Origin: Pyrobaculum sp. | GTDB lineage: Archaea; Thermoproteota; Thermoprotei; Thermoproteales; Thermoproteaceae | DNA: 32,000 nucleotides | Assembly: GCA_038832545.1 (NCBI GenBank) | Contig: JAWBJM010000002.1 | Coordinates: 1-32,000 of the forward strand | Direction of reading: 5' to 3' | Part shown: positions 1 through 32,000 of the stretch, in pieces | How the letters are laid out: each line of letters begins with the position of its first letter | How positions within the stretch are numbered: position 1 is the stretch's first letter | Translations under genes and position numbers: made by a program | The notes under the pieces: generated by a model | Told to the model about the DNA's origin: nothing | Seen by the model: the letters and a program-made list of their open reading frames with translations, nothing else | Database searches by the model: none

Positions 1-150
1 CATTCAAGGGATATAGACAACTTGAGAAAAGAACGGATCTTTGCGCGGGTTGCAGTGGTTACTTATGTATTTACGCTCGTGTATATTGTCGCTAGATTTA
101 CTCTAGAGATTTTGTACGTCGTAGTTGACCCTAGGATAAGGTTATCATGA
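1..150 (+). CDS. ABC transporter permease, C-terminal fragment (DppB/OppB-like); 5-prime end lies outside the window
   Basis: Frame 1 is open from base 1 and ends ...FTLEILYVVVDPRIRLS*, a typical C-terminal tail of peptide/nickel ABC permeases. The stop overlaps the next start (ATGA at 147-150). Confidence 0.7.
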   Translation, partial: HSRDIDNLRKERIFARVAVVTYVFTLVYIVARFTLEILYVVVDPRIRLS

Positions 151-1562
151 TTAGAGATTTTTTAAGAAGTCCCGCTGGCGTCGCTGGTATTACAATACTT
201 TTGCTATTCTCAATAATTTCTATTGTAGTAGTGTTGAGTTTTCCACTAGACTACGGGGTGAGGTATTGGTCTAATCCAAAATATTGGGAAGACTATCCGA
301 AACTCGTCCCGCCGGTGTGGTACAACTATTTAGTGCCGTATAAATTCCCACAACATTACGTGTATGATTTAGATAAACCTACAGAGATGGAGAATGGAGT
401 GAAAAGTTGGGTATTTATTTACGATTTTGATGCCGATAGATTCCCCACTGGTATAATTCTGAAGTATCAAAATCTAACATTTCACGGAGGTTATCCTTTA
501 ATATCGTTGATTGTAAAAAGACCAGATGATTCAGTAATACATCTACTTAATTTCGACCCAGGTATACCTCCCCCGAGGCGAGATGAAAGTCCTCCATATT
601 TGAGATTTATTGAAAGCCCTAGAACTATAATAATAAGAGCAGAGGCGCAGGCTCTTAGAAACGTGGTAAGGTTTGCAGAAACTCTTGGTGTCCAATGTAC
701 ATTAACTGAAGTCCGCAACGCCGATTTACTAACCCATATTGTGTTCGGAAAGGCGGTTGGCGAAAAATGTGTCAGTGAATCCTTCCAGCCTTTGAAGGGG
801 AGGTATGTATTCATAGTTCAGCTCATAGGCGACCCCAATGACAATATTGGAAATGTGAGACTAGTTGTCCAAGGTGGTGTTTATGGACTTATGGGCACAG
901 ATTACCTCGGCAGAGATCTAGCTCAGGGCCTAATGTTTGGCTTTCCAGTGGCGTTGTTTATAGGCGGTGTGGTGGCTCTGTTAGCTACATTAGTGGGGAT
1001 GGCGTTGGGCATAATTAGTGGGTACGTGGGGGGGAGATTAGACGAAGGGATACAGAGATTTGCCGATATCATGAATAATCTACCGACTCTGCCGTTGTTG
1101 ATACTGTTTGTGTTTGTGCTTGGGAGGAGCTTATTTAATATCATATTTGTCTTAGTTTTATTCGGCTGGGCTGGTACGACTATAATAGTGAGGTCGATGG
1201 TTTTAAGTATTAAATCAAGTCCATTTATTGAAGCTGCAAAATTAGCTGGCGCTGGTAGACTTTGGATTATGAGGAAGCACATACTGCCGCCTGTGCTGCC
1301 CTACTCTTTTGCCTTAATGATATTTAATGTACCTGGCGCCATCTTAGCAGAAGCTGGCCTTAGCTTTCTTGGGCTCGGGGACCCCTCGATACCTACATGG
1401 GGCCAAATTATGCAACAGGCTTTTGACAACGGCGCTTTGCAAAACTTTGCTTGGTGGTGGATCCTGCCCCCTGGTTTATTAATTGTATTGACAGCCGTGG
1501 GGTTTGTCCTCGTCTTTTTTGCGCTCGAGCCGTTGGTGAACCCGAGGCTTAGGCGACAATAA
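147..1562 (+). CDS. ABC transporter permease, peptide/nickel family (DppC/OppC-like) with a long N-terminal extracytoplasmic insert
   Basis: 471-aa ORF with an N-terminal TM helix. The C-terminal half is a multi-TM permease core with the EAA loop (IEAAKLAGAGRLWIMRKHILPP). It is translationally coupled to the upstream permease fragment. Confidence 0.85.
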   Translation: MIRDFLRSPAGVAGITILLLFSIISIVVVLSFPLDYGVRYWSNPKYWEDYPKLVPPVWYNYLVPYKFPQHYVYDLDKPTEMENGVKSWVFIYDFDADRFPTGIILKYQNLTFHGGYPLISLIVKRPDDSVIHLLNFDPGIPPPRRDESPPYLRFIESPRTIIIRAEAQALRNVVRFAETLGVQCTLTEVRNADLLTHIVFGKAVGEKCVSESFQPLKGRYVFIVQLIGDPNDNIGNVRLVVQGGVYGLMGTDYLGRDLAQGLMFGFPVALFIGGVVALLATLVGMALGIISGYVGGRLDEGIQRFADIMNNLPTLPLLILFVFVLGRSLFNIIFVLVLFGWAGTTIIVRSMVLSIKSSPFIEAAKLAGAGRLWIMRKHILPPVLPYSFALMIFNVPGAILAEAGLSFLGLGDPSIPTWGQIMQQAFDNGALQNFAWWWILPPGLLIVLTAVGFVLVFFALEPLVNPRLRRQ

Positions 1563-1590
1563 GTTTAAAAAGCCTGGGCTTTTGTGTCTT

Positions 1591-2049
1591 GTGTCTTATG
1601 AAATTAGAGCTATTGTACGCATCGGAGACACAGACCTAGATGGTAATAAACAAGTGGTGTATGCCCTGGCAAAGATTAGAGGAATTGGAATCTCTACAGC
1701 GTATGCCATCTGTTGGAAAATTGGCATAGATCCTCACGCCGTATTGGGGATGTTGTCTGAAGATCAGATAAATAGGCTCGATTGGGCCGTCCGTAATTTA
1801 AATGAAATAGCGCCTTCGTGGTTTTTAAATAGGAGAAAAGACCCAGAGACGGGTCGCGACTTACATCTCATAGGGTCTGAGCTTGTTTTAGCGGCAAAAC
1901 GCGACGTAGACTTAATGAAAAAGTTAAAGAATTGGAAAGGCGTAAGGCACTCTCTAGGTCTAAAGGTGAGAGGTCAGAGAAGTGTGACTACTGGAAGATT
2001 TGGCGTAACCGCTGGCGTGACTAAGAAAAAGTCGGCTAGAGGTAAGTAA
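1591..2049 (+). CDS. rps13: 30S ribosomal protein S13 (uS13)
   Basis: IRAIVRIGDTDLDGNKQVVYALAKIRGIGISTAYAICWKIGIDP... is a clear uS13 sequence. The ORF track starts at TTG 1582. I prefer the in-frame GTG at 1591 because an A/T box (GTTTAAAAAG, 1563-1572) lies about 24 nt upstream, which fits a leaderless start. Confidence 0.9.
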   Translation: MSYEIRAIVRIGDTDLDGNKQVVYALAKIRGIGISTAYAICWKIGIDPHAVLGMLSEDQINRLDWAVRNLNEIAPSWFLNRRKDPETGRDLHLIGSELVLAAKRDVDLMKKLKNWKGVRHSLGLKVRGQRSVTTGRFGVTAGVTKKKSARGK

Positions 2050-2079
2050 AGTTTTTAAAAAAAGAGTTGGCGTGACCAT

Positions 2080-2556
2080 ATGGGCGGTTTAAAGAAACCA
2101 AGAAAGAAATACCTAGAGGGAAAACCTAAAAAAATATGGAATAGACAACTCTTACTTGAGGAATTGCAGCTCATGGGAGAGTATGGATTGAGAAACAAAA
2201 AAGAACTATGGCTAGCCAGGTCTAAGTTAAAATGGATTGTGAGACGGGCCCGCTCTCTTTTATCAATGACTGCAGAAGAGAGGGCTCCCCTTGAGATGCC
2301 ATTCAAAGAGAGATTATACGAACAAGGCTATATAGATGATGTAAACGTGCCTTTGGATAGAATCCTTTCTCTTGACGTAAGGGCTATACTCGAGCGTAGG
2401 CTTCAGACTGTTGTCTATAGGCTTGGACTAGCTAAGTCTATACACCACGCCCGTCAATTAATTGTACATGGCCATGTGCTAGTAGATGGGAGAAGAGTGA
2501 CTTCTCCTGGTTTCTTAGTCACAAGAGAATTAGAAAGTAAGATTTCACTAAAGTAG
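2080..2556 (+). CDS. rps4: 30S ribosomal protein S4 (uS4)
   Basis: [40 protein letters not shown]... plus a C-terminal S4 RNA-binding domain ([22 protein letters not shown]). An A/T box at 2051-2064 lies about 23 nt upstream of the ATG. Confidence 0.92.
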
Positions 2557-2597
2557 AACCTGTCGTAGTCGTTCACGGAGGTGCGGGCTCTTGGGAA

Positions 2598-3458
2598 TTG
2601 GGAGAAAAAGAGAGGGCTTTAGTAGAGAATAAACTCAGAGAGGCAGTATTAGAAGGCCTAGAGAGGCTTCGTAGTGGAGACGCCATAGATGCCGTAGTCG
2701 CCGCCGTAGAGTATATGGAGAAGTCTGGAGTATTTAATGCAGGTTACGGCTCTGTTTACTCATTAGACGGCGGAGTATTTTTAGACGCCGGCGTCGTGGA
2801 CGGCCGATCTATGAAGGCAGGCTCTGTCGCAGCTGTCGACGGCGTTGTGAGCGCTGTGAAACTTGCCCGCTACGTCTTAGAAAATACGGATCACGTAATA
2901 ATCGCCGGCCACGGGGCGAAAGCGCTTGCTGCAAGAGCGGGACTTCTCGCGCCGTTATATAAATTTTACTCAGATGAAAAAAATAGACGTTACAACGAGT
3001 TATTAGAGAAACTACGTGGAGGTGAGTGGATTTATAAAAAAATCACTCCCTTTATAGGCGACACTGTTGGGGCAGTGGCGTTAGACAAAGAAGGCAATGT
3101 GGCTGCTGCTGTCTCCACAGGAGGGATTTGGCTAAAGTGGCCGGGGAGAATAGGCGATAGTCCAATACCGGGGGCTGGGTTTTGGGCTGAAAACGGAGTG
3201 GGGGCCTTCAGCGCTACAGGCGTGGGGGAGGTGATTATTATGTCCGCTCTGTCGTTAAGAGCCCGCGACGAGCTTATAAAAACAGGCGATATAGGCGTTG
3301 CAGTAGAGAAGGCGATAGGGTTCGTGACTGAGTCGTACGGCCCAAATACGGCTGGGATAATAGGGATTGACTCCAAGGGGAGGCCCGCCTACGCCTATAA
3401 CACAAAGGCAATGGCGAGGGGGTGGGGAAAACGCGGGGAGATTTACGTAGATCTTTAG
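2598..3458 (+). CDS. Isoaspartyl peptidase / L-asparaginase (Ntn hydrolase, peptidase T2 / plant-type asparaginase family)
   Basis: The autoprocessing and nucleophile region GDTVGAVALDKEGNVAAAVSTGG is present, followed by GAGFWAE and ATGVGEVI motifs. The only canonical start is TTG 2598. The same frame is open from 2541 and encodes the conserved PVVVVHGGAGSW upstream of that start (see findings). Confidence 0.8.
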   Translation: MGEKERALVENKLREAVLEGLERLRSGDAIDAVVAAVEYMEKSGVFNAGYGSVYSLDGGVFLDAGVVDGRSMKAGSVAAVDGVVSAVKLARYVLENTDHVIIAGHGAKALAARAGLLAPLYKFYSDEKNRRYNELLEKLRGGEWIYKKITPFIGDTVGAVALDKEGNVAAAVSTGGIWLKWPGRIGDSPIPGAGFWAENGVGAFSATGVGEVIIMSALSLRARDELIKTGDIGVAVEKAIGFVTESYGPNTAGIIGIDSKGRPAYAYNTKAMARGWGKRGEIYVDL

Positions 3459-3655
3459 GCCTTCTTCCGCCAAGTTTTAGTATCGGGGTCAAACTTAAAC
3501 CCCATTTTCTTCAACTCGTTTATAGTCTCCCTGAACTGAGACTCAGGGAGCCTCTTCCCCTTGCCCACTCTTACCACGATCTCGCCCTCCTCCTCTGTGA
3601 AGTCGACGGGGAGCCTCCGAAGAGTTTCCTCAACGTTTTTCTTCCTCTCGCCCAT
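3455..3655 (-). CDS. Small basic/acidic hypothetical protein (66 aa)
   Basis: ATG start with a TATA-like box (CTTATATA on the minus strand, 3675-3682) about 23 nt upstream. Highly charged sequence ending KKMGFKFDPDTKTWRKKA. The 3-prime end overlaps the asparaginase stop by 4 nt (convergent). Confidence 0.6.
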   Translation of the reverse strand: MGERKKNVEETLRRLPVDFTEEEGEIVVRVGKGKRLPESQFRETINELKKMGFKFDPDTKTWRKKA

Positions 3656-3685
3656 TGGACCATGGGATTGGGGGTATATAAGTTT

Positions 3686-4039
3686 TTAGAAAAGCCGGGA
3701 TATTTTAACAATTTTTTTGTTCGCGAGCTCCAAGGCCCACTGAGGCAGCTCAAATCTCTTTAAAACGTAGTTCACAAGCCGCTCAATCTCGTCGCAGTCA
3801 GAGCCGCCTTGCTCTCTACAAAGCTTTACTAAAAATTTAGACCGGGCCTCGAAGAGCTCGGGGGTCATTTTAATGCGTTTACACTCGTGGTCGTAGGTGT
3901 AGCCCCGCTCTAAATCCCTCATGTGTAAATAGAGGTGGGCCGCCGCCTTGGCTAAGTCCATTCTGCCTCCCTCTACGTAAACCCCCTCTGCTAATGCGTA
4001 ACAACTCTGAACGCCGGAGTATATTGACCTCTTCTCCAC
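3686..4039 (-). CDS. Hypothetical protein (117 aa)
   Basis: GTG-initiated ORF with no better competing frame. An A/T-rich box in the 38-nt gap shared with the divergent DUF72 gene could serve as its promoter. I recognise no domain. Confidence 0.55.
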   Translation of the reverse strand: MEKRSIYSGVQSCYALAEGVYVEGGRMDLAKAAAHLYLHMRDLERGYTYDHECKRIKMTPELFEARSKFLVKLCREQGGSDCDEIERLVNYVLKRFELPQWALELANKKIVKISRLF

Positions 4040-4077
4040 GCGGAATTACTCTTATAAGTTAAAAAGACTACGTCTAC

Positions 4078-4791
4078 GTGCAGGTGTTAGTGGGCACGTG
4101 CGGATTTCCCAAATCGCGCAGAGTTATATACTCTACGCTAGACGCGGTGGAGCTACAAGAGACGTTTTACAACATGCCAAACCCGGAGAAAATGGCGCAA
4201 CTCCGCCGCGAGGCGCCGGATTTTCGCTTCACGGCAAAGGTCTTCCAAGGGATAACCCACAGCCCGGACAGCCCCACTTTTAAACGCACCAGAGGGTTCA
4301 AACCAGGCGTAGGTCACGGGCTGTTAAAACCCACGCGGGAGAATTTACAGCTCTGGGATCAATTCACAGAGGCAGTCGCCCCCCTCCGCCCCGATGTATT
4401 AATTTTTCAAACCCCTCCAAGCCTCAAGCCAGAGCCCCATATCTACGACTTCTTCACCGCCGTTGTTGGAAGGTGGAGGTTGGCGTGGGAGCCAAGGGGG
4501 CAGACCTACGGCGACATAAAGCTTATAGAAAAGGTGGCGGAGCTGGGCGTTGTAATTGTGGTGGATCCCCTGCGGAAAGAGCCCACTACCGCTAGATACC
4601 ACTACTTTAGACTACACGGACTCGGAGGGCGGGAGGTAAACTACAGATATAAATACACGGCGCAAGACCTCCAGAGACTTGCGTCAATTATAAAACAGCT
4701 AAAGGGCGAGGAGGCCTATGTCATGTTTAACAACATCTACATGTACGATGACGCAGTGGAGTTTAAACGCATCTACGCTACAAGCGTATAA
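4078..4791 (+). CDS. DUF72 (UPF0759) family protein
   Basis: N-terminal VGTCGFP... and FYNMP motifs, with length and overall pattern typical of DUF72. GTG start about 23 nt downstream of TTATAAG (4052-4058). Confidence 0.75.
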   Translation: MQVLVGTCGFPKSRRVIYSTLDAVELQETFYNMPNPEKMAQLRREAPDFRFTAKVFQGITHSPDSPTFKRTRGFKPGVGHGLLKPTRENLQLWDQFTEAVAPLRPDVLIFQTPPSLKPEPHIYDFFTAVVGRWRLAWEPRGQTYGDIKLIEKVAELGVVIVVDPLRKEPTTARYHYFRLHGLGGREVNYRYKYTAQDLQRLASIIKQLKGEEAYVMFNNIYMYDDAVEFKRIYATSV

Positions 4792-5201
4792 ACCTGCCAA
4801 CGGCGTATGTAAAACGGCAAGTTTAGAGGCAACGCCGAGAGGCCCGAGGCCCCAGTCGCGTTGGGCGGCAGAGCCGCGGCGACAACGGCGAGGCTCCACA
4901 AGGCGTCAACCGCGCCGGGGAGATAGGCGGCCAGCATACGCTCCCAGAAGCGAAGACAAGAGGCAGAAAGAGGCGTTAAAAATGTTTCACACAGAAAAAC
5001 GCCGGGCAAGCCTCAGCCGATGTTACGCAAATCCCGGCGGTCTGCACCTCTCACGGTAATACGGTTGCAGAGAGCTATATGTAGATTTTCACAGCGGCGG
5101 CCAGGAGGCGGGTCAATCTCGCCGACTTACATCAATCGACTCTACTGTTCCGAGCACCTCCAGTAGATGCCAAGTTACGATACTTTTCAACCAGAATAAA
5201 A

Positions 5202-5209
5202 TTTATAAA
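5202..5209 (+). promoter_or_regulatory. TATA box (TTTATAAA) for a leaderless peptide / rSAM / MFS transcript
   Basis: The palindromic octamer TTTATAAA is centred about 24 nt upstream of ATG 5229. The same octamer sits at the same distance from both intron-containing tRNA genes. Confidence 0.6.
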
Positions 5210-5228
5210 CTCTTTTTTTTTGAGGAAT

Positions 5229-5366
5229 ATGAATACGGCAAGTTACTTACAGCAACCGATATTAGATAACTACGGTAGAGTGAAGATAGCGGTTGCAGAG
5301 ATTGAGGAAATTCCTACGTACGAGATGCAATCGCTTTGTATCAATATATTTTGTAAAATAACTTAA
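5229..5366 (+). CDS. Small peptide, 45 aa (candidate RiPP precursor): MNTASYLQQPILDNYGRVKIAVAEIEEIPTYEMQSLCINIFCKIT
   Basis: Hand translation; the ORF is below the track cutoff. ATG at promoter distance, stop 5 nt before the radical SAM gene. Acidic N-terminal part and a hydrophobic C-terminal part with two Cys. Confidence 0.55.
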   Translation: MNTASYLQQPILDNYGRVKIAVAEIEEIPTYEMQSLCINIFCKIT

Positions 5367-5371
5367 CGAGG

Positions 5372-6334
5372 ATGGGGGAGGTTAAAATCCCACCTCCTTT
5401 TTTCCCTTATATCTCTTCTAAAATTCTACATCTTGTAATGATAGTTACTGAAAATTGTAATTTTAGATGTGTATATTGTTATGAAAGATTTCAACCTAAT
5501 ATTATGGATAAAGATGTGAGTGAAGGAGTTATTAACTTAATAAAAGTTCGCGCGCCGGAGCTATGGTTATTACAGATATCATGGTTCGGTGGCGAGCCTA
5601 TGTTGTACTATAGGTATATTATAAATTTTATGAAAGCTATAGAGGAATATAAACACGATAACTTAAAAATAGTCGGTGACATTAGTACAAACGGTTATTT
5701 ATTAGATCTAGAAAAATTGAAGAATCTTCTTAAACATCATGTCAAGCTTTTCCAAATAACTCTTGATGGCGATAAAACATATCACGATAAAGTCAGAGTT
5801 AAAGCTGACGGCGGGCCTACTTTTGAAAAAATATGGAATAATATAATCACGGCTTCGAGAACCGATCTAGATTTTGAATTTATATTGAGAATACATGTAC
5901 ATAGGGATAATGTGGATAGCGTGAAAAATCTTCTTGCAATGATAGCCTCCGTGATAGGTTCCGATAGGAGATTTAGAATATTTATACGACCTATTGGCAT
6001 GTTTGGCGGTCCAAATGATCATTTGATAAAAACACCGGATCTCGCCACAGTGGGTAAGTTACGTGAATATGCTAAGTCATTAGGTCTGAGGGTATTGGAG
6101 GGCAAGGGCGTGTGCTATGCCTCTGCGCTAAACTCTTTTGTGGTTTATCCAGATGGAAGAGTTGGAAAGTGTACTGTTGCGCTCTATGATGAGAAAAATA
6201 TCGTAGGACGCATCAATAGGGATGGCTCGCTTACTTTAGACGGGGATAAAATCTTGTGGTGGGCTCGTGGGATTCTTCGGGGCGATTTTGAAACAGCCTC
6301 TTGCCCATATGCGGCGCCGGACGCCCGACTCTAG
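5372..6334 (+). CDS. Radical SAM enzyme with a truncated SPASM (twitch-like) C-terminal region; AslB/anSME-like peptide-maturase type
   Basis: CNFRCVYC (CX3CX2C, Cys29/33/36; 5456-5479), GGEP SAM motif, C-terminal CX13GX4C (Cys248, Cys267) and one further Cys (Cys311). The protein has six Cys in total. Confidence 0.85.
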   Translation: MGEVKIPPPFFPYISSKILHLVMIVTENCNFRCVYCYERFQPNIMDKDVSEGVINLIKVRAPELWLLQISWFGGEPMLYYRYIINFMKAIEEYKHDNLKIVGDISTNGYLLDLEKLKNLLKHHVKLFQITLDGDKTYHDKVRVKADGGPTFEKIWNNIITASRTDLDFEFILRIHVHRDNVDSVKNLLAMIASVIGSDRRFRIFIRPIGMFGGPNDHLIKTPDLATVGKLREYAKSLGLRVLEGKGVCYASALNSFVVYPDGRVGKCTVALYDEKNIVGRINRDGSLTLDGDKILWWARGILRGDFETASCPYAAPDARL

Positions 6335-6343
6335 GTATTAAAC

Positions 6344-7576
6344 ATGGTAGGTAAATCCAGGGCTCTTCTCCTGTTGTTGCTCTATTACTCTCCGGTGTGT
6401 GCAACTAGCGCCGTGCTTGGCGTGATAGTAGGGGTTTTTAGCTTTAGAGAACTGGGGATCTTGGGCGCGGCCCTCTCCCTACTGCTTATGCTTATGCCGA
6501 GCTTAATATCCCTATTCGGCGGGGTTTTATCTGATAAAATCGGGAGGGAGAAGTACGCCCTCATAGCGTCAAACATTGCTTCGTCTATTGCGGTGGGGGC
6601 TATGGCGTTTGTTAACGACATATTTCTGTTATTCGCCTTGTACGCCGCCGTGCAGCTAATTGGCGCCTTCACCTCGCCCGTTATATCTGCATATATCCGC
6701 GAGGTATTGGGAGACTATACACATATCTTAAAATTCCGCTCCCTCTCCAGGGCCGTATGTTCAAGTATTAACGTAGCCGCGGCTATAGCCGCCGGCCTTC
6801 TTCTACTCACAAGCAGTAAGTACGCAATCCCCCTATTTCTACTCTCAGCGGCGCTCACGGCATTGTCCACCGCCCCGCTCCTCTTCCTCGACGTGAGAGG
6901 CAGGCCCCGCGGAGGCGCGACGCTCACCGGTATCTTCGGCGCCGTAAGAAGACAGCTGGAGTCAGACCCCTCCATGAGGCTCCTATTCCTCATATACATG
7001 ACGACAGGTATTTTCTCAATGCCCCCTCTACTACTGTGGATATACGACTACTATGGAAATTTAGAGCTGGGGTGGAGCATTACGTTAGTGCTTATGGAAA
7101 TCGGCGGGGCGCTCGGCGGCTTGCTCTCCGCCAGAGTAGGGACCGGCGACTTCTTCCGTATCGCGCTGGCGTTGCCCCTACCCGCGTTAATCACAGGTGC
7201 AATGCCCTTAGTAACAAAAGAGGTAATCGGCTTCTTCATAGTGCTGGCGGCACTATTCATAGAGCAGATACTCCACACCGTCTTCTCCACAGCCTCTACC
7301 AGCTACATAACGGCGTATAGCAGAAGAGAAGCAGTCGCAACGACGATATCCAGCTTCCTGGCGGTTCAGACGGTGATGAATATGATTGGATTAGCCCTAT
7401 GGTCAGCCGTTGCCACGTACATATACCCGCCGTATGTAATGATAGGCGGCATGTCGGCCGAGCTGGTCGTACTAGCCCTACTACTCAACGCCCTAGCACG
7501 ACGGCAGAAACCCCCTCAGACGCCGCCAGCTTCCTCCCACGGCGTTACCTCATCGCAGCCCCCGGCGGCGAATTAA
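6344..7576 (+). CDS. MFS transporter (putative exporter)
   Basis: 410 aa, about 12 hydrophobic segments, MFS signature between TM2 and TM3 (GGVLSDKIGREKY). Starts 9 nt after the rSAM stop. Pro/Ser-rich C-terminal tail. Confidence 0.85.
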   Translation: MVGKSRALLLLLLYYSPVCATSAVLGVIVGVFSFRELGILGAALSLLLMLMPSLISLFGGVLSDKIGREKYALIASNIASSIAVGAMAFVNDIFLLFALYAAVQLIGAFTSPVISAYIREVLGDYTHILKFRSLSRAVCSSINVAAAIAAGLLLLTSSKYAIPLFLLSAALTALSTAPLLFLDVRGRPRGGATLTGIFGAVRRQLESDPSMRLLFLIYMTTGIFSMPPLLLWIYDYYGNLELGWSITLVLMEIGGALGGLLSARVGTGDFFRIALALPLPALITGAMPLVTKEVIGFFIVLAALFIEQILHTVFSTASTSYITAYSRREAVATTISSFLAVQTVMNMIGLALWSAVATYIYPPYVMIGGMSAELVVLALLLNALARRQKPPQTPPASSHGVTSSQPPAAN

Positions 7577-8267
7577 ACAACGCGCCGGCGGCTGTTATAT
7601 CCCGACGCTGTCCACGCAGATATCTGGCGGCCACACTCCGCCCGCCTATGGACTCCATAAATACCGCCGAGAGTTGATAATTTCACTATCTTATCAGAAC
7701 CACCTCGCCGTATACCATCGCCCACCTTGTAAGATAGGCGCAAGGAAGAGACCAATCAAGGGCTTGCTGGTGACGGCGGGAACATGGTATTACACGATAT
7801 GTAGCTGTACGGCCATATTACCAACGCCTCGCTTGGCCTTAGGGTCGTCGTAAGGCTCGTATAGTTGCTGACGAATACACCCCAGGGCGCTAGTTGCGCC
7901 GGGCGGAGGCGAAGACATGAGGAACGCGCCAACTGGTGTGTAATTGAGCCGTGTCATAAAGAGGCCAGAGTAGCGTGTGCGCTTGGGGGAGGGGCCAAAG
8001 TCAAAAGGGGATAGGAGGCCTAACGCCGTCACCCAGTGTGTAATATCGCTATTTGGCGCAGACGGCGTTATGTCCACGTGGCATGCGTACCCTCCCATGT
8101 GTGGAGAGAGGCAATAGACTTGCCGTTGTAAGAGATGTGGGAATTCGGAGAAGCGAGGTGCCTATACACAACGGGTTGAGTCTTGTGAAACACAAGAGAC
8201 TCTTGAGATTTGTCAAGTGTTCGAGGCTGGAGAAAAAAGATAAAAACACCTGACATTATACCGAGAG

Positions 8268-8345
8268 GGGCCCGTAGCTCAGCCCGGTTAGAGCGGCGGG
8301 CTTTTAACCCGTAGGTCGTGGGTTCGAATCCCACCGGGCCCGCCA
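8268..8345 (+). tRNA. tRNA-Lys (anticodon TTT), no intron, CCA encoded
   Basis: Hand-folded cloverleaf: acceptor GGGCCCG/CGGGCCC, D arm GCTC-AGCCCGGTTAG-AGC, anticodon arm GCGGG-CTTTTAA-CCCGT, T arm GTGGG-TTCGAAT-CCCAC, discriminator G plus CCA. An A/T box at 8232-8246 lies upstream. Confidence 0.92.
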
Positions 8346-8529
8346 CGTTGTTATAATTTTAGATGTACTAACCATCCTGTTTAAAAAGATGTAGAACGCA
8401 GTGGTGACACGCCGGAAGCCCCAACGCCTGGCGTTTTCTCTAGTTTGCGACTTTGTAACGGTTGATTGGGCGGCTGACACTGTGTGAAAAAAGACCTCCT
8501 AGTCGCCAAGGCGAAATAGACGTTGGCAA

Positions 8530-8643
8530 TGGGGCCGCCGGGATTTGAACCCGGGATCACGTGGGTACTTACCGCCTGTTGACGGTCCCAAGCCACGCCT
8601 TAGTGGGCAAGTGCCCAATCCTACCAAGCTAGACTACGGCCCT
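8530..8643 (-). tRNA. tRNA-Pro (anticodon TGG) with two introns (about 19 nt near position 25/26, about 21 nt in the anticodon loop)
   Basis: Reverse complement gives AGGGCCG-T-A-GTCT-AGCTTGGTA-GGAT[intron]G-CGTGG-CTTGGG[intron]-CCACG-TGATC-CCGGG-TTCAAAT-CCCGG-CGGCCCC-A. The anticodon TGG is at 8588-8590 (plus strand CCA). Introns lie at about 8599-8617 and 8565-8585. As read, position 1 is A opposite C72. TTTATAAA at 8663-8670 is about 24 nt upstream. Confidence 0.8.
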
Positions 8644-8662
8644 TGTTGATTTACTACGCGTA

Positions 8663-8670
8663 TTTATAAA
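8663..8670 (-). promoter_or_regulatory. TATA box (TTTATAAA) of tRNA-Pro
   Basis: Octamer within GTATTTATAAA, centred about 24 nt from the tRNA 5-prime end at 8643. Confidence 0.65.
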
Positions 8671-8681
8671 TTTTAGTATAG

Positions 8682-8813
<132 letters not shown>

Positions 8814-8833
8814 TTTGTGCTTTTTTCTACGTA

Positions 8834-8841
8834 TTTATAAA
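8834..8841 (-). promoter_or_regulatory. TATA box (TTTATAAA) of tRNA-Val; lies immediately downstream of the rpoP stop
   Basis: Same GTATTTATAAA context, centred about 24 nt from the tRNA 5-prime end at 8813. The rpoP stop codon is at 8847-8849. Confidence 0.65.
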
Positions 8842-8846
8842 GCTTT

Positions 8847-9005
8847 CTACACCGCTGGTATTCTCTTTACCATCTGGCTACGTACTTTCATAATAATTTT
8901 AAAATTACAGTAGGGACAGCGTATACCTGGCAGTATCTCCATTTCAGATTTTGAAAACGTTCTGCCACATTTCATACAGATATATATTTTTCTCTCTTCT
9001 GCCAT
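8847..9005 (-). CDS. rpoP: DNA-directed RNA polymerase subunit P (Rpo12/RpoP), 52 aa
   Basis: Hand translation: [52 protein letters not shown]. Two CxxC pairs form a zinc ribbon, and [14 protein letters not shown] matches archaeal RpoP. The ATG lies 3 nt after the nadM stop. Below the ORF-track cutoff. Confidence 0.85.
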
Positions 9006-9008
9006 GGC

Positions 9009-9524
9009 CTACTGTTTCCTCTCAATATTTAAATTTGTTAGTTTTTTAATTCTATCAACTCCGCCAATTTCTTCTATATAATCTGCCACACTCTTAGGAA
9101 TTAATTCACGCCAGCGCTCATCGCCTTTAGCTATTAAAAACCTCACAAGCGTAGCAGAGTAGTCGCCAAATATTGGGTGGTCCTTCACTGGTATTTTCCA
9201 AAAGGCCAAGGACAACTCAACCCACGCGTTGTTGGAATACACTATGTCGTAGGGGGGGCACCAGTGACGGAGGTGCGCAGCCCATATTGTTGACTGGCCT
9301 CCGGTGTCTGGTATAGCGCAGTAAATTAGGCGGCAGTTTTCTCCAAAGTGTCTTCTAAACATTTCTAACCTCTCGCCTACGCTAAATGGGTTGTCTATCG
9401 TCATTGCCTTGTCTGCCGATCCTATGGCGACTACTACCTCTTTGTGTTGTGTCAATAGCCACTCTATTACTTTGACGTGGCCCCAGTGTAGAGGTTGAAA
9501 TCTGCCTATAAACAACGCCCTCAT
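9009..9524 (-). CDS. nadM: Nicotinamide-nucleotide adenylyltransferase (archaeal NMNAT)
   Basis: MRALFIGRFQPLHWGHVKVIEWLL carries the GRFQPxHxGH nucleotidyltransferase motif. The length of 171 aa is typical of archaeal NMNAT. Confidence 0.88.
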   Translation of the reverse strand: MRALFIGRFQPLHWGHVKVIEWLLTQHKEVVVAIGSADKAMTIDNPFSVGERLEMFRRHFGENCRLIYCAIPDTGGQSTIWAAHLRHWCPPYDIVYSNNAWVELSLAFWKIPVKDHPIFGDYSATLVRFLIAKGDERWRELIPKSVADYIEEIGGVDRIKKLTNLNIERKQ

Positions 9525-9555
9525 TAACGTTTATATTCTACAATACAATATTAAT

Positions 9556-9615
9556 ATTTAGTGATGGGGCAGTTCGCGGCTGAAGAGTGGTGAGGGGCAT
9601 ACAGACTGACTAAAT
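9556..9615 (+). ncRNA. C/D box sRNA (2-prime-O-methylation guide), candidate
   Basis: C box GTGATGG (9561-9567), 12-nt guide GGCAGTTCGCGG, D-prime CTGA (9580-9583), 3-nt spacer, C-prime GTGGTGA (9587-9593), 12-nt guide GGGGCATACAGA, D box CTGA (9606-9609). Terminal stem ATTTAG (9556-9561) pairs with CTAAAT (9610-9615). TATA-like GTTTATATT (9528-9536) lies about 26 nt upstream. Confidence 0.7.
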
Positions 9616-10470
9616 CCTTAGTAAAGAAGCCATGTGTAGCATCAATCTCACAATTTTTACAGCAGTGATGTCAGCCACGTCGTTTGGCGGAGAGTATTCC
9701 ATTATGTCTACTGCTACGGGTTTTGTATTAGCCATTACGTCGGCTATTAGTGTTTCAAGTTTTTTATAAGACAGCCCCCCAGCTTCTGGAGTACCCACGC
9801 CCGGGGCCTCGGCAGGATCTAAGACATCTATGTCTAGGCTTAAGTAAACTCTGCCAGATACAGTTGACAACGCATCTGAGATATTTTCTCTACTAAAGTC
9901 GCTCCCCTCTACTATATAAAAGCCAGCGTCTTTAGCATAAGTCATCTCTATGTCGTCATACGCTCTAGGCCCTATGTACACAACGTACATGTCTAATTCT
10001 TCATGGGCTCTTCTTACAAATGTAGCGTGTGAGATCTTTTGACCTGGAGGCCACTCATCTCTTAGGTCAAGATGTGCATCGATATGTATATAGGTGTTTG
10101 GCTTAATGACTCTAAGCGCTGCCAATGTCGCTGTGTGCTCGCCCCCAATCATTATAAACAATTCACCTATGTTTTTTACAAAATTTTCGATTATCTTTAA
10201 GTTTTTCTCAGGGTAGCCTTTTAATAATTCAATATCTCCTAGATCACACATTGGCGTAGATATATTTCCAAACATAGTTGTGTATTCAAGATATGGGAGG
10301 ATACTTCTAACTTTTTGAGGTCCGAATCTCGTCCCCGGTCTAAAACTCAAAGTGTCTTCCATCGGCGCACCAAATAGTTTAATATCTCTATCTCTACATA
10401 CAGACTTAATCATGACGTTTTGAAGTAATAGAGATACAAGTTTTTCGTATTCAATATTACAATTTGCCAC
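9610..10470 (-). CDS. speB: Agmatinase (arginase/ureohydrolase family)
   Basis: Mn-binding motifs GGEHTAT, DAHLDLRD and SLDIDVLDPAEAPGVGTPEAGGLS. The true start may be an internal Met (MIKSV... at about 10413). Confidence 0.88.
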   Translation of the reverse strand: MANCNIEYEKLVSLLLQNVMIKSVCRDRDIKLFGAPMEDTLSFRPGTRFGPQKVRSILPYLEYTTMFGNISTPMCDLGDIELLKGYPEKNLKIIENFVKNIGELFIMIGGEHTATLAALRVIKPNTYIHIDAHLDLRDEWPPGQKISHATFVRRAHEELDMYVVYIGPRAYDDIEMTYAKDAGFYIVEGSDFSRENISDALSTVSGRVYLSLDIDVLDPAEAPGVGTPEAGGLSYKKLETLIADVMANTKPVAVDIMEYSPPNDVADITAVKIVRLMLHMASLLRI

Positions 10471-11264
10471 TACGTCTTTTCTTAAGAGGGACCACTTTTA
10501 TATCTACGTGTACTATAAGTGGATGTAGTCTAGTTATTGATTTAATTGCTTTACTTCTCAAGATATGGAGCTTTCCCACAGTCATATCTGAATTAACGGC
10601 TACAAGTGAATAAACTACTAAAAAACTGCCGGCGCGTCTAATTTTCACAACAACAGGCCTCCCCAGCTCACCTAACGCTTTCTTTATTTGACCTCTAAGA
10701 GCGGGATCTCTGTACCGAGTACTCCGTATAGGGCCTCTTTTGAAAGTTTAATGAATTCAATCGCGGCGTATCCATAGATTAAAAATATGGCGAAAATTTC
10801 AATTAGTGTAAAGTTGAAGTAATTACTGACTATTACAGAGATCGCAGACACTGTCGAAAGTATCGCCATCTACTTTAGCGTGTGTCAGCTTTTAAAATTT
10901 CAAGCTTTAGAACTCTGTAATTATATCTCTGCCATAGGTACATAAAATAGGTCAGCACGCCGCCGGCGGCGAGAAGTGTCGTAATCCACGGCGGCGTGTC
11001 TATTCTCAAAGACGTAGTTAAAAAGTGTGTACTCAACACAGCTAGAGCTGTCAATAGCGCCAGTAGGCTTTCTAATCTATACACTTCCCACGGAAATGAA
11101 CGCCCCCTCCTAGATGCATAGTATAGGCCGAAGCCCGCTATATACGCAATGGCGGCGTCCATAAGGCCGTATATCGCGTCGCTGATTACTAAGAGGCTTT
11201 CGTACATTAAAATCTCGGCAATTGTATAGGCGATTGATATAGTAGGTACAGAGAGGCGAGCCAC
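10457..11264 (-). pseudogene. Cation diffusion facilitator (CDF) family transporter, disrupted into three collinear ORFs
   Basis: ORF 10875-11264 encodes TM1-4 (SLLVISDAIYGLMD and FPWEVYRLESL resemble the CDF motifs SxALxADAxHxxxD and PxGHxRxE). ORF 10684-10869 encodes TM5-6. A third frame, open from 10747 down to 10457, encodes a CDF-like cytoplasmic domain (DPALRGQIKKALGELGRPVVVKIRRAGSFLVVYSLVAVNSDMTV...HVDIKVVP). Frame breaks lie at about 10867-10877 and about 10703-10747. Confidence 0.55.
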
Positions 11265-11327
11265 AGCCTTGTAGATGGCTTCACTCTAGATGAAGAAAGA
11301 CTTAAAATATATACCTAGAAAGAGGCG

Positions 11328-13076
11328 ATGGGTAGAGCGGAGCTATTAGAGGATATTGTCAAAAGAAGACTATTGTGGTGGCCATCTTCTGAGATATACG
11401 GCGGAGTCGGGGGGTTTTACGACTACGGCCCTCTGGCCGTCCAAATGCGGCGCAATATTGTGGAAAAATGGCGACGTATTTTCATACTCCCATACCAAGA
11501 GACAATTGTAGAAGTAGAGACGCCTGTACTTATGCCAGAGCCCGTTTTCAAGGCCTCTGGTCATATAGACCACTTTACTGATTTTGTAGTCACGTGTACA
11601 AAATGTGGGCGGAAGTACAGAGCGGATCACCTAGTGGAAGAGGAGTTGGCTAGGAGGGGGCTTCGGGTAAACACAGAGGGTTTGTCCGCTGAGGATCTTG
11701 ACAGATTGATATCTGAACACAGTATCACATGCCCCGCATGTGGCGGAGGTTTTGGCAGAGTAGATAAGTTTAACTTACTGTTTAAAACCACTATTGGTCC
11801 CTATAGTGAAAACGCTGGATATATGAGGCCTGAGACCGCTCAGGGAATTTTTGTCGCATTTCCACGACTGGCTGAATACGTAGGTAGAAAACATCCATTT
11901 GGAGTAGCTCAAATTGGGCGTGTGGGTAGAAATGAAATTTCGCCAAGAGGCGGTTTAATAAGGCTTAGAGAATTTACACAAATGGAGATAGAACTCTTCT
12001 TCGACCCACATAATCCACACTGTCCATATTTTACAGAAGTTGAAACAGTAGAAGTGCCCATCGTGCCTGAGGAGAACGTGGCGAGAGGAGTCTCTGAGCC
12101 GTTATACATAACTGCCAGAGAAGTGGTGGAGAGAGGCTACGCCAACGAGTGGATGGCGTTTTTTATGGCATTGGCGACAAAGTTTTTAATAGAACTGGGA
12201 GTCCCCCTAGAGCGGCAGAAATTCTTGGGGAAGTTGCCTCACGAACGTGCTCACTATTCAGCTAAGTCTTATGACCAAATGGTCTTCACAGAGAGATTTG
12301 GGTGGGTAGAGGTGTCTGGCCACGCGTATAGAACAGACTACGACTTGTCTGGCCATGCAAAACACAGTGGGAAGGAGATGTATCTAGAGCGGAGGCTCCC
12401 CACGCCTCGCGTGGTTGAGACTGCCAGACTTTATCCCAACCCTACGGCAATAAGACAGAGATACGGTGAGAAAATGGGCGACGTTATAAAGATATTGAAA
12501 GAAAACGAAGAGATTATAATTAGACAGTTGGGCGAGGGGAAGAAAGAAGTGATTTTTTCTGACATAGTCATAACGTCAGACATGGTCTACTTAAAGACAG
12601 AGAAGAGGAAGACAGATTTAGAGAAATTTGTGCCACATGTCGTAGAGCCGTCTTTTGGACTTGATAGAATTCTATATGTGGTGTTAGAACACGCCGTGGT
12701 AGAGGAGGGGGGTAGAGTCTACCTCAAACTACCCCCAGAGATTGCGCCGGTGTCAGTCTGTGTATTGCCAATTGTGAAGAAAGAAGAGTATGTAAAAATA
12801 GGACGTAGTCTAGTCAAGAGGCTAGCACTAGAGGGTTTTGCTGTGCATTATGACGACGAGGGCACTATAGGCAGTAGATATGCCGCATGTGATGAAATAG
12901 GCACGCCTCTAGCTGTGACGATAGATGAAAAGACGCCGGTGGATCACACAGTTACAATACGCAATAGAGACGACAAGAGGCAAGTAAGAGTTAAAATAGA
13001 AGACGTTCCGCAATTTGTTACATTAGTCATAAGAGGCCACTCATTTGACCAAGCACTAGAGAGACTCTATGGGTAG
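11328..13076 (+). CDS. glyS: Glycine--tRNA ligase (archaeal/eukaryotic-type class II GlyRS)
   Basis: 582 aa. N-terminus RRLLWWPSSEIYGGVGGFYDYGPLAVQMRRNI, class II motifs (RPETAQGIF, FRNEISPRGGLIRLREFTQME-like, GLDRILY) and a C-terminal anticodon-binding domain. Confidence 0.93.
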   Translation: MGRAELLEDIVKRRLLWWPSSEIYGGVGGFYDYGPLAVQMRRNIVEKWRRIFILPYQETIVEVETPVLMPEPVFKASGHIDHFTDFVVTCTKCGRKYRADHLVEEELARRGLRVNTEGLSAEDLDRLISEHSITCPACGGGFGRVDKFNLLFKTTIGPYSENAGYMRPETAQGIFVAFPRLAEYVGRKHPFGVAQIGRVGRNEISPRGGLIRLREFTQMEIELFFDPHNPHCPYFTEVETVEVPIVPEENVARGVSEPLYITAREVVERGYANEWMAFFMALATKFLIELGVPLERQKFLGKLPHERAHYSAKSYDQMVFTERFGWVEVSGHAYRTDYDLSGHAKHSGKEMYLERRLPTPRVVETARLYPNPTAIRQRYGEKMGDVIKILKENEEIIIRQLGEGKKEVIFSDIVITSDMVYLKTEKRKTDLEKFVPHVVEPSFGLDRILYVVLEHAVVEEGGRVYLKLPPEIAPVSVCVLPIVKKEEYVKIGRSLVKRLALEGFAVHYDDEGTIGSRYAACDEIGTPLAVTIDEKTPVDHTVTIRNRDDKRQVRVKIEDVPQFVTLVIRGHSFDQALERLYG

Positions 13077-13157
13077 AAAGACTTGAACAGCTTCAAAAAT
13101 TTTCAGTTTGTAACTTCGTAAGCATCTAAGTTTATATCCATGTATGGTTTCTTATCT

Positions 13158-13505
13158 ATGGGTGAAGGAAGAGATATAGAACGTGGTAAAAAGTTACTCA
13201 TACCGCCATTTCTCACACCTCAACGAGAAAAAAAAGAGGAAAAGAAAGGAGAGCGTAAGGCGAGAGTAAAATCTGGAGAAGTAGACGAGGGTGTAGTGAA
13301 AATCTCTCCGTCGCTTTATGAGGCGTTAGATAAGCCTCAAGAGGTAGAGGTAGTAGCGCCAGGCGGCTCCTCCCATGAAAAAAAGAAAGTGTTTAAAGTC
13401 TTGGTGGATGAGAAAGTTCCCCAGGGCGAAGTCCATCTCTCAGCAGAAGACCTCAGATCTTTGGGTATAGCCGAGAACACCGTAGTTACAGTTAGAAAGA
13501 AATGA
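13158..13505 (+). CDS. Hypothetical protein; Lys/Glu-rich N-terminus and a possible AbrB / CDC48-N-like beta-barrel C-terminus
   Basis: The track ORF starts at 13140. I prefer the in-frame ATG at 13158, which lies about 24 nt downstream of TTTATAT (13131-13137). The C-terminus [13 protein letters not shown]...[26 protein letters not shown] resembles swapped-hairpin or double-psi barrel modules. Its stop overlaps the endA start (ATGA). Confidence 0.5.
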
Positions 13506-14053
13506 GGGGCTTATTGAAGGGGCTTGCTGTAGTAGTTGAAGACGTCGGGTATGCTAGACAACTATATAGAGAAGGCTTTTACGGCCGTTTTCTAGGCTAC
13601 GACAAAGTAAAGAGAGAAGAAGTAGACAGAGTCGACGCTCCTCTAATTTTAGCACTTTACGAAGCTTTGTATTTAGCAGAGAGGGGGCGGCTCAGAGTTT
13701 TTACTGAAGACGGCGTCGAGGTTTCTATTGAGAAACTGGCGGCTCTAGGTCGAGAAAAATTAAAGAACTTTGATGAAATTTATAAAATCTATAAGTACTT
13801 CAGAGACTTAGGCTATGTTGTTAAAAGCGGTTTAAAGTTCGGCGCGTTGTTCTCAGTTTATGAAAAGGGGCCTGGTATAGATCACGCGCCGATGGTCGTT
13901 GTGTTTCTCGAGCCAGATAGAGGTATCTCCGCCACTGACATCACGAGAGGGGGTAGGTTAGGGCATAGCGTGAAGAAGACCTTCACATTAGCTACGATTT
14001 CTAAACACAGTGGCGATGTGGTGTTACTCGGCTTTTCGTGGGCACGTTTATAG
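13502..14053 (+). CDS. endA: tRNA-splicing endonuclease, catalytic subunit
   Basis: 183 aa with [13 protein letters not shown] and [37 protein letters not shown], the Y/H/K catalytic-core pattern of archaeal EndA. Confidence 0.88.
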
Positions 14054-14080
14054 TTTATTAAGAATAATCCACATAGTCAC

Positions 14081-14701
14081 ATGGCCACGGCAAGTAGAGC
14101 CTCTCTAGAACAAGAAATATATCTAAGATCGCTTACTGGTTATTTAGTAGGGCAGAATTTACTAGACGACTATAAAAAAGTGGCAGTTGTCACATACCCA
14201 GATAGGATTTGTAGCGCTATGGCTGCTGCCCTCGTTACATCCTATATATCAAAGGGTAATTATAGAGATGAGGCTGCAGTTGTTTACACATATGAAGATG
14301 GTAAAGAGAATGAAATTGCTAAGAAAATTGTAGAGAGTAAACCAGACGTAGTGTATATATCTTTTGGCGGAGAGCAGAAATTAAGTTACGTAGCTGAGAT
14401 CACTAAGCGTCTATTAACTGCCCTTAGTCAACAGGGCTATAGTGGAGCTTTGGCAATACACGTAAGGACTTGGCTAGCGACTAAACAACTCTCGACAGTG
14501 TTGGCTGATGAAAAATTAGGGTCTTACTTAACTACGTTGAGAGAGATAAGGCTATTTACTGCAGATGTGCCCAATAGGAAGTTTATATTCCATAAAGTTA
14601 AAATCGAGGGAGGAGTTGCAAAACCTGAAAAATATAGAGAGGTACAAATTACTGAAGAACATGCAAAGTTGTTGAGTATTTCACTTCCGCCGCCTGAGTA
14701 A
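14081..14701 (+). CDS. Hypothetical protein (206 aa)
   Basis: Clean ORF with an ATG start and an A/T box (TTTATTAAGAATAAT, 14054-14068) upstream. An alternating beta/alpha-like pattern is visible (KKVAVVTYPD..., KPDVVYISFGG). I recognise no family. Confidence 0.55.
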   Translation: MATASRASLEQEIYLRSLTGYLVGQNLLDDYKKVAVVTYPDRICSAMAAALVTSYISKGNYRDEAAVVYTYEDGKENEIAKKIVESKPDVVYISFGGEQKLSYVAEITKRLLTALSQQGYSGALAIHVRTWLATKQLSTVLADEKLGSYLTTLREIRLFTADVPNRKFIFHKVKIEGGVAKPEKYREVQITEEHAKLLSISLPPPE

Positions 14702-15088
14702 TTAATCGATTTTTAACTCTGCTATTCCGTATTCACCAGCTTTTGTCACCACTATCTGCAGCACTCCATCTCTATAAACAGCTTTTGCGCTGTCAACTCT
14801 AAGTCTGAAGGGCAGTTCGATTTTTCTAGACACTGGGAAGTTCGACATTCTTTCTCTTCTAAGTGGTTTGCCCGCCCCCTCTTGTTGAGAAGGAGACGCC
14901 AATACTTCAATAGACCTGTCGTAGACTCTAACTTTTATATTTTCTTTTTTCACGCCGGGCAGGTCTACGTATAGAATAACAACTTCACCTGCGTCAAAAA
15001 TATCTACGTCGGGGACTCTCTCTATTTTTCCAACGTTTGTATCATAGAGCTCTTTTAGCCCTTCTTCTATCTTTTTTACAGGCTCCAT
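14702..15088 (-). CDS. hsp20: Small heat shock protein (Hsp20 / alpha-crystallin family)
   Basis: Alpha-crystallin domain: VDIFDAGEVVILYVDLPGVKKENIKVRVYDRSIEV ... AKAVYRDGVLQIVV. Confidence 0.9.
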   Translation of the reverse strand: MEPVKKIEEGLKELYDTNVGKIERVPDVDIFDAGEVVILYVDLPGVKKENIKVRVYDRSIEVLASPSQQEGAGKPLRRERMSNFPVSRKIELPFRLRVDSAKAVYRDGVLQIVVTKAGEYGIAELKID

Positions 15089-15137
15089 GTAAAAACATAC
15101 TATCGGTTAAAAAACAAGTATTGAGGTATTACTAGAA

Positions 15138-15356
15138 TTATTTAGGTTGAACTACGCCTATCACCTCTCCGTACGTATTTATTGGGAATGAACGGCCGCA
15201 TTTTGGACAGTTTATACTAAACCCTATGTTGTACCAACTCTCTCCAATCTCTACCTCAAATTTGTGTTTACAGTATGGACATGTGGCACGTACTTTTAAC
15301 GTTTTTTCTAACTCGCCTCCAGAATACTCCCAGTCCTCTGGGAATTCTTGTGCCAT
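15138..15356 (-). CDS. Small zinc-ribbon protein (72 aa)
   Basis: CPYC...CPKC zinc ribbon. I chose the internal ATG at 15356 (MAQEFPEDW...) because the longer track ORF (to 15479) would run through the divergent promoter and into the nitroreductase gene. A TATA element lies about 25 nt upstream. Confidence 0.6.
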   Translation of the reverse strand: MAQEFPEDWEYSGGELEKTLKVRATCPYCKHKFEVEIGESWYNIGFSINCPKCGRSFPINTYGEVIGVVQPK

Positions 15357-15375
15357 TGGGGGGAGAGGATGGTAT

Positions 15376-15387
15376 CTATATAAAAAT
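15376..15387. promoter_or_regulatory. Shared A/T-rich TATA element in a 48-nt divergent intergenic region
   Basis: CTATATAAAAAT lies about 25 nt from ATG 15356 (minus strand) and about 24 nt from GTG 15405 (plus strand). Both mRNAs would be leaderless. Confidence 0.5.
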
Positions 15388-15404
15388 TTTCGTCTAATCT
15401 CTCT

Positions 15405-16121
15405 GTGGATTTCTGGGGTGTGGTAGAAGAAAGAAGATCTATTAGGAGGTTTAAAAAAGAACGTATTCCAGAGGGCCACATAAGGAAGATAATGGAGGCT
15501 GGTAGATTAGCGCCGGTGGACGCCACACTACATCTCTGGACTGTTGTGAGAGTAGTAGAAGAAAATAAGAAATCTTCAATTGCTAAATTAATAGAACAGC
15601 CGCATGTCGAAGAGGCGTCAGACCTATTTGTATTTTTAGCGGATTTGTATAGATTGAAAAAGTTGTTAAATTTAAGAGGGCGTGAGATATCTGATAATAA
15701 ACTATCTCTATTTATCTTCGCGGCAGTTGATGCCGCTTTAGCTGCGGAGAACATGGCCCTAGCCGCGGTGGCATTGGGCTATGGCACTTGTTTTATTGGT
15801 GCGATACAGAACGCAACTCGTCAAATTATCAAGTTACTCGAGCTCCCTCCCCTAGTCTATCCGCTTTTTGGCCTCGTCGTAGGCGTGCCTGCAGAATCTC
15901 CTCCCCCTAGGCCTCGCCTTCCCGTGGAGATGTTGTTTCATTTTGAAAAGTATAGAGAGTACACAGTAGAGGAGTTAGAAGAGGCTTTTAGAACTATGGC
16001 CTCAATTACAAAGTCGGGAGATTGGCTTAAAATATTGGATAGATACGCCGGTAGAGGCGGCTATTTTGAAAAACGAGGTGTTGAGATGGAGGAACTCCTT
16101 AAAGAACTGGGGTTTAGGTAA
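15405..16121 (+). CDS. Nitroreductase family protein (FMN-dependent)
   Basis: N-terminus VVEERRSIRRFKKERIP (the RRSxRxF motif), and later ALAAENMALAAVALGYGTCFIG, typical of the nitroreductase fold. Confidence 0.82.
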   Translation: MDFWGVVEERRSIRRFKKERIPEGHIRKIMEAGRLAPVDATLHLWTVVRVVEENKKSSIAKLIEQPHVEEASDLFVFLADLYRLKKLLNLRGREISDNKLSLFIFAAVDAALAAENMALAAVALGYGTCFIGAIQNATRQIIKLLELPPLVYPLFGLVVGVPAESPPPRPRLPVEMLFHFEKYREYTVEELEEAFRTMASITKSGDWLKILDRYAGRGGYFEKRGVEMEELLKELGFR

Positions 16122-16124
16122 TAC

Positions 16125-16133
16125 TTTTATATA
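16125..16133 (+). promoter_or_regulatory. TATA box of the arcade (arcadin-1/crenactin) operon
   Basis: TTTTATATA is centred about 23 nt upstream of ATG 16152. Confidence 0.55.
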
Positions 16134-16151
16134 GGGAAATCTTCTTGACGT

Positions 16152-16493
16152 ATGTTATCTATACGCGGCGTAGTGGTGTCGAAACAATTGGTCTACGACC
16201 CCACCGGTGTCAAATATATTAAGATTGATATCATAGAGGAGAGAGAAATGCCGGGCCCCGTTGCCGCCTTTTCTGCACACGACGAACAAACTGCTCAGCT
16301 TGTGAGAGAAGTTATGCCGCTAGTTACTCAAATTGTAAAATCTCTACCCTTCGGCGGGGGAAAGATCTCAATACCTAGAGTCACCCTCTGGCTCACTGAC
16401 GAAGAGGTGGAAAATTTTGGAGAGATAGACGTGGGAGACACTGTGTTAATTTTGGTGGCCAACGGCGAGATTAAAATAAAGCCAGAAAGTTAA
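16152..16493 (+). CDS. rkd-1: Arcadin-1 (arcade cluster protein)
   Basis: 113-aa ORF immediately upstream of crenactin, matching the published Thermoproteales gene order rkd-1, cren-1, rkd-2, rkd-3, rkd-4. The call rests on position and size, not on a recognised domain. Confidence 0.7.
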
Positions 16494-16508
16494 AAAACAT
16501 AGACGTAG

Positions 16509-17816
<1,308 letters not shown>

Positions 17817-17819
17817 TAC

Positions 17820-18458
17820 GTGGATTTTGTAAAACTTTTAGTAACTAGATACTTCACAGACGTCTTAGGTATGAAGTATGTAGAAGAGAGAGAGAATGCG
17901 TTGTTGTTTATAGAGGGCTTTAACAAAGTGGCGGTTGGCGTATACGCCGCCGATTTTTATGAAGAGAGTGAGCTATATAAAAAAGTTGGGGCGTTGGCCG
18001 GCCTAGACGCAGTTAAAATTTATTTAGCTGTTTTGCCCAGCGCGTTGCCGTATATAGATGCTAAGTATTTTAAAAACGTCGGCGTGGGATTAGTGGTAGT
18101 AGACGTAGACAAAGGAGTCGACGGTGTCGATGTTAAAATATTCCCTAAGCCAAGGCAGACGTCTACAGCTACTATAGATACTGAAAAAGTTTTAGAAGTT
18201 TTAAGAACTCAGTTATTAAATTATATTGAGAGTCAAATTAAACGTATTGAAAATTCTCTATATGAAAAACTTAAAAACTATATAGATCAAAAAATTGCAG
18301 AGGTAAAAAAATTACTAACTGAGTCTAACCAAACTGGTGTAGAGATAAAAAGATTACAGCCTGAGTCTAGCCAAACCGGCGCGAGTCAGACATCTCAGCC
18401 TAACACACTTCTTTCAAACGACTGGGTGAGAATTTTAAGATCTAAAAGCGGCGGTTAA
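17820..18458 (+). CDS. rkd-2: Arcadin-2
   Basis: 212-aa ORF starting 3 nt after crenactin (GTG). Globular N-terminus, a coiled-coil segment, a Gln/Ser/Thr-rich linker and a short C-terminal peptide, as described for the crenactin-binding arcadin-2. Confidence 0.7.
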   Translation: MDFVKLLVTRYFTDVLGMKYVEERENALLFIEGFNKVAVGVYAADFYEESELYKKVGALAGLDAVKIYLAVLPSALPYIDAKYFKNVGVGLVVVDVDKGVDGVDVKIFPKPRQTSTATIDTEKVLEVLRTQLLNYIESQIKRIENSLYEKLKNYIDQKIAEVKKLLTESNQTGVEIKRLQPESSQTGASQTSQPNTLLSNDWVRILRSKSGG

Positions 18459-18485
18459 TATTTAAGGTAGTGAAGAAAGAGCTTT

Positions 18486-18656
18486 GTGGAGGTCCTCCTT
18501 GAAGAAGTTAGAAAAGTCTTTGGAGAGACAGAGGAGAGGAAATTAGTCGAGAAGTTAATTCTACTATATAAAGAGGGGGGGTCAAGAGCTGTTAAGACAG
18601 CTCTTGTTGAATATCTCAAAAAATTTGGCGTCGATGTGGAGGTTAAAGAAGATTGA
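18486..18656 (+). CDS. rkd-3: Arcadin-3 (56 aa): MEVLLEEVRKVFGETEERKLVEKLILLYKEGGSRAVKTALVEYLKKFGVDVEVKED
   Basis: Hand translation from GTG 18486; below the track cutoff. It lies between arcadin-2 and arcadin-4 as expected for rkd-3, and its 3-prime end overlaps the arcadin-4 start by 23 nt. Confidence 0.6.
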   Translation: MEVLLEEVRKVFGETEERKLVEKLILLYKEGGSRAVKTALVEYLKKFGVDVEVKED

Positions 18657-21012
18657 AGTTGAAAATTTTAGGTCGTATAGAGGAAGACACATTCTTGAAC
18701 TTGGCGATGTTAATATATTGTGGGGGAGGATAGGCGCTGGCAAGACTTCTATACTATACGCAATTGAATACGCTCTATTTGGTAAACAGCTAGAGGTAAA
18801 AGAAAGAGTGGCGAAACTCATCGATTTAATAAATACAGACAGCCAAGAGTTAAAAGTCTCTTTAACTTTACAAAAAGGCGGAGACACGCTTTACGTATCT
18901 CGCGTCATGGGGCGGAGAGGGTCTGAACGATTAACAATACGACTGAATAATGTAGAACTTAAGGGCAGAGACGCTGAGAAAAAACTTAAAGAGATTCTTG
19001 GTGTAGACGAAGATATATACGAACGCCTTGTGTATATATCCCATAGAACACTAGAGGGGTTTATATACGGGACTCTACAAAAAAGGGCTCTTTCAGTAGA
19101 TAGACTATTTGGAGTTGACTTAATTGACGACGTAATTAAACACATTTCGTCATTTGAAAAAATATTGATCAACCGTGCCGAAGAGCTTAGGAAAAAAATA
19201 GCCAGTTACGAAAAGTATAAAGAAATTATTAGAAAATATGGAGGCTACAGAGGTCTAATTTCCCGACTACATACACTCAGCGAAGAAATTTCTATATTGA
19301 AGGAGAAAGAGGCGGCGTTGGCGAAAAAAGTAGAGGAATTGGCCAGGGAGAGGTCGGAATATATTGAAAGATTAAAAGAAAAAGAGAGTGTGTTAATAGA
19401 ATACTACAAAACAAAGTCTGAACTTGAGTTTTTAGAGTCGAGTGTCGATAAAGAGCCTGACGTTGCTACAGTGGAGAAGATAAGAAGTGCATTAAGAGAA
19501 GTTTTGGAAGAGTATGAACATATGGTAGGTTCTGATTTTTTAGACAAGTTATCTAAAACTAACGACTTAGAGAGCTTAAGTACAATTTTAATAAATGCCT
19601 ACGAAGAAATTGTTAAATTGTCTAGAGAGATTGAGACTCAGTTGTACGACTCTAAGAAGCTATACGATCACTATACGACTAGGCTAAGGAGAGTCGAGGA
19701 CGAGATCTCAAACTTAGAGACGAAGCTACGGAGATTAGAGCCGCAGTATCAAAGATTTAAAGAGTTGCAGAAGAAGTATAAAAGTCTTGAAGATGTAAAA
19801 ACGACATTGGTAGAGATCAAAAAGAAGCTAGAGGAGTTAGAACGAGCTGTGTCTTATTCATCAGCTTTGAGGACTGTTGCACTACATGTTTTTGAAAGAG
19901 GCATCTCGACATGTCCAATATGTGGAACAATGCTGGATTCTACAGCTGTGTCTAAACTTATAGAAGAGTTAGATTCGAAGTATGGAGAGTTAGTAAAAGA
20001 GTTAGAAGACTTACGGACGAGAGTATACGAATTGGAACGGGCATTAGTCGAAATGGAGACGCTTACCAGCGACGTCTCTGAATATCTCTCAACGAAGTCA
20101 CACTTGGCGGAACTCCAGAGAGAGAGAGATGAGATAGTAAATAGAATATTGCAGCTTGAGAAGTCTATTAAACAACTTGAGCGTAGAGTAGAAAAAATAC
20201 GGCAGCTATTGGCCAAGGTAGATAGAAAAGTTATCTACGACGCTGTGTCAAAATTCGGCAAGTCTATAAGAATTCGTGAGCTTAGGCGTAGGTTAAGAGA
20301 ACTTGAGGATATTCTAAAGAAGTCGGGCGTCACGGAGGAGGTAATAAACATAGACTCAACTTGGAGAGAAACGGCTGAGGAGTTTGAAAAGATCTCCTCT
20401 AGGCTATCTGAATATTTTAGAGAGAAGATGATGCTCGAAGAAGTGGAGAGAGAGATAGGCGGCGATGTGGAGAATTTAAGAAAGGAACTCGACAACGTTT
20501 TGTACGCCTATGGCAAATTTCAAAATATTAAATCTAGGCTTGAGTTAGTGAAGATCAACACTAGGTCGCGCATGTTAGAGAGAGCTAGGGATAAATTCAA
20601 CGAGGTATTTCTCGCGCTTTATAAATACGGTGATATAGTGAAGGTAGGGGCTGATCTTGAACAACGAAAGGGCTACTACGATTTTTACGCCCTGGGGCCA
20701 GCTGGGGAGAGGTTTGGAATCTCTAAACTAAGCGACGGGCAGAGACTATCAATGGCCTTAGCACTTGCCTTGGCGCTTCGTGAGGTGTCTAACGTAGGGG
20801 TTGACTTTATTATATTTGACGAGCCAATTCCATATGTTGATGTAAATATAAGAAGAGCCTTTGTAGATCTAGTTAAGTCTTTGGCGCACAGCCGCCAGTT
20901 GATAGTTGCGACGCAATCTAGGGAATTCGCCGAGGAGATTAGAGAGGCTTTATCTATGTCTAAATTCTTTAAGATTGTAAAAGGGGAGTCCTCTAGAATA
21001 GATTTAGATTAG
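18634..21012 (+). CDS. rkd-4: Arcadin-4, SMC/Rad50-like coiled-coil ATPase
   Basis: I prefer ATG 18634 (MWRLKKIEVENFRSYRG, a typical SMC/Rad50 N-terminus) over the track TTG 18604. Walker A GRIGAGKTS, long heptad-rich middle region, central CPIC (19912-19923), signature LSDGQRLSMALALALAL, Walker B DFIIFDEP. Confidence 0.85.
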   Translation: MWRLKKIEVENFRSYRGRHILELGDVNILWGRIGAGKTSILYAIEYALFGKQLEVKERVAKLIDLINTDSQELKVSLTLQKGGDTLYVSRVMGRRGSERLTIRLNNVELKGRDAEKKLKEILGVDEDIYERLVYISHRTLEGFIYGTLQKRALSVDRLFGVDLIDDVIKHISSFEKILINRAEELRKKIASYEKYKEIIRKYGGYRGLISRLHTLSEEISILKEKEAALAKKVEELARERSEYIERLKEKESVLIEYYKTKSELEFLESSVDKEPDVATVEKIRSALREVLEEYEHMVGSDFLDKLSKTNDLESLSTILINAYEEIVKLSREIETQLYDSKKLYDHYTTRLRRVEDEISNLETKLRRLEPQYQRFKELQKKYKSLEDVKTTLVEIKKKLEELERAVSYSSALRTVALHVFERGISTCPICGTMLDSTAVSKLIEELDSKYGELVKELEDLRTRVYELERALVEMETLTSDVSEYLSTKSHLAELQRERDEIVNRILQLEKSIKQLERRVEKIRQLLAKVDRKVIYDAVSKFGKSIRIRELRRRLRELEDILKKSGVTEEVINIDSTWRETAEEFEKISSRLSEYFREKMMLEEVEREIGGDVENLRKELDNVLYAYGKFQNIKSRLELVKINTRSRMLERARDKFNEVFLALYKYGDIVKVGADLEQRKGYYDFYALGPAGERFGISKLSDGQRLSMALALALALREVSNVGVDFIIFDEPIPYVDVNIRRAFVDLVKSLAHSRQLIVATQSREFAEEIREALSMSKFFKIVKGESSRIDLD

Positions 21013-21073
21013 TCAGTGCTCCAGACCCTCTTCATCTATCAGAGGCCCCACATTTAATTTTCTCCACATCTCT

Positions 21074-21811
21074 CTATTCATTTTGGTATATATACCTCGC
21101 CTTTAGCCAGAGGTGGTTAAAATAAGTCTTCGCTATGTCAATGAGAAAACGTTCGTTGGAATAAACGCCGGATAATTCGCCGCCATATTTTACATATATT
21201 AATACCGCGTCGCCAATGGCGCCGCCTCCGAACATCTCGCCGACTGTCTTGACTTGGATACGTGGAGGGAGTTCAAATTTCGAAGCTAAGTTCTCTGTAG
21301 TTAATATTCTAATGGGTATTCTCTTCGACTCTTCTATAACGACTGCGAGGAGTCTATACGAAACTAATTCTGGGAAGGGCAGGGCTAAATAAACATCGCC
21401 GTGAGACGAGACTATGACCTCCTCAGTCAAGTCTATTATCCTCTCCCCCCCTCTTATTATTGTTAGAAATGTTGGAGTTAAAACTGCGTAATTACTTTCA
21501 TATGTCATTTGTAGTGTATCAAAAAGCGGCTTTAACGACTTTAAGATGTCTGAAGTTCTGTTTACTAGTTTTTTATATACTTCTGCTGGTGGAGCAGCCC
21601 GGAATTTAACCGGCCTCTCTCTTGTGTCTATTTCCACTAGTCCTATATTTTCAAGTTTTTTTAAATAGATATATATCTTGGTATAGGGAATTTTTAAAAT
21701 TTCTGATAATTCTCTCGCAGTCAAAGCCCCCTTCTCTACCAGGGTTATATATATATTTACTTCTTTACTCCCTATGCCCAGGTTGTTGAGTACAGTTTCA
21801 ATACGCTTCAT
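21074..21811 (-). CDS. TrmB-family transcriptional regulator
   Basis: N-terminal wHTH LGIGSKEVNIYITLVEKGALTARELSEILKIPYTKIYIYLKKLENIGLVE, followed by a C-terminal effector-like domain. 245 aa. Confidence 0.8.
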   Translation of the reverse strand: MKRIETVLNNLGIGSKEVNIYITLVEKGALTARELSEILKIPYTKIYIYLKKLENIGLVEIDTRERPVKFRAAPPAEVYKKLVNRTSDILKSLKPLFDTLQMTYESNYAVLTPTFLTIIRGGERIIDLTEEVIVSSHGDVYLALPFPELVSYRLLAVVIEESKRIPIRILTTENLASKFELPPRIQVKTVGEMFGGGAIGDAVLIYVKYGGELSGVYSNERFLIDIAKTYFNHLWLKARYIYQNE

Positions 21812-21893
21812 AGAGGAGAAGTATTTGAAAGTATTTACTCTTTTCCGTTAATGAAGTTAAAAAGTATATAAATAGACTATCAAACCGTTTTTG

Positions 21894-23624
21894 ATGAGTA
21901 AACAAATAGCTATTAAGGATATAAGTAAGACAACTAAATTAGTCGATTTGTCAAAATTCAATTTACCAGATAGATATAAATCTACTTTAATGAATGAAAA
22001 ATGGCAGAGTCTTTTAAAACACCGATATGGACTACCTGAACACACGAGAGTGGTTAAATCTACTCTCTCGCTGTGTCCTGTGTGTAACGCGCGTATACCT
22101 GCAGTGGTGTATGAAGAAGGCGGCGCCATTTGGCTTAGGAAAAAATGTGATGAACACGGCGTATTTGAGGACTTATACTGGGGCGATGCCGAGATGTATT
22201 ACTACTTTTTACAGTGGGACAGGCCCGAATATATTGCGAAGGGTTTGGCAAATCCCTATACCGATTTAGAATTTTATAAAGATATGGGATCTTGTCCAGA
22301 TGGATGTGGCCTTTGTCCAGTTCATAAATCAAACACCGTCTTGGCTATTGTAGACGTGACGAATAGGTGCAATATGGCGTGTCCAGTCTGTTTTGCAAAC
22401 GCCGGAGCAGCTGGTTATGTCTACGAGCCGACTATAGAGCAGATTGAGTATATGTTGAGAACACTTAGAGCTCAGAAACCATGGGCTCCAAACGCAGTTC
22501 AGCTATCCGGCGGAGAGCCCACTCTGAGAGACGACTTGCCGGAAATTGTTAGAATTGCGCGTAGATTAGGCTTTACACATATCGAGGTAAATACTAATGG
22601 TATAAGACTCGCAAACGACATAGAGTACTACAAGGCTTTACTAGACGCTGGCATTTCTACTCTATATCTACAGTTTGACACAATTGACGAGAATAACGAA
22701 GGGGTGTGGAGACATAGACTCTACCACCCCAAGGCCTATAGGTTAATAAAAGAGAGAGTGTTGGAGAACGCGAGGAAACTTGGGCACCGCTCAATTGTCT
22801 TAGTTGTGACACTGGCGCGTAACTACAACGACAAAGACCTAGGTAAAATAATCGACGTGGCGATTAAAAATAGAGACGTGGTGAGATGGATAAATATCCA
22901 ACCGGTGAGTTTTGCAGGTAGAGCCAGGCTGTATAGTAAAGAAGAGCTTAGAAGCTATAGAATTACTATACCTGACACAATTATTGAAATAGAGAGGCAG
23001 ACTGGAGGATTGATAAGCCGTTGGGATTGGAGACCTACTAACTGGCCCGTGGCTTTGGCCAAAATGGTAGAGGTCTTGACGGACTCCCCCAGGCCTCTAT
23101 TTTCTATGAATCCCATGTGCGGCGCCGCCACTTTCATATACTATGACGAGGACGAAAAGAAGATCTACCCAATTACAAAACTCGTAGATGTCGACGTCTT
23201 TGAGAAGGGTGCTTGGGATATATATTACACTGCAGCTAAAGGAGGTCTGTTTAAACACGCAGCTAAAGTAAAGGCGCTTAAGCTAGTAAAGGCTGTAAAA
23301 CATAAAAAAGTGAAAGAGTTGATATACGACTTCTTGTTGAGAAAAGACTACGAATCGCTAGGCCGCTTCTTCTTTAACGTAGTTGGCATTGGGATTATGC
23401 ACTTTATGGATACTATGAATTACGACATAGAGAGAGTACAGCGCTGTGATATCCACTACGCGACGCCAGACGGCCGCGTATTTCCATTCTGTACATACAA
23501 TGTAGTTGGCCACAGAGAGAAAGTAGAAAGTTCCTTTAAGGTAGATTCAAAGACGTGGACAAAGATAACAGGTCTGTCGCTCACTGGGTGGAATAGGACC
23601 AAATTTGTAGAATTTAAGACCTAA
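21894..23624 (+). CDS. Radical SAM protein of the MJ0619 / Tes (GDGT-MAS, tetraether lipid synthase) type
   Basis: N-terminal Cys motif LCPVCNARIP...CDEHG, a second Cys motif CPDGCGLCPVH, the rSAM motif NRCNMACPVC (from 22368), GGEPTLR, and a long C-terminal domain. The ATG at 21894 lies about 26 nt downstream of AAAGTATATAAATA (21861-21874). The rSAM call is secure; the Tes assignment comes from recalled family architecture only. Confidence 0.6.
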   Translation: MSKQIAIKDISKTTKLVDLSKFNLPDRYKSTLMNEKWQSLLKHRYGLPEHTRVVKSTLSLCPVCNARIPAVVYEEGGAIWLRKKCDEHGVFEDLYWGDAEMYYYFLQWDRPEYIAKGLANPYTDLEFYKDMGSCPDGCGLCPVHKSNTVLAIVDVTNRCNMACPVCFANAGAAGYVYEPTIEQIEYMLRTLRAQKPWAPNAVQLSGGEPTLRDDLPEIVRIARRLGFTHIEVNTNGIRLANDIEYYKALLDAGISTLYLQFDTIDENNEGVWRHRLYHPKAYRLIKERVLENARKLGHRSIVLVVTLARNYNDKDLGKIIDVAIKNRDVVRWINIQPVSFAGRARLYSKEELRSYRITIPDTIIEIERQTGGLISRWDWRPTNWPVALAKMVEVLTDSPRPLFSMNPMCGAATFIYYDEDEKKIYPITKLVDVDVFEKGAWDIYYTAAKGGLFKHAAKVKALKLVKAVKHKKVKELIYDFLLRKDYESLGRFFFNVVGIGIMHFMDTMNYDIERVQRCDIHYATPDGRVFPFCTYNVVGHREKVESSFKVDSKTWTKITGLSLTGWNRTKFVEFKT

Positions 23625-25425
23625 GTTTTAAGAGAATTATCACAAGGCCTGCTAATAACGGGATTACCAACAAACCCGCTAGGTTTTGAATATCGTTAGT
23701 CTGTAAATCTTTTCTCTCTACATATCTGGGCGTTGGTATTGTTGTATTTTTCATAGCTACTGGCAATTCAACATAGTACTGGACCTCTACTCTTGAAACA
23801 TTTACAGTTCTGTAATATTTTTCTATTACCTCTTTCTGAAGTTTTAAATTTTCAATTTCTCTTCTTAAAGTATCGCTGAAGTTTAATACAATCGACTGCA
23901 GTCCTCCCACTCTAGGTAATGTCTCTAGCTGTTGTCTACGGAAGGCCTCTAGATCGTCGGCTGATCGAAGAAGTGTAATACCTACATTTTTCAATATGTT
24001 GGAGGCGTTGGCCAATGGAGTTAATAACTTTAATACATCTTCTCCAACTATATACAGTTGTCTAGCGAGTTGGTATAAATTACTTGATGCATTTGCTAAA
24101 ATAATCGGCATCTCATTTTTCAACACGGTAGCGTTTTGCCTTGTCGAAGCCGCTGTGGAGTTAAGAAGTGGGGCTATCTCACCTAGACTTTTTTGTGTCG
24201 ATCGTAGTGTAGACGACGTGGCTTCAAGAGCCGAAATCGCCGCGTCTAGAGTACTTATTAAAACATCAACGGTGTTCTTTAACGTCCGTAATTGTATGAC
24301 TACATTATCTATGGCCTGGTCTACAACAGCCGTTACGTTATTTGGAAGAAGTCTTGTAATATCTTTTGTTTTATGAACCTCGTATATTGTCTTATCAATT
24401 CGTTGACTAATTTGTATTAAGTCTCTTCTTATCTGTAACAGCGCCTCTTTATTTTTCACAACAGCTCGATCTGCTTCTTGTGCCGCGTTCTTATATGACA
24501 CCAACGCGGCGGATTGGGTCTCGAGTATATTAGCCGCAGTTATTAACGCCACGTATTGGTAATCCAATAGTAGAAGACTTTGGTTTATTACGCGGGCTAC
24601 TGTTTCTGCCGCGTTTCCCAGAGCAAGTATTTGTCTTCTGAGGGCCTCTAAGGCGTATGCCGACATATTAACGCCGTCTGCCCCTTGTAATAATGCCGAA
24701 CCTGTTAGTCTAAAGATTTGTATAAGTTGTGTTAAATTATTAATTTGTCTATATACAATATCTGTAAATTGTGTCATAGCAGCGCTGAGATTTGACGTAT
24801 ATAAATAGGCGGATCTAAAATTTTCAATCTGCTTTTCAATATTTCTCACTGTCTGGTTTAGTTCTAGTGCAGAGGTGATTACAATAGTGGGTAGTCTAGT
24901 CGCTCCGAAGCTCCCAAACCTCTTAATTTTTAAACTAAGTTCAAAAGTTGATGAGTCCTCTACTAAAATTGTCCAGTAATAGACCCTCATTCCAGATATC
25001 TGTGAAATTGATGTAGGAGGTGTGTCGAAGAGAACAGCTATGTTATCGTCTATGCTTATAGACACTATTACCGGCACGGCTATCTTGAGGAGTGAGGTGA
25101 ATCTAAAGCTTATTCTCACTAAGCTAGACTCATCTGCGTAAAGGATCTCTCTATCTAATGTGGCGTTTACAAAGTCTATAGACAAATCAATTTTTATAAA
25201 GGGCGGGTAAATGTTCTGTACTTCTTTCTCTATCGTTATAGCAGTATAAGGAGGCACGACGACGCCCGAGACTTCTACAGCATGAGGCCCTTTGTTGATA
25301 ATTAACTCTCTAGTCATTGTCGTAAGAATTGTGTCTCCCCACGGCTTTGTAGTATATGTCATAACTACTGTAGTACTGGCTGCTAGAAGTTGGACAATGA
25401 GAAGTGCTAACAAGAGGTACTTCAT
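23614..25425 (-). CDS. Extracytoplasmic, membrane-anchored helical protein (603 aa) with many N-x-S/T sequons; last gene of the FtsX/ABC operon
   Basis: N-terminal signal/anchor MKYLLLALLIVQLLAAS. The first ~190 aa look beta-rich. About 350 aa are helical and Ala/Leu/Gln/Asn-rich, with more than ten N-x-S/T sites. C-terminal TM LAGLLVIPLLAGLVIILL. Its start overlaps the ATPase stop by 4 nt. Confidence 0.75.
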   Translation of the reverse strand: MKYLLLALLIVQLLAASTTVVMTYTTKPWGDTILTTMTRELIINKGPHAVEVSGVVVPPYTAITIEKEVQNIYPPFIKIDLSIDFVNATLDREILYADESSLVRISFRFTSLLKIAVPVIVSISIDDNIAVLFDTPPTSISQISGMRVYYWTILVEDSSTFELSLKIKRFGSFGATRLPTIVITSALELNQTVRNIEKQIENFRSAYLYTSNLSAAMTQFTDIVYRQINNLTQLIQIFRLTGSALLQGADGVNMSAYALEALRRQILALGNAAETVARVINQSLLLLDYQYVALITAANILETQSAALVSYKNAAQEADRAVVKNKEALLQIRRDLIQISQRIDKTIYEVHKTKDITRLLPNNVTAVVDQAIDNVVIQLRTLKNTVDVLISTLDAAISALEATSSTLRSTQKSLGEIAPLLNSTAASTRQNATVLKNEMPIILANASSNLYQLARQLYIVGEDVLKLLTPLANASNILKNVGITLLRSADDLEAFRRQQLETLPRVGGLQSIVLNFSDTLRREIENLKLQKEVIEKYYRTVNVSRVEVQYYVELPVAMKNTTIPTPRYVERKDLQTNDIQNLAGLLVIPLLAGLVIILLKLRS

Positions 25426-26183
25426 ATACCTAACAACTCATCTATGTGTTTAATTTTTTCATAAGACTCAAGAGCTTTTTCAAAATCTACTTTAACCGCT
25501 CTACGAGGAGGCTCTCCACTTTCGTAAATACGGCCGCCGCGGATATACACTATCCTATTTGCTATCTGCACCACGTCTAAGTCATGGGTGGCTATAAAGA
25601 CTGTAGTTTTGAAAAACTTATTCACAGCAGCTATCAACCCCAGTACAATAGATACGTTGTCTATATCTATATTTGAGGTGGGCTCGTCGAGAGCTAGTAC
25701 GGGCGGATTAGTTGCTAAAGCTCTTGCAACTGCCACACGTTGTTGCATACCCCCCGACATTTGATGTGGGTATAGCTTACCCATCTTCTCCAAGCCTACG
25801 AATTCTAATAAAACACGTGCCTTTGCTAAAGCAAGCTCTTTTTTAATACCAAGTGCTAGCAACGGCAGTGCTATGTTTTGTTCAGCTGTGAGATACGGAA
25901 TTAGATTATAGCTTTGGAAGAGATATCCAATATTCCTCAGTCTAAATCTTTCCAGTTTTTTCTCAGACATCTTAGTCACGTCGACGCCTAAGATCCGAAC
26001 CTCGCCGCTAGTGGGCCTATCTAACGTGGCAATTATATTGAGTAATGTAGTTTTCCCAGAACCCGAAGGCCCCATGATGACGACTGTCTCTCCACGGCTT
26101 ATAGATAGCGATATATGCTCTAGAGCTACGACTCTCACCGTGCCGTTGTAGATCTTTGTCACGTCGACTAACTCTACCGCCAT
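25422..26183 (-). CDS. ABC transporter ATP-binding protein (MacB/LolD-like)
   Basis: Walker A GPSGSGKTT, Q-loop, signature MSGGMQQRVAVARAL, Walker B VLALDEPTS, H-loop ATHD. Confidence 0.92.
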   Translation of the reverse strand: MAVELVDVTKIYNGTVRVVALEHISLSISRGETVVIMGPSGSGKTTLLNIIATLDRPTSGEVRILGVDVTKMSEKKLERFRLRNIGYLFQSYNLIPYLTAEQNIALPLLALGIKKELALAKARVLLEFVGLEKMGKLYPHQMSGGMQQRVAVARALATNPPVLALDEPTSNIDIDNVSIVLGLIAAVNKFFKTTVFIATHDLDVVQIANRIVYIRGGRIYESGEPPRRAVKVDFEKALESYEKIKHIDELLGI

Positions 26184-27295
26184 AGTTGTAGTACCTCAAG
26201 TGGCCTTAACTTGGCCAGTCTATAAAGCGGTGCTAGAGAGCCAATTAACGCCACGGCGAGCGATATGCCCAGCCCTTGCGCTATATATGACTGTTTGAAA
26301 TATATGGGGACGTTGAAATCTATCCCCATGCTGGTTAAAATATCTCTTACTATCTGCGCTCCGTAGAAGCCCACGAGGAGTCCAATTAAGCCGCCTATGA
26401 GAGCTATTATAAGAACTTCGAGTACTACTGACAGCACTATCTCTCTAGCCGATATACCAATCGCCTTTAATAATCCAAATTCTCTCAATCTCTCTCTGGC
26501 GGTTATCGACATCACTGAGAAGGTAGTCAAAGCGGCGGCTGTTAGAGCCGTCCCGCTGATTATAGAAAATACTGTATTTAAGGCGCTAAAGACTTGCGAC
26601 ACTGCCTTAAGCAGACTTTCTTGTGTGTATACTTGCGCCTCTCTATACGTATCTTTTAGTACGTAGTAAAACGCCACGGCGTCGGATTTATCTTTCATAG
26701 TGATGAGAATTGCATTTACAAAAGGACCGGTACCTAAGCTATCTTGTAACCAGTCTAGGGGGACTACGACAAGGTTTAGTCTAAAGGCTCCTACGAAGCC
26801 CTTTAGGAAACTACGCATCACCCCCACTACCTTAACTCTTAGCGTCTTTTCACCGCCGTATCCCAGGTAGACCTTTATTGAGAGGACCTCACCTGGTCTT
26901 ACGGCCAGGGACTCCTCCACTACTGCCTCGCCTGGCGCAATTGGGAGTCTTCCCTCTCTTAAGTCAATTGCAAAGTAGTCAATTTCTCTAAGCGGCACGC
27001 CAATTATAGACACTATTGTCCCGTTATATATACCAGTCATAATGATAATACCCTCTGCGTTTTCCACTTGTGGAATCTTCCTAATCGATTCAACAAGCTG
27101 GGTGGGAATATTTATAGACTCGGAGTATATCATTAAGTCGGCGGGGTACACTCTGTATAGCATCTGCTCTACGTACAACTTCGTGGCGTCGCTAACCGCC
27201 GTCAACGCTATCGTCAAAGCCACGCCTACTGTAATAGCCAGCGTGGCTAATAAATAACGGACATATCTAGCTTTGAAATCTCCCGCCGCCAGCAT
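26174..27295 (-). CDS. ABC transporter permease, FtsX/MacB-type
   Basis: N-terminal TM, a ~200-aa extracytoplasmic domain, then a C-terminal FtsX-type 3-TM bundle (RERLREFGLLKAIGISAREIV...). I prefer ATG 27295 (MLAAGDFKARY...) over the track start at 27346, which would cross the divergent promoter. Confidence 0.85.
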   Translation of the reverse strand: MLAAGDFKARYVRYLLATLAITVGVALTIALTAVSDATKLYVEQMLYRVYPADLMIYSESINIPTQLVESIRKIPQVENAEGIIIMTGIYNGTIVSIIGVPLREIDYFAIDLREGRLPIAPGEAVVEESLAVRPGEVLSIKVYLGYGGEKTLRVKVVGVMRSFLKGFVGAFRLNLVVVPLDWLQDSLGTGPFVNAILITMKDKSDAVAFYYVLKDTYREAQVYTQESLLKAVSQVFSALNTVFSIISGTALTAAALTTFSVMSITARERLREFGLLKAIGISAREIVLSVVLEVLIIALIGGLIGLLVGFYGAQIVRDILTSMGIDFNVPIYFKQSYIAQGLGISLAVALIGSLAPLYRLAKLRPLEVLQLWR

Positions 27296-27379
27296 AACAA
27301 CATGATGCACAGAAAAACCCCCTGGCGAGTTTAAATTCTTTTGCAAAAAAGTAAAAAACCTAAAGACGTTAGCTCTGGA

Positions 27380-29941
27380 GTGAAGAAATACATAGCCGTG
27401 GCCTTTGTAGTGTTGGCCTCTTTTATTTACCTAGCTCTTTACTCTAATCAAGTTTTTAACTATCTAGTATACGACGAAGGAGAACTAATGCCGCCGAATT
27501 CGGAGCTAAAATTAGTTGAAAAAATTATTTCGTCTAATTCCACAAATCTTAAAGAAGTGCCAGTTTTGATATACGGCCCGGGAGTAGAGGCGAAGGCCAG
27601 ACTTCTCTCTAGTCTATACCCAGACTCAATTACGCCGTGGAGTATCTTAGACAAAGCCATAGACTTATATCAAAAGAAGGTGGAGGAGATTGTAGATAAT
27701 TATACAAATATATTTATCAATACTACAACGTTGATCGTAGATGAGACATCAAGACTTTGTACAGAGTTGGAGCGTTTAGCTGAGGCCTATAGAGAGGCTA
27801 AGAGATATGCAGAGTTTTTAATCTTAGCTACGTACGGCATAGCTGCGTCTGGGTCGGCTATTGATAATAAAACCGAGAGGTTTTTAACACTATATAGACA
27901 ATATCTTGAACAATACGATATAGATACTGCTGTGAGAAAGGCAGCTGATATAGCGTATGGCAATGTATCTAAATTTTTAAAAAATGTAAATTGGCGCAAC
28001 TGGGCCTCTGTATCTACAGTTGAGAAAATTGTTGAAGAAATACTACTAGATAAATTAAATAAGACATTAATAGATCTTGCAAGAGAAGTAGATAAACTAG
28101 GTGTTGAACAATATATGTATATATCAATTCTTAATAAAACACCGCCTGGGCTAAGGCCTTATTTACCATATTTAGTATGTGGCGGCGATGTGCAAAAAGT
28201 AGCTGCCATATTTAGGGCAGAGTTGTTGAAAAACATTACGTCTAGATTTCCGCCGCCTAATCTATATACATTACAAGAAGCCGCTATGTTTGTGAGAAAT
28301 AATACTTACGTCTTGGCGTTGGTTAGGTCTGAAAACACTCCCGCAGTCCCCCGAGATATTGGCATAGCTGTGTCCACTGAGACACTTCTAAAAAGCTTTA
28401 CTGAAGTGGTTACTGAAGATGTTTCAAAGATAGACAAAGCTACGGCATTAGCCATGTTCGTCGTATTGTTGTATGTAATGGGGACGTTGCTCACACCTCT
28501 TTTAATAATTTCAACAGTTGGGTTGACATATCTATCTACTCTGGGGTTTTTCTACCAGATACACAGTATTCAGCCGATCTACTATCTGGTTGTATACATG
28601 TCGGCGCCTGTTATATTCGCAATAGGAGTAGATTATATGTTATTAATGGCTAGTAGATACGCAGAGGAACGTGCAAGAGGCTTAAGTAGAGACGAGGCGG
28701 TGAAGTCTGTCAGGGCGTATGCAAACAGGGCAATTGCGGCTAGTGCGGCAGTTGTAGCAACTGCGTTGGGCTCATTCGCCTTGTCTCACCTCCCATTTAT
28801 GCAATCTATAGGTGTGGGTTATTTAATCACAACTGCTTTTATCACAGCCGCTGTGTTTTTTATATTTCCTATGTATTTAACACTTCTAGGCGATAGGATA
28901 TTCTGGCCGAAAAAAACCTTGGCTACCCATGGGGGAAGGTCGCGGATGTTAGAGAAGGCTGTAGACACCGCTTTGAGAAAGCCGCTTATTATTGTTATAG
29001 CTTCCGCCTTAGTGACTCTAGTCTCTTTTCTATTTTTATTAACTACGCTTCAAATCACGGCAAATCCCGTAGTCGCCATGCCGGAGACAGAGGAGAAGAA
29101 GGCTTTGGAGATATTGTCTAGATACTTCGCAGATATTTCAGCTATCTCGAAGACATACGTCGTTATGAAATCAGAGCCATCTACTTCTCTACTAAACGAG
29201 ATAGAGAAGTTGCCGCATTTCGTTAACTATACGGTATACAATAGGGGTGAGTGGCACGTCGTCGAGATTAAACTCTCAGTCGAAGACACATCAGACGCCC
29301 TACTTGATGTATACAAAAGACTTGACGAGTTAAGAGTTGAGTTTGGAGAGTTTTTAATAGGCGGCGCAGCGGCGTGGAAACATATAATATTTGAAGAGAT
29401 CTATGTAAAATTCTGGAATTTCCAAGTATTTGTTGTAATACTCGCAGTATACCTCATCTTGATGTTTTTATTAAAAAGTTTTATAATACCGGCGAGGCTT
29501 CTCATAACAGTATTTATGTCAATTAGTTGGAGCCTTGCGCTAGAGGTGTTGATATTTCAAGAGATTATGGCTACGCCTACGTATTGGTTAGTCCCCATTA
29601 TTCTATTCTCTTTCCTATTAGCCATAGGCACAGACTATGACATTTTTATAGTGGCTCGTATAAAAGAAGAATTAGAAAAAGGACTTGATGAGAAGGAGGC
29701 CATTAGACGTGCTATTGTGTCCACGGGGCCTGTTATAACAGGTGCGGCTATAATTTTAGCAGTTGCATTTTCTACACTTTTGACATCTCAACTATCTCTA
29801 TTACAACAGGCTGGTTTTACAATTGCTATCGCAGCTTTGATAGACGCCTTTATAATAAGGCCTTTGGTAGTACCTGCGTTTATGGTAGTCGCTGGTAGGT
29901 ACAATTGGTTTTGGTTTGATAATATTTTAAAAAATAAATAA
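27380..29941 (+). CDS. MMPL / RND-superfamily exporter with a large helical N-terminal extracytoplasmic domain
   Basis: Duplicated MMPL core motifs GVDYMLLMASRYAEE and GTDYDIFIVARIKEE, each within a 6-TM bundle. The first loop of ~330 aa is helical and rich in N-x-S/T. The GTG 27380 start (MKKYIAVAFVVL...) is preferred; the alternative is TTG 27341. Confidence 0.85.
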   Translation: MKKYIAVAFVVLASFIYLALYSNQVFNYLVYDEGELMPPNSELKLVEKIISSNSTNLKEVPVLIYGPGVEAKARLLSSLYPDSITPWSILDKAIDLYQKKVEEIVDNYTNIFINTTTLIVDETSRLCTELERLAEAYREAKRYAEFLILATYGIAASGSAIDNKTERFLTLYRQYLEQYDIDTAVRKAADIAYGNVSKFLKNVNWRNWASVSTVEKIVEEILLDKLNKTLIDLAREVDKLGVEQYMYISILNKTPPGLRPYLPYLVCGGDVQKVAAIFRAELLKNITSRFPPPNLYTLQEAAMFVRNNTYVLALVRSENTPAVPRDIGIAVSTETLLKSFTEVVTEDVSKIDKATALAMFVVLLYVMGTLLTPLLIISTVGLTYLSTLGFFYQIHSIQPIYYLVVYMSAPVIFAIGVDYMLLMASRYAEERARGLSRDEAVKSVRAYANRAIAASAAVVATALGSFALSHLPFMQSIGVGYLITTAFITAAVFFIFPMYLTLLGDRIFWPKKTLATHGGRSRMLEKAVDTALRKPLIIVIASALVTLVSFLFLLTTLQITANPVVAMPETEEKKALEILSRYFADISAISKTYVVMKSEPSTSLLNEIEKLPHFVNYTVYNRGEWHVVEIKLSVEDTSDALLDVYKRLDELRVEFGEFLIGGAAAWKHIIFEEIYVKFWNFQVFVVILAVYLILMFLLKSFIIPARLLITVFMSISWSLALEVLIFQEIMATPTYWLVPIILFSFLLAIGTDYDIFIVARIKEELEKGLDEKEAIRRAIVSTGPVITGAAIILAVAFSTLLTSQLSLLQQAGFTIAIAALIDAFIIRPLVVPAFMVVAGRYNWFWFDNILKNK

Positions 29942-29950
29942 CAATGGACC

Positions 29951-30130
29951 GTGGACACGATCTACCGCATTTTAAGTGATTTAGGAGAGGCAGATCTCGA
30001 AACTATTATAAAAGTAGCTGCGGCGCGGGGGGTTCCTCCAGTAGTAGCCTCGAGGCTTTTACAAAGACTTATAGAACTAGGCCGTGTTGAGGCTATCTGT
30101 GGGCCATCTATTAGGTATAGAGCTAGATGA
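29951..30130 (+). CDS. Small winged-helix-like protein (59 aa): MDTIYRILSDLGEADLETIIKVAAARGVPPVVASRLLQRLIELGRVEAICGPSIRYRAR
   Basis: Hand translation from GTG 29951, 9 nt after the MMPL stop. Its stop overlaps the next ATG (ATGA at 30127-30130). It shows a helix-turn-helix plus wing pattern. Below the track cutoff. Confidence 0.5.
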   Translation: MDTIYRILSDLGEADLETIIKVAAARGVPPVVASRLLQRLIELGRVEAICGPSIRYRAR

Positions 30131-30729
30131 ACTTTATACTCAGCTTCTGGGGTCTATTAGTCAACTACGTGGACTTTTGGGAAGTCTGGAGAGAAGTTGT
30201 AGAGTTAGATATAGAGGTTATAGATATTTTAAAGGAGATAAATAGAGAGGGCTACGAGACGCCTTTGAGATTAGTGGCGAAGATTATTTCTAAAAAAATA
30301 AATGTCTCTAATATAACTTTAGAAAAAGAGTTTGTTGATAAGGTGTATGCCATAATGAAGCCAAAGCGATGTTCGATAGAGTTTATCTCGTGGCTTAGAG
30401 GCTTTGGTAGATTTGGAGTGTTGTCTAATACTCAATGCAAGTGTTTTATAAAGGATTTTTTTACCCACGTTGGCATACATCCTGACGTATTAGTTACGTC
30501 TGACTCGATTATTTTAAGAAAGCCACGTAGGTCAGTTTTTAGATATATTCTTAAGAGAATTAAAGCAGAGCCCTACAACACAATATACATTGGAGACAGT
30601 TTTGAAGACCTCGGCGCCATGGGGGTGGGTATGTTTACAGTGATAGTGGGAGAGAGCGGTGGCCATATGAATTTTAGCGATCTATGCGAAGCGTGGCGAT
30701 GGCTCAGGGAGAGTTTAACAAAAGACTAA
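30127..30729 (+). CDS. HAD-superfamily-like protein with a degenerate motif I
   Basis: Motif II GVLSNT, a motif III Lys region (RKPRRSVFRYIL) and motif IV IYIGDSFEDL are recognisable. The expected N-terminal DxDGT is replaced by ILSFWGLLVNY. Confidence 0.6.
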   Translation: MNFILSFWGLLVNYVDFWEVWREVVELDIEVIDILKEINREGYETPLRLVAKIISKKINVSNITLEKEFVDKVYAIMKPKRCSIEFISWLRGFGRFGVLSNTQCKCFIKDFFTHVGIHPDVLVTSDSIILRKPRRSVFRYILKRIKAEPYNTIYIGDSFEDLGAMGVGMFTVIVGESGGHMNFSDLCEAWRWLRESLTKD

Positions 30730-30753
30730 AATATTAGACTCGGAAATTTTGGA

Positions 30754-30972
30754 GTGATTACTTGTCCACGTTGTGGCTTGCCTGAGTGGGAGGCAATGCC
30801 CCCACCACATACATATCGACATAGAGGGCCTGAAAATACAGTTATGATTGCAAGATGTATGAACTGCGGCATAGTGTTTTATATCTTCAGAACTTCTCTA
30901 GATACATATACTCTAGAAATTGAGAAAGCTGAGCGTAAACACGGAGTGGTGCCCCACATAGATCTAAAATGA
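30754..30972 (+). CDS. Small zinc-ribbon protein (72 aa)
   Basis: CPRC...CMNC pairs, GTG start. Its stop overlaps the start of the downstream PP-loop ATPase gene by 4 nt. Confidence 0.55.
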   Translation: MITCPRCGLPEWEAMPPPHTYRHRGPENTVMIARCMNCGIVFYIFRTSLDTYTLEIEKAERKHGVVPHIDLK

Positions 30973-31946
30973 TTTGCACGAGGTGTGGGAAGAGAGATGC
31001 CCAATACTTAAGAGCAGTAAGCGGAGAGAAATTATGCCTCCGCTGCCTCTTTAACTCAATTGAGAGAAAAGTCGTTGAGACTATAAAAACCCAGAGGTTG
31101 ATACAGCCGGGAGACTACGTGGGCATTGCAGTGTCTGGGGGGAAGGATAGTCTTGTGTTATTGTATATACTTGGTAAACTAAAACAAAAAGGTGTTTTAA
31201 ACAATGTAAAATTTGAAGCATTTACTATAAACGAGGGGCATCCATACAGTTGTTTCTATAGAATGGCGCGGCGCGACTACGTTAGAGAATTGGCAGAGAA
31301 ATTCGGCGTGGAGTATCAAGTATATCATTTTAGAGATATCTACGGCGTCACGGCGTTAGAAGTTTCAGAAAGGCTCGCAAAGGCAGGGTATGAAATCCAT
31401 ATGTGTACAATAGATGGAGTCTTGAGGAGAAGAGCTATGAATATAATTGGGAAGAAGAGGGGGTGGACGAAAATAGCTACTGCTCACAACTTAGACGATG
31501 AGGCTCAGACAGTTCTCCTCAATGTGTTAATGGGTAATTTAACGCGCTTTCTTTGGCACGGAGTGTACGACGACGCCGAGGAGAAAGACTTAATTCCAAG
31601 GATAAAACCGCTTAAATATATAAGAGAGGAAGAAATAGCTCTCTACGCCTATTACAACGGCTTACCACTAATGGAGCTAGAATGTCCCTATGTCGTTTCA
31701 AACCCAAGATATGATTTAAAGTTTCTATTGGCAGAGCTAGAGAAAGACATGCCCTCTGTGAAATACAACCTTGTGTCGTTTGGCGAGAAATTAGCCCGTA
31801 CGTTAAAGTCGTCAACTCATGAATGGCGTATACGTCGTTGTAGACACTGTGGCGCGTCGACGTCAAGAGACGTATGTAGAGTGTGTGATATTTTTAGTAA
31901 AGCCGGTTTGTTAGATATATATTTACAAAAAATATCAAATGTTTAA
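30969..31946 (+). CDS. PP-loop ATPase, TtuA/Ncs6(NcsA)-like tRNA 2-thiolation enzyme
   Basis: N-terminal Zn finger CTRCGK...CLRC, PP-loop IAVSGGKDSLVLLYIL, ATAHNLDDEAQT, and a C-terminal Zn finger CRHCG...CRVC. Confidence 0.82.
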   Translation: MICTRCGKRDAQYLRAVSGEKLCLRCLFNSIERKVVETIKTQRLIQPGDYVGIAVSGGKDSLVLLYILGKLKQKGVLNNVKFEAFTINEGHPYSCFYRMARRDYVRELAEKFGVEYQVYHFRDIYGVTALEVSERLAKAGYEIHMCTIDGVLRRRAMNIIGKKRGWTKIATAHNLDDEAQTVLLNVLMGNLTRFLWHGVYDDAEEKDLIPRIKPLKYIREEEIALYAYYNGLPLMELECPYVVSNPRYDLKFLLAELEKDMPSVKYNLVSFGEKLARTLKSSTHEWRIRRCRHCGASTSRDVCRVCDIFSKAGLLDIYLQKISNV

Positions 31947-31948
31947 AT

Positions 31949-31980
31949 TTATACAATTACTATCTTCAGTAATTGTATAA
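31949..31980. repeat. Perfect 13-bp inverted repeat (TTATACAATTACT / AGTAATTGTATAA) with a 6-nt loop
   Basis: Verified base by base. It begins 3 nt after the stop of the TtuA-like gene, and a short T-run follows at 31995-31998. It could be a terminator hairpin or a protein-binding palindrome. Confidence 0.6.
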
Positions 31981-32000
31981 TGAAGACCAAATTCTTTTAA

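Follow-up and report, generated by a model that had tools for sequence, protein, structure and literature searches.

In the genome of a hot-spring archaeon, can a very short open reading frame lying immediately upstream of a radical SAM (rSAM) gene be the precursor of a ribosomally made, rSAM-modified peptide (RiPP)? To address this question, we examined a stretch of 32,000 nucleotides from Pyrobaculum sp. (GCA_038832545.1, contig JAWBJM010000002.1, positions 1 to 32,000 of the forward strand; hereafter the window), in which a preliminary description had proposed an operon of a 45-aa two-Cys peptide, a twitch-like rSAM enzyme and a MFS exporter. We found that this observation was correct at every coordinate, and that its interpretation as a RiPP locus was supported by comparative evidence. 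All three genes lie on the plus strand. The 45-codon ORF at 5229-5366 encodes MNTASYLQQPILDNYGRVKIAVAEIEEIPTYEMQSLCINIFCKIT, although a TTG at 5220 would give 48 aa. Its TAA stop is followed by 5 nt (CGAGG) and then by ATG 5372 of a 320-aa rSAM gene (5372-6334), and the stop of this gene is followed by 9 nt and then by ATG 6344 of a 410-aa MFS gene (6344-7576).

We first examined the region in front of the small ORF. The box TTTATAAA at 5202-5209 is preceded by the A-rich AGAATAAAA, sits 19 nt before ATG 5229, and occurs 9 times in the window against 1.65 expected. A similar AT-rich box was found about 25 nt before the peptide ATG in Vulcanisaeta. The element at 5193-5209 was therefore read as a BRE/TATA-like archaeal promoter, inferred from sequence alone, which would give a leaderless or near-leaderless transcript starting near ATG 5229. 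A possible attenuator hairpin followed by T6 at 5368-5400, between the peptide and rSAM genes, was also considered, but it was no more stable than shuffled sequence (z -0.34) and lies inside conserved coding sequence, and it was rejected. One point of the preliminary description required correction, since the small ORF is not universally unlisted: one public annotation of the metagenome-assembled genome (MAG) calls the 45-aa gene, although most do not. The same annotations start the rSAM gene at Met23 (298 aa), which is probably too short, because residues 5-22 are conserved with the Vulcanisaeta homologue.

To determine whether the small ORF is conserved next to homologous rSAM genes, a point on which the RiPP reading had been expected to stand or fall, we compared loci carrying related short rSAM genes. 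Such homologues, with 31-50% identity, occur in Vulcanisaeta, Saccharolobus, Marsarchaeota, Thermoplasmata and many bacterial phyla, and they are flanked on the same strand by small ORFs. Vulcanisaeta has a 41-aa ORF, a 49%-identical rSAM and a MFS, and similar arrangements were found in Marsarchaeota, two Thermoplasmata, two hot-spring metagenome contigs, Saccharolobus islandicus and about 20 bacterial genomes. A peptide HMM built from four other archaeal loci, without the window peptide, matched the small ORF as the only hit in the window (E 0.0033 among 880 six-frame segments, the next best being 5.4), while a mixed HMM, also built without it, recovered it with E 0.056 among 21,175 segments across all loci. 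These E-values are modest and rest mainly on the 10-residue leader motif described below. In an independent set of 80 metagenome loci, hits at E<=0.01 were obtained in 17 loci, 16 of them on the rSAM strand and adjacent to it, whereas one (locus L113, minus strand) looks spurious. This metagenome scan returned mostly soil bacterial relatives at 32-43% identity and no additional close archaeal loci, and it served as a replication set rather than as an archaeal survey. Only about half of the short-rSAM loci gave a detectable peptide, which is partly due to truncated contigs and strict thresholds. When nine peptides were scanned against NCBIfam, no family matched, and only GG-leader peptides gave weak hits to generic bacteriocin leaders.

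We next asked what these peptides have in common. The results showed a shared leader motif, h-x-h-D-x-x-G-R-h-x-h, which in the window reads ILDNYGRVKI (5259-5288) and aligns with IIDEYGRIRI in Vulcanisaeta, VFDKYGRLKK in Marsarchaeota, EIDEYGRTFG in Thermoplasmata, VELDDQGRVIL in Streptomyces and others. It is the presumed recognition element for the maturase, and it was found only next to rSAMs too short to hold an RRE or, in three loci (L020, L022 and L100), next to rSAMs whose start is not fixed; none lies next to one that aligns to the RRE part of TIGR04463. The peptides also share a C-terminal N-x-x-C motif. In the window it is N39-I-F-C42 (5343-5354), within the predicted core SLCINIFCKIT (5331-5363), which carries a second Cys (C37). 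N-x-x-C was present in 22 of 26 peptide tails, while shuffles gave a mean of 4.8 (sd 1.9) and 0 of 5000 reached 22, and Asn was at position -3 of 34 of 64 Cys. The same NIFC was found in Vulcanisaeta and Arcticibacter, and CINxxC in S. islandicus. Two loci deviate from the pattern, since S. islandicus has no clear D-x-x-G-R leader and locus L089 has no N-x-x-C. The preliminary description had divided the peptide into an acidic leader and a hydrophobic core, modified by Cys-derived thioether links or by epimerisation. This division is right in outline, but the conserved signals are more specific, and they point to an Asn-Cys thioether rather than to epimerisation.

To investigate the class of the enzyme, the 320-aa protein was searched against profile libraries and solved structures. 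It has CNFRCVYC, the CX3CX2C motif of the radical-SAM [4Fe-4S] cluster with Cys29, Cys33 and Cys36 (5456-5479), WFGGEP at residues 71-76, and scores 62.8 bits against PF04055 (cut-off 29.5), which places it in the radical SAM superfamily. The half-motif C248-X13-G262-X4-C267 (6113-6172), together with Cys311-Pro312 (6302-6307), is the signature of a twitch-type enzyme with one predicted auxiliary site, Cys311 being the third and last candidate ligand. The protein has exactly six Cys, all invariant or nearly invariant in 38 homologues, as is G262, while Cys311 and Pro312 are both invariant, and only three C-terminal Cys are present in the protein and in all 38 homologues. A full SPASM domain, with the seven-Cys motif CX9-15GX4C ... 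CX2CX5CX3C ... C that binds two auxiliary clusters, is absent, as only positions 1-37 of the 93 in TIGR04085 were matched, at 17.2 bits against a cut-off of 27. A profile search of the C-terminal 115 residues against PDB sequences returned nothing meaningful (best E 0.66, a ribosomal protein), so the auxiliary-site Cys could not be mapped residue by residue onto CteB, and only an alignment to anSME region 263-290 and the TIGR04085 half-match support the assignment. There is no RRE either: only 28 residues precede the first cluster Cys, and in short relatives the upstream in-frame stop leaves under 45 extra residues. Nothing else recurs next to the rSAM in the archaeal loci beyond the peptide and, in 6 of 8, the transporter. 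The absence of an RRE and the truncated SPASM agree with the preliminary description.

We also determined whether the enzyme clusters with non-peptide families, which the preliminary description had named as a second refutation of the RiPP reading, and it does not. Its best NCBIfam matches are all Cys-rich RiPP maturases, and its best PDB match is the thioether synthase CteB, both by sequence (E 1.6e-26) and by fold (E 1.6e-15) when an AF2 model with mean pLDDT 94 was compared. The anaerobic sulfatase-maturating enzyme profile TIGR03942 scored 70.5 bits against a cut-off of 349, and no sulfatase gene is in the neighbourhood. A PADLOC scan gave only partial matches of the rSAM core to the prokaryotic viperin (pVip) models, 47 and 39 bits over residues 23-135 and 25-181, with no sign of a defence system.

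To examine the third gene, we analysed the 410-aa protein and its counterparts. It matches PF07690 MFS_1 (57.2 bits, cut-off 33.4) and has about 11 hydrophobic segments, consistent with a MFS transporter that is the presumed exporter or immunity pump. A tblastn search with this protein against all loci found only the identical copies in same-species MAG contigs, but pairwise BLASTP and phmmer showed that it is 26% identical over 371 aa to the MFS that follows the Vulcanisaeta rSAM (E 3e-17). A 9-12-TM protein, MFS or 10-TM, follows the rSAM in 6 of 8 archaeal cassettes. Bacterial neighbours are typical RiPP partners, including a C39-peptidase ABC exporter next to a GG-leader peptide, HlyD, S41 peptidase and JmjC. 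There is a GC3 break between the rSAM (0.34) and the MFS (0.63), and the two genes may therefore have different histories in this genome. A search for att-like repeats flanking the cassette, which lies next to tRNA-Lys, found no convincing direct repeats, and an integrated element is not supported, although GC3 is heterogeneous.

Taken together, we consider with fairly good confidence that this is a three-gene RiPP cassette, probably transcribed as one leaderless operon from the TATA box at 5202. In this view the 45-aa product is a precursor whose N-terminal part carries the leader motif (I11-LDNYGRVK-I20) followed by an acidic linker, and whose C-terminal 11 residues are the core. The enzyme, having no RRE, would recognise the leader directly, and its CX3CX2C cluster would cleave SAM to give the 5'-deoxyadenosyl radical. 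C248, C267 and C311 would hold a single auxiliary Fe-S cluster with one open iron site, which could bind the thiolate of a core Cys, although a three-Cys site could instead bind a [2Fe-2S] cluster or no cluster. The radical would abstract a hydrogen from the acceptor residue, most likely Asn39 at C-beta (NxxcB-like) or C-alpha (QmpB-like), and the carbon radical would then couple with the cluster-bound sulfur of Cys42, giving a small thioether ring and a mass change of -2 Da per link. An rSAM-installed Cys-S to carbon thioether in the core defines the ranthipeptide/sactipeptide class, and the core here has two Cys and the conserved N-x-x-C. Precedent for such chemistry exists, as NxxcB makes an Asn C-beta to Cys-S thioether in N-x-x-C motifs with the Cys bound to an auxiliary cluster, and QmpB makes an Asn C-alpha to Cys-S link (PMC9389541; PMC11851443). 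However, these characterised Asn-Cys thioether synthases have full SPASM domains with two auxiliary clusters, and CteB has an RRE; this enzyme has neither, so the chemistry cannot be transferred by homology. The MFS protein would export the product or protect the producer, and since no leader protease is encoded in the cassette, a host protease would be needed. Our analysis establishes the gene order, the conservation of the peptide with its leader motif and N-x-x-C core, the class and domain content of the enzyme and the conserved transporter, whereas transcription, cluster binding and Fe-S content at the auxiliary site, the thioether and its acceptor, leader removal, export and the biological role (antimicrobial or signal) are inferred.

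The alternative that survives best, though unlikely, is that the cassette is a RiPP locus whose enzyme does something other than thioether formation, such as L-to-D epimerisation (YydG/EpeE-like), a C-C or C-O cross-link or another Cys modification, with N-x-x-C serving recognition, metal binding or a later step. In its favour, EpeE is also about 320 aa, lacks an RRE and appears among the fold matches (E 5e-9), the single three-Cys auxiliary site differs from that of every characterised Asn-Cys thioether synthase, twitch-type enzymes such as WprB make C-C links, and the window core is hydrophobic, as the preliminary description had pointed out. However, the only nearly universal core feature is Asn at position -3 of a Cys, exactly the substrate motif of a known thioether synthase, and the nearest curated families and the best structural match are Cys-directed enzymes. 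EpeE ranks well below CteB, anSME, ChlB, SkfB and SuiB, and the cores have no conserved aromatic residue of the kind cyclophane formers require. It is very unlikely that the peptide is a scaffold for an intracellular product, such as a redox cofactor or a small molecule excised as in PQQ or mycofactocin, with the MFS gene as an unrelated neighbour. PqqE and MftC do belong to the same SPASM/twitch superfamily, PqqE appears among the weak matches, and the GC3 of the MFS differs sharply from that of the rSAM. Against this, the cores are hypervariable in length, sequence and copy number, some loci having 2-3 tandem precursors or multi-core precursors, which is typical of secreted RiPPs and not of cofactors. 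Exporters of three different kinds (MFS, C39-ABC, HlyD) recur next to the cassette, the MFS is retained in Vulcanisaeta and Thermoplasmata, the cassette has a patchy distribution and sits near mobile genes, and no further cofactor-pathway genes are present. Least likely of all, a chance ORF in an AT-rich promoter region, with an rSAM acting on a protein or a small molecule as anSME or a cofactor maturase does, would fit the shortness of the ORF, its modest E-values and its absence from most annotations, but not the conservation of leader and core motifs at the same position and strand across two domains of life, the core-motif enrichment, the lack of an adjacent sulfatase gene or cofactor enzyme, or the scores of anSME, MoaA and the tungsten-cofactor maturase far below their cut-offs.

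Only lanthipeptides from haloarchaea have been validated experimentally among archaeal RiPPs, and rSAM-type clusters in archaea are known only as bioinformatic predictions (PMC12144867), which agrees with the preliminary description that no rSAM RiPP has been characterised in Crenarchaeota. Literature searches, restricted to open-access papers, found no description of this rSAM subfamily or of the D-x-x-G-R leader. It is possible, though slightly less likely than not, that the cassette represents a distinct RiPP class spread across Bacteria and Archaea and absent from curated family libraries, in which a minimal maturase with no RRE and a single three-Cys auxiliary site would read a short, possibly beta-hairpin-forming D-x-x-G-R leader directly and cross-link an N-x-x-C core. 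If so, the Pyrobaculum, Vulcanisaeta and Saccharolobus members would be the first rSAM-modified peptides from hyperthermophilic Thermoproteota, and the ring chemistry or the mode of leader recognition may turn out to be new. The locus gives a concrete, minimal and testable example with a defined leader motif and a defined core motif, and a homologous cassette lies in the complete S. islandicus genome CP002425 (strain REY15A, a genetically tractable model). As a natural minimal version of the thioether-synthase scaffold, the enzyme bears on how leader peptides are recognised without an RRE and on what the second SPASM cluster is needed for, and thermostable members could also be useful peptide-cyclisation catalysts.

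Finally, we compared the cassette with the closest known systems. Among curated families, TIGR04463 (rSAM_vs_C_rich), Clo7bot, CefB, FlmE/OhkG and PapB, all maturases of Cys-rich peptides, scored 134.3, 116, 111, 91 and 87 bits, far below the curated cut-offs (340-600 bits; 525 for TIGR04463), and the cassette belongs to no curated family. The window enzyme aligns to positions 81-371 of the 438-position TIGR04463 model, and it and its short relatives cover only about 80-375, lacking both the RRE end and the second half of the SPASM domain, while longer relatives of the window enzyme (loci L023, L026, L061 and L065) align over nearly the full length. The epipeptide epimerase YydG/EpeE resembles the window enzyme in size and in lacking an RRE, acts on a small peptide encoded just upstream and has an exporter in its operon, but it ranks lower as a fold match and showed no significant sequence-level match, and epipeptide cores are not known to be defined by Cys or by an N-x-x-C motif. 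The NxxC subfamily of streptococcal RaS-RiPPs (NxxcA/NxxcB) has the same Asn-x-x-Cys substrate core motif. NxxcB has a SPASM domain with two auxiliary clusters, a feature that is absent here, and is found in streptococci next to an shp/rgg quorum-sensing operon; the D-x-x-G-R leader has not been described for it. CteB, the thermocellin/SCIFF ranthipeptide thioether synthase (PDB 5WGG/5WHY), is the best solved-structure match over the rSAM core and by fold (TM 0.66-0.72), and likewise acts on a Cys-containing C-terminal core. Its Aux I cluster is reported to have an open site that binds a substrate Cys. The four CteB active-site positions that can be aligned, F112, F152, T186 and S210 (PMC10288494), are conservatively matched by Y37, F72, S105 and T130. 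However, identity is only about 20%, CteB has an N-terminal RRE, its residues before about 98 having no counterpart here, as well as a full SPASM domain with two auxiliary clusters, and it links Cys to Thr C-gamma (PMC9389541), not to Asn.

To verify the architecture of the putative operon, we first re-read the sequence directly, and every feature listed in the preliminary description was present at its coordinates. The octamer TTTATAAA lies at 5202-5209 and is preceded by the A-rich stretch AGAATAAAA. ATG 5229 opens a 45-codon ORF that ends with TAA at 5364-5366. Five nucleotides later, ATG 5372 opens a 320-codon ORF with CNFRCVYC (Cys29/33/36), WFGGEP (71-76), C248-X13-G262-X4-C267 and Cys311-Pro312, and the rSAM protein has exactly six cysteines. 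Nine nucleotides after its stop, ATG 6344 opens a 410-codon ORF that matches PF07690 MFS_1 (57.2 bits, cut-off 33.4). The palindromic octamer TTTATAAA occurred nine times in the window (3031, 5202, 8663, 8834, 13779, 20618, 22273, 25193 and 30445) against 1.65 expected from shuffles, about five-fold over-represented, which is consistent with its use as a preferred archaeal TATA box in this genome. Between the upstream DUF72 gene and the cassette promoter there is a 437-nt GC-rich spacer (4792-5228, about 59% GC) with no supported ORF and no Rfam match, although some annotations call a 54-aa minus-strand ORF there.

The window comes from a Pyrobaculum sp. metagenome-assembled genome. A homology search with the enzyme gave 3,258 hits at E<=1e-5, and a 298-aa version of the rSAM was 100% identical in five public contigs. 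Those annotations start the gene at Met23, but residues 5-22 (KIPPPFFPYISSKILHLV), within 5372-5437, are conserved with the Vulcanisaeta homologue (KINPKFYPYLSNKFLYLI), suggesting that 5372 is the better start. One of the public annotations (locus L003 in our set) does call the 45-aa gene. We also examined the sequence GGAGGT...ACCTCC followed by T6 at 5368-5400, which overlaps the rSAM start and looks like a terminator or attenuator, but it was no more stable than shuffled sequence (z -0.34) and it encodes the conserved PPPFF.

To investigate whether the small ORF is real, which had been set beforehand as the central test, we compared the neighborhoods of homologous rSAM genes, and the ORF passed. 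The closest non-identical homologue, 49% identical and from a Vulcanisaeta MAG, is preceded by a 41-aa ORF and followed by an MFS gene. The two peptides share a leader motif, ILDNYGRVKI in the window against IIDEYGRIRI in Vulcanisaeta, and the core tetrapeptide NIFC. We next fetched 80 genome loci with a profile of 38 homologues. Same-strand small ORFs next to the rSAM gene carried the same two features in Marsarchaeota and two Thermoplasmata among the archaea, and in Terriglobia, Gamma-, Alpha- and Betaproteobacteria, three Streptomyces, Planctomycetota, Bacteroidota and cyanobacteria among the bacteria. Two hot-spring metagenome contigs at 44-45% identity added LLFDDHGRVLAV...FNWKCG and ISLDEYGRVLV, and Saccharolobus islandicus has a 40-aa gene ending in VCINGNCGCGT, which compares with LCINIFCKIT in the window. 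The peptides of S. islandicus and of locus L089 deviate from one of the two motifs, and about half of the short-rSAM loci yielded no peptide at our thresholds.

We then performed two HMM tests in which the window peptide was excluded from the model. An HMM built from 16 such peptides ranked the window segment 5085-5363 at E 0.056 among 21,175 six-frame segments, and an HMM from only four archaeal peptides found it as the single hit in the window, with E 0.0033 among 880 segments and 5.4 for the next best. The statistical support of the window peptide itself rests on a 10-residue motif plus synteny. New non-seed hits from the first HMM at E below about 0.1 were same-strand and adjacent to the rSAM gene. 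In an independent set of 80 metagenome loci, the same HMM gave hits at E<=0.01 in 17 loci, of which 16 were same-strand and adjacent to the rSAM, while one (metagenome locus L113, minus strand) looks spurious.

To determine whether the core is conserved, the region after the leader motif was examined in 26 peptides, and 22 of them contained N-x-x-C. Composition-preserving shuffles gave a mean of 4.8 (sd 1.9), and none of 5000 reached 22. The control motifs N-x-C, N-x-x-x-C, D-x-x-C, S-x-x-C and C-x-x-N were not enriched, and Asn occupied position -3 of 34 of the 64 cysteines. In the window peptide the motif is N39-I-F-C42, and a second Cys lies at position 37. Some relatives showed unusual precursor arrangements. 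Locus L162 (428-1315) has one long ORF with repeated ...KNIGCCS... core units, locus L100 (509-1380) has three tandem precursor genes, and locus L021 (3634-4340) has two precursors downstream of the rSAM with 3-4 N-x-x-C motifs each.

The domain content of the enzyme was next examined by profile searches. Pfam detected only Radical_SAM and Fer4_12. The best NCBIfam matches, TIGR04463, Clo7bot, CefB, FlmE/OhkG, PapB and CcpM, are all maturases of Cys-rich peptides, but all scores were far below their cut-offs. The alignment to TIGR04463 covered only positions 81-371 of 438, while longer relatives of 440-486 aa (Paenibacillus, Parageobacillus, Gemmatimonadota, Longimicrobium) aligned over nearly the whole model. 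The window enzyme and its short relatives therefore lack two parts of that model, the first roughly 80 positions, which in CteB are the RRE, and the second half of the SPASM domain. The C-terminal 113 residues matched only positions 1-37 of the 93-position SPASM model, at 17 bits against a cut-off of 27. In 38 homologues, C248, C267 and C311-P312 were invariant.

For structural comparison, a profile search of PDB sequences put CteB first (E 1.6e-26) and aligned the family to CteB residues 98-277, which lie after its RRE. The AlphaFold model was confident, with mean pLDDT 94 and pTM 0.91, and Foldseek with this model also ranked CteB first (E 1.6e-15), followed by anSME, ChlB, SkfB, SuiB, DesII, a viperin-like enzyme and EpeE. 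Six CteB active-site positions have been used for functional profiling (PMC10288494), and the four that can be aligned, F112, F152, T186 and S210, correspond to Y37, F72, S105 and T130. This is consistent with a CteB-like pocket, although in the absence of an outgroup comparison it is not discriminating.

To investigate the genomic context, we inspected the genes around the rSAM. In six of eight archaeal cassettes a polytopic membrane protein of about 390-420 aa follows the rSAM. It is an MFS in the window, in Vulcanisaeta (26% identical to the window MFS over 371 aa, E 3e-17) and in the Thermoplasmata locus L015, and a 9-10-TM protein with no Pfam match in S. islandicus, the archaeal cassette L087 and Marsarchaeota. 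In S. islandicus (locus L006, cassette 5821-8544), a 171-aa protein with no Pfam match (6869-7384) is inserted between the rSAM and the 10-TM protein. It is absent from the Pyrobaculum and Vulcanisaeta cassettes and could be an accessory factor such as a protease, a leader-binding protein or an immunity protein. Bacterial cassettes carry typical RiPP partners, namely a C39-peptidase ABC exporter next to a peptide with a GG cleavage motif, HlyD, S41 peptidases, JmjC/cupin hydroxylases and TPR proteins. Archaeal and related cassettes sit next to mobile or variable-region genes, namely a TnpB/Cas12f-like gene (L087, 5442-6668), rve and DDE transposases (locus L090, 429-1184 and 5846-7225), and a PIN/MazE pair with a resolvase (L006, 8842-10215).

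Within the putative operon itself (5229-7576) there is a sharp break in GC3, which was 0.39 for the peptide and 0.34 for the rSAM (0.28 in its first half), against 0.63 for the MFS and 0.63 for the upstream DUF72 gene. The Vulcanisaeta cassette showed no such break (0.33/0.41/0.44), and no att-like repeats were found flanking the window cassette. About 700 nt downstream of the MFS gene lies tRNA-Lys(TTT) (8268-8345, plus strand), found by both ARAGORN and Rfam. Rfam alone found a second, 114-nt tRNA on the minus strand (8530-8643, 33 bits), probably intron-bearing, and an 86%-identical 42-nt copy of its 3' end (8684-8725, minus strand) lies 154 nt away and suggests a third tRNA gene, both of which were missed by ARAGORN.

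The D-x-x-G-R leader was never found next to a confirmed long, RRE-bearing relative. Most of its rSAM partners are too short to hold an RRE, while for loci L020, L022 and L100 the start is uncertain because the upstream frame stays open. Long relatives such as those of loci L061 and L065 have GG-leader peptides with NNGC cores instead. Within this clade the core motif therefore travels with the catalytic domain, and the leader type travels with the presence or absence of an RRE.

These comparative results supported the interpretation in the preliminary description that the locus is a RiPP operon, which is the best-supported reading. In this view, the rSAM enzyme would recognize the D-x-x-G-R leader directly and install a Cys-derived cross-link in the N-x-x-C core. 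While the gene arrangement, the conserved motifs and the domain content were observed directly in the sequences, the recognition of the leader, the chemistry and the auxiliary cluster are inferred, and nothing here is shown biochemically. A three-Cys auxiliary site with an open iron would fit Cys activation. No protease is encoded in the archaeal cassette to account for leader removal. The alternative readings are all much less likely; among them, different chemistry on the same peptide ranks first, followed by a cofactor-type product. A spurious ORF is the weakest, as the small ORF passed the conservation test.

No NCBIfam, Pfam or PADLOC model captured the enzyme subfamily or the peptides, and literature searches, limited to open-access papers, found no description of it. 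A 2025 survey states that rSAM-type RiPP clusters are predicted across archaea, including the TACK group, and that only haloarchaeal lanthipeptides have been validated (PMC12144867). An rSAM RiPP cluster in an archaeon is thus expected from surveys, and the locus is not a new category, which makes it less striking than the preliminary description had suggested. It remains well above ordinary for two reasons, the family-wide leader and core signature, and a homologous cassette in a complete S. islandicus genome that makes the question directly testable.

As for characterized systems, two precedents exist for the proposed chemistry. NxxcB links Asn C-beta to Cys-S in N-x-x-C motifs, with the Cys bound to an auxiliary cluster, and QmpB links Asn C-alpha to Cys-S (PMC9389541; PMC11851443). 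The characterized enzymes have two auxiliary clusters, so the chemistry cannot simply be transferred, and the parallel with NxxcB does not include a comparison at the sequence level. What is new is a minimal, RRE-less branch of the thioether-synthase clade, with a single putative auxiliary site and its own leader type, which has members in hyperthermophilic Thermoproteota.

Follow-up and report, generated by a model that had tools for sequence, protein, structure and literature searches.

A helical glycoprotein candidate linked to a MacB-type ABC transporter across Thermoproteota

Several type VII ABC systems act with a partner outside the membrane. In Spr0693-0694-0695 from S. pneumoniae (PDB 5XU1, PMC5768738), as in YknXYZ from B. 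subtilis, the permease ectodomain is located between TM1 and TM2, the ATPase is a separate protein, and an anchored partner made of beta domains and long alpha-helical hairpin(s) points away from the membrane, in bacteria that lack an outer membrane. The adaptor hexamer of the pneumococcal system extends ~154 Å from the membrane (PMC5768738). YbbAP-TesA from E. coli is a type VII ABC-lipid hydrolase complex whose dedicated extracytoplasmic partner is TesA; its proposed role is the removal of hydrophobic compounds from the membrane (PMC12646458). FtsEX does its work outside the membrane with no requirement for substrate movement, acting on the extracytoplasmic proteins EnvC, PcsB, CwlO and RipC, which have long antiparallel helices and are bound via their coiled coils. 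The Pyrobaculum locus described here resembles each of these systems in part and differs from each in the nature of the putative partner.

We analyzed a window of 32,000 nucleotides from the hot-spring archaeon Pyrobaculum sp. (assembly GCA_038832545.1, contig JAWBJM010000002.1, positions 1 to 32,000), in which an earlier note made from the sequence alone had described, at 23614-29941, a minus-strand trio of permease, ATPase and 603-aa protein opposite a diverging MMPL/RND gene. The ORF coordinates bear out this layout, with Pfam agreeing for the permease, the ATPase and the MMPL protein (Table 1), and they reproduce the two reported overlaps, 10 nt between the permease and ATPase genes (26174-26183) and 4 nt between the ATPase stop and the start of the 603-aa gene (25422-25425). 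For the permease, GTG 27310 or ATG 27295 is a more likely start than the TTG of the track ORF, and its homologues align only from residue 11-13 on. The length of 866 aa given earlier for the MMPL track ORF has to be shortened, as the most likely start is GTG 27380: a database protein of 98% identity is 853 aa long and this GTG is conserved across species.

Table 1. Coordinates of the genes, protein parts and putative promoter region, with the evidence used for each.
Feature	Position	Strand	Evidence or remark
Permease track ORF	26174-27346	-	opens at TTG 27346
Type VII (MacB/FtsX-type) ABC permease, likely extent	26174..27310	-	Pfam, PDB relatives, homologue alignment, start codons
ABC ATPase, LolD/MacB/FtsE group, 253 aa	25422..26183	-	Pfam, NCBIfam, PDB relatives
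603-aa accessory glycoprotein (candidate)	23614..25425	-	AF2 model, conserved linkage
Sec-type signal peptide of the 603-aa protein, residues 1-18	25372..25425	-	read from translation
Beta-rich domain of the 603-aa protein, residues 19-188	24862..25371	-	AF2 pLDDT 80-93
Helical region of the 603-aa protein, residues 189-541	23803..24861	-	AF2 DSSP, conservation profile
C-terminal part of the 603-aa protein	23617..23802	-	AF2 model
Divergent putative promoter region	27311..27379	.	read from sequence
MMPL track ORF	27341-29941	+	ORF list
MMPL-family RND transporter, likely extent, 853 aa	27380..29941	+	Pfam, AF2, Foldseek, distribution

The permease matched PF12704 (MacB_PCD) at residues 32-223 with an E-value of 3.1e-16 (60.7 bits; cut-off 27) and, over its C-terminal four-helix membrane module, PF02687 (FtsX) with an E-value of 1.7e-19 (70.5 bits; cut-off 25.5). 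It has 4 TM helices, the ~200-aa extracytoplasmic MacB_PCD being placed between TM1 and TM2, and its closest solved structures are Spr0695 (the top PDB sequence match), MacB, LolC and YtrF. For the ATPase, we retrieved the Pfam ABC_tran family (E 4.6e-36), top NCBIfam matches to LolD, DevA, FtsE and MacB, all under the equivalog cut-offs, and PDB relatives that include MJ0796, MacB, LolD, BceA and YbbA, the last belonging to YbbAP-TesA. Judged by these sequence matches, both proteins are members of the MacB/LolCDE/FtsEX class.

Co-occurrence of the 603-aa gene with FtsX/ABC genes in other genomes had been set beforehand as the test on which the partnership could fail, and it was strongly passed across Thermoproteota. 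In every lineage examined, covering at least 12 families of the Pyrobaculum class and several other Thermoproteota classes, the 603-aa-family gene adjoins an ATPase of the same type and usually the same FtsX permease too; the ATPase homologue (E 1e-50 to 1e-73) lay beside it in every examined locus where the contig allows. We then crossed the coordinates of the permease matches with those of matches to the N-terminal part of the 603-aa protein: outside family f3, the two genes were ~2 kb apart in every genome of the class whose N-terminal-part match was strong, contig permitting, the exception being a second copy of ~720-730 aa in G018/G019. The same partner-FtsX linkage was found in five families outside the class and in metagenomic contigs. 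Four gene arrangements of the trio occur, divergent (L041) and convergent (L046) placement of the 603-aa-family gene among them, and in family f3 the permease orthologue is relocated as an orphan with no ATPase nearby while the ATPase and the 603-aa-family gene remain together. Across Thermoproteota, the 603-aa gene has kept its linkage to this ATPase and permease, which supports the reading of its product as a probable partner dedicated to the MacB-type ABC system. This part of the earlier interpretation held up. No substrate-related genes were conserved near the trio in the neighbourhoods examined. The earlier note knew of no such partner in archaeal MacB-type systems, and we likewise found no description in the searchable literature.

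The 603-aa protein had no family match in Pfam or NCBIfam, and searches of the PDB with the single sequence or a profile returned nothing beyond a weak match to SlaB (8QOX). Some JGI records of homologues carry the name MCE/MlaD, for which we obtained only sub-threshold matches to the helical Mce4_CUP1 and no MCE domain. Confidence in the AF2 model is moderate (pLDDT 75, pTM 0.46), and the model is compatible with both a four-helix bundle and one long hairpin. As had been claimed, the protein has an N-terminal signal (residues 1-18) and a C-terminal TM segment (587-602), about 350 helical residues rich in Ala, Leu, Gln and Asn (residues 189-541 are helical in the model and these amino acids make up 40% of them), and more than ten N-x-S/T sequons. 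All family members share a hydrophobic N-terminus, and most of those scanned have a C-terminal hydrophobic segment. The beta-rich domain is the portion of the family that is recognisable in distant lineages, where genomic matches span residues ~54-274; W151 is invariant in the family alignment. Four long helices (189-282, 287-357, 362-434 and 439-541) are predicted to follow, then beta strands at 545-559 that are modelled as rejoining the beta domain. A linker of low confidence (560-586) leads on to the TM anchor, which carries a short basic tail. The model is a self-contained monomeric bundle without sign of a tube-forming oligomer, in which the beta domain is put next to the anchor and the helices fold back, giving a stalk of ~14 nm as modelled, or of up to ~25 nm should the helices open out as a single hairpin. 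Since the 14 sequons (against 5.1 ± 2.0 in shuffles) are nearly all conserved, 13 of them being kept by 17 or more of the 21 homologues, and come with a signal peptide and a TM segment at the C-terminus, sequence and model together identify the protein as an extracytoplasmic glycoprotein candidate, predicted to be held at the membrane by its C-terminal helix.

We put the chance at about even that the trio forms a type VII (MacB-type) ABC system of three components, in which a stalk or adaptor not homologous to known ones is the accessory part. The 603-aa protein would bind the transporter. Its beta domain, close to the membrane, and its helix base would sit on or beside the permease extracytoplasmic domain, and its helical stalk would project into the ~37-nm space beneath the S-layer. 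Even a 25-nm stalk falls short of the ~37-nm S-layer surface; this counts against the reading, as do the moderate confidence of the model, its monomeric form and the finding that no substrate-related genes are conserved nearby. Cytoplasmic ATP hydrolysis would drive the permease ectodomain by mechanotransmission, and a substrate taken from the outer face of the membrane, possibly a hydrophobic molecule, a lipid or a peptide, would be passed outward through or along this adaptor or stalk. The earlier note had proposed an archaeal analogue of the MacA/HlyD-like adaptors. A relationship to MacA/HlyD is not supported: there was no match to such adaptors in Pfam, NCBIfam or the PDB, no adaptor protein was among the best Foldseek matches, and the anchor is at the opposite end. 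The lipoyl and beta-barrel (HlyD_D23-type) domains that flank the alpha-hairpin of membrane-fusion proteins were not found with Pfam, NCBIfam, PDB sequence and profile searches or Foldseek. Whereas the partners in Spr0693-0694-0695 and YknXYZ are anchored by an N-terminal TM helix and have one ~56-Å hairpin, the N-terminus of the 603-aa protein looks like a cleavable signal peptide, its anchor is the C-terminal TM helix, it has four helices of ~70-100 residues each and it is heavily decorated with sequons.

Conservation of the 603-aa protein peaks at the helical segments 226-315 and 406-445 and not at the anchor, a pattern that points to the helices as a possible interaction surface; in the model, these segments surround two helix breaks that are mutually in register. 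Such a gripped or hinged element would also suit a mechanism of the FtsEX-EnvC kind, in which the ABC complex grips the conserved helical segment, ATP-driven movement switches the conformation of the 603-aa protein, and an envelope process (S-layer insertion, remodelling or division) is controlled with no substrate moved. The conserved linkage of the trio fits this mechanism equally, FtsEX partners are bound through coiled coils, and Foldseek with the 603-aa model, which returned only generic helical bundles, placed among its best matches the ClyA family, helical proteins with large conformational changes. However, Pfam and NCBIfam scans of the 603-aa protein and 14 homologues found no LytM, CHAP or NlpC/P60 domain and hence no hydrolase or activator of that kind, the permease ectodomain matches MacB_PCD over ~190 residues, unlike a small loop of the FtsX type, and in an upright stalk an anchor beside the beta domain, as modelled, puts the conserved helical segments well away from the permease. 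The partner also differs from those of FtsEX in its membrane anchor. To our knowledge, archaea of this group lack peptidoglycan. We regard mechanotransduction without transport as a rather unlikely account of the locus, one that still deserves serious weight. The comparison with YbbAP-TesA is limited in another way, TesA being a small soluble hydrolase while the 603-aa partner has no recognisable catalytic domain.

The order of signal peptide, beta domain, long helices and C-terminal TM helix, together with dense sequons, recalls SlaB of Sulfolobus (PDB 8QOX), which has beta-sandwich domain(s) and N-glycosylation (predicted sequons in the 603-aa protein). The 603-aa protein might accordingly be read as an independent surface or envelope glycoprotein, such as a SlaB-like S-layer-associated stalk or an adhesin, that does no more than share a transcript with the ABC genes or that the ABC system handles as cargo. 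The sequence match to SlaB is confined to generic coiled coil, however. SlaB, encoded with the separate lattice protein SlaA, trimerizes into a coiled-coil stalk that carries the lattice, whereas the neighbours of the 603-aa gene are ABC genes in all lineages and its modelled helices fold back towards an anchor-proximal beta domain. A linkage to ATPase and permease that is kept across classes and through rearrangements is not explained by mere co-transcription. The Pyrobaculum S-layer consists of a single self-anchored 292-kDa Ig-rich protein (bioRxiv 10.64898/2026.08.21.746120), which needs no separate stalk and makes an S-layer stalk role unlikely; we consider the independent glycoprotein improbable as a whole.

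The divergent gene encodes an MMPL-family protein with PF03176 in two stretches (E 2.2e-70) and with the domain pair, twelve-helix RND fold and two extracytoplasmic loops of such transporters; its top Foldseek matches are MmpL3, MmpL4 and MmpL5 (E 1e-17 to 1e-15). The report of a helical, sequon-rich first loop was accurate, since 9 of its 10 sequons (3.5 ± 1.7 in shuffles) fall within loop 1, which AF2 models as largely helical. The ectodomain had also been called similar to the helical region of the 603-aa protein; a direct comparison detected no sequence similarity. The loop 1 insert is modelled as an all-alpha domain of ~230 aa with one 72-residue helix and eight short ones, and so does not form a long coiled-coil stalk. 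Mycobacterial MmpL4, MmpL5 and MmpL10 likewise have helical insertions in the periplasmic domain, forming extensions across the periplasm, but in MmpL4 and MmpL5 the insertion is a loop-2 coiled-coil tube. No MmpS-like gene was seen near the MMPL gene.

Depending on the permease start, 69-84 nt separate the two divergent genes, against ~85 nt reported earlier. In this region two TATA-like elements stand back to back: TTTAAATT occupies 27330-27337, and 27345-27359 is an A-rich box. They are located ~24-27 nt from GTG 27310 and GTG 27380 respectively and are matched by TATA-like boxes at equivalent positions in other Pyrobaculum genomes; we infer divergent promoters. Their proximity would suit a single co-regulated export or envelope-assembly machine of all four genes in Thermoproteales, the helical protein serving both transporters, as would the sequon-rich helical loop 1 and the bridging of the periplasm by the mycobacterial proteins. 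The MMPL gene is divergently adjacent in 26 of the 27 genomes of family f1 that have it, and in genus g9 it is still beside the ATPase-partner pair although the permease has moved away. Four-gene co-occurrence in Thermoproteales was seen in part: apart from Thermoproteaceae, the MMPL gene adjoins genes of the trio only in a single genus of another family. Genera g6 and g8 have it elsewhere, and in the Pyrobaculum genome G098 the distance is 45 kb. Its orthologue is confined to Thermoproteales, whereas the trio is widespread without it. Matches in family f3 begin at residue ~231-263, so the helical insert is not sequence-conserved even there, and no shared operator was evident in the divergent region when other Pyrobaculum genomes were compared. 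Because of its restricted distribution, inconstant adjacency and dissimilar insert, a single four-gene module is weakly supported, and we hold a joint machine to be a long shot; the MMPL gene is a lineage-specific neighbour in Thermoproteales and not a conserved part of the trio.

The three-component system thus remains our preferred reading. By analogy, the trio may be functionally like the MacA/Spr0693-type adaptor systems of single-membrane bacteria, with a partner of unrelated fold, and we think it very likely that the stalk protein represents a new type of outside partner among transporters of this class.

The three minus-strand genes of the window encode a type VII ABC permease (P0003), an ABC ATPase (P0002) and a candidate extracytoplasmic, membrane-anchored helical glycoprotein of 603 residues (P0001, hereafter the partner). 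The gene overlaps given in the earlier note are borne out by the ORF coordinates, the frames being chained with overlaps of 10 and 4 nt. The closest database proteins bear the label Pyrobaculum sp. The nearest solved relatives of the permease are Spr0695, MacB, LolC and YtrF. The permease probably starts at GTG 27310 or ATG 27295 and the divergent MMPL-type gene at GTG 27380; the MMPL assignment holds (Pfam), and the 866-aa track length is probably to be shortened to 853 aa. The intergenic gap is 69-84 nt from these probable starts and carries two TATA-like boxes whose spacings fit leaderless transcripts from GTG 27310 (minus) and GTG 27380 (plus). Comparable boxes are present in other Pyrobaculum genomes, and a search for a conserved operator in 17 aligned Pyrobaculum intergenic regions yielded only the TATA-like boxes and a conserved GTG start.

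The order of the adjoining crenactin/arcadin cluster, the radical SAM/TrmB genes and the trio matches that of P. aerophilum. We rejected a radical SAM-trio link: the convergent radical SAM gene was beside the trio in 0 of the 12 distant loci fetched, and the synteny is therefore local. No mention of PAE2280-2285 was found in the searchable literature.

Coordinates of the genes, promoter elements and protein segments discussed here (L-numbers, fetched loci of other genomes)
Feature	Location	Strand or orientation	Basis or remark
MacB-type permease ORF (P0003)	26174-27346	minus	Pfam MacB_PCD 3e-16 and FtsX 2e-19
ABC ATPase, LolD/MacB/FtsE group (P0002)	25422-26183	minus	Pfam, NCBIfam, PDB relatives
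Partner, 603 aa (P0001)	23614-25425	minus	third ORF of chain
MMPL-family RND gene		plus, divergent from trio	Pfam 2e-70
Two back-to-back TATA-like elements	27311-27379	divergent	TTTAAATT at 27330-27337, A-rich box at 27345-27359
Crenactin/arcadin cluster, and radical SAM gene (Zn-ribbon) with TrmB regulator	16125-21012 and 21074-23624		adjoining trio
P0001 beta domain	residues 19-188		AF2, confident
P0001 four long helices	residues 189-282, 287-357, 362-434, 439-541		AF2
P0001 two beta strands	residues 545-559		AF2, modelled rejoining beta domain
P0001 disordered linker, then TM helix	TM residues 587-602		AF2
~160-aa soluble protein	L041:7904-8392, L044:7804-8280, L031:9921-10409, L028:6858-7346		directly after partner gene
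Bitopic permease neighbours	L036:3015-5887, L040:859-4331, L047:10062-11612		signal/anchor and C-terminal TM
~1007-aa multi-TM protein, out-of-class genome	L050:2-3022	minus, divergent from trio	C-terminal FtsX domain (E 2e-11)

Neither Pfam nor NCBIfam nor the sequences of the PDB contain a match to P0001. Its translation contains a Sec-type signal peptide, a single C-terminal hydrophobic helix and 14 N-x-S/T sequons (5.1 ± 2.0 in shuffles), 13 of which are retained in at least 17 of the 21 homologues, in agreement with the signal/anchor, C-terminal TM and more than ten sequons claimed before. This excess and its retention argue strongly, on sequence grounds, for P0001 as a candidate extracytoplasmic, N-glycosylated protein. 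We used the 21 homologues as input for an AF2 model (pLDDT 75, pTM 0.46), the segments of which are tabulated. Conservation within Thermoproteaceae is highest in the helical stretches 226-315 and 406-445, with a maximum of 0.92 over residues 286-300, and the beta domain and anchor show no peak in this profile.

When this model was compared with the PDB by Foldseek, the best matches were chemoreceptor hairpins and bundles of the ClyA family, elongated helical proteins of a generic kind, and no adaptor protein was among them. Likeness by descent to the MacA/HlyD adaptor, with which P0001 had been compared, was thus ruled out for want of any match in sequence or fold (Pfam, PDB, Foldseek). We likewise discarded as coiled-coil noise the JGI names “MlaD” and “chromosome segregation ATPase” and the faint precomputed Pfam labels “HmpF”, “CCDC39” and “Cytadherence_Hmw2” found on homologues. 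Whether the model is a four-helix bundle or a long hairpin was judged solely from Foldseek superposition statistics: the rmsd is ~7 Å over 291 columns for the ClyA pore protomer versus ~59 Å for chemoreceptor hairpins, so the modelled helices fold back into a ~14-nm bundle. Given that the helices are interrupted in register at 283-286 and 435-438 in the model, P0001 may also form one ~25-nm hairpin with a hinge at mid-height.

The linkage of permease, ATPase and partner genes is deeply conserved. Using a profile of close homologues, we found the P0001 family in 27 of the 28 genomes of Thermoproteaceae, the family of the window; in more distant lineages this profile detected only the beta domain. 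Twelve distant matches were mapped, and the partner gene directly follows a P0002-type ATPase in all of them where the contig allows. We then built a profile from 22 distant members (alignment A4), which gave strong matches including the N-terminus across the class, and compared where the partner and P0003-type permease genes lie. The two are ~2 kb apart and share a strand in all Thermoproteaceae genomes and, contig permitting, in the strong-match genomes outside a second family, f3 (beyond Thermoproteaceae: G016, G017, G019, G021, G023, G027, G028 with two copies, G029, G030, G031, G033, G034, G035, G039, G041, G045 and G051-G058), with one exception, a second partner copy of ~720-730 aa in G018 and G019 without adjoining FtsX or ATPase genes. 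Within f3, which we take to hold Vulcanisaeta and Caldivirga, the permease orthologue is an orphan located elsewhere with no ATPase nearby, while ATPase and partner are still adjacent, a pattern suggestive of one split in an ancestor.

In a phylum-wide sample, additional families outside the class carry the P0001 family, and the three genes occur together in all seven out-of-class loci mapped (7/7); metagenomic contigs agree. Co-occurrence of the 603-aa gene with FtsX/ABC genes, which had been set as a test, is found well beyond Pyrobaculum. The partner is divergent from the permease-ATPase pair in L041 and convergent with it in L046, and no other conserved neighbour of the trio was found across the mapped loci. 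Linkage that survives rearrangement, with no other neighbour kept, is the pattern expected for subunits of one system. A search of 1.84 billion representatives with profile A1 returned ~30 true family clusters, the remaining matches being generic coiled-coil proteins; a word-based search with A4 added almost no new members, and a related-locus search from a single distant protein retrieved only “Thermoproteota archaeon” matches. Six-frame matches to the partner (G110, G114, G115, G117) and the permease (G092, G109, G114, G117) each contain one in-frame stop (TAG, TAA or TGA), in several genomes of genus g2 and one Pyrobaculum; the open frames are full-length, and these stops are probably match edges extending past the start codon.

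The MMPL gene behaves differently. Its product has an MmpL3/4/5-like fold (AF2 and Foldseek), and in loop 1 an all-alpha insert of ~230 aa is modelled with confidence; it comprises a single 72-residue helix plus eight short helices and bears nine sequons. Loop 1 is thus helical and sequon-rich as had been noticed, but the likeness to the P0001 helices does not extend to sequence (none by BLASTP). Orthologues occur only in Thermoproteales (27/28 Thermoproteaceae, 22/31 f3), with weak partial matches elsewhere; f3 matches start at residue ~231-263, which indicates a helical insert without sequence conservation. The gene adjoins the ABC genes in Thermoproteaceae and genus g9, not in genera g6 or g8, and lies 45 kb from them in one Pyrobaculum (G098). 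Being restricted to one order and not always adjacent, it is a frequent neighbour outside the conserved module, and the single four-gene module that had been proposed is unlikely.

Several variations were observed around archaeal MacB-type systems. Most partners outside Thermoproteales carry a charged, helix-like cytoplasmic tail of 25-40 residues after the C-terminal TM (L029, L030, L031, L032, L041-L044, L046-L048 and L051, compared with window 23617-23667), and the ATPases there have ~10-40 extra residues past the LSGG signature relative to the Pyrobaculum ATPase; Thermoproteales have neither. This pattern, which is confounded by phylogeny, hints at a cytoplasmic contact between tail and ATPase. 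In several non-Thermoproteales lineages the partner gene is directly followed by one for a conserved soluble protein of ~160 aa, which belongs to no Pfam family, shows 41-68% identity and has an N-terminus that looks ribbon-helix-helix-like; the window's own genome gave a weak match only. Bitopic proteins of 516-770 aa, with weak CARDB or Ig-like matches, also adjoin the permease in a further FtsX/ATPase system of f3 genomes, paralogous to the first, and at one out-of-class locus. Surface partners of this bitopic kind may be common to archaeal MacB-type systems in general.

We consider it likely that P0001 is a dedicated partner of the MacB-type system; no description of a partner for archaeal systems of this type was found in the searchable literature. 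Permease, ATPase and partner would form one complex: ATP hydrolysis on the cytoplasmic side would shift the permease ectodomain, and the partner would serve as adaptor or stalk for material drawn from the outer membrane face. We give this mechanism an even chance, with Spr0693-0694-0695 (PMC5768738), where Spr0693 stimulates ATPase activity, and YbbAP-TesA (PMC12646458) as precedents. The main rival, EnvC-like mechanotransduction without transport, appears rather unlikely. According to a 2026 preprint, the Pyrobaculum S-layer consists of one 292-kDa Ig-rich protein (PySLP) that has its own C-terminal anchor and reaches ~37 nm from the membrane (10.64898/2026.08.21.746120); given this self-anchoring, P0001 is unlikely to be an S-layer protein or stalk. 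On a further reading, also rather unlikely, the trio would be an independently evolved archaeal envelope-spanning machine. Powered by the type VII ABC motor, a glycosylated helical stalk would switch between the folded ~14-nm bundle and the ~25-nm hairpin at the in-register breaks, and it would act as a conduit or push on the S-layer underside. Cytoplasmic ATP hydrolysis would in this way be coupled with export or with the dynamics of the S-layer over the wide pseudo-periplasm of Thermoproteota.

Type VII ABC systems are known by their outside partners (MacA-TolC, LolA, EnvC and TesA), all of those described being, to our knowledge, bacterial. Here a family without a Pfam or NCBIfam model is linked by gene position to a type VII transporter in several Thermoproteota classes. 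The conserved linkage makes it a concrete candidate for the movement of material or force between membrane and S-layer in archaea whose pseudo-periplasm is very wide (~37 nm in Pyrobaculum). With three defined components the system is small and amenable to direct testing.
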